Shown: one piece after another, positions 1-64,000 of the stretch
How the letters are laid out: every line of letters starts with the position of its first letter
Position numbering within the stretch: position 1 is the stretch's first letter
Assembly (NCBI GenBank): GCA_010405405.1
Contig: MU004239.1
Location: forward strand, 868,001-932,000
Origin: Microthyrium microscopicum
Lineage: Eukaryota
Direction: 5' to 3'
Length of the DNA stretch: 64,000 nt
Program-made: the position numbers and the translations under genes
Notes under the pieces: generated by a model
Seen by the model: the letters and a program-made list of their open reading frames with translations, nothing else
Databases searched by the model: none
What the model was told of the DNA's origin: nothing

Positions 1-621
1 GGTCCAAACAACCCCATGGCTCACTTCAATGCTTACCATACTCCTCCCGAGTCCTTCTGAGTCAACCAGCCTGCCAATGTGCCTGTAAATACGCGCCATC
101 TCGGGCCGTCCGAAGTCCCAAGCTACAATGTCCATCGCAATCATGACTGGTGTCAAACAGCAACCCGTCCCCCAACTGTGGCGTTTGCGACCATCATCTC
201 AACTGCAACGTTCTCAACGTATCGCGTGTCTTCCATCCTTCTAGCTACCAAATTCAATCCCTACTTGACTCGAATAGGTATGTCCTACTTGCAACCTTTG
301 CATCCACTACTGAGCCGTGAATGACGGGAAGATCTAGTTCTAAAGCCAAAAGCAGAAGGTAATGAACCAAAATGTACCCCCATTACAATCCCATCCATTC
401 GGTATTCTATAATTCGTTTTCTCTTAGTACGCAAAGTAGGCCGTGATGGCGTTTTTGGTCTAAAGCCTGGTGTTCATCTCTTCTTCTATGAGCATCTTAA
501 ACATGGATAAATAGCAACCCAGTCCTTCCCATCTTGACTTTCGAATATCAACCATTCAGTCATTCGCTCACTCTTGGTCTTTATTATCTAATTCTTTATC
601 TTCTTCTTCAATTCTATAATC

Positions 622-1991
622 ATGCACGGAATCAAATCTATTGCAGCCATTGCTGGCTTGGCTAGCTTGGCTGTTGCTTCTCCTGTTGAGAAGAGAGCTA
701 CTCCTGGTAGCTTTCAAATCAAGCAGGTTCAAACTGGCCAGAAACTCGCCGTTGGTGCTGTTGCCTACCAAAAGGCGTACCAGAAGTACAACAAGGCTGT
801 CCCAGCTGTCGTTGCCGCGGCTGCCCAGCAGGGTGCTGTCACTGCTACTCCTGAGCAGTATGATTCTGAATATCTCTGCCCTGTCACTGTTGGTGCAAAC
901 ACATTGAACTTGGATTTTGATACTGGATCAGCTGATCTGTAAGTTTATGAATCGGTTCCTCAAGCTGAACCTCAAAAATACTAATTCGCCACAGATGGGT
1001 TTTCTCTAGCTTGCTTCCATCAAGCGAGCAAGCAGGCCATAGCATCTATAACGTCGCCTCCGGCAAGAAAATCACTGGAGATACCTGGAAGATATCCTAC
1101 GGTGATGGCTCTGGTGCCGCTGGTACCGTTTACGCAGACAAAGTCGTCATTGGTTAGTACATTCCATCATTTGTTCAAACCACAACTAATGCCATATCAG
1201 GACCTGTCACCGCCACCACCCAAGCCGTTGAAGCTGCTACTAGCATCTCCTCCGCTTTCCAGCAAGACACTGACAACGATGGTCTAGTCGGCCTCGCCTT
1301 CAGCACCATCAACACCGTCTCCCCCAAGCCAGTGACCACCTTCTTCGACACCGTCAAGGCCAACCTCACCTCCAAGCTCTTCGCCGCCGATCTCAAGAAG
1401 GGTGCCGCCGGTGTCTATGACTTTGGCTACATTGACACCACCAAGTACACCGGCAGCATCGTCTACACCCCCGTCGACTCCAGCCAGGGATTCTGGATGT
1501 TCACCTCCACCGCCTACAGCATCGGAACGACCAAGACCTCCGCCTCCATCTCAGGAATCGCAGACACCGGTACCAGTCTTTTGTTGCTCGATGCCAGCAT
1601 TGTCACCGCCTACTACAAGAAGGTCACTGGATCCAAGAACGATTCTACTCAGGGTGGTTATACATTCCCTTGCACTGCTACACTTCCCGATTTCTCCATC
1701 ACTGTTGGTGGCGCTGTTCGCACCGGTAAGTTTTTCCCGTGATACTTCGTATCCTCTTTTTCCAAGATTACACGGCATATGTGAATTAAATGCTGATTTT
1801 TTTCAATAGTTCCCGGCTCATACATGAACTTCGCACCAATCGACAACACAGGCAAGACCTGCTTCGGCGGCATCCAATCCAACGCTGGTGTCGGATTCTC
1901 CATCTTTGGAGATATTTTCTTGAAGAGCCAGTATGTCATCTTTGACCAGACCACCAGCTCTCCAAGGCTTGGATTCGGTCAACAGGCATAA
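622..1991 (+). CDS. pepA: Secreted aspartic protease (aspergillopepsin/penicillopepsin-like, peptidase A1); 4 exons ~622-938, 995-1152, 1201-1725, 1810-1991
   Basis: Signal peptide [21 protein letters not shown] and pro-region with KR. Both catalytic motifs are present ([19 protein letters not shown]), plus the C-terminal [20 protein letters not shown] introns join the exons in frame. Confidence 0.95.
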
Positions 1992-2681
1992 ATTCGAGCC
2001 GCAGGGAACCGCAGGCGAGATCCGTTATGATTTCGCACACATGAGAGTTGCAGGCATGATATTGCATACATGAAAGCGTGGAAGGAAGAGACTGGTGCAC
2101 TTTTCTTCAATTCGATTCATTTACTCTCCTTAATCTATTTAGGTACCTATTATTGTCTATTTTGCACGCAAATATTTAGTGTTTATATGAGTAGATCTGG
2201 AAGCAAGCGTGGCTTAGATCCCTATGATGAGAATGAAATGTTTTAGCCCCCAGAATTCAATTGTTCTCTTCGTGTATGCGTGCGTGGCTGAGCAAGGGAG
2301 CGTCTTTATGAAAGGTTTCTCAAATCTGGTCTTTTGCCCTGTCTTTCTACAGGTAAAGCGAGACAGTCATTACAGCCTAATGATTCTCAAATCCTTCCTG
2401 ACATTTCAATATAACCAAGGCGAAAATCTTTGGGTAGAACCAGGGATGTTTGCCACGCGAATCCTTCCGGTTTATGCCTCGAATCCTATTTTCGTAAGGA
2501 CGCATCCTGTCTATAGGGCTCAATATATATTGCTGAACCTTCAAATCCAAAGGACGCGGCATCAATAAGAAGAGCCAGCGTCAGCACGCGATGGCCATGT
2601 AAACTAGATAGTACACACATTCACTTGATATTCACTCGCTAAGATTATTCACTCACAGCTACACTAAAGGAGTACTACAAC

Positions 2682-3014
2682 ATGAAATTTTTACTACTCT
2701 CTGCTCTCACTTCGCTGGTCGCGAGTGCGCCAATACAGAATATAAGCTCAACAGGTGAGATCATTTTTCGGGCGATTGTTGTGATATAAAAGTCTTCCAC
2801 TAACAACATTCAAGACCAAGGCGCTTCGATTCAAGCAACTACTACGGACGAATCACTGGCTGGAAATGTTCCACCTCCTCTTCCCAAACAACCATTTCCA
2901 ATTCCAAGTCCTGATCCCTACGGAGGCAATGGTGGGACTTCTCATTGTGACCCACCTATTACACAGTCATGCGCGCCATTCAGACATGATCCAAAGAGGG
3001 GGCCGTATCGCTGA
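2682..3014 (+). CDS. Small secreted Pro-rich protein, ~90 aa, 2 exons (2682-2754, 2815-3014); not in the ORF track
   Basis: ATG in acaacATG context and signal peptide MKFLLLSALTSLVASAP. Phase-1 intron gtgaga...ctaac...caag. Exon 2 is open (DQGASIQ...VPPPLPKQPFPIPSPDPYGG..HCDPPITQSCAPFRHDPKRGPYR*). Confidence 0.75.
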
Positions 3015-3643
3015 AGTCGGACCAAGGACTGCTATGGAAACAATGGGATATGATGAACTTCGATTTAGCGCTTAAACTGTGTGAGGACTGCAGGATTTAT
3101 ATGGCGTTGTATTGAAGTCATATCAGCTATGTTTGTAGCTTCAAACCTAAGCCGGTTGGTGTTAAAGCTGCACAGAACTTTGACTATTAAACGACGCGCT
3201 TTATTCTAGTGCTAGATTTCCCATCATACTTGAGAAACGACCTGAATTCTACTTCTACTATAATTACTCATGAAGATGAAGTTCCCCTTGTGTAATAGAA
3301 CCTGGCAGACATGAGCAGCAAAACCGGCAGCTATTCGCCAGCGATAACATCCATGCGTTGCTAGGCCTAAAATGAAAGACGAGGATTTAATTTATTTCAT
3401 GCTGGTCAATAACTTAGGTTTTGACAGTTCTAAAAGTAGCCACCGCCCTGTCACTCACAAATTGGAAGGATTCAGACAGCCTGAGAGCTAGAATCCTCTT
3501 ATTATTGTTAACCTACATAGATTTTCATGGAAATCTCCTCAATAATTCTGCTTATTATCATTGATGGGGTTTAATTCTAGAATTTGAATGTACAGTAACA
3601 ACAATCCATTTCATGATGAACTTTAACCTGACCTAAATCATTC

Positions 3644-6583
3644 ATGGAGCCAATTACCATCAAAGTATGTCTGCGCGCAAAAGCTGAACACCACACCTCG
3701 AGTGCTCCCATCGATCTCGTTGCCTAAGCATGATTCCATCATGGAGTGTCATAGTAGGCATCGTAGTTGCTGGGAGTTTACTACTTGGTCTGCTCACTAG
3801 TTGAGAGCACTCAAAGTTAAAGAAATCACTCACATCTTTCAGGGCTCGCACTTCTTTTACGAACAATCAGGCCTGCAGTTCTTCGTTCGTGGCATCAAGT
3901 ATCAGTACAATCCACCACTGGACCGAAAAGGGGCCAAGTCTACGCCAGCGAGTACGATTCCCTACGACTTCAACCCTCCAGTGTGGCGACACTGCTTGAT
4001 AATCTGCTGAATATGCTGTCGAAGGGATACTAGTCGCTTCCAATTCAGCAAAGTAGCAACAGCTCACGCACTTTGTTGGCTGGCACCGCCTTTGATGTTT
4101 CAACACTAACTTCACAATAGACATCTTGCAAGCCGACCCACTGATAGACATAAAGGATTGCGAACGAGATATACCGTTTCTCAAGGAACTAGGCATAAAT
4201 ACTATCCTAGTAGAGTACATAAGGCCAGACCCAGAAACAGACCATTCGCCGTGCATGAATGCGTTTCAAAAAGCTGGGATATATGTAGTTGTCCACCTAG
4301 AAGCTTCCAACGAGTCAATCAACCAGCTACAAAACTGGGATCGAGAGCTGAAGGTAAGTAAAAAGCATTATTTCCACTCATATCGTGCTTGCATCGGCGA
4401 TTTCCAGTGCATTTGATGGCTCACATCGCATCTGATGGCTCACATAGCATTCGATGCTCTCCTTATTGTGTCATTGCGAGGGTGGCTCTCTCAGAGCATC
4501 TCAGCCTTGATATTTTTACACCTATGCTAACAAAAGTTAGGCCCGATGGCTCAGAGTTGTCGATAACATGGCCCCATTCGTTAACGTGTTGGGTTTTTTG
4601 TCTCCCAGTTCCTATATCACATATGCCTTTCTCAAGGTAAGACATCTGGTGGAAGCATCTTGTTTTCTGCATGATAGCCAACGCATCTGGTGGCTCCCTC
4701 GCATCACATGGCTGCCATAAAGTGCTTTGGCCTATTGGATTCCATATTTCATTCGCATACTAATGAACCTTAGGCAGCTATCAGAGACGTCAAAAAATAC
4801 ATCATTACCAAAAGTTATCGTCAAGTTCCTATTATATCAGACGGGTGGGTCCGAGGGAAAGACACTTTACAGCCTTTGAATTGTGGTAAGTTCTTATACA
4901 TAATATATCTTTTGGCGCTACCAGCGCCTGTTGTGGATTCCAGCGCACTCCATGGACTCATGACGTGCCATGAGATATCGCGCTGGTAGGACTTCTACGT
5001 CTTTCCAATGCGTGTGATCTTTGTACTGATCAGTGATCACTTGTATGGGTGATGTTCAACTAATCATTTTTAGGTGACAAGAACAGCTCAATAGATGTCC
5101 TATTTACTCACCTTGAGAAATGCTCAGATGATACGGTTACTCAACAATCGATTGCGCTTACGAGGAAAACATTGGGCGACTATCCTTCCCCAGTAGTATA
5201 TATGGCTCAGAATTGCGGATCAACAAACAGCGTTGGCTCATTGCATAACATATTCGACTCAAACGCAACTAGCTTTCTATCTGGAGCCATCATGTCTTCA
5301 TATTTTGGAGACTTTATCAGTAAAACACCAGGTATAATGGATGTGGAAGGATATAATGCTACCAGAGGTCCACAATATGCAACTCTTTCCAAAGAAATTG
5401 CATCAGTCCAACCAAGTCCTACTTCGATAGCACAATACACTCCAACAAACACCATACCCAGTGTATGCGAGTCACACTTTCCAGTGGCATACACTAGTAA
5501 CGTAACGCCCTCTGGCGCTGTTGCTACAATGGATTTCCACATAGCAACAAGTCTCCCACCAACGCCAAATCGACGACTTTGTGAATGCATGATGGCATCG
5601 CTAGAATGCGTTGCAAGTCAGCAATATCGGCCACAGCCTTTCTGGATTGACGCACCCCGACTGAGCCGCAACTATCCCGTACCGCAAGAGAACGCGCTGA
5701 AAGAGGGCATATGCAAGGAGAATCCTAGCTGGTGTTTGGGTAGCGGCTCAGATCCGTCTGTAGGACAGTGGGGATCGTTCGGCGGGTGTAATGCCACAGA
5801 GCGCGGTTCCTGGATATTGAATCGGGCCTTCAAGGCAAAGAACAGCGATGCTGGGCTTTGCCAGAGTTTGAACGGAACCATTATTCGGTCTACTGTCCAA
5901 GATCCACCGAATGACTGCAAAATCATGCTTGCTCAGGCAGGTCCGCAGGGTACTGGCGAAGTCACTTATAGCGCGCCTGAGCTCTCTCGTGAGAAGCGAC
6001 CGGGCGACATTGGGGATGGTAAGATATCCCTTTACTCGCTTTTCCTAATGATTACTATATCCTCCATAACACTCGGTGGCTTCCATCGCATTCGATGGCT
6101 AGCATCGTATATTGTGGGAGTTTACCGCAAAATGGTGTCTGATTCCTTTTTTATTATTTTTGCTCTAGATATCACTGACACATTCCAGGCGCTACACCAT
6201 CTGGGAGTCGCATAATCCCCATGGTAGTCGTTCCTGTGGTATTACTACTGTTCATAATTGGTTTACTGCTGTTCTATCTACGGTGGCGCAGAAATAACAT
6301 GAAGAAACAAGATGAAGTCTTCGAGAAAGCAGAGCTTCCAGGAGATGCTGTGGCTGCTAAGGCCAGTTCGTCACCGCTAACGCTGAACACGACTGAGCTA
6401 AGTGTGACGGGAAACGAGCTGAACGAGGCTGATCCGGACACTGCACTTGTCGAGCTTAGTGGTAGGGATATACAGGAACTGGACGGCGTATGGAACGAGA
6501 TGAAGTATGATGTGGCAGAAACGGTGTATGTTGAATTGCCCACCGAGTTCAATACCAGAGGAAAGAGCTCTCAGCTTAGTTAA
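3644..6583 (+). CDS. GH72 (Gas/Gel beta-1,3-glucanosyltransferase)-like protein with X8/CBM43-like Cys-rich domain, one TM helix and cytoplasmic tail; probably catalytically inactive; 7 exons: 3644-3664, 3843-3951, 4121-4353, 4541-4636, 4774-4885, 5074-6018, 6189-6583 (~636 aa)
   Basis: GH72 motifs PITIKGSHFFY..G.QFFVRGIKYQ, DPLID..DCERDIPFLKELGIN, DHSPCM..FQKAGIYV, AAIRDVKKYI..K.YRQVPI, LNCG. X8-like LPPTPNRRLCECMMASLECV...WGSFGGC. All splice phases are compatible and the exons sum to 1911 nt with no internal stop. Confidence 0.85.
4396..4452 (+). repeat. Three tandem ~19-nt units in GH72-like intron 3 (GGCGATTTCCAGTGCATTT / GATGGCTCACATCGCATCT / GATGGCTCACATAGCATTC); related units in introns 2, 4, 5 and 6
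   Basis: Read directly from the sequence. Related copies lie at 4075-4093, 4670-4718, 4932-4959 and 6075-6112. Confidence 0.75.
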
Positions 6584-6865
6584 TAAACAATTGATTTGAA
6601 ATACCAGCCATGTAACTGTCTCAGCTGTTGCATTAGTCCGCCATAAGCAAACTTCCAGATCTAGTCCCAAACTCATGACGCACAGTGCGATACCAATAAC
6701 GAAGCAACCATACAGGAAGCTGGTGTATTATACTAATGCTCCTGCAAGTGTATCTGAGACAGTCTCGTATCATACCGTGCCAGAGTTCTGCCCATGATTA
6801 TCGCCTGTTTCTGCCCGGGATTGATGGAAGGTGCCAGGAGGTGTTGTCATCCGTAGGCCATTTCA

Positions 6866-7915
6866 TCAGATTGCTCTCTTTGGAAAGGAACGAAGTATCT
6901 CGGTAGTCCTTCGGGCCAGTGGCCGCAGCTTCGATAGCCAATTACTTCTTTCAATGAATTCGCCATTTGCCATAGCTTGCTCAGATCGGAGCAATTTTGC
7001 TCTTACAACTCGCTTTTGCATGACTTTCCTCTTCGATCTCATCTTTTTGTAGAGAATGTCTTTGCTCTTGTGACGTGATTTATCATCTTTATCGGCACCT
7101 TTCTCATTGTTCGTGAGTTTTGTGAACATGACTTGCCGGAGTGAATCTGCCGAACAAGGAGTGATAGTGATATCTTGCAAGATGTTATCCGGCTTCTTGA
7201 TGAGAGCCTCTTCACTCTCGTAGTTTGCATCATCGTCCATATCGACATCATTGTCATTGTCTGCGAGTTTGGCGAATATATCTTGAAGCATTGAATGTGC
7301 TGAACAAGGGGTGATCGTGACATCTTGCAATGTCAAACCTGGCCAATGTTCAATCATCATAGATTGGACAGATCTTCTGAGGACAGTGGCAAGCGTGTCT
7401 GCTCTCTCATTCCCCTCAATGCCCTCATGTGCAGGCACCCATCGAAGCTCAACGATGATACCAAGATCATAGAGAATGTTAGCGTACTTGACCAAGCTAT
7501 TCCTCAGTTCCGGCCTCGAAAAGTAGGTGAACGTCTCTCTTCTCTTTAGGCCTTCTAGTAGACCAAGGCAGTCGCTGAGTATGATGAGATGGTCGAAGTC
7601 CTCACTCTTGTTACAAGCAACGCGGAATGCTTCCTGGATTGCGATCATCTCCGCCTCCTCGGAATATCTTGCGCCGCACTTGAGGGTGTTGAGTGTGATA
7701 AGCTCCGTCCATGTTTTGGATGACCAGTCGAGATATGTCACTGCGGAGGTAACTAGTCTATCTGCTGCCGCTGGAGAGCCTGGCGCTGATCCATCCACCC
7801 AAATGACCAGTCTCCGTTCGATTATGCCTTCGTTGTATATATCGTTGGCAATTTGCATTGCTATTGATCTCTTGTGGGTGATAATGCCCTCCGGAAATGG
7901 ATACAAGGACTCCAT
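6866..7915 (-). CDS. Standalone RNase H1-like protein (non-LTR-retrotransposon-type RNase H domain) with duplicated C-terminal segment and basic tail
   Basis: Intronless 349-aa ORF with RNase H motifs VIWVDGS, EAEMIAIQEA, IILSDC and LRWVPAHEGIEGNERADTLA, so the D-E-D-D acidic set and the His loop are intact. Confidence 0.8.
   Translation of the reverse strand: MESLYPFPEGIITHKRSIAMQIANDIYNEGIIERRLVIWVDGSAPGSPAAADRLVTSAVTYLDWSSKTWTELITLNTLKCGARYSEEAEMIAIQEAFRVACNKSEDFDHLIILSDCLGLLEGLKRRETFTYFSRPELRNSLVKYANILYDLGIIVELRWVPAHEGIEGNERADTLATVLRRSVQSMMIEHWPGLTLQDVTITPCSAHSMLQDIFAKLADNDNDVDMDDDANYESEEALIKKPDNILQDITITPCSADSLRQVMFTKLTNNEKGADKDDKSRHKSKDILYKKMRSKRKVMQKRVVRAKLLRSEQAMANGEFIERSNWLSKLRPLARRTTEILRSFPKRAI
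7095..7335. repeat. Diverged direct duplication with 150-bp period inside the RNase H ORF
   Basis: tcattgttcgtgagttttgtgaacatg...gaacaaggagtgatagtgatatcttgcaa (~7104-7180) versus tcattgtctgcgagtttggcgaatata...gaacaaggggtgatcgtgacatcttgcaa (~7254-7330). In protein this reads LQDVTITPCSAHSM versus LQDITITPCSADSL. Confidence 0.8.
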
Positions 7916-8726
7916 GGCGCTTTGTGGGTATCATGTGAAAAATTTGAGGTAATTGAGCGACTGGGGCTATTACGCTATAGCGAGAGAAAACGATAATGTA
8001 GGAATACTTTGGGTAGGATGATGGTCCAGGTATTTGAGTCTGGATATACCTATAGAATGGCTACCTGTAGGTACACGACCTTTCGACAACGTGTGGTCGC
8101 TCTTTCCTAAAAGAGTTCTCTTATCAGCCTTTCTTGTCTCTCTGCGAATCCAGTCGTGACCTAAAATAGTAAGAGCGCGGCAAGTGACGAGATTGATTTA
8201 TTCCACACGAAAGAAGGAAGATCGCGCCAGTACTGAGGCGTCGAAAGAGGAGATATACCAGCAGCCACTGCCTAAGTTTGACGGATTGACATGCTTCCCA
8301 GTGGCATTAATCAAATGTTCGAATGAAAATAACATTCCCAATCTTAGGCAACTAATTTGGCTTCTTCTTATTCGAAAGGTCAACACTGGTACAAGTAAAG
8401 AATTGTGGTTATCATGGAACGCTACTGGATTAAGGGGCCATATGATACATCGGAATTTTGATACTTAGTGGGCACTCGCTCATTAGGAAATTAAGAAAGT
8501 TACGGTACGTTAGTACTAGTAGCTAGATGTATACTTGGTTTAGGACATTCTCTTTCAAAAGGCCATATCCTCTGGCTTTGATACCTGACTATCTTGCCGC
8601 CTCTCTCATGTTCCTATTTTGAATCTTTCCAGAGTGCCACTGGGATTCTTGACTGCAGCCACTGATCCTCATCAAAGCACTTCTCTATACTCAAGACTAC
8701 TTACTGATAATCACTATCAGGGGAAA

Positions 8727-9845
8727 ATGGGGCAAGCGCATAGTGAACCCATGCCGGCGCCGCCCAAGGAAGACAACACCACGAAAGCAGAATATGTATC
8801 GCACGAGGAAGTTCGCGCCCTACTGAAAGAATATCTGACACCTAGCAAGCAAGGCAGAAGCTCTTTAACATACACAACAAAAAGTCTTCGCAATGCCTCC
8901 CAAGCTGATGACTGGATGGATGTTCAAAGCCCAATTCCCGATGAAAAACAAGACATTATCCACAAAGAGCGTATACACAATTCGACCAAGGAGGCCGACA
9001 AGGACAATCCAAGTCCTCAACCTCTACTCCATACCAAACGGCACACCCAAAGCACCCAACTCATCCCCGACCGACAATCCCACCACGGCCTTTTCCATAC
9101 ATGACAACCAATCTCCATCAACCAGAAGTCCGCCACAAAGCATATGGATCAGCCCACCGTCGAACTTCGCGCACCTGCTCGCGTTCTCAAAAAAGCTAGG
9201 ACTAGACATCGATCCAGCGCAACTCATCCCCAGCCTTTCCCTCCCGAATTCACCGGCTACACATGGTCCGCCCGCTGGAACCTCATCCACATTGCCAACA
9301 GCTATACCGCAGCCAATTCAAGGACCTCAGATCTGAAGCTATTCAACAGCATCTGAACGCACACGCCGAACACCGCTCTGTGCGCCAGATTACTTCCCAT
9401 ACCAGCCCGACGACCGCAAACGTGAACTGCACTACATATTCACGTGCCGCCAAAACTTCCCGCACGACAATGGCGCCTACATATCACAAGTGGGTGGCTG
9501 GAAGAGCATCCAGACTGGGTGGAGTTTCGCCGCTATGTGAAGAGGAGATTTGTAGTGGCGAGTTTTTGTCTGGGCAGGGAGATGGGTTTGATAGGAAGTT
9601 GTTTGCGGGAGCGGTGGTGGAGAAGAAGTAGAGGTATTTTCGGAAGGAGTTTGTGGATCTGGTGCATTGGGCTGGGTTTGAGGTTGATGTTCCGCAAGAT
9701 GGGAGTCAAAAGTGGTGTGCTCATGATTGGGAGACTGGTGAGAAGGTAGCGCGTATTTATTTGGGTTGAATGGCGGGAGGAAGCGGAGGCGAAATTGAAG
9801 GAGAAGAGTGATTTGCTGGATTGGATAGATGCGGATTTGCAATGA
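8727..9845 (+). pseudogene. Probable decayed hypothetical gene (protein-like segments spread over several frames with stops)
   Basis: Start MGQAHSEP... at 8727. Protein-like pieces (WISPPSNFAHLLAF; WLEEHPDWVEFRRYV; EEICSGEF...EKK*RYFRKEFVDLVHWAGF; EWREEAEAKLKEKSDLLDWIDADLQ*) switch frame without clear introns. It shows the same C-rich 5' / G-rich 3' profile as real genes here. Confidence 0.35.
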
Positions 9846-10312
9846 GGAGGAAAAGCAGGAAGGAACAGCAATATCATAGGCTTTGAAAAACTCAGCTACA
9901 CAAAGCACAAAAGCATAAACAAACAATAGAGGAATTCATTAATATCAATGCAAACCGCCATGCCGCTCGGCAATCATACAAATAACACTTCATACAAACA
10001 CTTCCTACAACTGTACCTCACAGTATCATCCACACATGAACCTTACCGCCATCCACCAGGATCGCAAGCTCACATGGTATTGCAAGATCAGTAGTTTCGC
10101 AATACCCACCGGGTATCAAATCACAAAGCCCAGAAACACCTTTTTACACCGCGCACGTTTTGCTTTCCCAATGCCTGCCAGGCCAATCATAAAAATACTC
10201 CTTAGAAATGGTATAAATGTATCGTTCAACATGATCATCACTGCATTATCCCCGATCCACAACCTCATGACTGAGCAAAGTGGCCAGTCGCCGGCATGTT
10301 GTTTTGCTGCGG

Positions 10313-12968
10313 CTATTGATGTTGCTGCTGCGACATCTGTTGCTGACATATTTGTTGGTGTTGGTGTTGCGGTATCTGTTGGTTTGCAGATTTCGAGAGG
10401 CTTTCAGTAGTCTCATAGTGCATCGAAAGACCGATCCCCGAATCATCAAGTTCCAGATCAGTCTTCGGCTCATCATCTAGTTGGCGCATGAGTTGAGCCA
10501 TGCTGTCTTTTGACATTTGGGGCGCGCTCGTCGGTGGGTAGATGGGCATGCTTTGGTGTTGTTGTCCCATTTGTGCGTGTGCCATGTGCGATACGTTGGA
10601 CACCGGCCCACCTTGGAATCCCGCTTGGCCATTGCCAAAGCCGGCGCCGCCCGTCGTCGGGCCACCGAGATCAGATGGCGTGCTGCGGTACGAATTGGTG
10701 CCGGAGGGTCCGCCGGACATGCCGCCGTTGATGCCGGCGGCGAAACCAGAGTGTCCATTGGGCATGCTATCTTGCCGCACGGGGTGGTAGGGTGCCTCGC
10801 GTTCAAGGAAACCGCCGACGTGGACCAGCCAGAGAAGGAGTTCGTCGACGAAGCATTTTGTGAAGAGCCACGGAAGATAGCTCTCTCCAGACTGCATGAC
10901 CACATCGCGGACAATATAGCTCGTGACGCCCTGGACGTAGTGTACGAGATTTTGCGCGCTCACTGTTGGGAAGCGCTGTTTGAGGTCTTCCAAAAATCGG
11001 CAGATCTTCTCGAATTCAAAAGCAGCAGGTTGGGGTTGCGCGTTTTGTGTGTATGCTGCAATCTCGTAATGTGTGCCGACTTCGAGACCATGATCGATGG
11101 TCAGTGGGAGAAGGAGTTCGCGCATATCGTGCGTGAGGAGACGATACACCTCCTCGTCATATCCACAGTCCGGCAGGAAGGCGTTCATTATGCATTTGGG
11201 CTGCACATAACGCACCATCTCCTTCCACATGCGGTCGCGATTCGCTTGGTCGATGAGGACGATGCCGGCGTTGTGGGCGACATTGTTGACTCGCAGCATG
11301 CGATTCAGCAGTTGGCTGAAGATGGTTGCGGGCTCAAGTTTAGCGTCCAGTACGTGTTTTGGTAGTGCTGCAAAGGTTTTTGAGATGTGGCCATCCAGAA
11401 GCTGGGAAACCGTGTCGCAGAATTTAGAGACTTTTGCTGGGAGCACTTGGAGGGAGAGGGGTGCGATGGTTTTAATCATGGCTTGATACATTGTATAGTC
11501 GCATTCTTTGACCCATGGCGCTAGGTTTGGATGGTTGAGAAGTTTTTGAACGGGTACTGTCAACGTTCCGGAGAATTGCGTAAATAGACGAAAAAACATT
11601 TTCTCTTTGCAGAAGCGCACACAATCGACGAGAGAGGTTACATGACTGTGATAGAGAGTTGTTAACGCGTTGGCTGCGTCTATATCGGTTTTTGGTGGCG
11701 TGTATTGGAATATATCCGGTAATATTATATCCTCTGGTGGTTGATGTACAAATACGCGTGTTGTGGGGAATTTGAGGCGGCTATTGTAGGATCGGGTGCC
11801 GGTTGCTCGATGAGGTGCGTAGACAGGCTCCTGGGGAGAAGGAAATACTCGTCCTTCTACTTCCGGTAATGCAGGAGCTGTGGTTGTTGCTGGAGAACCC
11901 ATGGATTGATCGTCTCCTGGGATGACTGCTGAATCTGGTTCAAATCTAGGAATATTGCTAAACAAGTCAGATTATGGGATATATGAGATATTGTTAACTT
12001 ACTCTAGGGCCAACGAGTTGCGATAAGAATGTGTTTGACTTGGTTTGCGACCTTGGTTTGCACCAGATTCTGTCATGTCTTCGGCAAGTGACAGATCAAC
12101 GTAATGATACTTTGATTCCCCTCGTACTCCCAGTCTTCGAGTTTGAATATCTGGGAAGATGACGCGCACCAGTTTACCAAAGGAAGCTGGGTTCAGAGGT
12201 TGTAGATGATGTTTGGCGCATCTTCCAGCATATTGTGTGTGGACTCGAGTTCTTGGTACAGATCCTTTGGCTTTTATCAAATTACGTTCCAACCTGTGAT
12301 GTGTTAGTATAAATCATTGGTTCAAGTCTAAAGGCTTACCAAAGCATGGCAAAAAGCTGTTTTGTCTTTTCCGCAGATGAAGTCTTTTCGTTGGCTTGTA
12401 CTTCGGCAGCCAAATCGTCCAAAGATCGCCCTCGATTATTTTGAAGCATGGCTTTTAGCTCACTTTCGTTTGGACCTGTTGATTGGCGAGGTTTTCGAGC
12501 TTCGAGTTCGATATGTTGCATTCCGTTTTGCATTCCATTTTGCATGATATGTTGTTGAGGATGACCAGTGAAACTATACTCCATCTGGTTGTTGTCGTAA
12601 GGAATTGGCTGAGCGGTCTGGAAATATCCTGTTTGTGGCTCACGGGGTACGTGATGTTGAGGATGAACGGGTAGTTGATTGTTGTGGTTTACATGTACGT
12701 CCACAGGCGTTTGCGAAAGTTCTCGCGAATTTTCTTCTTGAAGCATTCTAGCCATTCCAGATGTATCCATGGCCAGAAGATGCGACTCGTCTATTTGATG
12801 CGACAGTTGAGATTGCGGAACAGTTCTCGGCGGCGGATAGGGAGCTCCGGGTTCTTGCATGGACATGCGCGATTGATATGAATGCAGACTAGCAGTAGAA
12901 TTTGATGAATGGGGTCTCACGGGAGCAGCGGTGTTTGACCGTGACCGCGAACGGCGTTGAGCGGGCAT
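10313..12968 (-). CDS. RFX1: RFX winged-helix transcription factor (Crt1/Sak1/CpcR1 family); 3 coding exons ~12968-12340, 12293-12003, 11957-10313
   Basis: RFX DNA-binding domain (FAMLWLERN...SVPRTRV..QY..RC...LQPLNPASFGKLVRVIFPDIQTRRLGVRGESKYHY) followed by the fungal RFX C-terminal/dimerisation region. Confidence 0.92.
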
Positions 12969-14220
12969 GATGAAGTGGTTGCTATGCAATATTTACACTG
13001 TCAACACAGCGTTTTGGAGGTGCAAAATGCGGCGCAAATGCTGAAAGCACACAAGATGCAAATAGAAAGAGTAGTAATGAATGATTACGACAATTTCAGC
13101 CCAAGTAATAATGGTACGTGTGTGATTTTTTGGTAGGGTGTTGTTGGTGGTTAGATTTTGGAACGGGTAACCGTGGAGATGTTTTGAGGTTGCAACAAGC
13201 GGGGGCAACGGAGAGGAACAGCGATGGAAATGGGTGCTAGGAGAAGCGATGGAGAAAGTAAAGGCATGCGAAGCCAAAGAAGAGACGAAATAATTGAGTA
13301 TAGGAGGATTTGTTGTTGTATTGGGTGTATTGTTGGGGTGAGAGAAGGGCGTTGTTGGTGATGGGGAATTGAGTGTTTACTTTGAAGAGCCCGGCGGTGT
13401 TGCTTCCCAAACAAGAGACGCTGAGAATCCTGTGTTTTGGTGCAGAGGCCATGCTTGGACCACCCACTCACTCAACAAGAGAAGGACCCACCCCTGCCGA
13501 CTGCCCGACACTAGTCCTTCAGCCAATGAGATAGTCAAACGCGCTTATATCAGCAATAGAAAATTGGTTTTGCTGGCAAGAGCTCTCGGCCCTTGTCGGA
13601 AGTTAATGAACTTTCGCTAACAAAGTCACAGCAAATATTGGAACTTGCGCGCTTCTCTACAACAACAAGTATCTCTGGGTGTCATTTTATTTCTGAAGTA
13701 GACAATATCCGGCATCTGTAAACACGCCAAGTTTAGTCAATATTTCCTATTCTTCTTGAGTGAGTGCAGATTATGCTATGCGACGATGCGACATCTACAC
13801 TTTTGATTTGGCTTGGCGCTTGGTGTTTGACACATGAAAAATAACATTCTGCTGAGTCAATGGCAAGCTGGCTGTTATCTTGCGCGTATTCTATTCTTCG
13901 CTCAATCATTGGCTCTGAAGAATAGTCTAGCTATATTGAGACAAGCTTTACTTACTTGCATGGGCGCTCTTGCTGTGAGTGCGTCATCTGGACAGGGATG
14001 TTAGAACAAACAAGCAGGAGCTCCTGCCTTGTGCGTGGGTGGTTACTGACTTGACTACAGACGTGACTGCTCCACCTGTTCTCTGTCTCAATCTGCCTTT
14101 ATCATCTATCTCCATCCATCCATATTCTCCCAGACTTTCCATCTACCATCCCCTTATCGCCAAAAACAACTGCAATTCCATCTACTAAAAACTTTTCCAC
14201 ACTTTCTCCATACCACAACC

Positions 14221-15166
14221 ATGTCTCTCCAAGAAAAGGCTCAAAACCATATCGGTCAGCTCGATAAGGAGGTACGTTCTTAAAATTTCCATGTCCCGGG
14301 CGCATCTTGCTATGATCAGGTATTGGATTGCATCGCGGTTCATTTACCGCGATATAGCTACTCATCAAACGCGGCACAATTCCCTTGCATTCTTTGTCTA
14401 CCGCTCCAAGCGATGTATCTTTGCATGTCGATGCCAAGTGTGCCGCAACCGCCTTGATCCTACACATGTGTCCCAACCAGGCAACAATATCATCATTTAC
14501 TAACCCTACAATCAGCTCAGCAAATACTCCTATCTTAACGAATTCGAGAAGCAAACCGGAGTCCAAAAGGTCTATGTTGTTCTAGGCTTTGGCGCTCTCT
14601 ACTTCTTCCTCATCTTCTTCAACGTTGCCGCCGAATTCCTTGTCAATACCATTGGCTTTGCTCTTCCAGCCTATTATTCTCTACATGCTCTCTTCACCGC
14701 GGGCACTGCCGATGATACCCAATGGCTCACAGTAAGATATGATGCGCTTCCTGATTCAGGATGATGATGCTGACTTGGCCTCTAGTACTGGGTGGTCTAT
14801 GCTTTCTTGACGTGGGTCTGATCATATCCTTTTGGTACAACACAAGCCTAACCATTATATCTAGCGTATTTGAGAGTGGTATCAACGCTGTCTACTGGTT
14901 CCGTATGTTCCGCGCTACTTCGATTCCTGTTTCTGGTTCTGACCTTTGATAGCATTCTACTACACCTTCAAGTTCGTCCTCGTTCTCTGGATGGCTCTTC
15001 CCCAAACCAGGTATGCAACACCAAACCGTACGATGAAAGTATACTAACAATGACTAGCGGTGCTCAAATCGTCTTCCGATCCTTCCTCGAGCCCGTCTTC
15101 GCCAAGTACTTCACCCACACCGGTACCTCCGCCAACTTGAAGGCCCAGGCTGCCAAGACCGAATAA
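14221..15166 (+). CDS. YOP1: ER membrane-shaping protein Yop1 (TB2/DP1/HVA22 family), multi-exon
   Basis: The spliced product contains LDKELSKY..LNEFEKQTGVQKVY...PAYYSL.AL...DDTQWLTYWVVYA...YWFPFYYTFKF...WMALPQT.GAQIVFRSFL. Confidence 0.93.
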
Positions 15167-15822
15167 ATGGGTCCAACTCATCATTCTCCCACCCTTTTTC
15201 CCAAAACTCTTCCTCGATACATTCGTGCGTTGGGTCTTTTTTGACATGTGAAATTGCGAGACGAAATGACTGGGAAACTCTGATATAGCTACGAACGGGG
15301 ATTTATTGGGAAAGCGCGGTCTCACGTCAAGGCGTTCGGATTGAATTCTCGCGCTTGGCCTATTTTCCTTGTCCTAGTCTCTATATCTGTCACAAACTTG
15401 TTGTATGAAAGGTTGACATTGGGCCAACAATGCGGGTCGCGATGCTTGGATGTGTGTGTTTTTTTCTTTCGGTTGTATAGATAATGAATTGAACTGGACA
15501 TTGGAGGTTTTTATATGCATACAATTAGCTCTTATGCTGTGAACCACGTTTTCCTAGCTTGAAGATCTGCAACTGAGCACAACAGAATACGATCGTTAGC
15601 TCGTCAATGCGGTGAGCAAACCAAAGCTACGCTAGGTGGGGGAGCTTCTCTCCTAAAACCTATATTTGGCAAGCACCAAAGAAAGCTCCATCTCAGCTCC
15701 AACTTCAGCCCCTGAAAATCTACCTCCATTCTCAATCTCACACCGCAATCCTCCCTTCACCATAAATATAACTCACCCTCCTCCCATACCTCCTCCCCTC
15801 TATACACTCCTCCACACAAACA

Positions 15823-16517
15823 ATGTCCTCCTCCTCCTCCTCCACCGACCCCCTCTTCTCCGCAACCCTCCTCCCCCCCACCGTCCAACGCGACCTACCC
15901 CCCGGCTACACCATCCGACCCCTCTGCGCCGCCGACTTCTCTGAAGGCTTTCTCGACGTCCTCCGCGTCCTCACTACTGTCGGCGATATCTCAGAACAGC
16001 AGTTTGCGGATCGATATGCGTATATGAAGAAACATAATGATGCTTATTTTTTGGTCGTTGTTGAGGATTCTGCAAGACCGCAGGGGATGAGGTGTGTGGG
16101 GACGGGGTGTTTGGTTGTGGAGCGGAAATTGTAAGTTTAAAGGAAAGGGGAGAGGACCCCTGGCGGGGAGGGGAGGGGAGAGTTATGAGGCTGATGGTTT
16201 GAATAGTATTCATGAATTAGGTCTCGTGGGCCATATTGAGGATATTGCGGTCGCGAAGGATCAGCAGGGGAAGAAGTTGGGGCTGCGGTTGATTCAGGCG
16301 CTTGATGGTGTGGCGGAGGCTGTGGGGTGCTATAAGGTATGTCGCCTTCACGAACCTGGAGAATGGGATGGTGGGGTGAGTGTGGTTGAGTGATGGTTTG
16401 ACTGATTTGATATCATAGACGATTCTGGATTGTTCGGATGCGAATGAGGGCTTTTATGTCAAGTGTGGGTATAAGAGGGCGGGACTGGAGATGGCGCATT
16501 ATTATAAGAAGGATTAG
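15823..16517 (+). CDS. GNA1: Glucosamine-6-phosphate N-acetyltransferase (GNAT), 3 exons
   Basis: LPPGYTIRPL...GFLDVLRVLTTVG...ERK|IHELGLVGHIEDIAVAKDQQGKKLGLRLIQAL...GCYK|TILDCSDANEGFYVKCGY. Confidence 0.95.
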
Positions 16518-16700
16518 AACCAGTGCGTAGGGGAGTGGAAGAGATGGGACGGGTCTATTGTATGGCGTTGATGAGATATAGAGGAATATCAAAAGGGATT
16601 GGACGACTATGATTATAGAGCATATGATTACAATCGATATACGGGTTAAGCCCGTCACGAATACTGTCACTGTGCAGTTTTGGGTTAACGTCTACTCTGT

Positions 16701-18850
16701 CTATATCGGCTCCGCTTCCATACGCGTATATGTAGTCCTGGAAGTATAATCCTTCGCTGGTCCCATTACTTCATGAACAATGGTAAACTCGTTCATCGTT
16801 GGAGTGCCATTGTCCTGTCTAAGCGTGAAGTTGTAGATAGAGTTATACATATCGTTGACGCAAGGATGTGACGCGCGTACCGTCACCACGTCCCCATCCT
16901 TTGTAGACTCACTATCCTCGGTTTTAAAGAGCAGTGGCTGGTATAAGTAGTCGATCTCCCCGATGCCGTCGTTCTCGGTGGGCTTGGTGAAGTAGATGTT
17001 TATCATGGGCTCTGAAGGCTCTGACTCCGGACTTTCCAATCTCCAGATCCAGCTCTTGGAAACGGGGAATGATTGCACGGAGTCCCTGAGGTGCAGAGTA
17101 CCGGTTTCAGTATAGAAGTACTGCGACCCAGCAACTTCATGGATTTCGCTGGTAGGTTGTGGTTTGAAAGAAGCTGTCCCAGATACCTGTCCAGCTGCCT
17201 GACTAGATGATGGAGCAGATTCTGGACTAGAACGGGTGTGGTTGACGAGGGCGCGTTGGAAGCTCCATTCGCCCTTTAGATTGGTGAAGATCTGAGCTGC
17301 TACCGTACTGTTTTTGGAGTCTGAAGGCACAGGTAAGGGCGTCTCAATACTTTCGTGAGCATTGCCTAGGACAAAGTCGTTGATAGATTGTAGTGTTGTG
17401 CGTGATGGAGATGCAGATGGCACACTGGTCATAATCCAGCTCAGTTTCTGGCGTATATATTGCTTCGTAAACGACTGGCGAAGCTTTGTACTCGGAGAAG
17501 CGCCTTGCAATCCAACCATTTGGGCATTGTCGTCCGTAAAGAGGCATAGGACTGCTAGTGCAACACCAGCTGACAAATCTTTGCCAGTCGGACAGCTGAT
17601 ATACAAGTGATTGAAGTTCGATTTCGAACGCAGAAAGGCTGGGAGCTTGGGAAGCTGTGAACGCAGATCTCTACTCCCCAGCTTCCCTTGTCGGCATGAG
17701 AGATGAAGATATCGTGACTTCAACTTTGAGCTGGCGAACTCCAGTGGTTTCGAACCGCAGTCAATCAGTAGGTCACTAGGTCCAAACTCGAGCTCCATTG
17801 CGCTTTGCTTCAATCCAATAAAGACCTGTGTCGTCGGGCTCACCAGCGAAAACCGGCCTCCTGCCGGTTTCCACTTCGCCTCTTCGGCCACATACTGCGC
17901 AATCCTATCCGGGAGTTCGGTCTCTGGGCATCCCATCAACTCTTCCCGATACTTCCAAAAGACTGGCGGTGTCAATCCGCGCGCCCAGCCTTCACTATCG
18001 TCCCCAGCGCCCTGAATATATCCACCCTCACTGCCTTCCCAGCCCTTGATATGCTTTGACGCTGTACAAAGCACGACTGGCACAAAGCCTTCTAGCCTTA
18101 CGCTCCCATTTTGAAGACTCTCATTTTGGAGAAATGAATCTCTTGTGACCCACATCGGCCTTAATGGCTCCTTTACTTGCTCTCGCAAACGCGTAAGATC
18201 AAGTTTTAACTCCAAAAACTGTCTCGCGAACCCATTCAATCTTTCCTCAATCTGCGAATGCTCAGACCGTGAAACAGCATCTGGCGGCGTATATAACGCA
18301 TGCGCGTCCACGTTCTCTGGGAACAGCGCTCGATTTAGAACAGCACACCAAATGGGCACAGTCTTGCTCAAAGCATCGGGCATCACTACTACCCCATCAG
18401 CCTCCACCCCCATCAGATACCATTCAACTACTCACCTTTCCCCCGTCTCGTCGAATCAACAATAATACCCCTAACCCCATCATCAGCTTCACTCCCACTC
18501 CTTCATCCATAAAATCGTACTCACCCCTTCGCATCCCCCAAAATCCCCAACAAATCCAAATTCAGCCGTCGCAAACTAAACGCCCACTGCCCCATATGGC
18601 CATCCGTACTTTTGAAATACGCGCTCCCGACTTTACGATCTGGCGGGATATACCAGCTGCCGCAACGCTCATTAGCAATAAGTGGTAATCCATAGCTGCT
18701 CGATAAAGCGCAGACGAACTCTGCATCAGAGATGATGGAGCGCAGACGATTGGGGATGGAGAGCGTTGAGCGCTTGAGGGAGTTTAGTGTACTGGAGAAG
18801 TTTGATGCTGCGGAGGGGAATATTAGGTGGGATGTTGATGTTGAGCTCAT
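16701..18850 (-). CDS. RIT1: Initiator tRNA A64 2'-O-ribosylphosphate transferase with extra C-terminal beta-rich (DUF6314-like) domain; 3 exons
   Basis: Rit1 motifs NRLRSI..DA.FV, PLIANERCGSWYIPP, AYFKSTDGH.GQWAFS.RRLNL, IIVDSTRRGK.MPDALSKTVPIWCAVLN, YIQGAGDDSEGWA.GLTP, GKLGSRDLR, CPTGKDLS. Confidence 0.92.
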
Positions 18851-19274
18851 GGTGCTGAAATGAGTGGGAGGGAGGTGGTTGTTGAGAGATATGAAAAATC
18901 GAGAGACGTTGATGACGGTTATAAAGTTGTGGGATGTGGTTGGTTGGGAGTTCGAGCACTTATATAGTTTTGCGTACTAGAGCTTGGAATTCGGTATGCA
19001 GAAAATTCTAGGCTTTCCATCTAAGGATGGCTATCAAGCCTATTAAGATGGTACCGATATTTATGAAGCTTAAGCCGTGTTATTAGAACTGTTAGAACTC
19101 AGTGCGAGAAAGTTGAGTAAGGTTGATGAACGATGAGTTTAGGTTGCATGTAAAATTGATTCTGGCAAGCTAAAGCAGAACCAATCCAAGTTCACTCGAT
19201 CTTAAACTCCTTGGGGTATCTATCCAAACATCAAAATATACAGCGCGCTACAATACATCCTAATCAAACATCAA

Positions 19275-22200
19275 TCACCAGTTTTGTAACATCTCCTGCG
19301 CACACTCACACCCAAATCCCACATACACCACATCATCTCCTTGAAATTTAATCCTCGACTCGATACATTCCGTATGCGCAATATGAGCACCAGTATGACA
19401 AAAACCATACAAGCCATGGACTCTTTCCAAGCAAATCTCGCACGAACGCAGTTTTACACGCACATCTTTATCTCCCTGTGATTTATCTCCAAGTGATTTT
19501 TCATCATAGCCTTTCCGAGCATAATTAGTAGCGCGATGCCAGAGGGATGATTGATTGGCCTGCGATGTGTCAAACTTCTCCGGAATCTGGCCCGCGCTTG
19601 AATGTTGGCTTGAGCTTGAATTCTGGCTCAGCAGTTCCTGGAAATTCGCTTGCGAGCTGCTATGTGTCAAGCGGGTGGTGATGCCACCATGGCCATGAGT
19701 CTGAAAGAGCTGTGGCTGCGGAACAAAGGGCGCAGCAGTTGGGTCTAGCGCGCGCGGAGCACCAGACGTGTCAAGAGAGTTGCCACTTTCTGCAGAAAGA
19801 CTGCGAGCAAATCGAGGTGTAGATGATGGTTTGAGAAAGTCGGAAGCGGGGGAATCAGCAAAGTGCACGACACTATGGTGCACTGGCAAATCCCAGCGTT
19901 CTTCAAGGTTGATTTCGTTGGGCCAATATGGCGTGAGGCCATTGAACTTCAGAATCTCAGCCTGGGCGATATGCAGCTGCCAACGCCCAAGAAGGTGGGC
20001 ATATGATGTGCGATAGCGGACATAATCACCAGACTCGGTGGGGTCCAGTAATGGCTTACTGGCATATCCTTCATCATCGAAGCGGTGCTGGTTCTTCAAC
20101 GTGACTTTGATGGTAGGTGTAAGGGCTTTTGCGTTATCGAACATTGTTGGTACTTCTTCATCATCATCTGTTAGCTCGTCTGAGTCCTCGTCTGATGAGT
20201 AATGCTGAGTATCAAACGTGGCGAAGCTTGCAGTTCTTGCGTTTGAACGCCGCCTAAGAATCGGAGAACTCGGGCTGCTACCGTAGGAAGTATTAAGGCC
20301 CAAAGTAAATGCACTGTTCGGAGCAGAGGTTGACAAATCCGCTTCTGTCATCCGCTTGACAGGTGGTGACGACGACATGTTGATAGTGAATGGTCTAGAG
20401 AACGAAGCGAAAGCGGTCGATAAGCTCGAATTAGAGCGACGCGAAATCCTATTGTTTGGCTCCGGTGAGGTCGAAAGACTACTGCCAATTGTATCTTGGC
20501 GAGACAATGGGGGCGTGTGACCACCTGTATATGGAGTTGGAGGATGTGTAGGTAAATCGCCTATCCAAGGGCCATTGGAAGAGCCCAAAGAACCAAATGT
20601 TGTATGTTGGCGACCAAAATAATCAGTGTACTGGGACGGTGTTGGCGTAGCTAATTTGGCATTGAGACGACGCTCTTGAAATTGACTCCAAGCAACTTCT
20701 GTTGATGGAAAGTAATCCAACGAGAATGCAGGAGCTTTGACAGCGATTGGAAGATCTTCGGACTCAAGAGCAAGAAGTGCACTATTTATTCCTTCTTGAG
20801 CTGCTGGCTCGCAAAAGACGCAAGAAAGCATTGCCAACATTTGAATATCAGCCTGAAGCTCGTAATGCTCAAACAGCTTGGGTATCAGCCATGCACTTGC
20901 AAATGGATGGTTACCCCATTTGACTCGGCCTTTCAGTTTAGCATTAGCAACCGTATCTGGTTCGTCAAATCCAAGATCCAAGCCACTATCTTTTCGCTTG
21001 ATTCTGACAACATTTCGTCGAGCCAGGACCAGGATCGGATCATTACGCCGATGCTGGTCGAGCTCTTCAAGGGGAACATCGTCGTAGAGTATTTCCCGGC
21101 ATAATACCCATACGGCGGATAAAGTCGGCAATCCCAGGCGTAATGCAACTTCAGAATTGTGCTGACATACTTTTGGGCCATCACCAAACATTTGGTACTC
21201 TTCAGCAAGAGCTCGTTTCGCAGGCAATATATCAGAAAAGTCATGGATAGAGATGATGGCTTTCTCCTTCGAGAAGTCTGCCTTTCTCGTCACCCCTCCG
21301 CTTGAGTGCGACGATGGTTTCTGCAGGCTCCGAAGCATACTAGGTCGCCAAGCCATGGGTACTTTGAAATGATCTGGCAGCTTGCCAATGTCTTCAGAGT
21401 CATCAGAACTACTTGAGGATGAGGTGTCGGTCCATGATCCAGTAGACTTGTCCTCATCGTCATCGGAGAGACCCGAGCGATCTTTTGGATCGACCGATTC
21501 TTCTCGCAAATGGCCAAATCCTTCAAATTGCTTTGGAAGTCTTCTGCCACGATCTGCCATACGGATAGCGTCAAGGCTGAAAGCTGGAGGTGGTAGAGCT
21601 TTGGGAGGGAAGAAGCATACCAATCGACCATCTCCCGACCAGACAGCGCCGCATCGTGCGGGAAGTGGCAGGCTTTGCCCTGTGAGAATGGTACCACTAG
21701 CTTCTAGATCTTCTTCAGCTCCTAGGCCGTCTTCGTCATCACTAGATAGTTCCTCCGCGGGAGATGTAAAAGGTCCATCGGGGCCATCTGCGAGGAACAT
21801 TACGCTCTCAGAGAGGTCCTTTTCCCCGAGCAAATAAGTGATGACTGCTTCGAGGCACCCGCGACCTCGGGACTGATAATGATCTGCAATTGCCCAGACC
21901 TCTTCATATAGCTTTTGCATTATAATATCGGCGACTGCTGATGTGGATTTGTCAATCTGTATTCGTGGTGTTGAATGTTGCGGGTAGTCTTGAGGGAATT
22001 CAAAGTGAACTCGAAAAAACTCTGATTTGTCGTCCTGACCCCAGGGACCATGAAGAGTCACGACTGCAACACGCTCATGAACCTCTGCTTTTTCAAACTT
22101 GACTTTTCGGTACCGTTTACCTGCCTCCTTGAACTCTTCGCTGAGAGGTTCAGGAGTGTCGACATGAATACGGGAGCCTCGATGATCGTCGGACACACGG

Positions 22201-23558
22201 TTACTAATTTTGACTCCTTCGATCCACTTCATGGGGTTGACTGCCTTTTCAGCTCGTTTCCGGCCGAAAGTGTTGAAAGAGGCAGTCATGAATCCAGTTT
22301 CTGCCAGTGTCTGTCCAATGGGTGCCTTTCCCAGCTTGAAGGCTGCAGAGAGTAAGGCAGCACCTTGGGGACGGAGGGAGCCGCGAGTACTAGCGTCAAG
22401 ATTTGGTTCTGATTTGAGCTTTTCATCCCGAAAACTCTGGTATACCGCACCCAAGCGGGTAAGAACCAGCTTATTGCGAACTTCTTTGCCTTTTTCATGA
22501 CCTACTGCATTTAGGTACTTTGGCTCCATTCTATGCAGGTGCAGATCTCGGTCGTAACCCCAAGAGATGAGCTGAAAGTCTCGGTTGTCCATGCCGTTCT
22601 CTACAGAGCCTCTCTGTCGCCAGAGAAACTCCTTGACAACTTCTTGATGGCCAGAGAAGGAATGAACTGGCTTTGTATAGCCATCTCTTGGGGCATCCAT
22701 CTCCAATCTTCGGTCGTAGAGGTGAAGGTTAAAGTCTCCTCGTTGAGGCATTGCCAGTAATCCCCATCCAAACGGAGTGTGACGAGCGCGCCAGACAGGA
22801 AAGGAGGTTCTGATCACCCGTTCTGGCTGGTCATTTGATTCCGAATAATCCCAGAATTTGATGGTACGATCCAGAGAACAAGTGACGATGCCGGTCTCCC
22901 TAGTCCGGTTCCAATCAATGCCGTAGATCTTGGTGGAGTGTGCTTCAATGGTTTTGAGCGGGTATGCTCCTTTTCTAGTATCCCAGATCTTCAGATATTT
23001 GTCATGTGAAGAAGCAATAATATGTTTGTTTTGACGATTCCACTTGACTTGAGTGGCTCCTGCATGCCAGTCGGCAAAGGTCATGGCCGGCTTTGCTGCA
23101 TGTCGAAGATCCCAACAGTGAACATAGCTATCAACAGCACATGTCGCCAGCATTTCAGGATCATGAGCAGAAAAATTGATATCGGTAATGGCTCGAGAAT
23201 GTGCATGGAGAATATGCTCAATTGGGGCCTGGGTGGATGGCAGATTCAAGTTCCAGACCAGAGCCTTTTGATTCGATGTGCTGACAATCCAGTAGTCCTT
23301 GGAGGCGAAAGGAGACCACTGTACGTCGGCAACGTCCCATAGTGAATGATGAACCAAATGTCGTGGTTGTGAATATGGCAAATCCAGATCAACGATATGC
23401 AGGCCTTCGCGACTAGCAAGGACAACATCGCGGCCGCTTGGGGATATGGAAGCGGATCCAACAGTATCGCTGACTCTAATCTGAACATCTTTGTCGAACG
23501 TTGGACTGTCGTAGGCAGAACGCCTGATGGGTCTATGGCCCTCCTGTTGTTCCATCAT
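19275..23558 (-). CDS. MTC5: SEACAT/GATOR2 subunit Mtc5/Sea3 (WDR59 homolog): WD40 repeats, RWD domain, C-terminal Cys/His RING-like
   Basis: 1427-aa ORF with SASISPSGRDVVLAS, VADVQWSP, WD repeats, PVWRARHTPFG, RWD FPQDYP, DIQMLAMLSCVF and C-terminal CEIC...C..GAHIAH.EC...CEC. Confidence 0.92.
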   Translation of the reverse strand: MMEQQEGHRPIRRSAYDSPTFDKDVQIRVSDTVGSASISPSGRDVVLASREGLHIVDLDLPYSQPRHLVHHSLWDVADVQWSPFASKDYWIVSTSNQKALVWNLNLPSTQAPIEHILHAHSRAITDINFSAHDPEMLATCAVDSYVHCWDLRHAAKPAMTFADWHAGATQVKWNRQNKHIIASSHDKYLKIWDTRKGAYPLKTIEAHSTKIYGIDWNRTRETGIVTCSLDRTIKFWDYSESNDQPERVIRTSFPVWRARHTPFGWGLLAMPQRGDFNLHLYDRRLEMDAPRDGYTKPVHSFSGHQEVVKEFLWRQRGSVENGMDNRDFQLISWGYDRDLHLHRMEPKYLNAVGHEKGKEVRNKLVLTRLGAVYQSFRDEKLKSEPNLDASTRGSLRPQGAALLSAAFKLGKAPIGQTLAETGFMTASFNTFGRKRAEKAVNPMKWIEGVKISNRVSDDHRGSRIHVDTPEPLSEEFKEAGKRYRKVKFEKAEVHERVAVVTLHGPWGQDDKSEFFRVHFEFPQDYPQHSTPRIQIDKSTSAVADIIMQKLYEEVWAIADHYQSRGRGCLEAVITYLLGEKDLSESVMFLADGPDGPFTSPAEELSSDDEDGLGAEEDLEASGTILTGQSLPLPARCGAVWSGDGRLVCFFPPKALPPPAFSLDAIRMADRGRRLPKQFEGFGHLREESVDPKDRSGLSDDDEDKSTGSWTDTSSSSSSDDSEDIGKLPDHFKVPMAWRPSMLRSLQKPSSHSSGGVTRKADFSKEKAIISIHDFSDILPAKRALAEEYQMFGDGPKVCQHNSEVALRLGLPTLSAVWVLCREILYDDVPLEELDQHRRNDPILVLARRNVVRIKRKDSGLDLGFDEPDTVANAKLKGRVKWGNHPFASAWLIPKLFEHYELQADIQMLAMLSCVFCEPAAQEGINSALLALESEDLPIAVKAPAFSLDYFPSTEVAWSQFQERRLNAKLATPTPSQYTDYFGRQHTTFGSLGSSNGPWIGDLPTHPPTPYTGGHTPPLSRQDTIGSSLSTSPEPNNRISRRSNSSLSTAFASFSRPFTINMSSSPPVKRMTEADLSTSAPNSAFTLGLNTSYGSSPSSPILRRRSNARTASFATFDTQHYSSDEDSDELTDDDEEVPTMFDNAKALTPTIKVTLKNQHRFDDEGYASKPLLDPTESGDYVRYRTSYAHLLGRWQLHIAQAEILKFNGLTPYWPNEINLEERWDLPVHHSVVHFADSPASDFLKPSSTPRFARSLSAESGNSLDTSGAPRALDPTAAPFVPQPQLFQTHGHGGITTRLTHSSSQANFQELLSQNSSSSQHSSAGQIPEKFDTSQANQSSLWHRATNYARKGYDEKSLGDKSQGDKDVRVKLRSCEICLERVHGLYGFCHTGAHIAHTECIESRIKFQGDDVVYVGFGCECAQEMLQNW

Positions 23559-24064
23559 TTCTGATGGCTGAAACGCGCTTCACGGCTCCAACGCGTTGCC
23601 CTGTTCTCGCTCTCATCCCGGTTCGACCTGTGAAAGTGAAAACTGATGGTCAAATGATTGAACTTTCATGAAAAGTTGCTGTGAATCAAATGAGGCTCGC
23701 TCTCTGCATCTCAACTTTCAAAAGAGGTTGCTTACTTGGAGCTAGGCTGGATTTGTCATGGCGGGGCGGCCTCACTTTCTGGAACATGACATGGGAAGCA
23801 ACGACGATGATGATACCTTTTGATTGCTAACACCGCCCCTGTTCGCTCCTTCATCTTCTTCTCTTTCCAAGATTTGCTGAGAGACACCACGTGGATCCAA
23901 ACCTTTCCTTCAAGTCTTCGGATCCTCAAATATTACAACCTCAAGCTTTCAAGGCTCATTCAGTCTTTGTGCTCAACCCGACCAAGCACAAGCACTTCAG
24001 CCTTCCTCTGCTATATGACGATACTCTGATACACCATATTCCCAAGTACACCTCGCTCTTCACT

Positions 24065-24677
24065 ATGGCTCTCCCAAAGCGTATAATAAAGGAGACCGAA
24101 CGCCTCATGGCCGAACCGTATGTGTCCCAATCCAAACCAGATCCACGAGCAAACAGCTGACTGGTCGTGCAACAGAGTTCCTGGAATCAGCGCCGTGCCC
24201 CACGATGACAATCTCCGCTACTTCGATGTGACGATTGACGGTCCAACGCAGTCTCCGTATGAAGGTAGGTGATATATGGTGTGTACAAAAATCCTCTGAC
24301 TGACTGGGATTGGTGCAGGCGGAACATTCAAACTCGAGCTCTTTCTTCCAGATGATTACCCCATGACTCCACCAAAAGTCCGGTTCCTTACCAAGATCTA
24401 TCACCCAAACATAGATCGTTTGGGACGAATCTGTCTCGACGTGCTGAAAGGTATGTTGATACACTAGTGTTGGGATCCGTCGCTAAAATGATGATGTATA
24501 GGCAACTGGTCGCCAGCTCTTCAAATCCGTACCATTCTGCTCTCCATCCAGGCTCTTCTTGGTGCTCCCAACCCGGATGATCCGCTCGCCAATGACGTGG
24601 CTCAGCAGTGGAAAGAAGACCAAAATACAGCCATCGCAACAGCCAAGGAGTGGACGGAGAAGTATGCCAAGGCATAG
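24065..24677 (+). CDS. UBC13: Ubiquitin-conjugating enzyme E2 Ubc13, 4 exons
   Basis: [87 protein letters not shown]|..[28 protein letters not shown]. Confidence 0.97.
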
Positions 24678-24854
24678 AGCTGTTGACTTTGCTGAGTTGG
24701 GTTGGATAGGGGGGTAATGTTTGATGAACAGAAAGCAATCATGACGATTGTCATGATATGTAATAGATGATGCTATGGCTCCCAAGACAGTGGGTACTCA
24801 TGCCAGTAGCTTATGGGAATGACCGGCTTTTTTTCTTTTAGCAATTGTTCATTT

Positions 24855-25179
24855 TCATGTGTTTTTGAGCTTTTGTGTTTTGATGGTGTGTGAGGCAAGT
24901 GCCTCTTTTTGCTGTGCCTACTCAAGACATCAGTTTACACTTTACTAAACGGCAGGATAGGTACACTGGACTGCGCGAACGATGACTTACTGCAGAAGTG
25001 CTCCATCTCAATGGAGACTTGTTCTCCTCGAAAGAGGGACGGCGCAACACCATCTCCTCCCACCGACTCATGCCTCCGCCGCACACTGATGGCCAGTTGC
25101 GGCGGTAGAGGGCGATGGTGTAGAGCCAGTGAGATTGGATGGTGCGCCCCGTCAAGCTGGAAACTGTCTTGGAGAGCAT
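24855..25179 (-). CDS. Putative small orphan protein, 83 aa, 2 exons (25179-24991, 24917-24855)
   Basis: CA-rich leader ending caacacaacaATG. Canonical phase-0 73-nt intron GTAAGT...CTGAT...TAG, and exon 2 is open to TGA. No recognisable domain. Confidence 0.45.
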
Positions 25180-25586
25180 TGTTGTGTTGTTGGTGTTGTG
25201 GTAAGGGGCGGTGGGATGAGTTGGCAGTGAGGTTTGGCAGCTGGACTCAAGACTTGGCAGAAACGGGATGGGAACCTGCCTGAGTAAACAATGACAGCAA
25301 CGTCAGGCACCATATACTGCTCCTGGTTTAGTCAGACGCCCCTTTGATAACGTGCCGGCGTGTATGGAAGCAGTATTCAAGGTCATATGGTTGGAATTGA
25401 GCAGGTTGAATACGCCATTGAGGAGGAGAAACTGGCAATCAGAACTTACCGCATCATGGCACGACATCAATCCGCTATTACGACAATCGCCATTGAGATT
25501 TGAGGCAGGAAATACATTTTCTAATGCTCATGCTATGCACAAATGCCAGGTATTCATTCATCTTCGTCATTTCATCCTCAATCTCA

Positions 25587-28027
25587 TCATCCAAGCTCCG
25601 AGCCACTTCCCATACCACTCCTTGTGTACCCCAAATTTGAGCTCAACCTTCTAAACCCAACTCCTGTTCCAAGAGGCGTACTACTCCGTCGTCTAGGCCT
25701 CGTTGGTCTAACCGCAGCTGACCCAGACCGACTAAGTCGCGGGCTAACCATGTTATCGCCTGGCGGCTGTAATGAAGAGTTCGTCAAAGAGGGCACCAAT
25801 GGCCCGCCCTCATCCTCCGTATCTGTGAACACTGATGATGCAATTGAGGTCGTTGGCTGAAGATGTGGGAATGATCGGCTTGGTTCGCGCGTCAGGAGAG
25901 GTCCAATCTCATCTTCTGATTCTTCGTAGTCTGGAGAGGCTGAGGAGCCTTGCGTGTTCGTCCGGCCGAGTCTGACTGTGCGCTGGGAGATTGGTGAGGC
26001 TGGTGCATCGTCCTCGTCATCCGCAAAGTCGACCTCTTCTCCATCGGAGAGAGTATCTTCATCGTCGTTTCCAAAGCCATCGCCTTCTACTGCGCAATAT
26101 AGTGGAACCCAGGCCAAGAAGCCTATGATAGCTAGCAGAGCAAATGGCGCGAGTAAAAAGTTGTTTTTGACACCCCATGTAAAAGCAATACCAGTAAGAG
26201 TGGGTCCGATCGCTCGACCGATTGCACCTACGGATGTTGCAATACCATTTACGGTTCCGAGGACTTTGAGAGAGCTAGCGGTGTTGGTGAGGAGAATGGT
26301 ACAGCAGGGAAAGGCAAAGATTGAACATGCGGATTTAGACATCCATATTGCGAATAGTGCGATTTCAGCCAAGACTGGATCGTCGATCAAAGTTGTGAAT
26401 GGAGTGATGAAGTATATGAATGGCAATATGCCCATTATCGCTCGGAGACAGGTTAAAGTTCCAAAGTATCGCGCGGTCGGAGGAAAGATGACGAATTGAA
26501 CGAATACGCCGACAAATCCGTTGATAGTGAACAGTACGCCGATTTGACCAGTATCTGTAGCTATTAGCCAATGAATGAACGGGTTGATAATGAGTTACTT
26601 ACCGAGACCGAATCCGCGATTGAAGAAGAAAGGGAGTGTTGGCTCTTTTACAACCTTTCCAGACTTGCGAAGTTAGCGAGATATTCATACATAAGAAGTC
26701 CTGTCTGTGATTTTTTATAGCATATCAGGTGGCAACTACTGAGTTTCAAGGTATTGACGGAAGTAAAAGAACTAGACTATACTTACTCTTGGATGATGAA
26801 GCAGCACTGATATGATTTGATCAAATCCGGTATTATGCGTCGCCAAAATGGTATAGGCCAATAGGTATAGCGATGTTTGATACGTAAGAACCGAAGAATA
26901 CGTTGGACGGGGCCCGTTCTCGCTTTTCTTGCTGCTTTTTGCATTTTCCAAATCTCGACTGACTACACGAGAATGACTTGGGGAATGCGTTGGGACAGCG
27001 GTGTACACAGGTTGTCTAGATATCGCACGCTTCAAACGAGACGCACTGGAGCGAACAGCAAGAACAATGTTTCGTCCAATGACAAGTCCCCAATCAGGTT
27101 TGTTGCGGCGTGATTCCAGTGTTTCTTGAAGAAAGAGAATGCCAATGGTGATGCCAATGAGAAAGAAGGAAGCGCTCACGATGTTAGGAAGTGCATATGG
27201 AAACCTCCAGAGTAAAGATCCACCAGCTGAGGTATCTTCCGGAGATCGACGAAGTGGATTGGCAAGCGCTCCTCCGATACTTGGCCCAATTACACTACCG
27301 ACGCTATAGACTAAAGGCATAAGACTAAATGCTCTTGGTTGAAGCTCCTAGAAGTATGTGAGTAAGTTTGAAGATAGGGAGAATAAGATTATAGTGTACC
27401 TTCCAGGGGCATAGTTCTAAGGTAAAGTTGTTAGCATATATCATTCAAAGCGTATGATTAACACAATTGGGCATGGAAAGAGCTTTGTTCTTTTCTATGA
27501 AGATACTCCAGAAGATCATTCAATGAGCTCAAACCATGCCCGAATTGTACATGATGACTATCAACCGGGATCTTACCGGCTATCATTGTGCGAATGATTC
27601 CAACATTTCCATTCCCAGCTCCAGACAACGCTCTCGCCGTAAGTGCCATTGGCAAATTCGTTGAGAAGCCCCATAGCAAGCTCGTCAACATGGTATTGAG
27701 TAGTCCCAATAGTATGACAGGCTTCCGTCCAAAACGATCCGAAGCTCTTCCCCATGCAATTGCAGTAAAGCACTGCGCCAAAGAGAATATAGCAGCTGCG
27801 GTGCCCGTCCAAAAGCCAACGTCGGCTGGATCTACTCTAGGGAAACTTTGGATCATCGCAGGCAGGTAGGGAAAGACAGAGGTCATAGCGATCGGCTCGG
27901 AAAAGCGCACCAGTGCTATAATACGTTAGCAATGTGTAGTAAAATCGCGAAGCTCAATCATACCCAAGATACTGAACTGCTGCCATGGCAGTTTTGGCTC
28001 ACGCCGCTTTGCTGTAGAACGTGGCAT
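25587..28027 (-). CDS. MFS transporter (YCR023C/ZIFL-like DHA1 type), multi-exon including a 17-nt microexon at 27400-27416
   Basis: RFSEPIAMTSVFPYLP, MFS motif A WGRASDRFGRKPVIL, GNGNVGIIRTMIAE-LCPWK-ELQPRAFSLMP, GPSIGGALA, LGTVNGIA...GRAIGP. Confidence 0.92.
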
Positions 28028-28429
28028 GGCTGGGGATATGAACAGTGAGAGAGAGGCAAGTTCATGGATCCAGAGGTAGAACACCCTGATACAACGTCGA
28101 AAACACACGCGATAGAGCCTCAATGATTAGGAGAGCGAAGGCAGAGGTTTATTGCTTCGTTAAAAGCATGTCGTCACACGAGAAAGAGCTAAAGTGCCAG
28201 TGGTTGAAACGGACGGAGAAAAGACCAAATGCAAACCGCCAAAAATCGACCAGCCATCCATGATTCAACTTCACCCCGCAAGACCAAAAGGAACAACTTA
28301 TCGTACTTTTTGTTAAACATGCGTGCACCTAAGCCCGTGGTAAGACATTCTATAACAAGCCTAATTGACACGTATAGAAATCAGCCTCGCGAGCTTAGAT
28401 TTGCCAAGTTTAGGCGCCCTTCTACGTTA

Positions 28430-29350
28430 ACTATAGTATAAACTACTACTAAACTATTATTAAGGATTAATAGTGTTAACTACTAAATCTCTAGCTTAAT
28501 AAATACTAAACTAGTTTCTTTATTACTTAGACTTTCTTAGTAATATTTTAATATAATATTACTATATAAAGCTTTAAAGAATTTAAGTTAAATATATAAA
28601 TAGACTTCTTAATAAATATAGCTAAGCCTTATATTTTTATACTTAGTTCTATTATCTTAATAGTACGTATTAATAATATTAACTACTTTTATAATACTAA
28701 TAATATATTATAAACTAAAAAAATTAATAATATAATAAAATATTAAATATTTATTAGATATTTATTTTAGTAATTATTATTCTTTTACTTTTTTATTTTT
28801 AGAAAGTTAGTAAAGTAGAGATATAAAGTAATTTAAGTTATATAATATATATATTATATATTAAGCTATTACTTAGCTTTATTAAATTTTATTATAATTC
28901 TTTAAAAAAATAAGTAATAAAACTTAGACTATATTTCTTATATAATTTAGTACTTTAATCTTAATATTATTATTATATCTATTTACTATTAAGAAAAAAT
29001 ATCTTTTTTAGTAATACTAAAATATAAGTAATAATATTTATTTTAGTTTTATTACTACTTTAAATAAACTAGAGTAGAAGCTTAAATAAATTAAGGCCTA
29101 AATAGTATAATATATAAACTTAGCTTTTAGTCTTCTCTAATAAACCTAATATTATATTATTTAGTACTAATTTTATTAAAGCTTTTACTAGCTCTATTTT
29201 ACTTATATTTAACTATATTTTATTCTTTTAAATAATTATAGCATTAAGCTAAGATAACTAATTTAAAAAAGTCCTATTTTTACCTAGCTAAATAATATTA
29301 CTTTTAGCTTAACTAATAAAATAAAATATAATTTTTTTAAAACTAAAATA
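28430..29350. mobile_element. AT-rich island, probably a RIP-degraded transposon relic (family not identifiable)
   Basis: Abrupt switch to very high AT with abundant TpA and near absence of CpA/TpG. No ORF >=60 aa in the track, and the boundaries are sharp. Confidence 0.75.
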
Positions 29351-31197
29351 GCAAAGGAGCGATCAAAGAAACAAGAAGCTCGCATGCTTAGTCTACGTAA
29401 TGCGTTATATGTCGTCTGCTGTGTTGGCCAGTACGAATTCTTGGGGCCTGATGATCGTACGAAAGACGACCTGGAAGTCCAAGAAGTTCCTGCGAAGCTT
29501 GAATTAGAGCGAAGACGAAACAGAGCACTTCTGCTGGGCTTGCTATTGCCACTTTGTGACTCTCAGATGCAATACCCTACTGCTTTGATGGAATTGATTC
29601 AAAAATCAAGCATCAAAAACAGTAATGAGGGGGGGACTACGATAAAGTGGAAAAGTAAAGAGATGCAACAAATGATTGCTTCACTGACACTGTTACTTAC
29701 TCATATCAGCCATCAGTTACATCTTTTACGACGTCGTGAAATGTATCCGCTGGTTATAAGCATAGCTTGGTTCATTGTGGCTTTTATCGTTGGAGTCTAT
29801 CAGAGCTTCGGCCAGCTGGGAAACTATACAGTCGCCCACTCTCTTGCTGTCGGTCTCCTCGTCAGTTTCCTACCTGTCCTGGTTCTCTTATCCGTTGCGG
29901 ACCGGAACCCAAATGGTGTAGAGCGCTGTACGGTTCGTACACCTTCGATTATTTCTGATTATAACGTCTTATGCTGATGTCGTCTATCACAGCAACTTAT
30001 CGAAAGGTGGATGTATAACGTGGATGCGATACTTGAGCATTACATCGGGCTCGAAAACAGTAAACCCTCGTGGTGGACCGAAGAAACCGACATCAGATTG
30101 ATTCTTGGTGAATATGTCGGATAGGGAAGATATCTTCGCTACGCGGGGGCTGGAGACTACCTTATGAATCAGATCTCCTCTCTAACTGGCGGGGAATCCG
30201 CAATAAGAGCCATTGATTCAAAATGCCTTGACCAAATGCCACAAGAGATCAGAAAGCGTCGGAAGAGCTGGTGGCTTTGTTGGATCGCAGGGGAGACCAT
30301 CGTTAACGTCGCTATATTTGCAGCCTTCACTGTCACATTCAACACACCTACCATTGGATTCGGCTGTTGTGCCCTCTCATATACTCTACAGGCTGCTCTG
30401 AGCACAGTCAGCTGGATCATCATTGGGATCAGTCCCCGTCCAGCGGAGTGGCAGCGTTGCATTTCTTTGCTATTCAACACCATCTCAGCATGTTTTCTCA
30501 TTTTACTCATGATGTTTCAGGTAAGGTGGGCGTAAAGTATAGACATGCATGTTTCTGACTGCTACAGACTGCTGGTATCTATAACAGCTGCTTTTGCCAA
30601 TCTTCTCTCATCGGTAGCAAATTTTACGGCGGTCTAGGACATTTCGGTGGATATGTTCAGTATGCTTCACCAGCCTTTTATGAAAAAGCCTATCATGTGG
30701 ATAGATTCTGGAAATCAGCCACTGTTTTCGGGACTATCAACTGCGTAGGCTGGTCTATGTACGCCTTTCATGCTTGGAACAAAAGCAGACCACTTTGGGA
30801 TGAATACTGGGGTCATGAGCTTGAAAAGGCCTTACCAGCTAGAAAACGAAGTCTCGCTGCTTTACTTGGTCGAGGCAGCAATCATAGTAAGTATGAAATC
30901 GACCCAGAAGTTCTGTCTTTGCAAGAGCAATCACGAGAACATGCTCTGAGAGATGAGAAGGCATCTCGCCATCCGAAACCACAAGATCAGGAAGTGCATA
31001 TTGCGAATGAAGACCAACAACAGGTAGCGTCAATTTCGGACCGCTTCGAGCCCGACACAAACTCTCAGCAGCCAGTGGAGAGAAAAGATTCGGTAGTACG
31101 TTTCCAGGAGGACCAGACGGGCAGTCTCTCTGTGGATTTGGAAGCAAACACTGGAGTTGAGCTCTGCATAGGTCTGTACGAATGGCTTAGTGGATAG
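29345..31197 (+). pseudogene. 5'-truncated multi-TM fungal membrane protein gene with in-frame TAG at 30122-30124
   Basis: Exons ~29345-29932, 29993-30520 and 30568-31197 are joined by canonical introns. Several hydrophobic segments, DRNP, TFNTPTIGFGC, YNSCFC. The frame reads GEYVG*GRYLRYAG and runs upstream into the AT island. Confidence 0.7.
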
Positions 31198-32198
31198 GAG
31201 ATCAAGTAACTACGTTGGGTACTGAAGTATCTAAGATACTTATCCTTCTTGTCTTAACTTTCCAACAGCAATATAGATGCCTGTTACTAAAAACGAAAGT
31301 CTTAATTAGACTGAAATGAACGTTATGTCTTTAGTAGCTTGTTTCTCGTGCTTCGCGGTAGACCCCATACTTCTGGGTAGGTACTTGTCTAATTTTCACA
31401 ATTGTCCTAACAGAAATCCTGCTATGACGATAGGCATCGCGATCATTTTACCTACAAAGGGTATTGCTTTTGTGACCTTGGAATCGAAACCTCATATAAA
31501 CACTTCTATTAATATACTATATTCGTCATACAGCACATTTGGCATGAGAGACTTATGTTATCTGAGGTTGGTCATAAGCTGTAAGATGTAGACAGGTTCA
31601 AAGTGCTGACAGCTTTTCGTTATGTGCTATCGCCTGATATAAATATAGAACTAGATGATCCTTGCCTCAAGGAGCGGGCCGTTAACCGGAAGAAGAACCG
31701 GATTGACCAATGATTTCACCTTGTCTGACTCCTAGTGCTGTGCGGTGACCAAATCTGGCTAAGATATGGTGAACGAAAAATTTCATTGCGTGCTGAAAGC
31801 GATATGTTGTCTCATACACTTTTCTTCTGGTACTTCGTAAATATCAAGTGATTTTGCAGCTTGTGTCGTTAACATTGTGTACTGTAGGAGGTACATACTC
31901 CGGGTGACTTGTCTGCTGATTTCTTCTTGTGCGTTAATGGATCACATTTTGAACAAACGATTTCAACGTTAGATATCAAATTCCTGAGCACTATCCCGAT
32001 CAATCGAACATGCTTTGATTCAGACGGCTAATGTTCTCCAGTCCAAAGTCTAATCATAGACAAACCCACTTACCTTCTGGATTCCAGTGGCACCGATTGT
32101 TTCTCTTAGTCGTCAATCGTAACAGGCTTGGACGACATCAGATATCAAAACCAAAACCATTTAACGCTGCAAAAGGCAGTTGCCTCAACTCATACAGA

Positions 32199-34163
32199 AT
32201 GGAGGATCCAACCGATACATTAGAGCCCAGAGATGATCAACCACTACTTCTAGCACCGGATGCTGACACATGGACTCCTCCACGAAGCTTCTTCTGGATC
32301 GAAGCAGCCATCATGGCCAATGTGTTTCTATACGGGTTTGACACGACTATCACGGCTTCCACATATGCCGTCATTAGCTCAGATTTTGATGCGGCAAATA
32401 TGGCGTCCTGGCTAACTACTTCATATCTTGTTACAAGCACAGCGTTCCAGCCATTATATGGCCGCTTCTCTGATATATTTGGCCGACGCATCTGTTTCTT
32501 CGTATCGACGGTAACCTTCTCACTGGGCTGCTTGGGCTGTGGAGCAGCTGGTAATGTTCTCCTGCTTATCTGCATGAGGGCACTTTCAGGTTTAGGAGGA
32601 GCAGGGCTTATGACGATGGGTTCGTAAACTTTCAATATTGATTCATCCTTCGTTTTATTCCACGTACCGTCCCGAAAACGGAGGGTAACTTTCCAATTCC
32701 CAGAAAAAAGAGTCGCAGAAGGATTATGCTTATGGGCTAATAAATTGTCATTTTAGCAACGATCGTCAACTCGGACATGATACCGTTCAAGAATCGTGGT
32801 ATATATCAAGCCATGCAAAACGGTGTCATGGGCTTTGGCATGATATGCGGTGCCAGTTTTGGAGGATCCATCGCAGACAGTATTGGGTGGCGTTGGTGTT
32901 TCCTGTCACAAGTGCCCATCGCAGTTATGGGACTTGTTTTGGGAGTTTTATACGTCCCTGACCCAGCTGGTGGCTTGGAGCATCTCCCTTCCACAAATGG
33001 ATCACTCTTAAGTCGTGTCGATGTATCCGGCGCATTCCTACTTGTGATTGGGATCTCGATTCAACTAGTCGCACTCTCTCTTGGTGGAAATGAGCTTCCT
33101 TGGTCTAGTCCATGGGTTGTTGGCTGTTTGTTCGGCAGTACATTGATTTTGATAGTCTTCGCATGGGTAGAGTCTAAGGTCGCCGCGATTCCTATAATAC
33201 CTCCGCGCATGGTGGCAGGGAAGTTCCCATTCCTCATTCAGACCGCGAACAACTTCCAGGGTCTATCAGCATACGCCGTGAGTCGTTAGCATATGTCTTA
33301 GCCTTAGATGATTTGAACTAACCTGGCTCGTAGTATCTTTTCATGCTGCCGCTCTATTTCCAGTGCGTTTTGCTAGATTCTGCTACCACTGCAGGCACCC
33401 GGCTCATCATACCATCTTTGGCAACGCCATTGGGAGGTCTAGTAGCCGGAATTGTCATGTCGCGCTGGGGAAAGCTACTGTCGATTGTGTGAGCAAGTCC
33501 CGTTGCAGAATTGTCGATGAGTAGGGACTAATTTTGGAACAGGCAAATCGGACTTGTGTGTATGGTGCTGGGCAATGCACTTGTGACAAGTTTTGAGATG
33601 GAGGAGCCCGTATGGAAGTACCTGGTCTACGTTTTCCCTGCAAACTTCGGCCAGGGAATGGTCAATCCAGGAACGCTCTTCACGTCTCCGGCCTTCTTTG
33701 ACCACTCAGGTAAGTGGCAACTGTTGATGGCTTTCTGCAGCTACAGGTCAAAATACGGGAACTGAAACAAGACAGATCACGCGGTATCAGCCTCCACAAC
33801 GTACTTGCTTAGGTCCCTTGGAGGTGTCTGGGGAGTGGCCATTACATCCGCCATTGTGCAGAACACGCTAAATGCCCGATTGACGAAGGCTTTCCATGAT
33901 CTTCCAAATAAGAATGCGGTAAGTGATCATAGAATGTGGTTGGTGTGCACAGGTCCTGTACTGATTATGCATAGTTGATTGACGAGATTCGCCACTCTGT
34001 GGATGCCATTAGATCTTTACCTCCTGACATACAGCTCGCAGCGCGTCGTGCGTATCATCAAGGGATCCAGTACTCGTTCGCGACATCAACAATCTTCGCC
34101 GGCGTCGCTTTTATTTTGGCCTGCTTAGCACAAGGTCGGGGATTACGAAATACGCATAAATGA
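32199..34163 (+). CDS. MFS transporter, DHA2/14-TM type (Vba-like vacuolar basic amino acid or multidrug transporter), multi-exon
   Basis: NVFLYGFDTTITAS, SWLTTSYLVTSTAFQPLYGRFSDIFGRR, SDMIPFKNRGIYQA, GWRWCFLSQVP, LGGNELPWSS, YLLRSLGGVWGVA. Confidence 0.92.
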
Positions 34164-34356
34164 GCGTGTGTAAGAATGAGCTGCAATTCAAGAGATAAAC
34201 ATCACCTAGCTCATAAAATCATTGTCCCGTTATCATTTAATGGTGAAAAATATCATCTCACGATGAATTGTGCGGTGAGATAGGCATCTTGGAGCGCGAT
34301 GTCATAAATACCTAAGTATGTATTGCTGCAGTACGATCCGTCGCTACATTTCTGAC

Positions 34357-36579
34357 TCAGTCTTCTGCACCAGCCAAGACCAGCGGAGGCATTTCGAAGT
34401 CGGAGTCATCATCGTCGTCGTCATCCTCGGGAAGTTGGGGTATGGCACTTGGAGTTTTCGAAGAAGCATCTTCTAAGATGTCGACTTTTGCTTGAACTTC
34501 TTCCAACGAGGGAGGTACATGCACGTCCATCGCAGCCAGTTTGGTTGCTACTGATGGCTGACCGCTAAATGCGTCCTCAAAACGTAGGCGCTTGATTGGA
34601 GAAACAGGTTGTGGTGCCTCGGGTAGATCGTGCTTTGCAGAATGTAAATTGGGCTTCGCAGATGAGTCAAGCTCTTTTGCGGGAGTACTTCGCCCCGACG
34701 TGCTTTCGCTTGATGCCTCGTCTGGTGCATCAAGTGGTGCGACATTACTGCCGTTTACGCCAGCTTCGGCATTTAGCCCACGTCCTCCGGTCCATTCATA
34801 GTCTGCATCTTCCATTTCAGCATCATCCTGAGACTCATCGTCATCGACATCACGGTTGCCGGCTTTGATCACCGGCATTCTTGGTCGCAGTATTGCCTCA
34901 ATTGCTGGACTGCCAGAATCCAGTTGCGATGCAAATGGCAAAAGACTGGGTACTTTGTCTGCAGGATTCAGTACGCTAGCTTCAAGAGCCATGGTGTTCT
35001 GAGAAAGAATTGCTGTCCGCTCAATCTCAGCACGAAGAACGGCTGGAATACCGTTTGCTGGAAGCACAGTCATTAATACGGGCAGAAGATTGCTTGCAGC
35101 ATCTTGTAAGTCCTTGAAAGCCGAATCATTGCGCTGATTGTTGTGCGATGTGCCTATCAGCGCGTTTGGATTGATGACTGCTTTTACTTTGAGTGTTGGT
35201 TCAGCAGACGCGGATGTATCTTTGCTTGGAAGAATATCACTGCAGCATTGCCGCATGAGAGGATACAGGCTTCTCGTGCTTTTGATTGTCATGCTGTAGC
35301 CGATGAAATTGAGTATCATCTGTACTGTCTGGTAGACTCGAATTCGTAGCTCGTAGTCCGATTTATGGGCCTGAAAGACGTTGGTCACGGCCTCCAGTAA
35401 ATCTCGCATAAATGGCATAGCTACTGTCCTGATTCGATGCAAGATTGAATCAATGGAATCGAGCACGGCTATGTGTAAAGTTGCAAGATCTAAGAGGATA
35501 CCTTGACGCAAATTCTTACCCAATTTTGAAACAAATTTTGAGTCCTGTGCTGAGAAAGAAGACAATTGCTGCAAAAATGTGACGATAGTGCCGAGTGGAA
35601 TATTGACAGGTTTGGCGCTTCCAGTCTGGATGTAAGCGCCCAATAGTGTCACAAGGGCATTGAGCTCCTCCATTGATGGTGGCGAATCAGAGTCGTTAAC
35701 AACAGCCTTGAAGTTCAGTCGAAGACCTTGAACCCGAAAGTCGTCATGTCCGTACAAAGCACTGAAGACGCCCACGGCCGCAACTTGGGACGCTGCCAAC
35801 GCTTTCGCTAATCCAGCATCTCGATCTTCTAGAGCTCCAGTTTTGGTTGACGAGCCATGAAGTAATACATGAACTTTCCGTGCAGCACCCTTGCTACCAG
35901 GACTCATCGCTTCAGTAAACACAGCTGCGCCATCCACAAACCCAACAAGCGGCGCAATCACTCTTTGTGTTTGAGTGATGAATGGCCTAAAGATGGTAGG
36001 ATGCTTCGGCATTATCTCCGCCCAGCTGGACAAAACACCTTCTAGCAGGTCCTTTTGCTGAGCCGTCCATGTCTGATCTTCCTTCCTTCCAATACATGTC
36101 AAGGTCGCTGTTATGAAGGGTGGTAGATTTGGTGTCGTAATTTCGCGGACCAGTTCATCATGATCATGCGTCAACTGAAATATCCGTGTAATTGCTAGCA
36201 TGCACAGTTTCTTCGTCGTGGTCGGTTCGTTCGGTCGGATCAGAATGCTAATCAAGCTCCGCACCCAGCTTCCACTTGTGTGTAGGATCTCCCAGCCTCC
36301 AAAGTCAACAAGACATTTTACAAGAACCACAGCCACAAAGCGGCCTTCGATGCTTCGATCTTGTATCAGAGAGGATGTTCGGGTCTTGAGTTGGTGAACA
36401 ATGGCAGCGGATTCAGAGGACGGTGGATGAGGACTGGAAAGAATGTTTTTGCATGGCGCAAGTTGTCCAGGAAGATGGGGAATGAACCGGGGGAGGTCTG
36501 GCACTGGCGTCGAAGTAAGACGATATGCAAGCGCGCGTAGGTGTGGTAAGTAGGGATCCGATCCCGTGGATGAGGACAT
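34357..36579 (-). CDS. RIX1: Pre-rRNA processing protein Rix1 (PELP1-like N-terminal helical domain, acidic tail)
   Basis: LRALAYRLTSTP, VHQLKTR.SSLIQDRS.EGRF.AVVLVK, KLCMLAITRIF.LT...LVREITTPNLP.FI, LRAEIERTAIL, EAILRPRMPVI and acidic C-terminus DDSDFEMPPL. Confidence 0.88.
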   Translation of the reverse strand: MSSSTGSDPYLPHLRALAYRLTSTPVPDLPRFIPHLPGQLAPCKNILSSPHPPSSESAAIVHQLKTRTSSLIQDRSIEGRFVAVVLVKCLVDFGGWEILHTSGSWVRSLISILIRPNEPTTTKKLCMLAITRIFQLTHDHDELVREITTPNLPPFITATLTCIGRKEDQTWTAQQKDLLEGVLSSWAEIMPKHPTIFRPFITQTQRVIAPLVGFVDGAAVFTEAMSPGSKGAARKVHVLLHGSSTKTGALEDRDAGLAKALAASQVAAVGVFSALYGHDDFRVQGLRLNFKAVVNDSDSPPSMEELNALVTLLGAYIQTGSAKPVNIPLGTIVTFLQQLSSFSAQDSKFVSKLGKNLRQGILLDLATLHIAVLDSIDSILHRIRTVAMPFMRDLLEAVTNVFQAHKSDYELRIRVYQTVQMILNFIGYSMTIKSTRSLYPLMRQCCSDILPSKDTSASAEPTLKVKAVINPNALIGTSHNNQRNDSAFKDLQDAASNLLPVLMTVLPANGIPAVLRAEIERTAILSQNTMALEASVLNPADKVPSLLPFASQLDSGSPAIEAILRPRMPVIKAGNRDVDDDESQDDAEMEDADYEWTGGRGLNAEAGVNGSNVAPLDAPDEASSESTSGRSTPAKELDSSAKPNLHSAKHDLPEAPQPVSPIKRLRFEDAFSGQPSVATKLAAMDVHVPPSLEEVQAKVDILEDASSKTPSAIPQLPEDDDDDDDSDFEMPPLVLAGAED

Positions 36580-37106
36580 GTTTCGATCGTGCAAAAAGTT
36601 GTCAGAAACAAGAAATTTTTCGAAGTTGAGCTGTCAGAATCTGGTGGTCCGTGCAGAATTCCCCATATTTCAGCCTTGTCTCAGCCTGATAGAGACCACA
36701 TTTACTTTACATTTGATGCTCACCTTCTAGCTAGCTAGGGATGAAGAGGTACTCAACTATAATTTTCGTCTCTACAAACCTTCCAAGTCGTTGAGACTGA
36801 CCCACTCTTGTGGGCAAATCACGATTACAGAACCATCAATACCAGCAGTAGTACCCCAATTCCCGGTTGTGAACATTTTTTGGTGTTATTCACCTCAAGC
36901 TCTGGCCAAAGGTTTAGGAACTTAACCAAACTTAAGAGGTCTCTTTCTATTTCCACTCATTTCCGGACAAGTTACGTATAGGCTTCAGGAGTTTAATTGA
37001 ACATCTGCTGTTTTCATAATATGCAAGCACTATCTTTTAAGAGCTGCAAAGGGCAGGTGGTTAGAAACTACATTATTTCCTAATACAAGTAGTGATCTTA
37101 TCCGTG

Positions 37107-37511
37107 CTAGTCACTATCCTCAAACAAGCCGGTGGGTTCATCCATAAGATCAACAACCTGACCACGTGTGAACCCAAGCTTGCCTCCAAAATCAATGGCA
37201 GCTTGGCCGTCATAAGCACCAGCAATTTCGATCAAAAACTTCTTTATATTCTTTCTTCCACGCTTGATCTTGGCTGCGTCGCCACCAGCATCGATCTGCC
37301 TAATCAGCTCGCCAGCTCTCTGGCAGCGTTCGTGAATCTCTTCGCTCTGAGGCACTGCGAACGTAACACCATATAGGTCGATTTGATCCGGGTTGTTTCG
37401 AGCAAAGGCTTGCACGGCAATCCATATGGATTGCAGCTGCTGAGATAGAGATTGAGGTGCAGCAGCTGCAAAAGGCTGCGTGGCTGGGAACATGCGACTA
37501 TTGCCGAACAT
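37107..37511 (-). CDS. Hypothetical 134-aa protein
   Basis: Intronless ORF with atccacaATG start context and TATAAA ~120 bp upstream on the minus strand. Protein-like composition, no recognised domain. Confidence 0.5.
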   Translation of the reverse strand: MFGNSRMFPATQPFAAAAPQSLSQQLQSIWIAVQAFARNNPDQIDLYGVTFAVPQSEEIHERCQRAGELIRQIDAGGDAAKIKRGRKNIKKFLIEIAGAYDGQAAIDFGGKLGFTRGQVVDLMDEPTGLFEDSD

Positions 37512-39110
37512 TGTGGATGTAGGTTTTTGGATTGATCGGTTGTGTAGTAGTATGGAAATGTAGAATAAGATGGGTTTGGAGAATATCTACGATATTGATG
37601 GGAACAATCTTGCAGGATCATGAGAGGCCTTTTATAATGGAGTAAAGCACACTGTGGTGATCAGAGTCTAGTATCACTCCATTGATCACTTTTAGGCATT
37701 CATATTCATTCGCGTTTGCATATAAGAGACAAAGTCTTCTTTTAGCCGGATTATACCCTTCCATTCAACTGTGATCAAGGATGGGGTTACTTTATCCTAC
37801 CTGAAAGATATTTCATTATGGATGCTACTGCTATCTGGCGGAAGTTAGCCAGTCAGAATATTATCGACCTCGTGGTGACTGGAATCTCTAACTAATAATG
37901 GTATAATACAGCATACCCAAGCCAGCTTGTCCAATTTTAGGAGTCAAAGACTGGTCAGAAAATGAGAAACGCTTGAGGAAAGAATTCGTTCTTCGCGATT
38001 GGTGGGTACTGGATGTTTATCGAATAATTCACTGACGGGTAAAATACATTAAACAGCAGAAACATGCTCAATCCTGAAACAAAGACCACTTGAGTAAAAT
38101 ACGCTTCAACTGAAGCTATTATCACTGCTGAATGATCTCTGCGATAGCTTCTTTTCTGAGTGACAAATATCCTTGGATACTGGAATAAGTGGAAAACGGA
38201 GTGGGTGGGCAGCGGCCAATGAGAAGTCGTCAATTGGCCGCAAGGCTGAAGAGTACATCAAATGCATACCAGGTTTAATTTACACAGCATACCAAAGCAT
38301 TATTGAGGCTACTTGTACTTTGATAACTTGAGCTACGAAGCCGTCCAAGCGAGTAGAATTTGGAGATGCCTACAGCTTCGAAATCTTTCATCTGTTCTCT
38401 AATAGCTGCAGTCCTGAAATATAGAAACGTTGGATGAAAGTTGTCGAAGCTTCTTTGTAGTTTCCGAAAATTTGTGTGAGCCACTTCAAAGACTTGCTAC
38501 GCAGTTCCAAGAAATTTTGTTACTTTCAAAGGAACGTGTGCTATTTTCGTTGCTTTCCCAAGCCTTGCCATGTTTATCCTCATGGTTGTGGCATGGCATA
38601 TCAAATTGGCTTAGCGTGGTTTTGTTTCAAGATTTTATCTCCTTAATCGAATAACTTCTGGCCAATCGTCAACTTGCTAATTGCAGCGTCTGCCCCACAC
38701 CCTGCTCCAGATTCCAGATTTCACTGCAGACTTCAGAGCGGCCCATGAAGGAAATAAAGCTCACAAGTTGGTGCTTGTCCAGGTTGGCGGGTCGCCTGGT
38801 AGGTGGGTAGGAATGGGCAGGAATGGCAGGCACAAGTTATGTTTGGTCTATCTATTATTTCAAGAACAAAGAAACCTGTGCCTCCTCCATCTGGAAAATA
38901 GGATGAGGTGGCCGGCATCATGAATCAATGCGAGCTCCCTATTCTAAGCACAACCTGAGTCAAAGTCTTCCTGTCTTTACTTGAAGATTATGAAGGTTGA
39001 TAAGGCATTGCAACTCCTCGTCTACTACTTGTGTTCTTTGTTTAAGATCCACACGGGTTTAACGAGTCGCTGTTTCTCCCCGTCCCCTTGGAACCTTGCT
39101 AGCCGAAAGA

Positions 39111-39197
39111 AATCTGCTCATCAGACTTGCGCCTCCCATCGCTTGTCTGGTGCACAACTTGTTGCGCATGAATCTGCATGAGTTAAAATCTTGCTCA
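39111..39197 (+). promoter_or_regulatory. Candidate copper-responsive (Mac1/Cuf1-type) elements TCTGCTCA and CTTGCTCA upstream of the Ctr gene
   Basis: Two TGCTCA cores (39115-39120, 39192-39197) lie ~190-280 bp upstream of the Ctr ATG and resemble the TTTGCTCA CuRE. The motif is short and could occur by chance. Confidence 0.45.
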
Positions 39198-39387
39198 TTT
39201 CTCCACCTACTAGTCCTGCCAAATTCGCTGCTTACCTTCACCCCCGCCAGTCTCTATTTCATCCAACATATAACTTAATCAACACCCGATACTCTTGGAA
39301 GTCTCTCAACTATCAACGCGCTCACGGACCCAGAGCTTAACCAACAATAACCCTCCACATAATATATTTTTCACCAGCCTTATCAAG

Positions 39388-40018
39388 ATGGATATGCCCA
39401 TGGATACTGCCAATATGACCATGATGATGACTTCGTCTGGCATGATGTTGGCTAAGGACATGGCCATGGTCTTCTTCAACGCTCACAACACCCCTCTTTA
39501 TTCAGAAAACTGGGCACCAGCATCGACAGGAGCTTATGCCGGCACATGTATATTCCTCATAATTCTGGGCATAACTTTGCGAGCGTTGCTGGCATCAAAA
39601 GCTTCCATTGAGGCAAAATGGGCAGATCAGGCATGGAACAGGAGATACATCGTTGTCCATGACAACAAACCACTTTCCGAGCGAATTGAGAAAGACCCAG
39701 ACGCAAAGACAGGTGTTTTGACAGCAAATGGAGTGGAGGAGCATGTTCGCATGATCGGGTCTGGTCCTCACGGAGTACAACCTTGGAGATTCAGCGTTGA
39801 CCTTCCACGAGCCGCCATCGTTACTGCTATCGCTGGTGTTGGATATCTACTGTAAGTCGGCGCATGTCTGAACAACGAAAGGACAAGACTAATCCGTGTA
39901 CAGCATGTTGGCAGTCATGACTCTGAACGTCGGTTATTTCCTCTCGGTGCTGGCAGGTACATTTGTCGGAGAAGTCGCTGTTGGGCGTTATCACAGTTCT
40001 GCTGGTGTAGCACACTGA
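39388..40018 (+). CDS. Ctr-family copper transporter, 2 exons
   Basis: Met-rich N-terminus MDMPMDTANMTMMM..M.MVFF, TPLYSENWAP..TGAYAGTCIFL, PWRFSVDLPRA, MxxxM (LMLAVMT) and LAG.FVGE. Confidence 0.93.
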
Positions 40019-42092
40019 GCACACTTCAATTCAAGTTCTTGCAGTCGCATTTGGCATGGCGTTGGGATTTCGCATTTCAAGTTACACGATTCTGACATGA
40101 TAGATATCCCGCTTGAAGGAGAGCGACGAATATATATATAATTCTTCAAACCCCGGCTTTCGATATCTTCTAGCATTAAGTTATGGCTCTGGCACTTGTA
40201 CAGAGTATATTGCAGACTTTCACCGTGCCTTGCAGCTCTTATCGCAGCTCAGTTCTCATTCCTGGGTCAGTGGTACACTATACGGTCATTTTGAGTTCAT
40301 AACCAACTGATCTCCAACGATATATTGTACCCGTCCCTCCCGCGCCGCTCACTCAAGGGCCTTCCCCAGCAACAAAGAAATCTCGCCCGCGAATTCCTGT
40401 CCGGCAGCACGGCCGATCCAACGTGAGCGAGATCGCGTCCCAACGCTTCCTCGCTGATTCCAAATTTGCCTCTTCACCACGCACAAAAATCCTACCAAAC
40501 TGCCCATCACCAGAAGGACCTGCCGTTCTCCAGCATCAAATCCGTTTGACGTCCAAGTGGTTAGCAGGGACATCCATGTCTAGCTCACGGTATGAGCTGG
40601 GATAGCGCGCTATGAAGAGTCTGAATGGCGGGAGCCGCATGCTAAGCTTTATTTAGCGGCTTTTAATGTTCGCAAACTTGCTCATCTGCAGATTACCCTT
40701 GTTTTGCATGCGCTGCGAGCGAATGTGGATAGACGGAATATTAGTAAGTTTCAACAAGGCTGAGAAATCCATTGGTTTTCAACAGCGCAAAAGCAGTGGC
40801 CCGAGTATGATTGACATGCATGCAAAACCTGGTTTCGAAACTGGCCAAACAAGCTGCCGGGCTGAAAATAAATTCACAATTGACGTCGATTTGGAACTTG
40901 TTGCTTTGATCTAATCTTGGAGTGTATGTTGGAAGCCCTGTCCATGATATGTAACCAGCTTTGCACGAATTGCACTAGTTGAACAGCCGTGCCATTGTTT
41001 CTTGTTGTTTGCAAATTGACATGGAATGTGATCAGAACCAGTCGTAAACTCGAATGTGAATACAGTTCTCTATGTTTATCAATTGACAAATGCCGGCAAA
41101 TTTGTTGTACAACAAACACTGGCTGACGCTGGGCTCGAAATACTTCACCTTCTGTTCTCTGTGATACAGCCAGACTTGTGGCAGACTACTCAGCAGATTT
41201 TCCGTTGCCTAAGTACCTAGGTACAAGGGCTTTGTTGTTGGAACTTGGCTTGCACATTCCGGGCATATATGCACGCGAGTCCTCCTACAGGCGCGCGATT
41301 AACGCGCGCCAGGGCTGATCTTGCTTCTCTCATATATTTGATATAGCTATCGTGTTCAAGTCGGCTCGGAAAAAACCGCCCAAAATAATTCTTCGGATCG
41401 TCAGTTCCAATGTCGTTCTTACATGAACACCTTGGCTGACTTAGAACGAATGAGCGCTAATGCAACAAAACATTTGGGTTGAATAAGTCTTCACAATGCT
41501 GTATGGTATGTTGCAATACTCAAGACTGCGTTATCTTACCAATTTACATCCATGTTAGGTAGAGGGTTGACAATTCCTACCGCAATTGAAGCGGAGCATT
41601 GGAGTGCTCGGTGAGGCTCAAAATTTGGAGCTTAACCTTTCTAGGTAAGCTCTCCCGATGATTTACACGTGATGGAGCTTTGGCCTTGCAAAAGAACAGA
41701 ATCTCTCAACGGATCATTATCAGGAGAACTTGTAAAGTTGTTCAATTCATCTTCAATCCTTTCAATTCATCTGTTCATTGAGCCTTTTCATCTGTACAAC
41801 AGTTGTGTTATAGTCTCTTTCGTTCTACTTCGCATATTCTGCAGCTACGCTTGCAGTTACCCTTGTTGAACAGCTCGTTCTGTCCACATCAATTTGACCT
41901 TCAAAACAGCTCCACAGCTGTCAGGATCAATCGGATCAATGTGGGTAGGAGAAAGTCGGGATAACCTGAAAACTCAGCTAATGAATGTCGATGCAGTCAG
42001 CGATTCCTTGCTCGTCAGAGACACCTTCCCTGGATCGAGAAAGCTTCACCTTTGGCTGGCTTCCAAGTTATTTTCGACTACCTTCTGAGGAC

Positions 42093-43061
42093 ATGTTTGC
42101 CCGAGCTACGCGATTGGCTCCTGTTTTTGGCCAGTGCGCCAAAGCAGGAACTGCCCCGCCTTCTGTCGCCTTCGCAACCCATTCTCCCTTTACCTTTGCT
42201 CAAAGCCCCACCTCGCGACTTTTCCAATCCTCTTCCTCCAACTCCTTCTTCTACAACCCTTTCAAACAACAACAACAACAAACCAAGACCTTTGCAACTT
42301 CAGCAAAAGCCATGTCTCAAGTCTTTTTCGATGTCGAGTGGTACGGCCCACCAGTCGAGACCGACTCCAGCGGATCCGTAGGAAGTAAGTTTGGAGCTTC
42401 GTTTTCTGCTAGAAAACACCCCCACTATCATGACACTTTCTTTCCATCAGCATTTTAGCATGCAATTCAGTGACTGACTGTTTTCAGAGCACTCTGGCCG
42501 TATCAACTTCACTCTCTTTGATGATGTTGTCCCAAAGACCACCGAGAACTTCCGAACCATCTGCGCTGGTGGCCCCAAGGGCGAGCACTACAAGGGAAGC
42601 AAGTTTCACCGTGTGATTCCTCAATTCATGCTCCAGGGTGGTGACTTCACCCGTGGCAACGTAAGTACCTTCAATTGAGCGCCGAAGCTCATGATGCTAA
42701 TGCTACAACAGGGTACTGGTGGACGTTCCATCTATGGCGAGAAGTTCGCCGATGAGAACTTCAAGCTAAAGCACGACCGACCATACCTCCTCTCTATGGC
42801 TAATGCCGGACCAAACACGTATGCAATACCCTATTCTGCATCTTCCAGCAATTGAAGCTAACATAACACAGCAATGGCTCTCAGTTCTTCGTCACCACTG
42901 TCGTAACCTCTTGGCTCGACGGCAAGCACGTCGTCTTCGGCGAAGTCAGCGACGAGCAAGGCAAAGCCATCGTTCGCGCCATTGAGAAGTGTGGTTCATC
43001 AAGCGGTGCCATCAAGTACAAGGAGATGGCACCCACCATCGTGGACTCCGGTGTCTTGTAA
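42093..43061 (+). CDS. Cyclophilin PPIase (Neurospora csr-1/CyP20-like) with N-terminal mitochondrial presequence and second in-frame ATG at 42312
   Basis: MSQVFFD...[20 protein letters not shown]...[80 protein letters not shown]. Confidence 0.95.
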
Positions 43062-43776
43062 GAGGTTTATCTCTGCTGAGCTAGCCTACATCTAGTTTAA
43101 GATGTCGACCGGCTTATTCAAAGATGAGCTACTGTTGGCGTGGATGTTGCATACGAGGGGTAGAGGTGGATCACTGAGACGACCAAAAAAGTTTCTGTTA
43201 GTAGAAATCAAGTGTTTCGATTGAAAGCCTTCGTTGCTGGATCTGTCTATGCATTTACACCTGTCTCAAGCTTCATTGCTACCGCGAAATAGCTTCTCAG
43301 GTGACTGAAGTAGTCGAGTTTGCTTTTAATGACACCATTGAGTGGCATTGACCTGCGTACCTCCAATGTCTGAAAACTGTTGGGTTGTTTTACCCCACCA
43401 TTGAATGCTTTTGAGGTGGGGCAAGCCGCAAGCTTCAAAGAACCTTTCGGGAGTCTAAGCCTCTTCCCGTAGACGGTTAGCGGCATCAAACCCAACATCA
43501 AGTCAGCCTTACGAGTTACGAGGACAGCGCTCACTATTTCTTGCAATGTGACCTCCACTGAAACTAATATTCGTGAAACCGAGCTGCCATCTGAACATCC
43601 GCTACACCCGGGTATCCATCGTCTTAGTCCTCAAACCCTCACCAAGGCGATACAAAACAGTTCCCAAACTCCGCCGATCTTGCTGGTGACAACTTGACAA
43701 GACGAGCTGTTAACGATACACGACACAAGATAACCACAGAATCTACAGAGATTGATCGTCAACTCACCTGCCGAAT

Positions 43777-45482
43777 ATGCGCCTCATCAACCTTCTGTCC
43801 TTTGAGATTGAAGAGTTCTTCGGGGACAAAGTACCGCCTTATATTGCGCTCTCTCATACTTGGAGCGAGGGTCAAGAACCGGTTTTTAAAGAATGGTCCA
43901 AAGCACTCCGGAAAGTGCGAAAGAATGCCGATCACAACATGAGCACTGATGAGATCAAGATGGGTTTGCATCTTGTCTTTGTCGAGCTTGGAAAGAACTT
44001 GGGCTTTCAGAAGATATTGAGCTTCCTTGAAATAGTGAAAGAGCGAGGCGTCGAATATGGATGGGCAGATACTATATGTATCGACAAAACCAGCAGTGCG
44101 GAGCTAAGTGAGGCGATCAACTCGATGTTTGCTATCTATCGGAACTGCAGCCTTTGTATCGCATATTTGGCAGATGTGCAGGGCGGCGATCTGTCAGCAT
44201 TTCGCGCTTCTCGCTGGTTTACGCGTGGCTGGACTCTGCAAGAGCTGATTGCCCCTCAAAAGGTCTATTTTTACGATCAGAGATGGGTGGAAATGGGAGA
44301 GAAAGGAGATCGTCATTCTAGCATCTATGAAACTGTCGTCAGGGCAAGCCGCGTTGGACATACAGTACTAGAGCGTCCGGACACAATACGAAACCACAGC
44401 ATTGCACAAAAAATGTCATGGGCTTCCAGACGAACAACGACAAGACGAGAGGATATAGCCTACTGCTTGCTAGGACTGTTTGAGGTGAACATGCCTTTGC
44501 TCTACGGCGAGGGTATGAACGCTTTTCAGCGATTACAGGAAGAAATACTCAAAAAATCTGATGACGACAGCATATTTGCTTGGTACGACCCCGAAGCTTC
44601 GTTCTTCACTTACCGTGGCTTGCTGGCTCGATCACCAGCGGAATTTGCAAACTCTGGTGAGATACAGTTTAATGGCTCGGACCACAGCGAGCCGCTATGG
44701 ATAACCAACAAGGGTATTCGTGTTCAATTTAATGGCTTTGAAAAATCAAAGCCAAACAGCAGAAATTCTGATTTCTTTGTTGTTCTTGATTGTCGCAAAA
44801 ATTTTCAGGAGAGGTTGGCCATTAAGCTCATTCGATTGTCTCCGGAAGGCTCTCAGTATGCGCGTGTAGATTGCCACCAACTCGATAGCTACACATGTTG
44901 GCAGAATCAGGCATACTCAAGCTGGGAACAGGAGAAACGAATCGTTCAGGTCCGCAACCAGCTGATTATTCCAGCAGACCATAGCAGCCCTCGAATACGA
45001 GGATTTCTATATGACTTACAACCCGGTGCTCAGACTGCTTGGCAAGCGTTCTCAACAGGGACTGATGTGAGGAAACAAGCCAGCCAAATAGTGCTTCGCT
45101 TTCCTCAACCCAAACTGAGCAAACCGTCGCAGCCTGGGCTGGAACCTTCTAAGCTTGCACCTCTACTGTGCTGTAGATTTCGGGTTCGATCTGGCGCTAT
45201 TCAACGTATTGATCAATATGAGTTCAATCCGAGTGAGGATACAGGGGCTCTAGGAGTAGACACGACATTGAAGTTGACGCCTTTGGAATCAAAAGGAACA
45301 TCATGCATGTTCTTCGATACGCCTATAGATATAAACCTTTCAGACCCTGCTCTGATCAGCAATCGGGGAGTGTTTGAGCTTCGAATAGGAAGAACACTTA
45401 TTCAGGATGAGATCTGGTTCCGGTAAGTATATTATGTTACTGAATGTTTGCACTACTGATCGTTTCTTGAAGGTGGGAATAA
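43777..45482 (+). CDS. HET-domain (PF06985, HET-E N-terminal-like) protein; tiny terminal exon 45473-45482
   Basis: MRLIN...PPYIALSHTW, WADTICIDKTSSAELSEAINSMF.IY, SRWFTRGWTLQELIAP, SIAQKMSWAS.R.TTR.EDIAYCLLGLFEVNMPLLYGEG..AF.RLQEEI, DDSIFAW, GLLARSPAEF. Confidence 0.93.
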
Positions 45483-46798
45483 CGCCGGTATGGCAAAAAT
45501 AATTATGGCTGAAGTACTGCAACATTTTAATGCTATTTCTGAGCAGGCTGAGAGCTAGCTACTTTTCATTCAGCTTCAGTACATGCTTGGGAAGATACCG
45601 ATACTTTCACCAAACGCAGTATACAATGGCCTTGTCTCTTACAGGCTGTAGACTCAGGTCAACAATAAGTATGGCAAATCCTTATTGTACTTGTTTATAT
45701 CCATTGATTGCTCTTTTGGAGTAAATACGATTCTTATCGCAATCGATAATCACAGTGTACTTCCAGCAAAAAGCGTGTCCCACAGCGCGCGCCTCCTTGT
45801 GCTCCCAAGAGTATCTTGAAGATCTGCCACTTGTCAGATCACAGATGACATATCGTCTTCTCTGTGATGGAGTATGATATCGGGCTGGTCTTGTTATGCA
45901 TCATAGATATGGAGTATCTCGATACTTTGTAATATGAGAACAACAGTGTGAAAGCATGACCTTTCGCTGTGATTCAGTAGGATATAACGACATAATGCGA
46001 CCGGATTGCATGTGTTCCTGTTGCAAGTCTCTGATGATGAAGACGACTAATGGTCTTTGGATGTTTACTAATCGAACAAGACTATGATGTTACTTCCAGA
46101 GGCTTCTTGCGAAACTCATAGGCAATGAATAGAGAGCGTATCCAAATCCGAGACAAAAGGCTAGCTCAACTCAGGACATCGCTCATATAGTCACTCTCAT
46201 GGCCCATCAAGTGCTCGCCAATAATGAGTCGCGTCAGGTGGAGCGAGTGAGAATTGATTACTAGTTTCGTATTTCATAAGATCCTCAATGACCCGGGATT
46301 GACTACTGGCAGCCTGGCCGTTCTTGATAATTGGACGCCGTGCGATGAGGAGTTCCCACTGCATCAACATATCGCCTCGGGGTATCTTATAGCCCAAGAG
46401 TGTTTGAAAACTAAACGTTGCGTGAAGCAGAGAACTTCAAAGCCGATCCGCTGGATCCAGAGTCATTTGTTGAGCTATAGACTGGTGGTCAGACTCTTCG
46501 GGGCGATTACTCATTTTGAGCGGGATTCAATAATGAAGTTGTACCGCTTGCTCGTTCTCAGCCGCCTTCATTCGGGCTCGGAGCAATACTCCTGTTCACA
46601 CCATGTTTTCCAATACAGACGATGCTTCAATAGATTGGCGTGTAAGTTGTAATCATAAAATTGGAAATGTGTATAAAAAGTGCTAAATTTGCTTCAGTAC
46701 GAACTGTTTAATTCAAGGGCACAAATTCATCTCTTTTCAACCGGCCACAACTCACTTCTTGACACCTTTGCTTACAACCTTGAATCAACTGCCTGAAT

Positions 46799-47892
46799 AT
46801 GTCTGCTGGTCTTGTCCTGGTAATTCCACTCCTGTCTTGGTCTATTATAGTCAATTTAACGCGAACCAGATAACCGGTGCGACTGGTTTGATCGGATACA
46901 GTGTTGTTGTAGAGGCTCTCAGATCTGGCTATAGTGTTCGAGCAGCAGTTCGTTCTCAAGCCAAAGCCGACAGAATTCTGGCAACAAAACCGATCAAAGA
47001 ACTCTGGAGCTCAAACCCGGTTGCCAATCTCTCATTCGTCTTCGTCCCAGATATTCTCGCCGACGGAGCCTACGACGAAGCAGTACAAGGTGTCCAATTT
47101 GTAATACATTTAGCGTCTCCTGTTCCAAACCAGAATTTGATAGAAGACTTTGAAACTCAGCTGATTCAACCTGCGGTGAAAGGCACAACCGGAATTCTGA
47201 CTTCAGCTCTGAAGACAACAGGCATCAAACGGATCGTGATAACCTCTTCCACCGGGGGCATTGTTAGCTTTCATGATCTTATTGGATTTGGAACTGGAAA
47301 GACATTCGATGGAGACCATAGAGTGCCGGCCGATAATGGACCATATGCACATGTCATGCAAGCTTACGCTGCCTCGAAAGTCAAAGCCCTACTAGCTACC
47401 GATGAATTCTTTGCCAACAATAAAACCGAATTCGATCACGTCAATATCATGCCCAGTTTCGTCCTTGGTAGGAACGACCTGGCTACGACACCCGAAGAGA
47501 TTGCTTCGAGCTCAAATGGGGTGCTGATGCGACTTGTGCTTGGTCACGATGCGCCTATGCCGTTACCAGGCACGACTGTGCATCTTGAAGATGTGGCTAA
47601 GATGCACGTTCTTTCCCTGGACTCTGCAAAAGTGGCCGGAGGCTCGAACTTTGTAGCGACTTCTGGTGGTTTAGAAGGCATTCAGTTCAACGACTACCAG
47701 GAGATTGTAAACAGAAGGTTTCCTAGTACCATTGAGAACGGACGGCTGCCCAACAATGGTACCCTCACGACTAAGTCACTCAAGCTCGATGCGTCGAAGG
47801 CGGAGACAGTGTTTGGCTTCAAATTTCAGGGATATGAAGAGCAAGTAGTCAGTGTTGTTAGGCAGTATCTTGAGATATTGGGCAGTTCTTAG
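46799..47892 (+). CDS. NAD(P)-dependent epimerase/dehydratase-family reductase (Gre2/Ari1/aldehyde reductase II-like), exons 46799-46819 and 46870-47892
   Basis: VL|ITGATGLIG Rossmann motif, VIHLASP, IQPAVKGT, RIVITSS, YAASK (YxxxK), VHLEDVAKMHV. Confidence 0.92.
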
Positions 47893-50800
47893 CTTAAATT
47901 TTACCCACAAATGGACCTAGACCTAGTAGGAACATCTATACGTACATAAGTGAATCAAAGGGACTATTTTGATATGGCGTCTGAGGGTGCTGCCTCCACT
48001 TTAGGTCTCCGAATAACACCCACAGCTATCAATAACCAACACAAAATCCCTAGGACCGTAATAGCAGTAGTAAATGATGCCCACGCACAACTGACAATGA
48101 GCCTCATGCTCGATCGGTCAGGGCAGTGCCCGTATATATTCACCAATTGGACTGCTTGGTGCATGACATACCAAATCCCGAAAGCGAGCCATAATTTTGA
48201 TGTTGCCATAGTCCTATACGACTCGATTTATGGCAGTATTCTAGAGATAATCAGCTAAATAAACGTTTGATGAGCTCTTGCAACTCACACGCGGATTGTT
48301 TGCCTTCAAAGCCCACGGTCAAGAAATCAGCTGCGAGTTGATTTCCTGACCCCTGAGTGGCATGGGCAATCGCAGGGTCGTAGTATTGGGAATGTGAGGG
48401 AAAGGGCAGAGAGTTGTCGTATTTGGATCTATTAGAAATGTTCTCTAGAGGCCTAGGTATTCTGAAATTGGATAAGAGATAGTAAGTCCCGCTGACTAGG
48501 TAGGTAGTCAAAATAATCAAAGGGGTTGGCGCCTAAGGTTGGTGTTGAACTGCGCCACTCTCGCAGCCATTAAATCACGTATCGATTGGTCAATTATCGA
48601 GTCCTGACTACTAGTGATTGATTATATCAAGTCAGGTCATTCTGAGCAGAGGGATATAAATTCAAACCGTGTGCTTTGGTAAATATATTTTCAAACCATA
48701 GTTTTCAAGATGAGCGGATACTATCCTTCAACGACATCAGACTTAGCCAATTCTCTTGAAAACAACCTTTGTGACTGGGAATCTACCAGACGATCGAGCT
48801 TTTGTTAGCCTTTTGGTTTCGCAGATAATGCGAATCTCGAGGAAGTATGAGACATTTGTTAGATGGCACTTGAACAACGACTGATAAACATTTACACACT
48901 TACTACAGTTATACATTTTGAACCTTTCAAGGTCTTCCAGCCCTACGAATCATCAAATACATCGTGCTGTGCTACAAGTCATTATAAAGCCCGATATGCC
49001 CTGTGACCTCCACCGCATGCTTGTTAATTCTTCAGCAAGTACAGTCTGGCGTCTCATGTACGCTTCAGGTGTGACCCAGAGGCAGTATCAGGTATCAATC
49101 CTCTGTTAACAGTCATCAAAAATAATGAGCTCGCACCATTACCTCTCTAAGGCGAGATCAAGCAGCCGAGAGTGTACCTTTGGCTGCATTGTCGGACAGT
49201 TGGAACTACGTGCTCTTGCAATCCATCTTAGAGGCCAGCCAGCACGAAACTGGATTATAAATCCAGCCATAACCAGATTTAGGGTTTAGTATTGACCCTG
49301 GAGTTTAAGAATAATTGTCTGGATTCTGGTTCAAGATGAAGTCCAGACCAACATCAACAAACCACTACGTATTGAAGGCTTCTCGCGCCAGGATGGTTGA
49401 GGACTTTAGCTTTCCAGATCCATAGCCTAGCCTGAAGGTTGGTCCATGGGTTGTGTTGCCGACATATGAAAGTGCTGGTTGATGCCGTTGGCTTGGAAAG
49501 TAAATACGTCTGCTAGGTGGGCAGAGTCTCGTTTACCGAGTGTGGTGTGGTTGGCAAAGTTCGCTTGTTTTCGATCCCAGAAGCCTGAATGGGTCACTGG
49601 GCATCCAAAGACGGTTTGTAATTCGTCTAGTAGTCCTTGAGACGCTACTGTGCGCTTATGGCGAGAAATCCCGTTGAAATGCCCTTGCCATTTACCCATT
49701 GTGATATGTGGGCCGTTCCTCTATATGCTACATCGAGGATTCCAAATGCAGTAACGCAAGCTGACACAGCCCCACAAACCAGCTGAGGCCAGTATTGGTA
49801 TCTGTAGAGTGTCGACATACGTCGGGCATGTCTGACCATGCATTTGCTGGCAATGGAGGTTGAAATTCTTTAGCGACGAAGATGACTTACGGAACCTCTC
49901 CCTCGCTTCTAAGTCTAGCCAGACCTTCTGTCAAATAGTTAGCTCTAGTCTCAATTAGACATGTCTCGTTGCACAGTATGAGATACGTTTTGGGGAGGCA
50001 GTCTCCAGGCCAGGAGTAAAGACCTGGGGGACAGACTTGGTAGGTTCGAAAGATGGCCCGACGTTTTTGATTTGTCGTTGTTGACCAGAATGACAAGTCT
50101 CGGAGCAAGATTCTAGGCTTGGCTTGACTATCCAAAATTGGGGGAGATACGGAGCACAAGTCTCCGCATTGGCATCGAAAGTGCAGAAAGGAGCAGGGTT
50201 GTCAACATTGGGCTGGCTTTGATGAACTATTAGTCCATAGTCAACATACAGTATATGCAGAAGGCGAAGGTGAAAGCGTAGAATGCGAACTTTGCCCAGC
50301 CAATATAATTTTGAAGCTCTTTGATGTTCAACTTTCTTTTAGTCTTGTGGAGTCGGATCTTGAAGCCATCGTGATGAGTTAGATCTATTCAAGACAATAT
50401 GTTGAAGTTTGAAGGCTCTGCAAGGCTGGAAGATATTCTGGAGATGACATTTGACCTGGAGGGCAATGCTTTATACAAGGTCTCATCGCATTTGATATTT
50501 CCTCTGGCGTAATTCGAAGGCGTCCATGCCCCTGAATTGGACTTTCGCGTCTAGAAAGACCAATTGTCGTCAAGTACAAGCCAACAGTACTTATTGTTGG
50601 CAGGAGCAGAGTTGCGGCCAAGCGACTTTTGAGGCCAACATTGCGGCACAAAAGGCCAATACGACCTGAGGGACTGCAAAATGCATGTTAAGAGAGTTAT
50701 TTCAGCGCATAATTGTTGTGACTATGCTTTTGCATTGCATTAGTAGCGTTAGAAGCCAACAGTTGTAGGATATGTGGATTGAGAGGGCAACAAGCTTCGC

Positions 50801-51369
50801 CGGCCAAAAAGTCAACCCAGCGGCCACCAGCAAGAGATACTGCTGAGGTATACCTTAGCCATCAATCGCTATAGCTTATAGTACAGATTCTGAACTACCA
50901 GATTCTCGTAAACGTTACATTGAATCATTGATCACGTTTCTGCGAGAGGAATCGTTGAAATGGCAAACCTTAGTTCGTAAAGTGGATGGTGATGAACACT
51001 TAGATCAATAGACTGACATCCCATTGGAAGACAATCTCTTCATACTACCGATACTGGTATTAGTGATCAGTGGTCATGAAGTGACGTGCAAATAAGGTTC
51101 AGTGACAAAGATCAATATACTCCAAAGCCCCGCCACTAACCATCCAACCATTCCGCTTTCGGAGTCTTTGCTATATCCATGCAACCACGCCATTCAATTG
51201 TACTCCACAGGGCGTGGAGCTTGATATTTAGGAAAACCAAGCATTTCTGATGAATCTTGTAGCCTCCCAATCCTCTTACCTCGTACTGCTTCAATAAATT
51301 TCAGGTCGATTCTGAGGAAGCGCCAGTTTCAAGCAGCCATACATCCAATATAAATTCCAAACCACCACA

Positions 51370-52729
51370 ATGGCCCAAGAACACCACCAACAACTCCCCT
51401 CCACCCTCTCCCCCTCAACCCTCGCAATACACGCCGACGACTACCTCAACACATCCACCGACGTAGCACCCGCTCTCCACGTCTCCACCACCTTCCGCTA
51501 CACCAACGATCTCAACGCTCTCCAACCACCCAACTTCGACACAGTTCGTCTCACCATCCCCATTACAAATCCCCAGCACAAACCCACTGTATCAAACCAC
51601 CTCTCCGCTCACTAACAGCACCAACCAGCCCATAGCTGAAATCCTCTCCCTAACAAACCCAACGCACGTCTACTCCCGCCTCTCCGCCCCAAACACCACC
51701 CGTCTCGAATCAATCCTCTCCGCCCTCCTGCACGGCCGCGTCCTAACCTACTCCTCCGGTCTCGCCGCCTTCCACGCCCTCCTCGTGTATCTCCGCCCGA
51801 ACGTCATAGCCGTCAGTGACGGATACCATGGATGTCATGGCGTCATTGGCCTCTTGACGAAATTATACGGTCTAAAGAAGATCCCACTCGATGATGATGG
51901 CGCATGGGATGCTGCAAACTTGGGCAAGGGCGATGTAGTACATATCGAAACACCGCTAAATCCAACAGGTGAGGCCGTGGATTTGAAGAAATGGGTTAAG
52001 AAGGCGAAGGAGAGGGGCGCATGGGTTACTGTCGATGCGACGTTTGCGCCGCCCCCGTTGCAGGATCCGTTGGCGTTGGGGGCGGATGTGGTTATGCATA
52101 GCGGGACGAAGTATATTGGGGGTCATAGTGATATGCTGTGCGGGGTGCTGGTGACGAAGCATGAGGATGTATGGCATGGACTCTTTGCGGAGCGTGTGTT
52201 TTTGGGCAGCGTGATGGGGAGTCTGGAGGGGTGGTTGGGGGTCCGGAGTGTTCGGACGCTGGAGGTGAGGATTACGAGTCAGGGACGGAATGCGACGAGG
52301 ATTGTGGGGTGGTTGAATGCGGCGTTTAAGGGAGAGGATGGCGCAAGTGAGGAGGTGAGGAGGGTGGTTGGTGGGTCGGTGTTGAAGATCCAGCATGCGA
52401 GTCTGCAGGCGAAGGAGGAGAATTGGGTGGATGAGCAGATGCCGGGCGGGTATGGGCCGGTATTCGCGCTGATCTTGCAGGATAAGGAGATGGCGAGGCG
52501 ATTGCCGAGTAAGTTGGCGCTATTTCATCATGCGACGAGTCTGGGTGGTGTGGAGAGTCTGATTGAGTGGCGGCGAATGAGTGATTCGACAGTTGATGAG
52601 CGGGTTTTGCGGGTAAGTGTTGGCCTGGAAAACTGGGAGGATCTGAAGCAGGATTTGTTTACTGGATTGAAGGCCGTTCTGGAAGATGTCAAGCCTGAAA
52701 AGCTTTCAGTGGAAGGCTTGTCAGTTTAA
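51370..52729 (+). CDS. PLP-dependent trans-sulfuration enzyme (cystathionine gamma-synthase/lyase family, YHR112C-like), 2 exons
   Basis: TLAIHAD, VAPALHVSTTF, YSRLSAPN, YSSGLAA, ETPLNPTG, VDATFAPP, PLP-Lys motif HSGTKYIGGHSD, ATSLGGVESLIE, RVSVGLE. Confidence 0.93.
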
Positions 52730-53071
52730 TGGTTGTGCATAGTTGCTGGATGTTAGCGAGGCTTAAAAGATGAAGTGAAAGAAACTGTTCCAATACTCGT
52801 ACATATGATAATATATTGACATTTCATACTATTCCGACTTCATGACGCCTGAACTTTGATAGTAACTGATTGTACTTGCGTGGATACTTTCTGAGCATGG
52901 TTCAATATCGTCTCGCCCAAACACCAACGCTATGCAAAAGAAATTAACAGAATATGTACATGTCCATGGATTTTGAATCCAGAAGAAAAGCTTGGACAGA
53001 TGCGGTATACAAACAACAAGGTCAGGAAAATTTGAACAGAAAGATGGTTGTTGTGCAGTGACAGAAACAGA

Positions 53072-54218
53072 TTACCTGCCATAGCCATACTGGTTCGATC
53101 CTGGAGCATTATATCGTGATTGGCTACTATATTGGTTTGAGTTACTGTTGTAATTGTTGGAAGTGTTGGTATAGCCGTTCGTCTGGCCACCACCATTATA
53201 TGTCTGATATCCAGCGTTTTGATGTGGGCTGGAGCGTCCTTGATTATCGTACCGGTCGTTGCTAGCGAAATCATTGTATGCAGTACCTCCAGTCTGATTA
53301 TAAACAGGTGATCTGGACTGTCCCGAGCCATAGGTATTATAACCCGTTGCATTATTTCCGTAATTGCTGCTGCTATTGTTGCCGTAGCCTTGGCTGGAAC
53401 CTGCGCCATATGGAGAATTGGCATATCGATCAGTCTCATATCGATCGTTGCCGCTTCGTACGCCTAGATCTTGTCGACTTCCATAGTCTGAATTTGAGCC
53501 GCCATAGCCTACTGCTGGTATGGCAGGGGATGGCGCAGCAGCTAGAGTCTTTGGTCCACTTTGGTTACGCATTGGAATTGGTCGCGCTGCTGGGCTTTCT
53601 TGTCCTCCAATCCCAGGACTGCGGTCTTGCTTTAGACGATCCATCTCATACTTCTCAGGTTCCTCAAGAACCTCGATCTTTTTGCTCGCAGCCGTTTCCC
53701 ATGAAGGCATGGCAGGTAAACTGTCTGCGTGAATTTTGGTCGAAGAATCAAATGTGGCAGTCTGCGCGAAAGCATTTTGTTGATATATTGGCTGAGGTGG
53801 TGATTGATATTGATTATTGTATGGTGTCGATGGCACGGAATCAAGATGCTTGTGCTCTTTATGTCGAGAAGGCTGACAGCACGAGCAGCATTTGAAGCAA
53901 CAGCACACCAAGGCTTTACCACAGCAAAGACAGCGAACAAAACACCAAAGGATGGAAAATGCAATGAGGGCGCCGATTATGAGACCAGCAATGACTGGCC
54001 ATCTAAAGAAACAATGAGGTCAGTATCCATGCAATAATGAGCGCGAGTCGTGAAGATCAAGTGCCAAGGTTGAAACACGCATGTGAGTGAGAATTGACGT
54101 ACTTGCAGTATGCCTTGGACATGCACCCGTCCCACGAGGAAAATGCGGTCTTTGCGTCTGACACGCTCTGCATGATGCCGCCAGCAGAAGTACTCTGGCG
54201 AGCAAGAAGAATCGGCAT
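53072..54218 (-). CDS. Single-pass membrane protein with Cys-rich juxtamembrane segment and N/Y/G/S-rich tail (conserved fungal family often annotated 'fibroin-3 related'), 2 exons
   Basis: VSDAKTAFSSWDGCMSKAYCK|WPVIAGLIIGALIAFSILWCFVRCLCCG...CCCFKCCSCC, DSLPAMPSWETA and a low-complexity C-terminus. Confidence 0.8.
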
Positions 54219-55169
54219 GATGGGCGAGGTTGCGGTTTTATACTCGCGGTACTGGGTTGAAGACAAGTATAGCGGAACCAGGAGGCCGAATGCGGGGACA
54301 AACGGTCCCTGGCCTCTCTGACGAAACGCAAACCAGCAGCGCGTCTAGAATCTGTATTCCAGCGTCCAAGTAGCGAACTGACGGGCTTGGATCCAGGGAG
54401 TGAGTATGGTACTGGTGTTGAATGGAGGTTGGGATGAAGTAGCGATGTAGTAAAGGGGTACAAGAAAATTGGCGGTAGAGCGGTAATTAGAAAAGGCTGT
54501 GCGCTCAGAGAAGGAGGAGTTAGCAGATATTAAATGAATGGACAGACGACGTTCAACTCAATGAAGTCATCCGAGGGATATATTTGAGAGTTGTATTAAA
54601 ACAGTTGATGAAGAAGACTGGTTGGCGAGGGTCCCCTTGGACTTCAAAGGGCAAGTGAGGTCTGTCCACCCAAACGAAGCCTGTGCTCCTGCCCTTTTGA
54701 AACGCGTTTTCCGCTACGACAACCAATCAAAATGTGTTTCCGCGTGGCATCCTCGTAATTCCGGCCCGATAATTGGGGAAAGCTTCTGTTTCTTTACTCA
54801 ATTGAGACTAGCTTGCTTCCACCCTTGTTTTGTTTCATCTTATCTTTCTCCATCTATCTCTCATCTCTATCCTTTTTTCCACCTTGTTCGAACAAGACTT
54901 CTCACCTCTTTTCAACCAGTGCCGAGTTGCAGTTCTCACGACTATTGAATCTATACCATAGAAAGCATAAAACCCTAGACTTTAACAGGTCCGTCCATGC
55001 AAAGGTTGAGCAGAATGCTACAGCGATGAATTCGTGGATTAGCATGGGATCAGGAGCAATGTATTTTAAGCACTAGATCATCCAAGCATCCTATAAACAT
55101 CGCGGAACCTAGCCCTTTTCTCACGATCCAACCTACCTCTTGATTCCTTGCACTGAGTCGTCGATTCAT

Positions 55170-56092
55170 CTACAAACTCAAATGCTCGTGGAAGAAATCA
55201 GACACAGCCTGGTATCCCTTTGCAAAGTTGGCTGCCATCTTCTCATCCTTAAGATCAGCTCGAGTAGTCATCCATCCCTATATCCGTAAGCTTTCAGATC
55301 ATCACAAAAGTCAGAGAACTTACATGAGGCGACTCATTGTAAAAGTCAACGACGTTTGGCACCTTCAAGTTAGCCCCAAACGCTTTAACAATCTCAGCAT
55401 CCTCATCCTTCGAAGCCAGCACAATAATCGGCTTCACAATTTTCGATCCATCCTCCGGAGTCATCATGGACGGATGAACTTCAGCAGCTACTGAAAAAGC
55501 AGTACCCTCCGTCAGGTTGATACTAACAATCTATCCTCCCACATTAGCTCACACAAATCTCCTACGAACAGGGACCACATGTAACGTACCTTTGCGCCCC
55601 AACAATATCCCACCGCGCCAAACTTAGTGACCGTTCCAGCGCCCTTGATCTCCTCAACGACCTTCTTCAACAATCCAGTAACCACGCCCGGATTCCCAAC
55701 CCCATCAGGACCAAAGTATTTGCCAATAGCCTTTTTGCCTTCTTCGCCAGCATTGGGCCCAAACCACGAGCCTTGCGCATACTCGCCCTTCAGAAAGTCG
55801 GGGATCAACACTTGGAACGGGTGTTTTCCGCTGGCGGCCAGCATGTCGGCGCCTTGCTGAATCTGAGGTGTGATTCCAAAGACATCGTAGATCAAAATCA
55901 CAGCTGTGGTCGCATCGGCTGGACCGGTCTTATCTGTTGTAGTGGTGAATAATTGAAGTGAATGAAGGGATCTTGAGTGAACGTACAGGTCTTCAGGCCA
56001 GCGACAGTTTCGAAGCTACCCTTGGAAGTGTATTCTGCCTGGACAGGTGGGAGAGTACAGCAGGCCTGGAGGGCGGTTAGTATAGACGTCAT
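55170..56092 (-). CDS. Dienelactone hydrolase family protein, multi-exon
   Basis: ACCTLPPV, IYDVFG, V.IPDF, nucleophile motif GAVGYCWGAK, VHPSM, LASKDE, MSH|GWMTTRADL. Confidence 0.92.
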
Positions 56093-59000
56093 GGTTCATA
56101 GGTGGAGATACATGCTTTGCTGCCGTGTACTTCAGACATGATGATGGTGGTTAAATGGCAAGTGAAACGATGTTTGATAGAAGATTAAAGCTTCGCGAGG
56201 TTTGTACTAGATTGTGGAATTTGTGCGGGAATACTTGATATGTATCTATCTCGCAAGCTCACTATGGAACTCCAATCCGTGCATTCGGTCTCCCTCAGTG
56301 CGGATTCGGCAGTGATAACTCCATATTTAATAGCAGGACCGGAAACAAGCTACCCCACCGGCTCCACCAATCTGCTAATGCTTCAAGAACTAAATAATCC
56401 ACTAAGATACCCTTGATAGCTTACCTTGCTTCTGATACGCTAAAGATGAAGTAGAAAGTAGCGGCTAGAGCCAATAATGTTCTATTTAGTAGTGAGGAAC
56501 ATCATGACAAAGCCGGGATATAAGCATCGTTTCTCACATTGACGCTAGTAGTATAGCTTAAGAATCGGCTTTTTAAGCCTGCTTCAGCCTATGAGCGCGA
56601 CTTAGATGCAGGAGATTAGTTTAGCCTAATAGTCAATGAATCTTTGGATCTTGACAGAAGGCCATGATCATGTAATATGTTTGATACTGTTCGTCAATTG
56701 GACGATAATAGGTTTGTCTGAGAGATAAATCTCCAGCACCTTTAATAGTAGCGTATAGCGATTAACGATTAGACACTTAGCAGCTTGTAAGCCTATTCCG
56801 TTCAATGATAATAGGTCTTGATGGCTTGATACAGCTTATGAAACTTCTCCTGTATGTTCAAAAAATATAGCTCGACAACTGCGCGCCGCCCGCTATAAGG
56901 AAGAGGTCAACTTTGAGCCTTGAATAGCGAGATGGCGTTGGTATCAATCGAATTCGAAAGGTTTACCGACATTCAGTGAGGTATCTTAGAGCAGATAAAG
57001 CTAGTCCATGATTCCCGCGCAGTATGCTAGACAGTCGTGTGCCAGCGGCTGAGAAACTCCATTGCGATAGCTCGTCTATTTTGATACCAGACATGGAGAG
57101 CTAGCCACTCTCGTGGACGTGTATGACAGCAAGTAAGATATCTGGGCGTGTATGTTACGCGGGCAATACGGAGGACAATATGGCTGCAAGGATGCAAATA
57201 TCTGTCAATAGTCGTCCGCCCCATCCACTCTAGCTTGCGCGTCCGTTTCCTTCTTAACGTCCTCGCGTTCCGGCCGGTTTTGATGATTGGCAGATCAGCT
57301 TGATCAAAGGTAGGCAGACGATGTACGAAGCAGAAATGAAATGCAGAGGAGGTTCAGAGGAAGTTGGGGCAAAAAGATGCTGCATCAGTCTGCAAGAAGA
57401 ATGTTGTGGGGTCGAGCGGAACGGCTGTAGTATAACGCAGCGGAGTGAAACCACAATGGAGGCGAGCGCTTGAGACGTGCAAGACATGTACTCGGTAACG
57501 GGAAGCTTTGGGATGGAGGATATGGGCTCGGAAGGAACGAGAGTGGAAGACGCAAAGGGAGGGAAGTAAAAACAGGCGCTACGGGACTGAAGGACATGGC
57601 GTCATCACACTGAAGCCAATAACCTTAAAGCGAAGGCATGGCATAACAGGACGAGCAATAGAATGGCTCTGGAGAGACAAGCTTTCAATAAGAGAGATAA
57701 GATGATGGACTTTTTTGGACCATCGAGGTAGGTATACCTCTTGCAAAATCTCTCCGTATGATAGCGCTGTGAAGCTGCAACTCTTCGATGAGTGTCAGCA
57801 AAACGTACGAGTGCACGTCGATCCTCGCTGGGGCTTGCAAGTTGGAGCAAAGGTTTTTCGAAAGAGATAAGTCCAAAATTTGGCAAGTGAAGCTTAAATT
57901 TGAAGCATCCCTCCAGCAAGGAAGTAATCCTACTGTCCGGAGTAGCAGTATCGGTCCCCTTCAATGGCTTCGGGCTGGTTATGATACAAACGTCTGCAAG
58001 TATCTTCCAGGCCTGAATCCAGCCTGTCCAAATCGAAAGCCCGGAGTTTGCAATTGTGCCTTTGCGGATTGTATAAGTACAAATGCACACTGAACACACT
58101 AGTGCTCGAATGCCAAAGGGGACAAAGTCGCTCCGACAATGGTCGGGGCTCTATCAGTGTACGGTTGCGTAGCAGTGACATAGACAAGGAAGTTGGGATC
58201 GAGATCCTCTGGCGGGCCAAGACTAACTAGTACTGATAGGTCACACAGACAAAAAGAGGCGAAATCTAGATGAATGGGATTGTGTTTTTGAAGAGGACAG
58301 GAATTTTGTGGGTTGTTCATGCTGAAGGTTGTAGACTTGTGTAGTGATACCAGGGGAATGCCTACTCTAGTAGGTTTGGCGCACCAAAGGTCTTAGTAAT
58401 CAATACCTTGGATGGTCTGACTGGGCTTGTGGGCTGATCGCTTCTGCGATCGGATACCAAACGAACGCATACCATACTTGCATTTGCCACAAGACATTCC
58501 AACAACAGAACCACCCTGCCCCGACGAGAATTCCGTATCGCCACCCTTCTTTTTTGAGAACCATGGACTATTCAATCACTCAATTCGATCTAGACTGATG
58601 CTGGTTGTCGACCTAGTGCATTTCAACACCTGCGCTTTCGAAGCACTACAGAATCAGCTTTGGCGTTTGGCCTCATCCAAGAGTTTCCATTGACTGCTGA
58701 CTCTGCGCAGGAGCGATCTTACGACACAAACAGTGACGCCTGAATTCGATATGCCCACCTGGAGAATCGGCGCTGATGAACCGACACTGAAGCCGCCCCG
58801 CCACGTACTCGTATACGACCAATGCAACACGAATACCATCGAGCACTATTCGATCCAGAGATAGCGGCATTCGTCCTCCAGGGAGTGCGGCATTCAACAT
58901 CCAAAGATGCTGCTTTGCTCGCATGGAGAGTGCATACGTTCAGCCATCATGAAATGTTGCTTTTTTCAAAGCAAACCTTGCATGTTTGCTTTATTGTAAC

Positions 59001-61396
59001 CATCAAAAATGGCTTGCGGTACCCGATCTACACCTTGAGTTTAAAAATTATTCGCAATCTCGTCAGCTCCAGTGGTCATAAGACTTTTCTGGTACCATTG
59101 GTTGCGGCAGATGACCGGAGCCGTATTCGATGTGCAAGTCGCCCTATAGCCAACAATACTCGTGCATGCATCGGTGCACCGCACTACTTGGAAAATCTTT
59201 CAATTCGATGTTTTATATTACATTGGCAACTTGACAATCGTCCCTGCTGAAAACGCTGTCAGTATTTGTACAAACAACCGACCTAAGATGAATGACTTAC
59301 TGGGATGCTTCAAGACTTGTTTTTGCTCACCAACCAATGCTGATGGCTCTGCAAGGTGGTGAGACAAATGGAATGCCTCACAGAAACTCTCGAAAAAATT
59401 GCCCAGGCATGAAAGGCAGTTCTCTTGAATATTGACAAGAGTCTTCAGTACCAATTATCAATGGTCGCCTATATGTCGAAAGGTAGGAATCCAGCTTTAT
59501 ACTCTGGATCTTGACAGCACCCAAATCAGCAAGCTAGATTCTAGTCCCAGGATATCTTGCCGAAACGAAGCCTCGAAAAAACGCCAATCCACAACAATGT
59601 ACTTCCGAGGTCCGGCAGATTTATGATACAAGCCACTACTATCATACTGTTGCGCGACAGAGCTCGAAAGTGCCTGGAAGGACTCTTTCTTACTGGAATT
59701 GTCCGATTGCCGGCTGTGCAAGCACGCATGCAAAGTTTCGCGAGTGACCTCGAGCTATTCTGCATATGAGGCAACTGGCTTTTGTTTCGATTGTGTAGCC
59801 ATTCAAGTCGCTTGATTGAACCAGAAGCTTTGAGGCTGAGTTTGGGAGAACGAGAAGGAACGAAAGCTGAGCAATTTGCTTCTTCGAGACTGTTAGCCAG
59901 CAGATGTTCTCCTGGAGAAAACAGCCGCAACGGATAGAATGTTGGAGCATCTGGATATTGGCAGGAAGTTGCCTTATACAGTTGTGTTCAACTGCGCGAT
60001 ATACGCATTTGTTCTTCTGGCTGCCCGCAGCGTTGGCCGTTGTCAAGTCCTTGGGCGCAAGACAACCCGAGTTGAAGCACACAACAACCGGAAAGTTGAC
60101 ATGGAAGGCGAATTCTTTGCAGATGATCCTGAACCACACGTGAGAGAAATTCACAAGGTCCTTGGTCTCGTAGTCGGCATGATCGTCATGGTTGATGGCC
60201 ACGGCAGAGACGATAGCAGGCTGATGAGAAGTGAGAAGAATAGCAGGCTAGTATCTGAAAGATGCTTCGTCTTGAGTTGAGGGCAGCGACATAGGTTTTA
60301 AAAGCAAGGCAATCGAAGGTCCAGGAGTTATTCGGAGACAAAAGCAGCAAAGTTATTGTTCAAAATAGAAGAAGAAAGAGAAAGAGTTGGACTATGGTTC
60401 GCTCCAGAAGACATCGATCCACCAAAAGCCAAAGTGGTCCTCGGTACCCCCCTTGGATCTGTACGGCCACCCAGTCAAACACTGGCCAGCTCTCGAGCTT
60501 TGAGCTAGTACATCGACCACAAATACGCCTTATTTATTTCTCATTATTGGCATTCTCGACTTGACGCTTTCAGACATAGCAGTTTGTTATGCTGGATCCA
60601 GCAGCTTGGGTTCAATAACAACAGCCCATATACCAAGTCTCTGACCCTCGTGCTGCTAAGATTCCAAGTACTACAGAGTACTCTAGACTTGGTTGAACTT
60701 GCATCCAGCATTGAAGATCGCCACTCGCCAGCAACGAGGCCGCCTTCAGATTGAGATTTCGCCACATATGACGAGTGGCGTTGAGTCTTTAATCGCAACG
60801 TTTGCCTGGTGTTGTTCGCATCTGTCCGACCGTGGTATCTTTCTAGTATCCCAATGGTTGTGATGCTACTGTGACAGCCAACAGCTTACAATTGCCTGTT
60901 GCTGACGAATCCGTTGCTCTATCACCTCACCTACTGCTCTATAGTGGGCATATATACGACTTTTTGCGGCTCATCATCTTCATCACTCCGTCCTACCTGC
61001 ACTTACTCCAAGTGCTGTTGTACACGGCTCTTTGATTAGAGCTCCAGATCTGTCATAACGGCTGTCATCGAGCTCTTGCGACAACATCGAGCTGCAGGGT
61101 TCGTTGCTACCTGAGCCTGCCTGCCTTGAGCCCTCCAGTTGAGCCAACTACATTGGCAGAACTTCCAGGGGCCACAGAGCCGCTGTCTTTAGCGTTATAG
61201 TCCGGATATTGGGCAGAAACTGTTCATTTTCCTGTCGCGGACCCTGGCTATCACTTCATCAGAGTCTAGCTATTGATCTGTAATCGATTCAACGTCTTGT
61301 CTACCGCACACTGAAATTTGATTCGACATTTCTGAGCGTTTCCCTCCACATGATCTCACAAACCTCTACATCGCGGCTATCCCAGTGCCGTTAACT

Positions 61397-63041
61397 ATGA
61401 GCGACAAGCGACCCATCCTTCCGCGCCCACAAGGGGCGTCTAGCAGTGAGCCTTCGCACTTCGGACCTACAGCTAGCACCGGAAAAAGGCCAAGCGAGGG
61501 ATTGAAACGATCAGTTGTTAAAGCAGCCTGCGAGCCCTGTCGAAAGCGGAAAATCAAGGTTCAAACATCACACCCCGCTGAAGAATAAACTCTAACAAAA
61601 AGTCAAGTGCGATGGAGTACGACCTAAATGTGACGCTTGTACCAGAAAAGGTATAGATAGTGACTGCAAATACCCTGTTGAACCTGGCCAAAGTCGGTAC
61701 ACCAATGCCTCCAAGCAAGTCCTCTTGTTTCAGCGCTTCATTGAAGGACTCAACAAGCTAGAGGACAAGACCGTTGGCATGGTCTTAGTGTCAGAACTAT
61801 GTACTGACAAATTTCGTGATCTTGAGAGCGCAGTCTCACGTCTGACAGGACTAGATTCTGAAACTATGAGCCCATTTGAAACCGATGGAATGGATGAACC
61901 CACCGACGCAGAAGACACCCCTGACGACCGACGCTGGTACTCGGCAGACGGATCTGGAGAACGCATGCCCATAGATATGAATGATTTTCATAGCCATGAA
62001 TCTCCCGCACCAGGCAACTGGCAAGACCCGACAGATTCCCTAGGCCAAGCATCATCCACTTTGCCGTATTATATGGCAGATGGTGTCCAGGACGACGAAC
62101 CTTCTTCTCCAGACCTTGGAAAGTACGTGTTTATACCCTGGCTACGAACTAAACACCTACTTCTCTACCGAGATCACGTCCGTTCCCACATTCCGATTCA
62201 ATTTATCCAGATCTCAAATGAAATTGATGATCATGAGTGCAATACACTATACACTGAGTTTATTAAGGCGAAGCAACAATTGCTCGCAAATGGTCACGAC
62301 ATGTCTGAAGTTATTGGATTAGATACTATTAATCCGTCCAAGCTTCTGAGTTCGGAAGATACTCCGGGCAACGGCCCTCAAAGTATATCCCAATGGGCCA
62401 ATGGCATTGTTGGCGAAGTCAGAACCATGTGCATTGCCGAAAAACTAGCAACAATGATCATGATTACCTCTCTAGCAAGAGTAAGAGCCCATCCTGAATC
62501 ATTGATTTTCATGCTGATGCTGACGCCTCAAAGTGGCAAATTCTACCAAACTTGGAACATTACGAAAGCATTCCCAAGTGTATGATACCAACTCCGTGTC
62601 AGGTTGCCATCTCTCACCCAGCCTGGATGGATTATATCCCTTGGTAAGTTTAGTAGAGATGCTTAGTCTACCATCTCAGATGTCTGCCGCTTAGAACCAT
62701 CTAACATTGTCAGGCCCGAAATTCGAGATCACTTCATCAAACTCGCTCCAGATGTTTCTTCTCATACGAACATTGTTTCTCAATTGATGCAGCATACTCA
62801 CCTCAACTGGCCGCATAACCAGCAGGACATGGTACTCATCAATCCATTATCAGGAACCCTCATCATCAGAGAGGACTTTGAAGTCTGGGCGAAAGACATC
62901 AATAATTGGTCCTTGAACAGCACAATTCTTAAACACTTTCCAGCACTCGAACACAAGGCCTGGATCAAAAATCACGATCGCTCTATCAGTCCCGAACAAG
63001 ACATGGATGATTTCCGGGATCTGATAGAAGTTGAAAGCTAG
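61397..63041 (+). CDS. Zn(II)2Cys6 transcription factor with C-terminal DUF3425-like domain, multi-exon
   Basis: AACEPCRKRKIK|CDGVRPKCDAC...C.Y zinc cluster split by an intron. C-terminal PTPCQVAISHPAWMDYIPW|PEIRD...NWP...F..W.KDINNWSL. Confidence 0.88.
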
Positions 63042-63497
63042 CATTCATCCCATTGCGATCGTGAATCAAATGGACCACGAAATGATTCCTTATTCACTAG
63101 AGTGTAGATGCATGGCCGGAGGCATACTGTTAGCGATTAGTGATTTCCATTCTCATGCAAATACAGGCGCAATTGCTAGCAATTTCTGTAGCTTGCTTTT
63201 CAACCTCCTTCTGAGCCTATAACCATGCAGCATCATAAAACTCCGACCGGTTGCAATATGACATCGTTGCCAAAGACCTCTCCGATGCATTAGAACTAAC
63301 ATGCCCACTCTTCATGCAGTGTAATAAACCATCTCTCATGAGTGCTCGGAGAGAGATGCTGTCCTCAATCATTACTATTCGTCGTCCATTCTTTCGATCC
63401 GTACTTCTTGTTTGTGACTCTCACTCGCGCTTCTGGTCCAGTGGTATCAAATTGGAGACTGTAAGAAATGTCCGATGCCACTTGGTGTTGCAAGGCA

Positions 63498-63944
63498 TCA
63501 GTGCATACATCTGCAAAGAGCTCCCCCGATTTTGGGCTCAAGCTCTGTACCATCTCGGGCGATTTTCACCGCCTTGTTACCGTTCCATGGATTACGTAGG
63601 TGTGTAGTCCGCGAAAAGGGCAATCGTTCAAGAGATATCCATTGAAGAGCGAAAGTGTTCATCTCACCGTTCTCAGCATCAGGACCTGGGGCTGTCTCCT
63701 CAGTGTCCGCCTCCCAGAACATCCTTCCATAGCAAAGCTCGTCCACGATGTGTCCCTTTGGAATTGCACCAATTGCAGGCGTGGGGATGGATACGGGAGT
63801 AGTCTTGGCGGTGTCTTGAGCATAAGACGTTAGGGATGGCGTGGGTGGAACCTGGGTCGATGTGATAGCCGATGTCATTTTGGCATAACCAAAGAATTTT
63901 CCTGTCTTATTTGCCGAGAAGATGAGATATACTGCTTCGGAGGA
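63498..63944 (-). CDS. YTH-domain RNA-binding protein (m6A-reader fold), 3' portion; the gene continues beyond the window and its exact 3' end is uncertain
   Basis: VYLIFSANKTGKFFGYAKMTS...F.LQWIS...LPFSRTTHLRNPWNGNKAVKIARDGTELEP.IG..L, with a splice acceptor at ~63945. Confidence 0.88.
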   Translation of the reverse strand, partial: SSEAVYLIFSANKTGKFFGYAKMTSAITSTQVPPTPSLTSYAQDTAKTTPVSIPTPAIGAIPKGHIVDELCYGRMFWEADTEETAPGPDAENGEMNTFALQWISLERLPFSRTTHLRNPWNGNKAVKIARDGTELEPKIGGALCRCMH

Positions 63945-64000
63945 CTAGTAAAGTTAGTCTCTTAACCTCGGGGAAAGAGAAATTAATTTTAGAAGCATGC

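Follow-up and report, generated by a model that had tools for sequence, protein, structure and literature searches.

A putative membrane-spanning, catalytically inactive GH72+ protein with a conserved tail in Microthyrium microscopicum

The GH72+ enzymes, among them Gas1 and Gas2 of S. cerevisiae, Gel4 of A. fumigatus, and Phr1 and Phr2 of C. albicans, share with the Microthyrium microscopicum protein analyzed here a (beta/alpha)8 barrel, a linker, a cysteine-rich X8/CBM43 module, and the disulfide cysteines. Gas3p of S. cerevisiae, another GH72 member, is reportedly inactive or anomalous. In passages of PMC5753161, GH72 proteins are described as GPI-anchored enzymes whose GH72 domain carries two essential glutamates, and a tyrosine triad surrounding this catalytic pair, an arginine, and an asparagine are named as further active-site residues. 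The same passages include Phr3p/Pga5p of C. albicans as a GH72 member without demonstrated activity, and Wsc1/Mid2-type cell-wall integrity sensors as type I glycoproteins (PMC5753161). Gas3p and Phr3p/Pga5p are described as secreted or GPI-type proteins and have not been reported to be tailed transmembrane (TM) proteins.

Compared with the GH72+ enzymes, the Microthyrium protein lacks the catalytic glutamate pair, the adjoining asparagine, the arginine, and most of the tyrosine triad. A TM helix and a predicted cytoplasmic tail of ~100 aa stand where the GPI signal would be, and the barrel of its subfamily evolves much faster. Like Wsc1/Mid2 it is predicted to cross the membrane once, with its ectodomain facing the wall and a short tail in the cytoplasm, but it lacks both a WSC domain and a long Ser/Thr-rich stalk, and its tail motifs are unrelated to theirs as far as tested. 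Sensors of the Wsc/Mid2 type possess a Ser/Thr-rich mannosylated stalk and a Rom2-binding tail. Comparison with Wsc, Mid2, and SKG6 in Pfam (E up to 1) gave no match; the only matches were sub-threshold and lay in the TM region.

Other described proteins resemble single aspects of this architecture. X8/CBM43 modules bind beta-1,3-glucan, as is the case for the plant callose-binding proteins (PDCB) and the C-terminal domain of Ole e 9. These proteins likewise display a non-enzymatic X8 module at the cell surface; they differ in being small, GPI-anchored or secreted, and devoid of a GH72-like barrel, TM helix, and tail. Neuroligins (cholinesterase fold) and GH18 chi-lectins have lost their catalytic residues but still use the enzyme fold for binding, and neuroligins additionally carry a TM helix and a cytoplasmic tail behind the dead-enzyme ectodomain, although folds and organisms are unrelated and the likeness is an analogy only. 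A literature search, covering listings and passages, returned no paper describing a TM-anchored or catalytically dead GH72 family.

Gene structure and domain composition

The window, i.e. the whole stretch of 64,000 nucleotides that was analyzed, contains a seven-exon gene at positions 3644-6583 of the plus strand. The splice model gives a frame of 1911 nt (636 codons plus stop), and its translation is identical, letter for letter, to the annotated M. microscopicum protein BT63DRAFT_458535 (P0001; 636 aa). The intact spliced frame claimed in a preliminary description of this DNA was thereby confirmed, as it stays open through six introns of 137-188 nt, all of which (6/6) are of the GT..AG type. 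The features are as follows.

3644-3664, 3843-3951, 4121-4353, 4541-4636, 4774-4885, 5074-6018, 6189-6583 (+): exons 1-7 (splice model)
3644-3664 (+): exon 1, M-EPITIK, first barrel beta-strand (model strand 4-7; first 10-residue block mean pLDDT 96)
3665-3842 (+): intron 1, 178 nt, phase 0, at the K7/G8 boundary (splice model)
3952-4120, 4354-4540, 4637-4773, 4886-5073 (+): introns 2-5 (splice model)
6019-6188 (+): intron 6, 170 nt, GTAAGA..CAG, phase 1 on both sides, dividing the ectodomain exon from the TM/tail exon (splice model)
3843-5408 (+): remainder of the GH72-like (beta/alpha)8 barrel, residues 8-302, exons 2-6 (Pfam PF03198, Foldseek)
4198-4218 (+): NTILVEY in place of N-T-[IL]-R-V-Y, Arg gone (aligned to Gas2 NTLRVY)
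4583-4615 (+): degenerate acid/base motif NVLGFLSPSSY, with Ser145 (4610-4612) at the Glu column (aligned to Gel4 NVIGFFAGNEV)
5190-5219 (+): degenerate nucleophile motif PVVYMAQNCG, with Ala235 (5205-5207) at the Glu column (PSPVVYMAQNC aligned to PVPAFFSEYGC)
5409-5567 (+): linker, residues 303-355, with conserved Cys322 (alignment columns; C322 present in 30/31)
5568-5957 (+): X8/CBM43-like module, residues 356-485 (sub-cut-off Pfam X8, cysteine columns, AF2 helices)
6212-6280 (+): TM helix IIPMVVVPVVLLLFIIGLLLFYL, residues 514-536 (Kyte-Doolittle 3.11; AF2 helix 519-544)
6281-6310 (+): basic juxtamembrane patch RWRRNNMKKQ (sequence; family K/R counts)
6311-6583 (+): acidic disordered tail through the stop codon (alignment, pLDDT, shuffle test)

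Reads from one run of presumed RNA type formed two short contigs (3000-3087 and 5577-5739) with zero splice joints. A blastn comparison of the introns showed no similarity apart from a short motif, and the antisense ORFs at 3867-4265 and 5207-5617 had no Pfam match. An ORF encoding an RNase H of the retroelement type is located 283 bp downstream of the gene.

The GH72 scaffold recognized earlier was upheld by profile, alignment, and structure comparison. Pfam PF03198 (Glyco_hydro_72) matched with 157.2 bits (cut-off 25.9; E 7.9e-46), residues 1-302 corresponding to profile positions 9-313 of 314, and sequence alignment yielded E-values of 1.3e-49 for Gel4 and 5e-34 for Gas2. The AF2 model (mean pLDDT 79) matched Gel4 (8pe1_B) in Foldseek with E 2e-35 and a TM-score of 0.84 by target, over 506 alignment columns for a 451-residue chain. 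Gas2 entries reached 0.77-0.83, and the matches spanned 0.77-0.86 by target (8pe1, 2w61, and 5fih being best).

Within this scaffold, the replacements previously read in NVLGFLSPSSY, PVVYMAQNCG, and NTILVEY are found as claimed when aligned to Gel4 and Gas2. Ser145 and Ala235 occupy both catalytic Glu columns, and residues 141-150 and 227-241 include zero Asp or Glu. The set of Tyr triad, Arg, and Asn is also broken in the alignment columns (R to L73, Y to E75, N to H203, Y to E205, and Y to S265), with Y267 alone kept; in NTILVEY, the Tyr column holds Glu75, or Tyr76 if a shift of one residue is assumed. Judged from these columns, the two-Glu mechanism of GH72 is not available to the 636-aa protein, in agreement with the earlier view of a non-catalytic protein.

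For the X8/CBM43-like domain, the eight-cysteine pattern and the modelled helices spoke for the original assignment, whereas the profile score remained under the Pfam cut-off. X8 (PF07983) matched residues 403-454 with 18.5 bits against a cut-off of 25.7; 19 of the 20 relatives scanned exceeded it, and P0150 was narrowly below (25.4 bits). All eight X8 cysteines are present (C360, C362, C369, C404, C411, C429, C453, and C472), and helices were modelled by AF2 over residues 395-479 with block pLDDT of 88-97, as a module packed against the barrel. The module also contains a disordered insert of 15 residues (379-393, at 5637-5681; pLDDT < 50).

A short stalk that is not Ser/Thr-rich (residues 486-513) leads to the sole hydrophobic segment of the protein, residues 514-536; the next highest Kyte-Doolittle value anywhere is at most 1.23. 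Behind the helix and RWRRNNMKK follow ~100 aa that are hydrophilic and acidic, with pLDDT < 50 over residues 547-636. The tail carries a first motif VFEKAELP (6317-6340) and a second motif IQELDGVWNE..VELPT (6464-6544). It also contains six EL dipeptides, a number reached in only 3 of 20000 tail shuffles, so that the EL repeat exceeds chance. The helix, positive patch, and EL-repeat tail described before were thus recovered. As to the GPI anchor, for which a prediction had been proposed, a hydropathy proxy indicated that the hydrophobic extreme C-terminus typical of such anchors is absent from the 636-aa protein, which ends in the TM helix and tail instead. All 14 ectodomain cysteines are kept, and there are 7 N-glycosylation sequons. 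The positive-inside charges, these cysteines and sequons, and the signal peptides found in relatives together predict a type I topology, in which the ectodomain would face the wall and the tail would be cytoplasmic.

Searches with the tail pointed back to the same family. A tail profile search retrieved 15 proteins, every one of them X8 or GH72+X8, and found the tail in no other architecture. Pfam returned only sub-threshold TM-type matches for the tail (e.g. DUF3377 and Psg1), and an Atlas search scored at most 0.84, which provides leads only.

Relatives with the same architecture

The preliminary description had proposed a search for orthologs of the same architecture. Proteins sharing it were found in Dothideomycetes, Arthoniomycetes, Leotiomycetes, and one Aspergillus, and form 31 or more clusters when grouped at 50% identity. 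Named members, among them proteins of Lophiotrema nucula and Aspergillus karnatakaensis, represent four fungal classes, and several paralogues occur within one genome. Metagenome scans with two relatives (P0002 and P0155) returned no encoding locus.

Representatives of the 31 TM-tail clusters were compared with 46 canonical relatives, and the tree separated the two sets with a support of 1.0. Both catalytic Glu are absent from 26 of the 31 TM-tail proteins, while three keep only the nucleophile and two keep both. Among canonical relatives, both are kept in 46/46 (i.e. both lost in 0/46). A hydrophobic extreme C-terminus, assessed by hydropathy proxy, was present in 46/46 canonical and 0/31 TM-tail proteins. 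In all 31 TM-tail proteins, 2-8 K/R occur within the 12 residues that follow the helix; in 30 of them the number is 4-8.

With respect to residues invariant in the canonical enzymes, the subfamily has kept the cysteines and core residues but lost the active-site Arg, the Tyr triad, the Asn-Glu, and the Glu. Mean barrel identity is 31% within the subfamily versus 57% among canonical enzymes, which suggests that constraint on the subfamily barrel is loose. The tail motifs FEKAELP and ELPTxxNEPVEL show conservation in alignments of 13 and of 17 relatives. In total, 75 columns are conserved at 80% or more in the subfamily; the Microthyrium copy matches 66 of these, close to the family median. The GAKxGIG motif that precedes the helix in the family is replaced in this copy.

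Since cysteines, fold core, and tail motifs are kept across the clusters sharing the architecture, the protein is, as far as can be judged from sequence, a conserved pseudo-enzyme and not a product of decay. The earlier argument against simple decay, which had rested on the open frame, is strengthened by the 66/75 matching columns, the 14/14 ectodomain cysteines, and the fact that the losses and tail motifs are common to the subfamily.

Proposed role and competing explanations

Our preferred reading, to which we assign a probability of roughly 0.55, is that of an intact gene for a dead GH72+ (Gas/Gel/Phr) member of a conserved Pezizomycotina TM-tail subfamily, with a putative role as a tether or sensor between wall and cell interior. 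Where a GPI signal would be expected, the subfamily has a single-pass TM helix, then a basic patch and an acidic disordered tail in which short motifs are conserved; the barrel has lost its catalytic machinery, with fold core, disulfides, and X8 module retained. The ectodomain, no longer an enzyme, would attach within or on the beta-1,3-glucan layer, most likely via X8 or a new surface and not via the old cleft. The tail motifs may recruit cytoplasmic partners, and the protein would connect wall and cell interior, acting as a tether or sensor.

The sensor or glucan-binding role is an inference. As the cleft Arg, Tyr triad, and Asn are lost across the subfamily, any glucan binding is likelier to occur at X8 or at a new surface. 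The idea of a repurposed non-catalytic membrane-spanning protein stood as far as the loss of catalysis and the TM helix and tail in place of the GPI signal are concerned, but the glucan-binding residues of the cleft proved not to be conserved. A new class of fungal cell-surface receptors derived from a dead wall-remodelling enzyme, which we regard as rather unlikely, would have a GH72/X8 ectodomain that reads the state of beta-1,3-glucan, and tail motifs (FEKAELP, E-hydrophobic-x-G repeats, and ELPTxxNEPVEL) that relay it inward to a cytoplasmic pathway operating alongside Wsc/Mid2. The Pleosporales expansion would in that case represent diversified wall sensing.

Possible, if doubtful, is a role as regulator or scaffold in place of glucan binding. 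The dead ectodomain would contact proteins (e.g. active Gel enzymes, glucan synthase, or wall proteins), and the tail would provide anchoring and polarised trafficking or endocytosis, without any wall signal. The family-wide loss of sugar-contacting cleft residues is consistent with this, as is a tail predicted to be disordered and acidic. Furthermore, TM-anchored GH72 proteins without X8 (P0032, P0163, and P0200) keep both Glu, yet have similar EL-rich tails, which would fit a module for anchoring or sorting in general. Such tails are therefore not confined to non-catalytic, receptor-like proteins, and because of these Glu-keeping relatives the tail may function in anchoring or trafficking instead of signalling. 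Against the regulator or scaffold role, the X8 cysteines are all kept and the mean pairwise identity of X8 drops little, from 0.40 in canonical enzymes to 0.32 in the TM-tail subfamily, compared with the barrel (0.57 to 0.31).

The main caveat for the preferred reading as a tether or sensor, overlooked in the preliminary description, is that the gene model is without a signal peptide, on which any type I receptor depends. The model N-terminus M-EPITIKG is the mature N-terminus of the relatives, aligning directly after their signal peptides, so that no signal peptide is contained in the model, and an in-frame TGA (3629-3631) lies 12 nt upstream of the ATG. A working copy must receive its signal peptide from a 5′ exon outside the gene model. 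Scanning positions 2000-3840 for ATG-to-GT phase-0 peptides gave a sole candidate.

3527-3568 (+): candidate signal-peptide exon MEISSIILLIIIDG

Its use would need a poor GTTTAA donor and a poor GAG acceptor at 3647-3649. Two further segments were rejected: (i) a signal-peptide-like ORF in intron 1 (3730-3804), which looks like a chance occurrence, with no usable intron to join it in frame to exon 2; and (ii) a good signal peptide at 2682, which is part of a separate small two-exon gene ending at 3014.

The Microthyrium copy could thus be non-functional, with the 5′ end encoding the signal peptide lost and decay at an early stage in an otherwise functional family, but this appears quite unlikely. 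The start at the mature N-terminus, the upstream TGA, and the non-consensus splice sites of the candidate exon would agree with such a loss, as would the sub-cut-off X8 with its insert, the replaced GAKxGIG motif, and the nearby RNase H ORF. Against it stand the 636-codon frame, open across six canonical introns, and the retention of the conserved family columns, the 14 cysteines, and both tail motifs. Late starts are also seen in the models of 12 of the 31 relatives, which begin at or after the mature N-terminus; in 17 of the 31, a signal-peptide-like segment directly precedes (D/E)PIxIK. Six of those 12 models show a Q directly before GS.FFY, as from a read-through CAG acceptor at the position of intron 1. 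The truncated starts and Q marks suggest that missing signal peptides are often an annotation artefact at this intron, and an apparently conserved phase-0 intron just behind the first strand would explain the absent signal-peptide exon in many family models.

Finally, it is highly improbable that the protein is still an enzyme in which Glu75 and Glu205 form a new acid pair: they do lie at two columns whose canonical Tyr surround the catalytic Glu pair (triad role according to passages of PMC5753161), but these columns are not conserved (S5 Y4 D4 I3 E2 and P4 R4 Y4 S2 A2, among 31 proteins each), neither of them holds an acidic residue in P0002, the closest relative, and the catalysis-supporting Asn and Arg are gone too.

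Implications for wall biology and annotation

GH72 enzymes play a central part in building the fungal wall, and a conserved branch of them, with several paralogues per genome, has lost catalysis and gained a TM helix together with a motif-bearing tail. Such a branch hints at a path leading from the glucan layer into the cell, for which the literature search yielded no description. It also shows that CAZyme counts, as well as automatically assigned names (e.g. '1,3-beta-glucanosyltransferase'), overstate the enzymes in Dothideomycetes genomes. The conserved tail motifs offer direct experimental handles on the putative link between wall and cell interior.

Gene model and fold

The gene at 3644-6583 consists of seven exons that, in a splice model built from the sequence, join into a 1911-nt frame. 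All six introns are bounded by GT..AG (137-188 nt) and in most of them a CTRAY-like branch site lies close to the 3′ end. The 636-aa translation is identical at every residue to the database protein P0001 ('hypothetical protein BT63DRAFT_458535 [Microthyrium microscopicum]'), from a Dothideomycete of the order Microthyriales (taxonomy look-up). The gene coordinates, six introns and motif readings of the preliminary description proved correct in the splice model and alignments.

Exons of the P0001 gene and neighbouring features
592-1742 and beyond, forward strand: pepsin-type aspartic protease gene, upstream (PF00026, E 1.5e-33)
2682-3014, forward strand: two-exon gene for a small secreted-looking protein of ~91 aa, upstream (from sequence)
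3644-3664, 3843-3951, 4121-4353, 4541-4636, 4774-4885, 5074-6018, 6189-6583, forward strand: exons 1 to 7 of the P0001 gene (splice model)
6866-7930, reverse strand: RNase H ORF of 354 codons, downstream, 283 bp from the stop codon of the P0001 gene (PF00075, E 2.8e-08)
10313-11971, reverse strand: RFX-type regulator gene, downstream (BCD_RFX, E 2.9e-20)

None of the neighbouring genes bears on the function of P0001. The 2682-3014 gene encodes a signal peptide (MKFLLLSALTSLVASA); a 60-nt intron (2755-2814) separates its exons, the second of which is rich in Pro and contains Cys. Its protein has no Pfam match, and a contig of sequencing run X1 (presumably RNA) ends at 3087, just beyond its stop codon. 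The RNase H ORF, whose C-terminal half holds two copies of a ~20-aa segment ~45 residues apart (LQDVTITPCSAHSMLQDIFAKL, LQDITITPCSADSLRQVMFTKL), resembles a fragment derived from a retroelement. All six introns of the P0001 gene are longer than the 60-nt intron of this neighbouring small gene, and introns 3, 4 and 6 (4354-4540, 4637-4773, 6019-6188) share a short core, CATCGCATYYGATGGCT. Allowing up to two mismatches, it has four matches in the whole window, all within these three introns (0.06 expected), and could be a remnant of introner-like elements; no similarity extending beyond it was detected among the introns by blastn.

Pfam placed a GH72 domain at residues 1-302 of P0001 (E 7.9e-46, 157 bits), upholding the scaffold described earlier; the accompanying X8/CBM43-like domain matched weakly, with 18.5 bits against a cut-off of 25.7 (residues 403-454). 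The closest solved structures by sequence (HMMER) were A. fumigatus Gel4 (8pe1, E 1.3e-49) and S. cerevisiae Gas2 (2w61, 5fih, 2w62; E 5e-34). An AlphaFold2 model made from a 54-sequence alignment (mean pLDDT 79) had a confident barrel and X8 module, a helix at 519-544, and pLDDT below 50 at residues 379-393, 503-517 and 547-636. Searched with Foldseek, it matched Gel4 (E 2e-35, TM 0.84-0.86 by target) and Gas2 (TM 0.77-0.83) far above other clan GH-A barrels. The model indicates that P0001 has kept the GH72 fold.

Membrane helix, tail and N-terminus

P0001 has one hydrophobic segment (residues 514-536; Kyte-Doolittle 3.11 over 19 residues, next-highest window 1.23), followed by RWRRNNMKK and a 100-aa tail of net charge -8 with six EL dipeptides, a number that 3 of 20000 shuffled tails reached. 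These features bear out the transmembrane helix, positive patch and EL-rich tail reported at first sight. The extreme C-terminus is hydrophilic, which by this hydropathy proxy rules out a GPI signal; judged by sequence, a helix and motif-bearing tail stand in its place.

Searched in full with HMMER, 1.84 billion cluster representatives contained 867 matches at E ≤ 0.001. The best 150 of these 867 were pooled with 126 matches from a word-based search (E ≤ 1e-10), yielding at least 263 proteins; among the matches listed, at least 88 of the 263 had a hydrophobic helix with 40 or more residues after it. For comparison we used 31 of the 88, whose models span the barrel (or most of it), X8, helix and tail (TM-tail proteins); the same architecture thus occurs in at least 31 proteins. 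The canonical set comprised 46 GH72+ proteins of Gas/Gel/Phr type, every second one of 119. A hydrophobic extreme C-terminus was found in all 46 canonical but in none of the 31 TM-tail proteins. Each of the latter has 2-8 Lys/Arg within the first 12 residues past the helix (4-8 in 30/31), and in 30 the remainder of the tail is net-negative.

Two tail motifs of P0001 align with those of relatives: (i) VFEKAELP with FEKAELP, and (ii) IQELDGVWNE..VELP with I-x-E-[LM]-P-T-x-x-N-E-P-V-E-L, with a ten-residue insert. A profile from 13 tails returned 15 proteins, all X8 or GH72+X8; the shorter 'X8-only' matches begin mid-domain and look like partial gene models. The motifs would recruit cytoplasmic partners. 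A serious rival is a tail purely for anchoring or trafficking, as similar EL-rich tails occur on TM-anchored GH72 proteins with both catalytic Glu (P0032, P0163, P0200).

The P0001 model starts with M-EPITIKG; in relatives, (D/E)PIxIKG sits directly after the signal peptide, and 17 of the 31 TM-tail proteins have a signal-peptide-like segment before it. The frame is closed by a TGA 12 nt before the ATG, with no AG between this stop and the Glu codon, so any upstream exon must join at AG 3648-3649. Scanning all ATG-to-GT phase-0 peptides in 2000-3840 gave one candidate within the 630-bp intergenic stretch, MEISSIILLIIIDG at 3527-3568, with poor donor (GTTTAA) and acceptor (GAG) and a CTGAC 18 nt before the acceptor. 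Two further segments were rejected: a textbook signal peptide at 2682, which is part of the separate small gene, and a signal-peptide-like ATG ORF in intron 1 (3730-3804, forward strand; MIPSWSVIVGIVVAGSLLLGLLTS, then stop), which no usable-length intron joins to exon 2 in frame and which is probably due to chance.

A model without signal peptide, whose sole intergenic candidate exon has poor splice sites, could mean that the M. microscopicum copy is non-functional. We regard this as unlikely, because models of 12 of the 31 TM-tail proteins also start at or past the mature N-terminus, and conserved cysteines (14 in the P0001 ectodomain) and N-x-S/T sequons (7) argue for folding in the secretory pathway. 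In six of those 12 models a Q directly precedes GS.FFY, the mark that read-through of a CAG acceptor at the intron 1 position would leave; models of this family seem often to lose their first exon as an artefact of annotation at a conserved intron. The retained frame had been taken to argue against simple decay, and the comparison agrees: the pattern is conserved in the subfamily, and of 75 columns with conservation of 80% or more in the other 30 members, P0001 matches 66. Its nine mismatches lie near the median (range 3-22 across the subfamily); most are conservative, and P0001 has other residues in place of the GAKxGIG motif that precedes the helix.

Loss of the catalytic residues

In HMMER alignments, including Gel4 and Gas2, the acid/base Glu column holds Ser145 (NVLGFLSPSSY on NVIGFFAGNEV) and the nucleophile column Ala235 (PSPVVYMAQNC on PVPAFFSEYGC), in line with the motif replacement first claimed. 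The loop after NVLGFLSPSSY is ~7 residues shorter and the alignment less confident there; neither 141-150 nor 227-241 has a single Asp or Glu, so a small alignment shift cannot restore a carboxylate. Of the Tyr triad, Asn and Arg that surround the GH72 catalytic centre according to the PHR review (PMC5753161), one Tyr alone (Y267) remains in the alignment, the changes being R to L73, Y to E75, N to H203, Y to E205 and Y to S265. By sequence, P0001 is unable to use the retaining two-Glu mechanism. Glu75 and Glu205 both fall in the old cleft by alignment column, but their serving as relocated catalytic residues is highly improbable, since neither column is conserved among relatives and the closest relative has no acid at either.

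Both catalytic columns lack Glu in 26 of the 31 TM-tail proteins; three keep the nucleophile alone and two (P0127, P0186) keep both, compared with both in 46/46 canonical proteins. The active-site set has been lost from the subfamily; residues of it that remain are (P0014 numbering) R90 in 9/29, Y92 in 4/29, N160 in 2/27, E161 in 2/25, N229 in 1/31, Y231 in 4/30, E262 in 5/29 and Y294 in 7/31. The canonical invariants that survive are structural, with cysteines kept in 29-31 of residues present; N70, N136, K153, R157, D158, R169, P230 and G261 (P0001 numbering) are retained as well. Barrel sequences differ more within the subfamily (mean pairwise identity 0.31) than among canonical proteins (0.57), with a small drop for X8 (0.40 canonical, 0.32 subfamily). 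An unrooted FastTree tree separated the 31 from the 46 by a split of support 1.0. On these alignments, catalytic loss and the helix/tail pattern are conserved in many lineages.

Distribution and proposed role

Five distinct subfamily clusters come from Lophiotrema nucula, two from Dendryphion nanum and two from Amniculicola lignicola; the accessions of the last two (P0135, P0150) are consecutive and both come from one 1,079,093-bp contig, suggesting a tandem pair. Other named members belong to Zopfia, Massariosphaeria, Polyplosphaeria, Lojkania, Lentithecium, Trematosphaeria, Karstenula, Macrophomina, Tothia, Rhexocercosporidium, Aspergillus karnatakaensis, Coniocarpon cinnabarinum (an Arthoniomycete) and Cadophora gregata (a Leotiomycete; both by taxonomy look-up). 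Automatic annotation calls every member a glucanosyltransferase, a CBM43 protein or a hypothetical protein. The nearest cluster by features in the Atlas has 60 members from Ascomycota (score 0.91).

We also noted a second type of TM-anchored GH72 protein, without X8 and with the helix at ~residue 400-450, its named sources being Patellaria atrata and Aaosphaeria arxii. Both catalytic Glu are present in P0032, P0163, P0174 and P0200, the nucleophile alone in P0160 and P0144; tails are 79-197 aa, several with the same K-P-E-L and EL-x repeats.

In the available parts of the PHR review (PMC5753161), GH72 proteins are GPI-anchored enzymes whose GH72 domain has two essential Glu, and Gas3, Phr3p and Pga5p are the only inactive or anomalous ones named. 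In contrast, the P0001 subfamily has a TM helix and tail and has mostly lost the Glu pair. Titles and abstract openings in the literature revealed no paper on TM-anchored or catalytically dead GH72.

The preliminary description proposed an enzyme repurposed for glucan binding or signalling. Its non-catalytic nature is supported by the absence of both Glu; the old cleft is disfavoured as binding site, its residues not being conserved. P0001 would have type I topology, with a lectin-like or scaffold ectodomain that faces the wall and probably works via X8 or a new surface, given the lack of conservation in the old cleft. With moderate confidence, we predict that P0001 couples the wall to the cytoplasm, as a tether or sensor.

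Follow-up and report, generated by a model that had tools for sequence, protein, structure and literature searches.

The six introns of the Microthyrium microscopicum gene BT63DRAFT_458535, which encodes a GH72-like, cell-wall-enzyme-like protein, share versions of a quasi-palindromic 19-nt repeat unit that lies on the sense strand and has the consensus GATGGCTCCCATCGCATTC. They most likely represent decayed paralogues of a single duplicative intron-type element. The form of this explanation that we advance, tentatively and as a leading possibility rather than a probable one, is an old, introner-like duplication of introns, within the same transcript or at low copy number, of which only the repeat core can still be aligned.

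The gene and its introns lie as follows in the window (the whole 64-kb stretch of DNA that was analysed).

3644..6584, plus strand: GH72-like gene BT63DRAFT_458535, 7 exons and 6 introns
3644-3664, 3843-3951, 4121-4353, 4541-4636, 4774-4885, 5074-6018, 6189-6584, plus strand: exons of BT63DRAFT_458535
3665-3842, plus strand: intron 1, 178 nt
3952-4120, plus strand: intron 2, 169 nt
4354-4540, plus strand: intron 3, 187 nt
4637-4773, plus strand: intron 4, 137 nt
4886-5073, plus strand: intron 5, 188 nt
6019-6188, plus strand: intron 6, 170 nt

Removal of the introns leaves an open frame of 636 aa that is 100% identical to its NCBI protein match, with a Pfam PF03198 match covered by exons 2 and 3. 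The alignment of the product with solved GH72 structures is unbroken at junctions 3, 4 and 5, and a homologous 680-aa protein (33% identical), shows no insertion at any of the six junction positions; its 4,141-nt source contig may be genomic or transcript-derived, and the protein is therefore uninformative on intron gain. All six introns are of the GT..AG type, with branch-site-like motifs 11-18 nt upstream of the 3' end; taken with the GH72 frame restored across the junctions, these sequence features indicate that they are canonical spliceosomal introns. An RNA run that provided spliced contigs over a protease gene contains one 163-nt contig on the GH72-like gene, within exon 6 (5577-5739); none of its contigs overlaps or spans an intron of that gene, so that the run is silent on its splicing and expression. 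A run with a different organism label gave only short 100%-identical pieces, none of them on an intron, and was not used.

These coordinates bear out the intron lengths given in the original prediction (178, 169, 187, 137, 188 and 170 nt), and its claim that introns of the neighbouring pepsin and UBC13 genes are short (~50-85 nt) agrees with measurement. The six introns span 137-188 nt (median 174 nt, five of them within 169-188 nt), compared with 48-84 nt (median 57 nt) for eight neighbouring introns, an approximately threefold excess (Mann-Whitney p 0.0024, six vs eight introns). The neighbours comprise five introns of 60, 56, 48, 84 and 60 nt, taken from the spliced contigs of the RNA run, and three UBC13 introns of 58, 54 and 51 nt, read by eye. 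The GH72-like introns thus have the length excess over regular introns that is a trait of introners and introner-like elements (ILEs), the latter being about twice ordinary intron length by the account in PMC3609843 (Collemare 2013).

Within the introns the repeat is laid out as follows.

3700-3718, plus strand: intron 1, unit-like site (PWM scan, 9.1 bits), an addition to the original prediction
3740-3781, plus strand: intron 1, unit plus 'tail' segment, of which 3758-3781 is common to intron 6
4075-4093(-4097), plus strand: intron 2, single degenerate unit, the weakest member
4396..4469, plus strand: intron 3, array with units from 4396, 4415 and 4434 and a partial unit from 4453
4481-4499, plus strand: intron 3, extra degenerate unit (PWM scans)
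4642-4662 and 4735-4754, plus strand: intron 4, further unit-like stretches, read as units by eye
4670-4725, plus strand: intron 4, core array, with 1 nt deleted from one unit
4913-4969, plus strand: intron 5, array with units from 4913, 4932 and 4951
4917-4926 / 4979-4988: intron 5, perfect inverted repeat of 10 bp enclosing the array
6056-6112, plus strand: intron 6, array with units from 6056, 6075 and 6094
6102-6125, plus strand: intron 6, 'tail' after the array, common to intron 1

Introns 3-6 hold arrays of two to four units, and introns 1 and 2 single or degenerate copies. The interior of intron 4 is mostly repeat-derived, as unit-like sequence occupies its core array and both further stretches. 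TRF reports 4409-4456 in intron 3 (period 19, 2.5 copies) and PWM matches recur at 19-nt spacing in introns 3, 5 and 6, an arrangement that fits the definition of a minisatellite, a unit of 10-100 nt copied head to tail. The units are 70-85% alike, and two units of intron 3 are identical at 17/19 positions. Every unit copy that had been listed earlier was found in its place, and the 24-nt segment reported to be common to introns 1 and 6 is indeed 20/24 identical (3758-3781 vs 6102-6125). A higher-order a-b arrangement of units was judged too weak to retain (a-units across introns, mean 13.3/19; a-b within one intron, 10.25; b-units across introns, no more alike at 9.2), and transcription-factor-like strings seen in the unit by eye were dropped as chance.

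The sharing of the repeat among the six introns is real. When each of the 15 intron pairs was compared with 200 dinucleotide shuffles, pairs 1-6 (z 6.7), 3-4 (z 6.4) and 3-6 (z 5.5) were equalled by 0/200 shuffles, and pairs 5-6, 4-6 and 2-3 were weaker (p 0.01-0.03). The predicted relatedness in an all-against-all alignment therefore stood for six pairs, three of them strongly, but not for the other nine of the 15, which were not significant against their shuffles; none of the 15 reverse-complement comparisons was significant. Leave-one-out nhmmer searches of both strands of the window retrieved introns 3, 4 and 6 with E values of 2.7e-7, 1e-5 and 6.6e-6, respectively, and returned intron 5 as the top match at an E value of only 0.052; intron 2 was not retrieved by these searches (E 0.24-0.43). 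Judged by the shuffle pairs, the leave-one-out E values, the segment common to introns 1 and 6 and the site at 3700-3718, introns 1, 3, 4 and 6 thus have strong support as members, that for intron 5 is marginal and intron 2 is only weakly supported. The similarity is local, with aligned blocks of 23-38 nt at 76-83% identity between introns and a mean column identity of 38% in a MAFFT alignment of the introns; same-gene intron duplication is recognized by near-identical whole introns found with BLASTN, a degree of likeness not seen here.

Unit matches of at least 13 bits in the window lie on the sense strand only, seven of the eight forward matches falling in the six introns, with no match in reverse. 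The first unit starts 35, 123, 42, 33, 27 and 37 nt after the start of introns 1-6, respectively; in five of the six the array thus begins 27-42 nt downstream of the 5' splice site, a 16-nt range whose width was picked after the data were seen (simulation p ~0.004 for the five in six introns; p ~0.014 for the four robust arrays alone). Outside the array the flanks are unalike, both upstream (mean z 0.07, 10 pairs) and downstream (mean z 0.32, 15 pairs). According to section 15 of PMC9860276 (Gozashti 2022), introner similarity runs to the intron ends and interior-only similarity is a class of false positives. As the similarity seen here is confined to the intron interior and does not extend to within ~10 intronic nt of both ends, the six introns are not introners by strict criteria.

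The original prediction had noticed the unit in no other intron of the window, and this held: the other 61 kb contain no further copy. The best match outside the six introns, 47303-47327, lies within a long coding ORF (E 0.2-0.4) and was rejected as chance. Even with the seven strong units masked, weak sense matches are 6.8 times as frequent in the six introns as elsewhere (7/763 vs 85/63,061 positions, p ~1e-4). Sequence that matches the intron blocks at 81-86% identity over 37-44 nt occurs on at least four further contigs of the source genome, and the repeat is therefore a dispersed family. Five foreign contig pieces with less than 90% identity aligned over 12 kb, and four of them fell within the 1,029 nt of the six introns (p 2.5e-4), with ~0.006 such matches expected by chance. 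One other contig matches intron 1 at 3741-3777 with five mismatches, two further genome contigs match intron 3 (4404-4440 and 4405-4448), and 6064-6100 in intron 6 is matched by another genome contig and by a contig of the RNA run; the loose-end flanks of these other loci also read, by eye, as 19-nt units. Scans of metagenomes with the homologous 680-aa protein as query gave no relative, and scans with a two-unit pattern gave no match. The copies on the other contigs resemble those in the introns no less than the intron copies resemble one another (76-83%), and the suggestion that the introns had been homogenized by intron-to-intron conversion is therefore not favoured. In the supplement of PMC9860276 the row for Microthyrium_microscopicum_CBS_115976 consists of zeros, which presumably are introner counts. 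The filters of that survey, as set out in the article, would also discard intron pairs from the same gene.

The confinement of the similarity to intron interiors is the signature that section 15 of PMC9860276 ascribes to secondary insertions and microsatellites. Secondary acquisition at the DNA level would mean that a low-copy dispersed minisatellite, or a small non-autonomous element, entered introns that were already in place, through local hopping or templated repair, expanded by slippage and was tolerated since it is spliced out, which is the interior TE/microsatellite similarity that introner surveys filter away. The tandem array detected by TRF, the pair of 17/19-identical units, a quasi-palindromic unit that favours slippage, and genome copies with unlike flanks all fit such a history, and the resemblance to the class described in PMC9860276 extends to both the sub-portion similarity short of the intron boundaries and the tandem unit. 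We nevertheless regard this origin as unlikely. Nothing about that class would explain a single orientation, a shared offset from the 5' splice site or an occurrence in all introns of one gene, whereas the single orientation seen here has a chance probability of 0.125 for the four robust copies (0.03 for all six) and the 5' splice site offset common to five of the six introns one of ~0.004-0.014. A family with few genomic copies would also not be expected to give four to six matches within 1 kb of a single gene and none across the remaining 61 kb, and even when the recognized blocks are taken away the introns are still long (49-138 nt). Neither terminal inverted repeats nor target-site duplications are shared. 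The copies lack the common inverted repeat expected of a MITE or DNA transposon, and the 10-bp inverted repeat, present only in intron 5, has no flanking direct repeat (by eye).

Introners and ILEs are characterized by a stable predicted secondary structure with compensatory changes. When folded whole, each of the six introns falls below the mean of its shuffles (z -0.6 to -3.4; Stouffer z -3.5), intron 5 alone being individually significant (1/200). RNAalifold found no enclosing stem shared among the arrays, and for the four arrays together returned only an internal helix of eight pairs without useful covariation. In introns 4, 5 and 6 the blocks form closed local hairpins, with z scores of -3.0, -2.0 and -2.8 for boundaries picked after the stems had been seen; their enclosing stems differ, and the palindromic unit alone can explain them. 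By eye, the junction palindrome CCATCG..CGATGG is perfect in intron 6 only and broken in intron 4. The local hairpins of introns 4-6, 60-76 nt in size, and UGAUGG and CUGA strings seen by eye in the units of intron 3 are the features that might be expected if the introns each encoded one copy of a snoRNA-like or hairpin-derived small RNA, as had been suggested. This proposal is not supported and we consider it highly improbable: Rfam gave no relevant match up to an E value of 10 (two chance-level matches lie elsewhere), nothing in the window reached the gathering score, a tRNA scan of the sequence returned nothing, the box-like strings are not kept in introns 4-6, conserved C/D boxes are absent, and the stems, which are short and interrupted, yield no consensus fold.

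It is also possible, if doubtful, that the arrays are functional cis-acting RNA elements, in line with the gene-wide splicing element suggested in the original prediction, the sense copies located ~30-40 nt past the 5' splice sites binding a factor or folding locally. Mer1 is an intronic enhancer of yeast meiotic genes, and by analogy with it such elements might couple the splicing or retention of all introns of this gene with those of the few other repeat-bearing genes, as could a short element that recurs in introns across a limited group of genes. A functional element would be consistent with a block that alone is conserved between random flanks, with units that are sense-only, present in every intron and at a non-random offset from the 5' splice site, and with the closed local hairpins in introns 4, 5 and 6, although the boundaries of these were set post hoc. 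The other-locus copy in the RNA-run contig would fit a retained intron, and as none of the six intron lengths is divisible by three (chance p ~0.09), retention would shift the frame. Against this, the units are only 70-85% alike with degenerate copies in introns 1 and 2, the junction palindrome is not preserved and a consensus structure is absent, the near-identical tandem pair of intron 3 behaves as a neutral minisatellite, and a homologous 19-nt unit still requires a mechanism of duplication. Known intronic splicing enhancers are motifs of 6-8 nt, in contrast to the homologous 19-nt tandem units found here. A cis-element concerns function and a duplicative element origin, so that both can hold together.

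Duplication of an intron-type element, the explanation that we prefer, would account for the arrangement as follows. The element would consist of the 5' splice site, a spacer of ~30-40 nt, the quasi-palindromic 19-nt array and a variable 3' part containing the branch site and 3' splice site, with a short tail after the array in introns 1 and 6. The sense-only orientation, similar architecture and similar lengths are what would be expected of spread at the RNA level, which would have occurred within its own transcript and to a few other loci. Subsequently the arrays may have been altered by slippage, as in the two 17/19-identical units of intron 3, while sequence outside them would have decayed past recognition. 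The array would stay alignable through constraint or another cause; a possible constraint is that local hairpins or a bound factor aid the removal of introns three times longer than the local norm. We infer the duplication mechanism, its age and any constraint; under the range of rates given in PMC12130899, identities of 76-86% would correspond to an age of roughly 6-145 My.

This duplicative origin is favoured by the sense-only units, the common 5' offset, the length excess, the concentration in one gene, the existence of a dispersed family, the folding of whole introns below shuffle means, and a host from the Dothideomycetes, the class in which ILEs are described (PMC4457414). Against it, the introns share nothing outside the array, and the model needs an extra constraint on the core because neutral decay alone cannot leave a core of 76-86% identity between unalignable flanks. 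Neither the many near-identical copies nor the end-reaching similarity by which section 15 of PMC9860276 defines introners and ILEs is seen, and the species has zeros in the supplement. Only one of the six introns folds significantly alone, no enclosing stem is shared, and introns 2 (weak) and 5 (marginal) are insecure members. The RNA-run contig holds another copy of a block, which is unexpected for an efficiently removed intron, although that run may hold DNA or unspliced RNA. The proposal of an introner-like or mini-element family thus survives in part: the dispersed family, single orientation, threefold length and common 5' offset agree with it, but similarity that stops short of the intron ends, the low number of copies detected and the survey zeros do not.

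The six introns resemble Dothideomycete ILEs in being spliceosomal introns of a Dothideomycete host that far exceed ordinary length; such elements are also sense-oriented by nature, have some predicted structure, may occur several to a gene and belong to families that decay quickly. ILEs of Dothideomycetes were reportedly described in van der Burgt 2012. Four genes each with two gained ILEs are recorded in PMC4457414 (Collemare 2015). Set against the ILEs of these accounts, the introns described here are similar only in an interior array of 40-75 nt with 70-86% identity, were matched at only about four other loci, and belong to a species whose survey row holds zeros. The same-gene intron duplications (SGD) and low-copy introns (LCI) of fungi, as presented in PMC3609843, are likewise related introns in one gene with few copies elsewhere and unduplicated flanking exons, and their proposed origin is also transposition within the same transcript. 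In that account, they are near-identical introns of ordinary length and folding energy, with at most 16 SGD members per species, whereas the present case involves the complete set of six introns in one gene, three times normal length and alike in the core only.

A bolder possibility, which we rate as quite improbable, is that the whole intron set was created or rebuilt by one low-copy element transposing in its own transcript, the palindromic array being kept since it controls joint removal or retention; the result would be an 'intron regulon' shared with a few loci. If so, it would have been found in a fungus for which, going by the survey supplement, no introners are recognized.

Were the arrays secondary minisatellite insertions, they would be a curiosity, and mainly a caution for introner surveys. 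Reverse splicing into the transcript of origin was proposed long ago as a route of intron gain, and natural examples are very few. Fungal ILEs are thought to decay fast to ordinary introns, with intermediates rarely seen. If the duplicative explanation is true, a gene in which all introns keep one sense core, equally distant from the 5' splice site, would be such an intermediate. With one gene, six introns and few other loci, it would provide a compact test case for whether the core is selected for splicing or is a slow-decaying repeat.

The original prediction placed a GH72-like gene with six introns near the start of the window, and this model held. Removal of the introns leaves an open frame of 636 aa that matches NCBI protein BT63DRAFT_458535 from Microthyrium microscopicum, a Dothideomycete, at 100% identity; Pfam recognises Glyco_hydro_72 across exons 2 and 3 and, weakly, X8 in exon 6. 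The alignment of this product, P0001, with solved GH72 transglycosylases runs unbroken across intron junctions 3, 4 and 5, lending homology support to the six intron calls; RNA contigs bridging the introns were not found. All six introns have GT..AG ends and branch-site-like motifs close to the 3' end.

Gene and introns, with window coordinates
3644-6584, + strand: GH72-like gene, seven exons, open frame after intron removal
3665-3842, + strand: intron 1, 178 nt
3952-4120, + strand: intron 2, 169 nt
4354-4540, + strand: intron 3, 187 nt
4637-4773, + strand: intron 4, 137 nt
4886-5073, + strand: intron 5, 188 nt
6019-6188, + strand: intron 6, 170 nt

P0001 lacks both catalytic glutamates: FFAGNEV and FFSEYGC of the solved enzyme are replaced by FLSPSSY and YMAQNCG. 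Its C-terminus comprises a transmembrane helix and cytoplasmic tail, not a GPI signal. The same glutamate losses, and the tail motif RWRR..KQ.E.FEKAELP, are shared with its nearest relative, P0002 (33% identical, 96% coverage), which points to a conserved pseudo-enzyme subfamily. The annotated start (MEPITIK) is devoid of a signal peptide. Reading from an ATG at 3527, upstream of it, gives MEISSIILLIIIDG, similar by eye to the hydrophobic N-terminal stretch of P0002, and this segment could be joined in frame to PITIK through a candidate 81-nt intron (3569-3649), which, on inspection by eye of 3527-3649, would be of normal size and repeat-free and would close with an unusual GAG at its 3' end. 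Positions 4615-4641, which span the exon 4 end and intron 4's 5' splice site, are 78% complementary over 27 nt to 5107-5133 in exon 6, which may be chance.

The claim that the six introns are unusually long was confirmed: their median is 174 nt, compared with 57 nt for eight neighbouring introns (Mann-Whitney p 0.0024). Of the latter, five come from spliced contigs of the RNA-like run: four, measuring 60, 56, 48 and 84 nt, belong to the aspartyl-protease gene upstream, and a fifth (60 nt) lies at 2753-2812. The other three (58, 54 and 51 nt) are in UBC13 and were read from sequence. Two segments of the protease gene, 913-945 and 1415-1437, are matched by one other genome contig with 674 differing letters between them, probably a paralogous protease gene. 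Directly downstream of the GH72-like gene lies an uninterrupted 354-aa ORF (6869-7930, − strand) in which the RNase H domain PF00075 is recognised (E 2.8e-8).

The intron repeat is real, with support graded across the introns. In agreement with the predicted tandem unit of about 19 nt, TRF reported a repeat of period 19 and 2.5 copies at 4409-4456, and matches to a position-weight matrix (PWM; consensus GATGGCTCCCATCGCATTC) recur at 19-nt intervals in introns 3, 5 and 6. When all 15 intron pairs were aligned, each against 200 dinucleotide shuffles, pairs 1-6 (z 6.7), 3-4 (z 6.4) and 3-6 (z 5.5) were equalled by none of the shuffles and pairs 5-6, 4-6 and 2-3 gave p 0.01-0.03, while nine of the 15 lacked significance. 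Leave-one-out profiles, searched against both strands of the entire window, returned introns 3 (E 2.7e-7), 4 (E 1e-5) and 6 (E 6.6e-6) as top matches; intron 5 was also the top match, but at E 0.052 only, and intron 2 was missed. The unit, originally ascribed to five introns, is therefore strong in three of them, marginal in intron 5 and unrecovered by profile in intron 2. The PWM nevertheless identified seven strong sense units within introns 2-6 and, once these were masked, seven weak sense matches (at least 4 bits) in 763 intron positions against 85 in 63,061 elsewhere, a 6.8-fold enrichment (p about 1e-4) that includes a new unit-like site in intron 1 (3700-3718). The segment reported as common to introns 1 (3758-3781) and 6 (6102-6125) is indeed identical at 20 of 24 bases. 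By eye, nearly all of intron 4 is unit-derived. The unit is a quasi-palindrome, and the unit-unit junction in intron 6 reads CCATCGCATTCGATGG.

The similarity is confined to the intron interiors; with the arrays removed, the upstream (mean z 0.07, 10 pairs) and downstream (mean z 0.32, 15 pairs) flanks are unrelated. All copies are sense-oriented, none of the 15 reverse-complement comparisons being significant, and the first unit lies 27-42 nt past the 5' splice site in five of six introns (p about 0.004; about 0.014 for the four robust arrays alone; the width of the offset interval was chosen post hoc). Secondary insertion at the DNA level, by a minisatellite or transposable element, accounts for similarity limited to the intron interiors and for the tandem dynamics; however, sense orientation, common offset and four to six matches in one gene are not predicted by random insertion, and no terminal inverted repeats or target-site duplications common to the copies were found. 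We consider this explanation unlikely. The proposal that each intron encodes a small RNA is highly improbable, as the introns match no Rfam family and the arrays have no consensus fold. Whole introns are slightly more stably folded than their shuffles (z −0.6 to −3.4, Stouffer z −3.5), and the local hairpins into which the blocks of introns 4, 5 and 6 close gave z −3.0, −2.0 and −2.8, with boundaries picked after the stems were seen; these stems can be explained by the palindromic unit.

Pattern, profile and PWM searches found no other copy in the 64-kb window; the best outside match was at chance level, inside a long coding ORF. At 28689-28904, AT-rich low-complexity tandem repeats cluster across several TRF entries. 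When contigs of source-sample DNA runs were placed on window positions 1-12000 at 80% likeness, run X4 yielded five foreign pieces of below 90% identity, four of which sit on intron arrays.

Foreign X4 matches on intron arrays
3741-3777: intron 1 array region, 5-7 mismatches
4404-4440: intron 3 array, 5-7 mismatches
4405-4448: intron 3 array, 5-7 mismatches
6064-6100: intron 6 array, 5-7 mismatches

The probability of four of five pieces landing in 1,029 of 12,000 nt by chance is 2.5e-4, and the number of such matches expected at all is about 0.006. The loose-end flanks of these contigs are unlike the intron flanks, yet are themselves readable as 19-nt units. These matches make the 19-nt repeat a dispersed family of low copy number. 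One further copy may be transcribed: the 6064-6100 match is also present, between unlike flanks, in a contig from the RNA run, although that run possibly includes DNA. Conversion between introns, another earlier suggestion, is disfavoured because identity between the copies elsewhere and those in the introns (81-86%) is no lower than identity among the intron copies themselves (76-83%). A 40-nt stretch unrelated to the unit (8081-8120) matches another source-genome contig (seven mismatches) and an RNA-run contig, both with unlike flanks, and is therefore a second short dispersed repeat. In run X5, which bears a different organism label, eight short contigs of low word depth matched positions 1-12000; seven are 100% identical, which suggests that this fungus, or a near-identical one, occurs in that sample at low abundance.

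Section 15 of Gozashti et al. 2022 (PMC9860276) requires of introners similarity up to the intron ends, which the introns of the GH72-like gene, alike in their interiors only, lack; they share this pattern with the interior transposable-element or microsatellite class that the section discards. The supplement has a row of zeros for M. microscopicum, in columns taken without their headings, and the filters described in that source would drop intron pairs inside a single gene. Collemare 2013 (PMC3609843) and Collemare 2015 (PMC4457414) propose RNA-level whole-intron duplication for fungal same-gene duplications, low-copy introns and introner-like elements. The GH72-like introns resemble both introner-like elements and same-gene duplications but fail the defining tests of both. 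The suggested introner-like or mini-element origin is consistent with sense-only copies, a common offset and a dispersed family, but similarity that stops short of the intron ends speaks against an introner in the strict sense. A limited literature search found no account of a repeat of this kind, spread over the introns of one gene, in M. microscopicum.

The leading candidate source of the shared repeat, held only tentatively, is an old, introner-like duplication of introns. Duplication of whole introns at the RNA level would cover the single orientation, single gene, similar lengths and common offset, but would leave unexplained why the array alone is still alignable, and so would need constraint on the array. 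That the arrays are a functional cis-element is somewhat doubtful, although compatible with such duplication; this would account for interior-only conservation, but a duplication route would still be required. The gene-wide intronic repeat is itself a statistically solid oddity.
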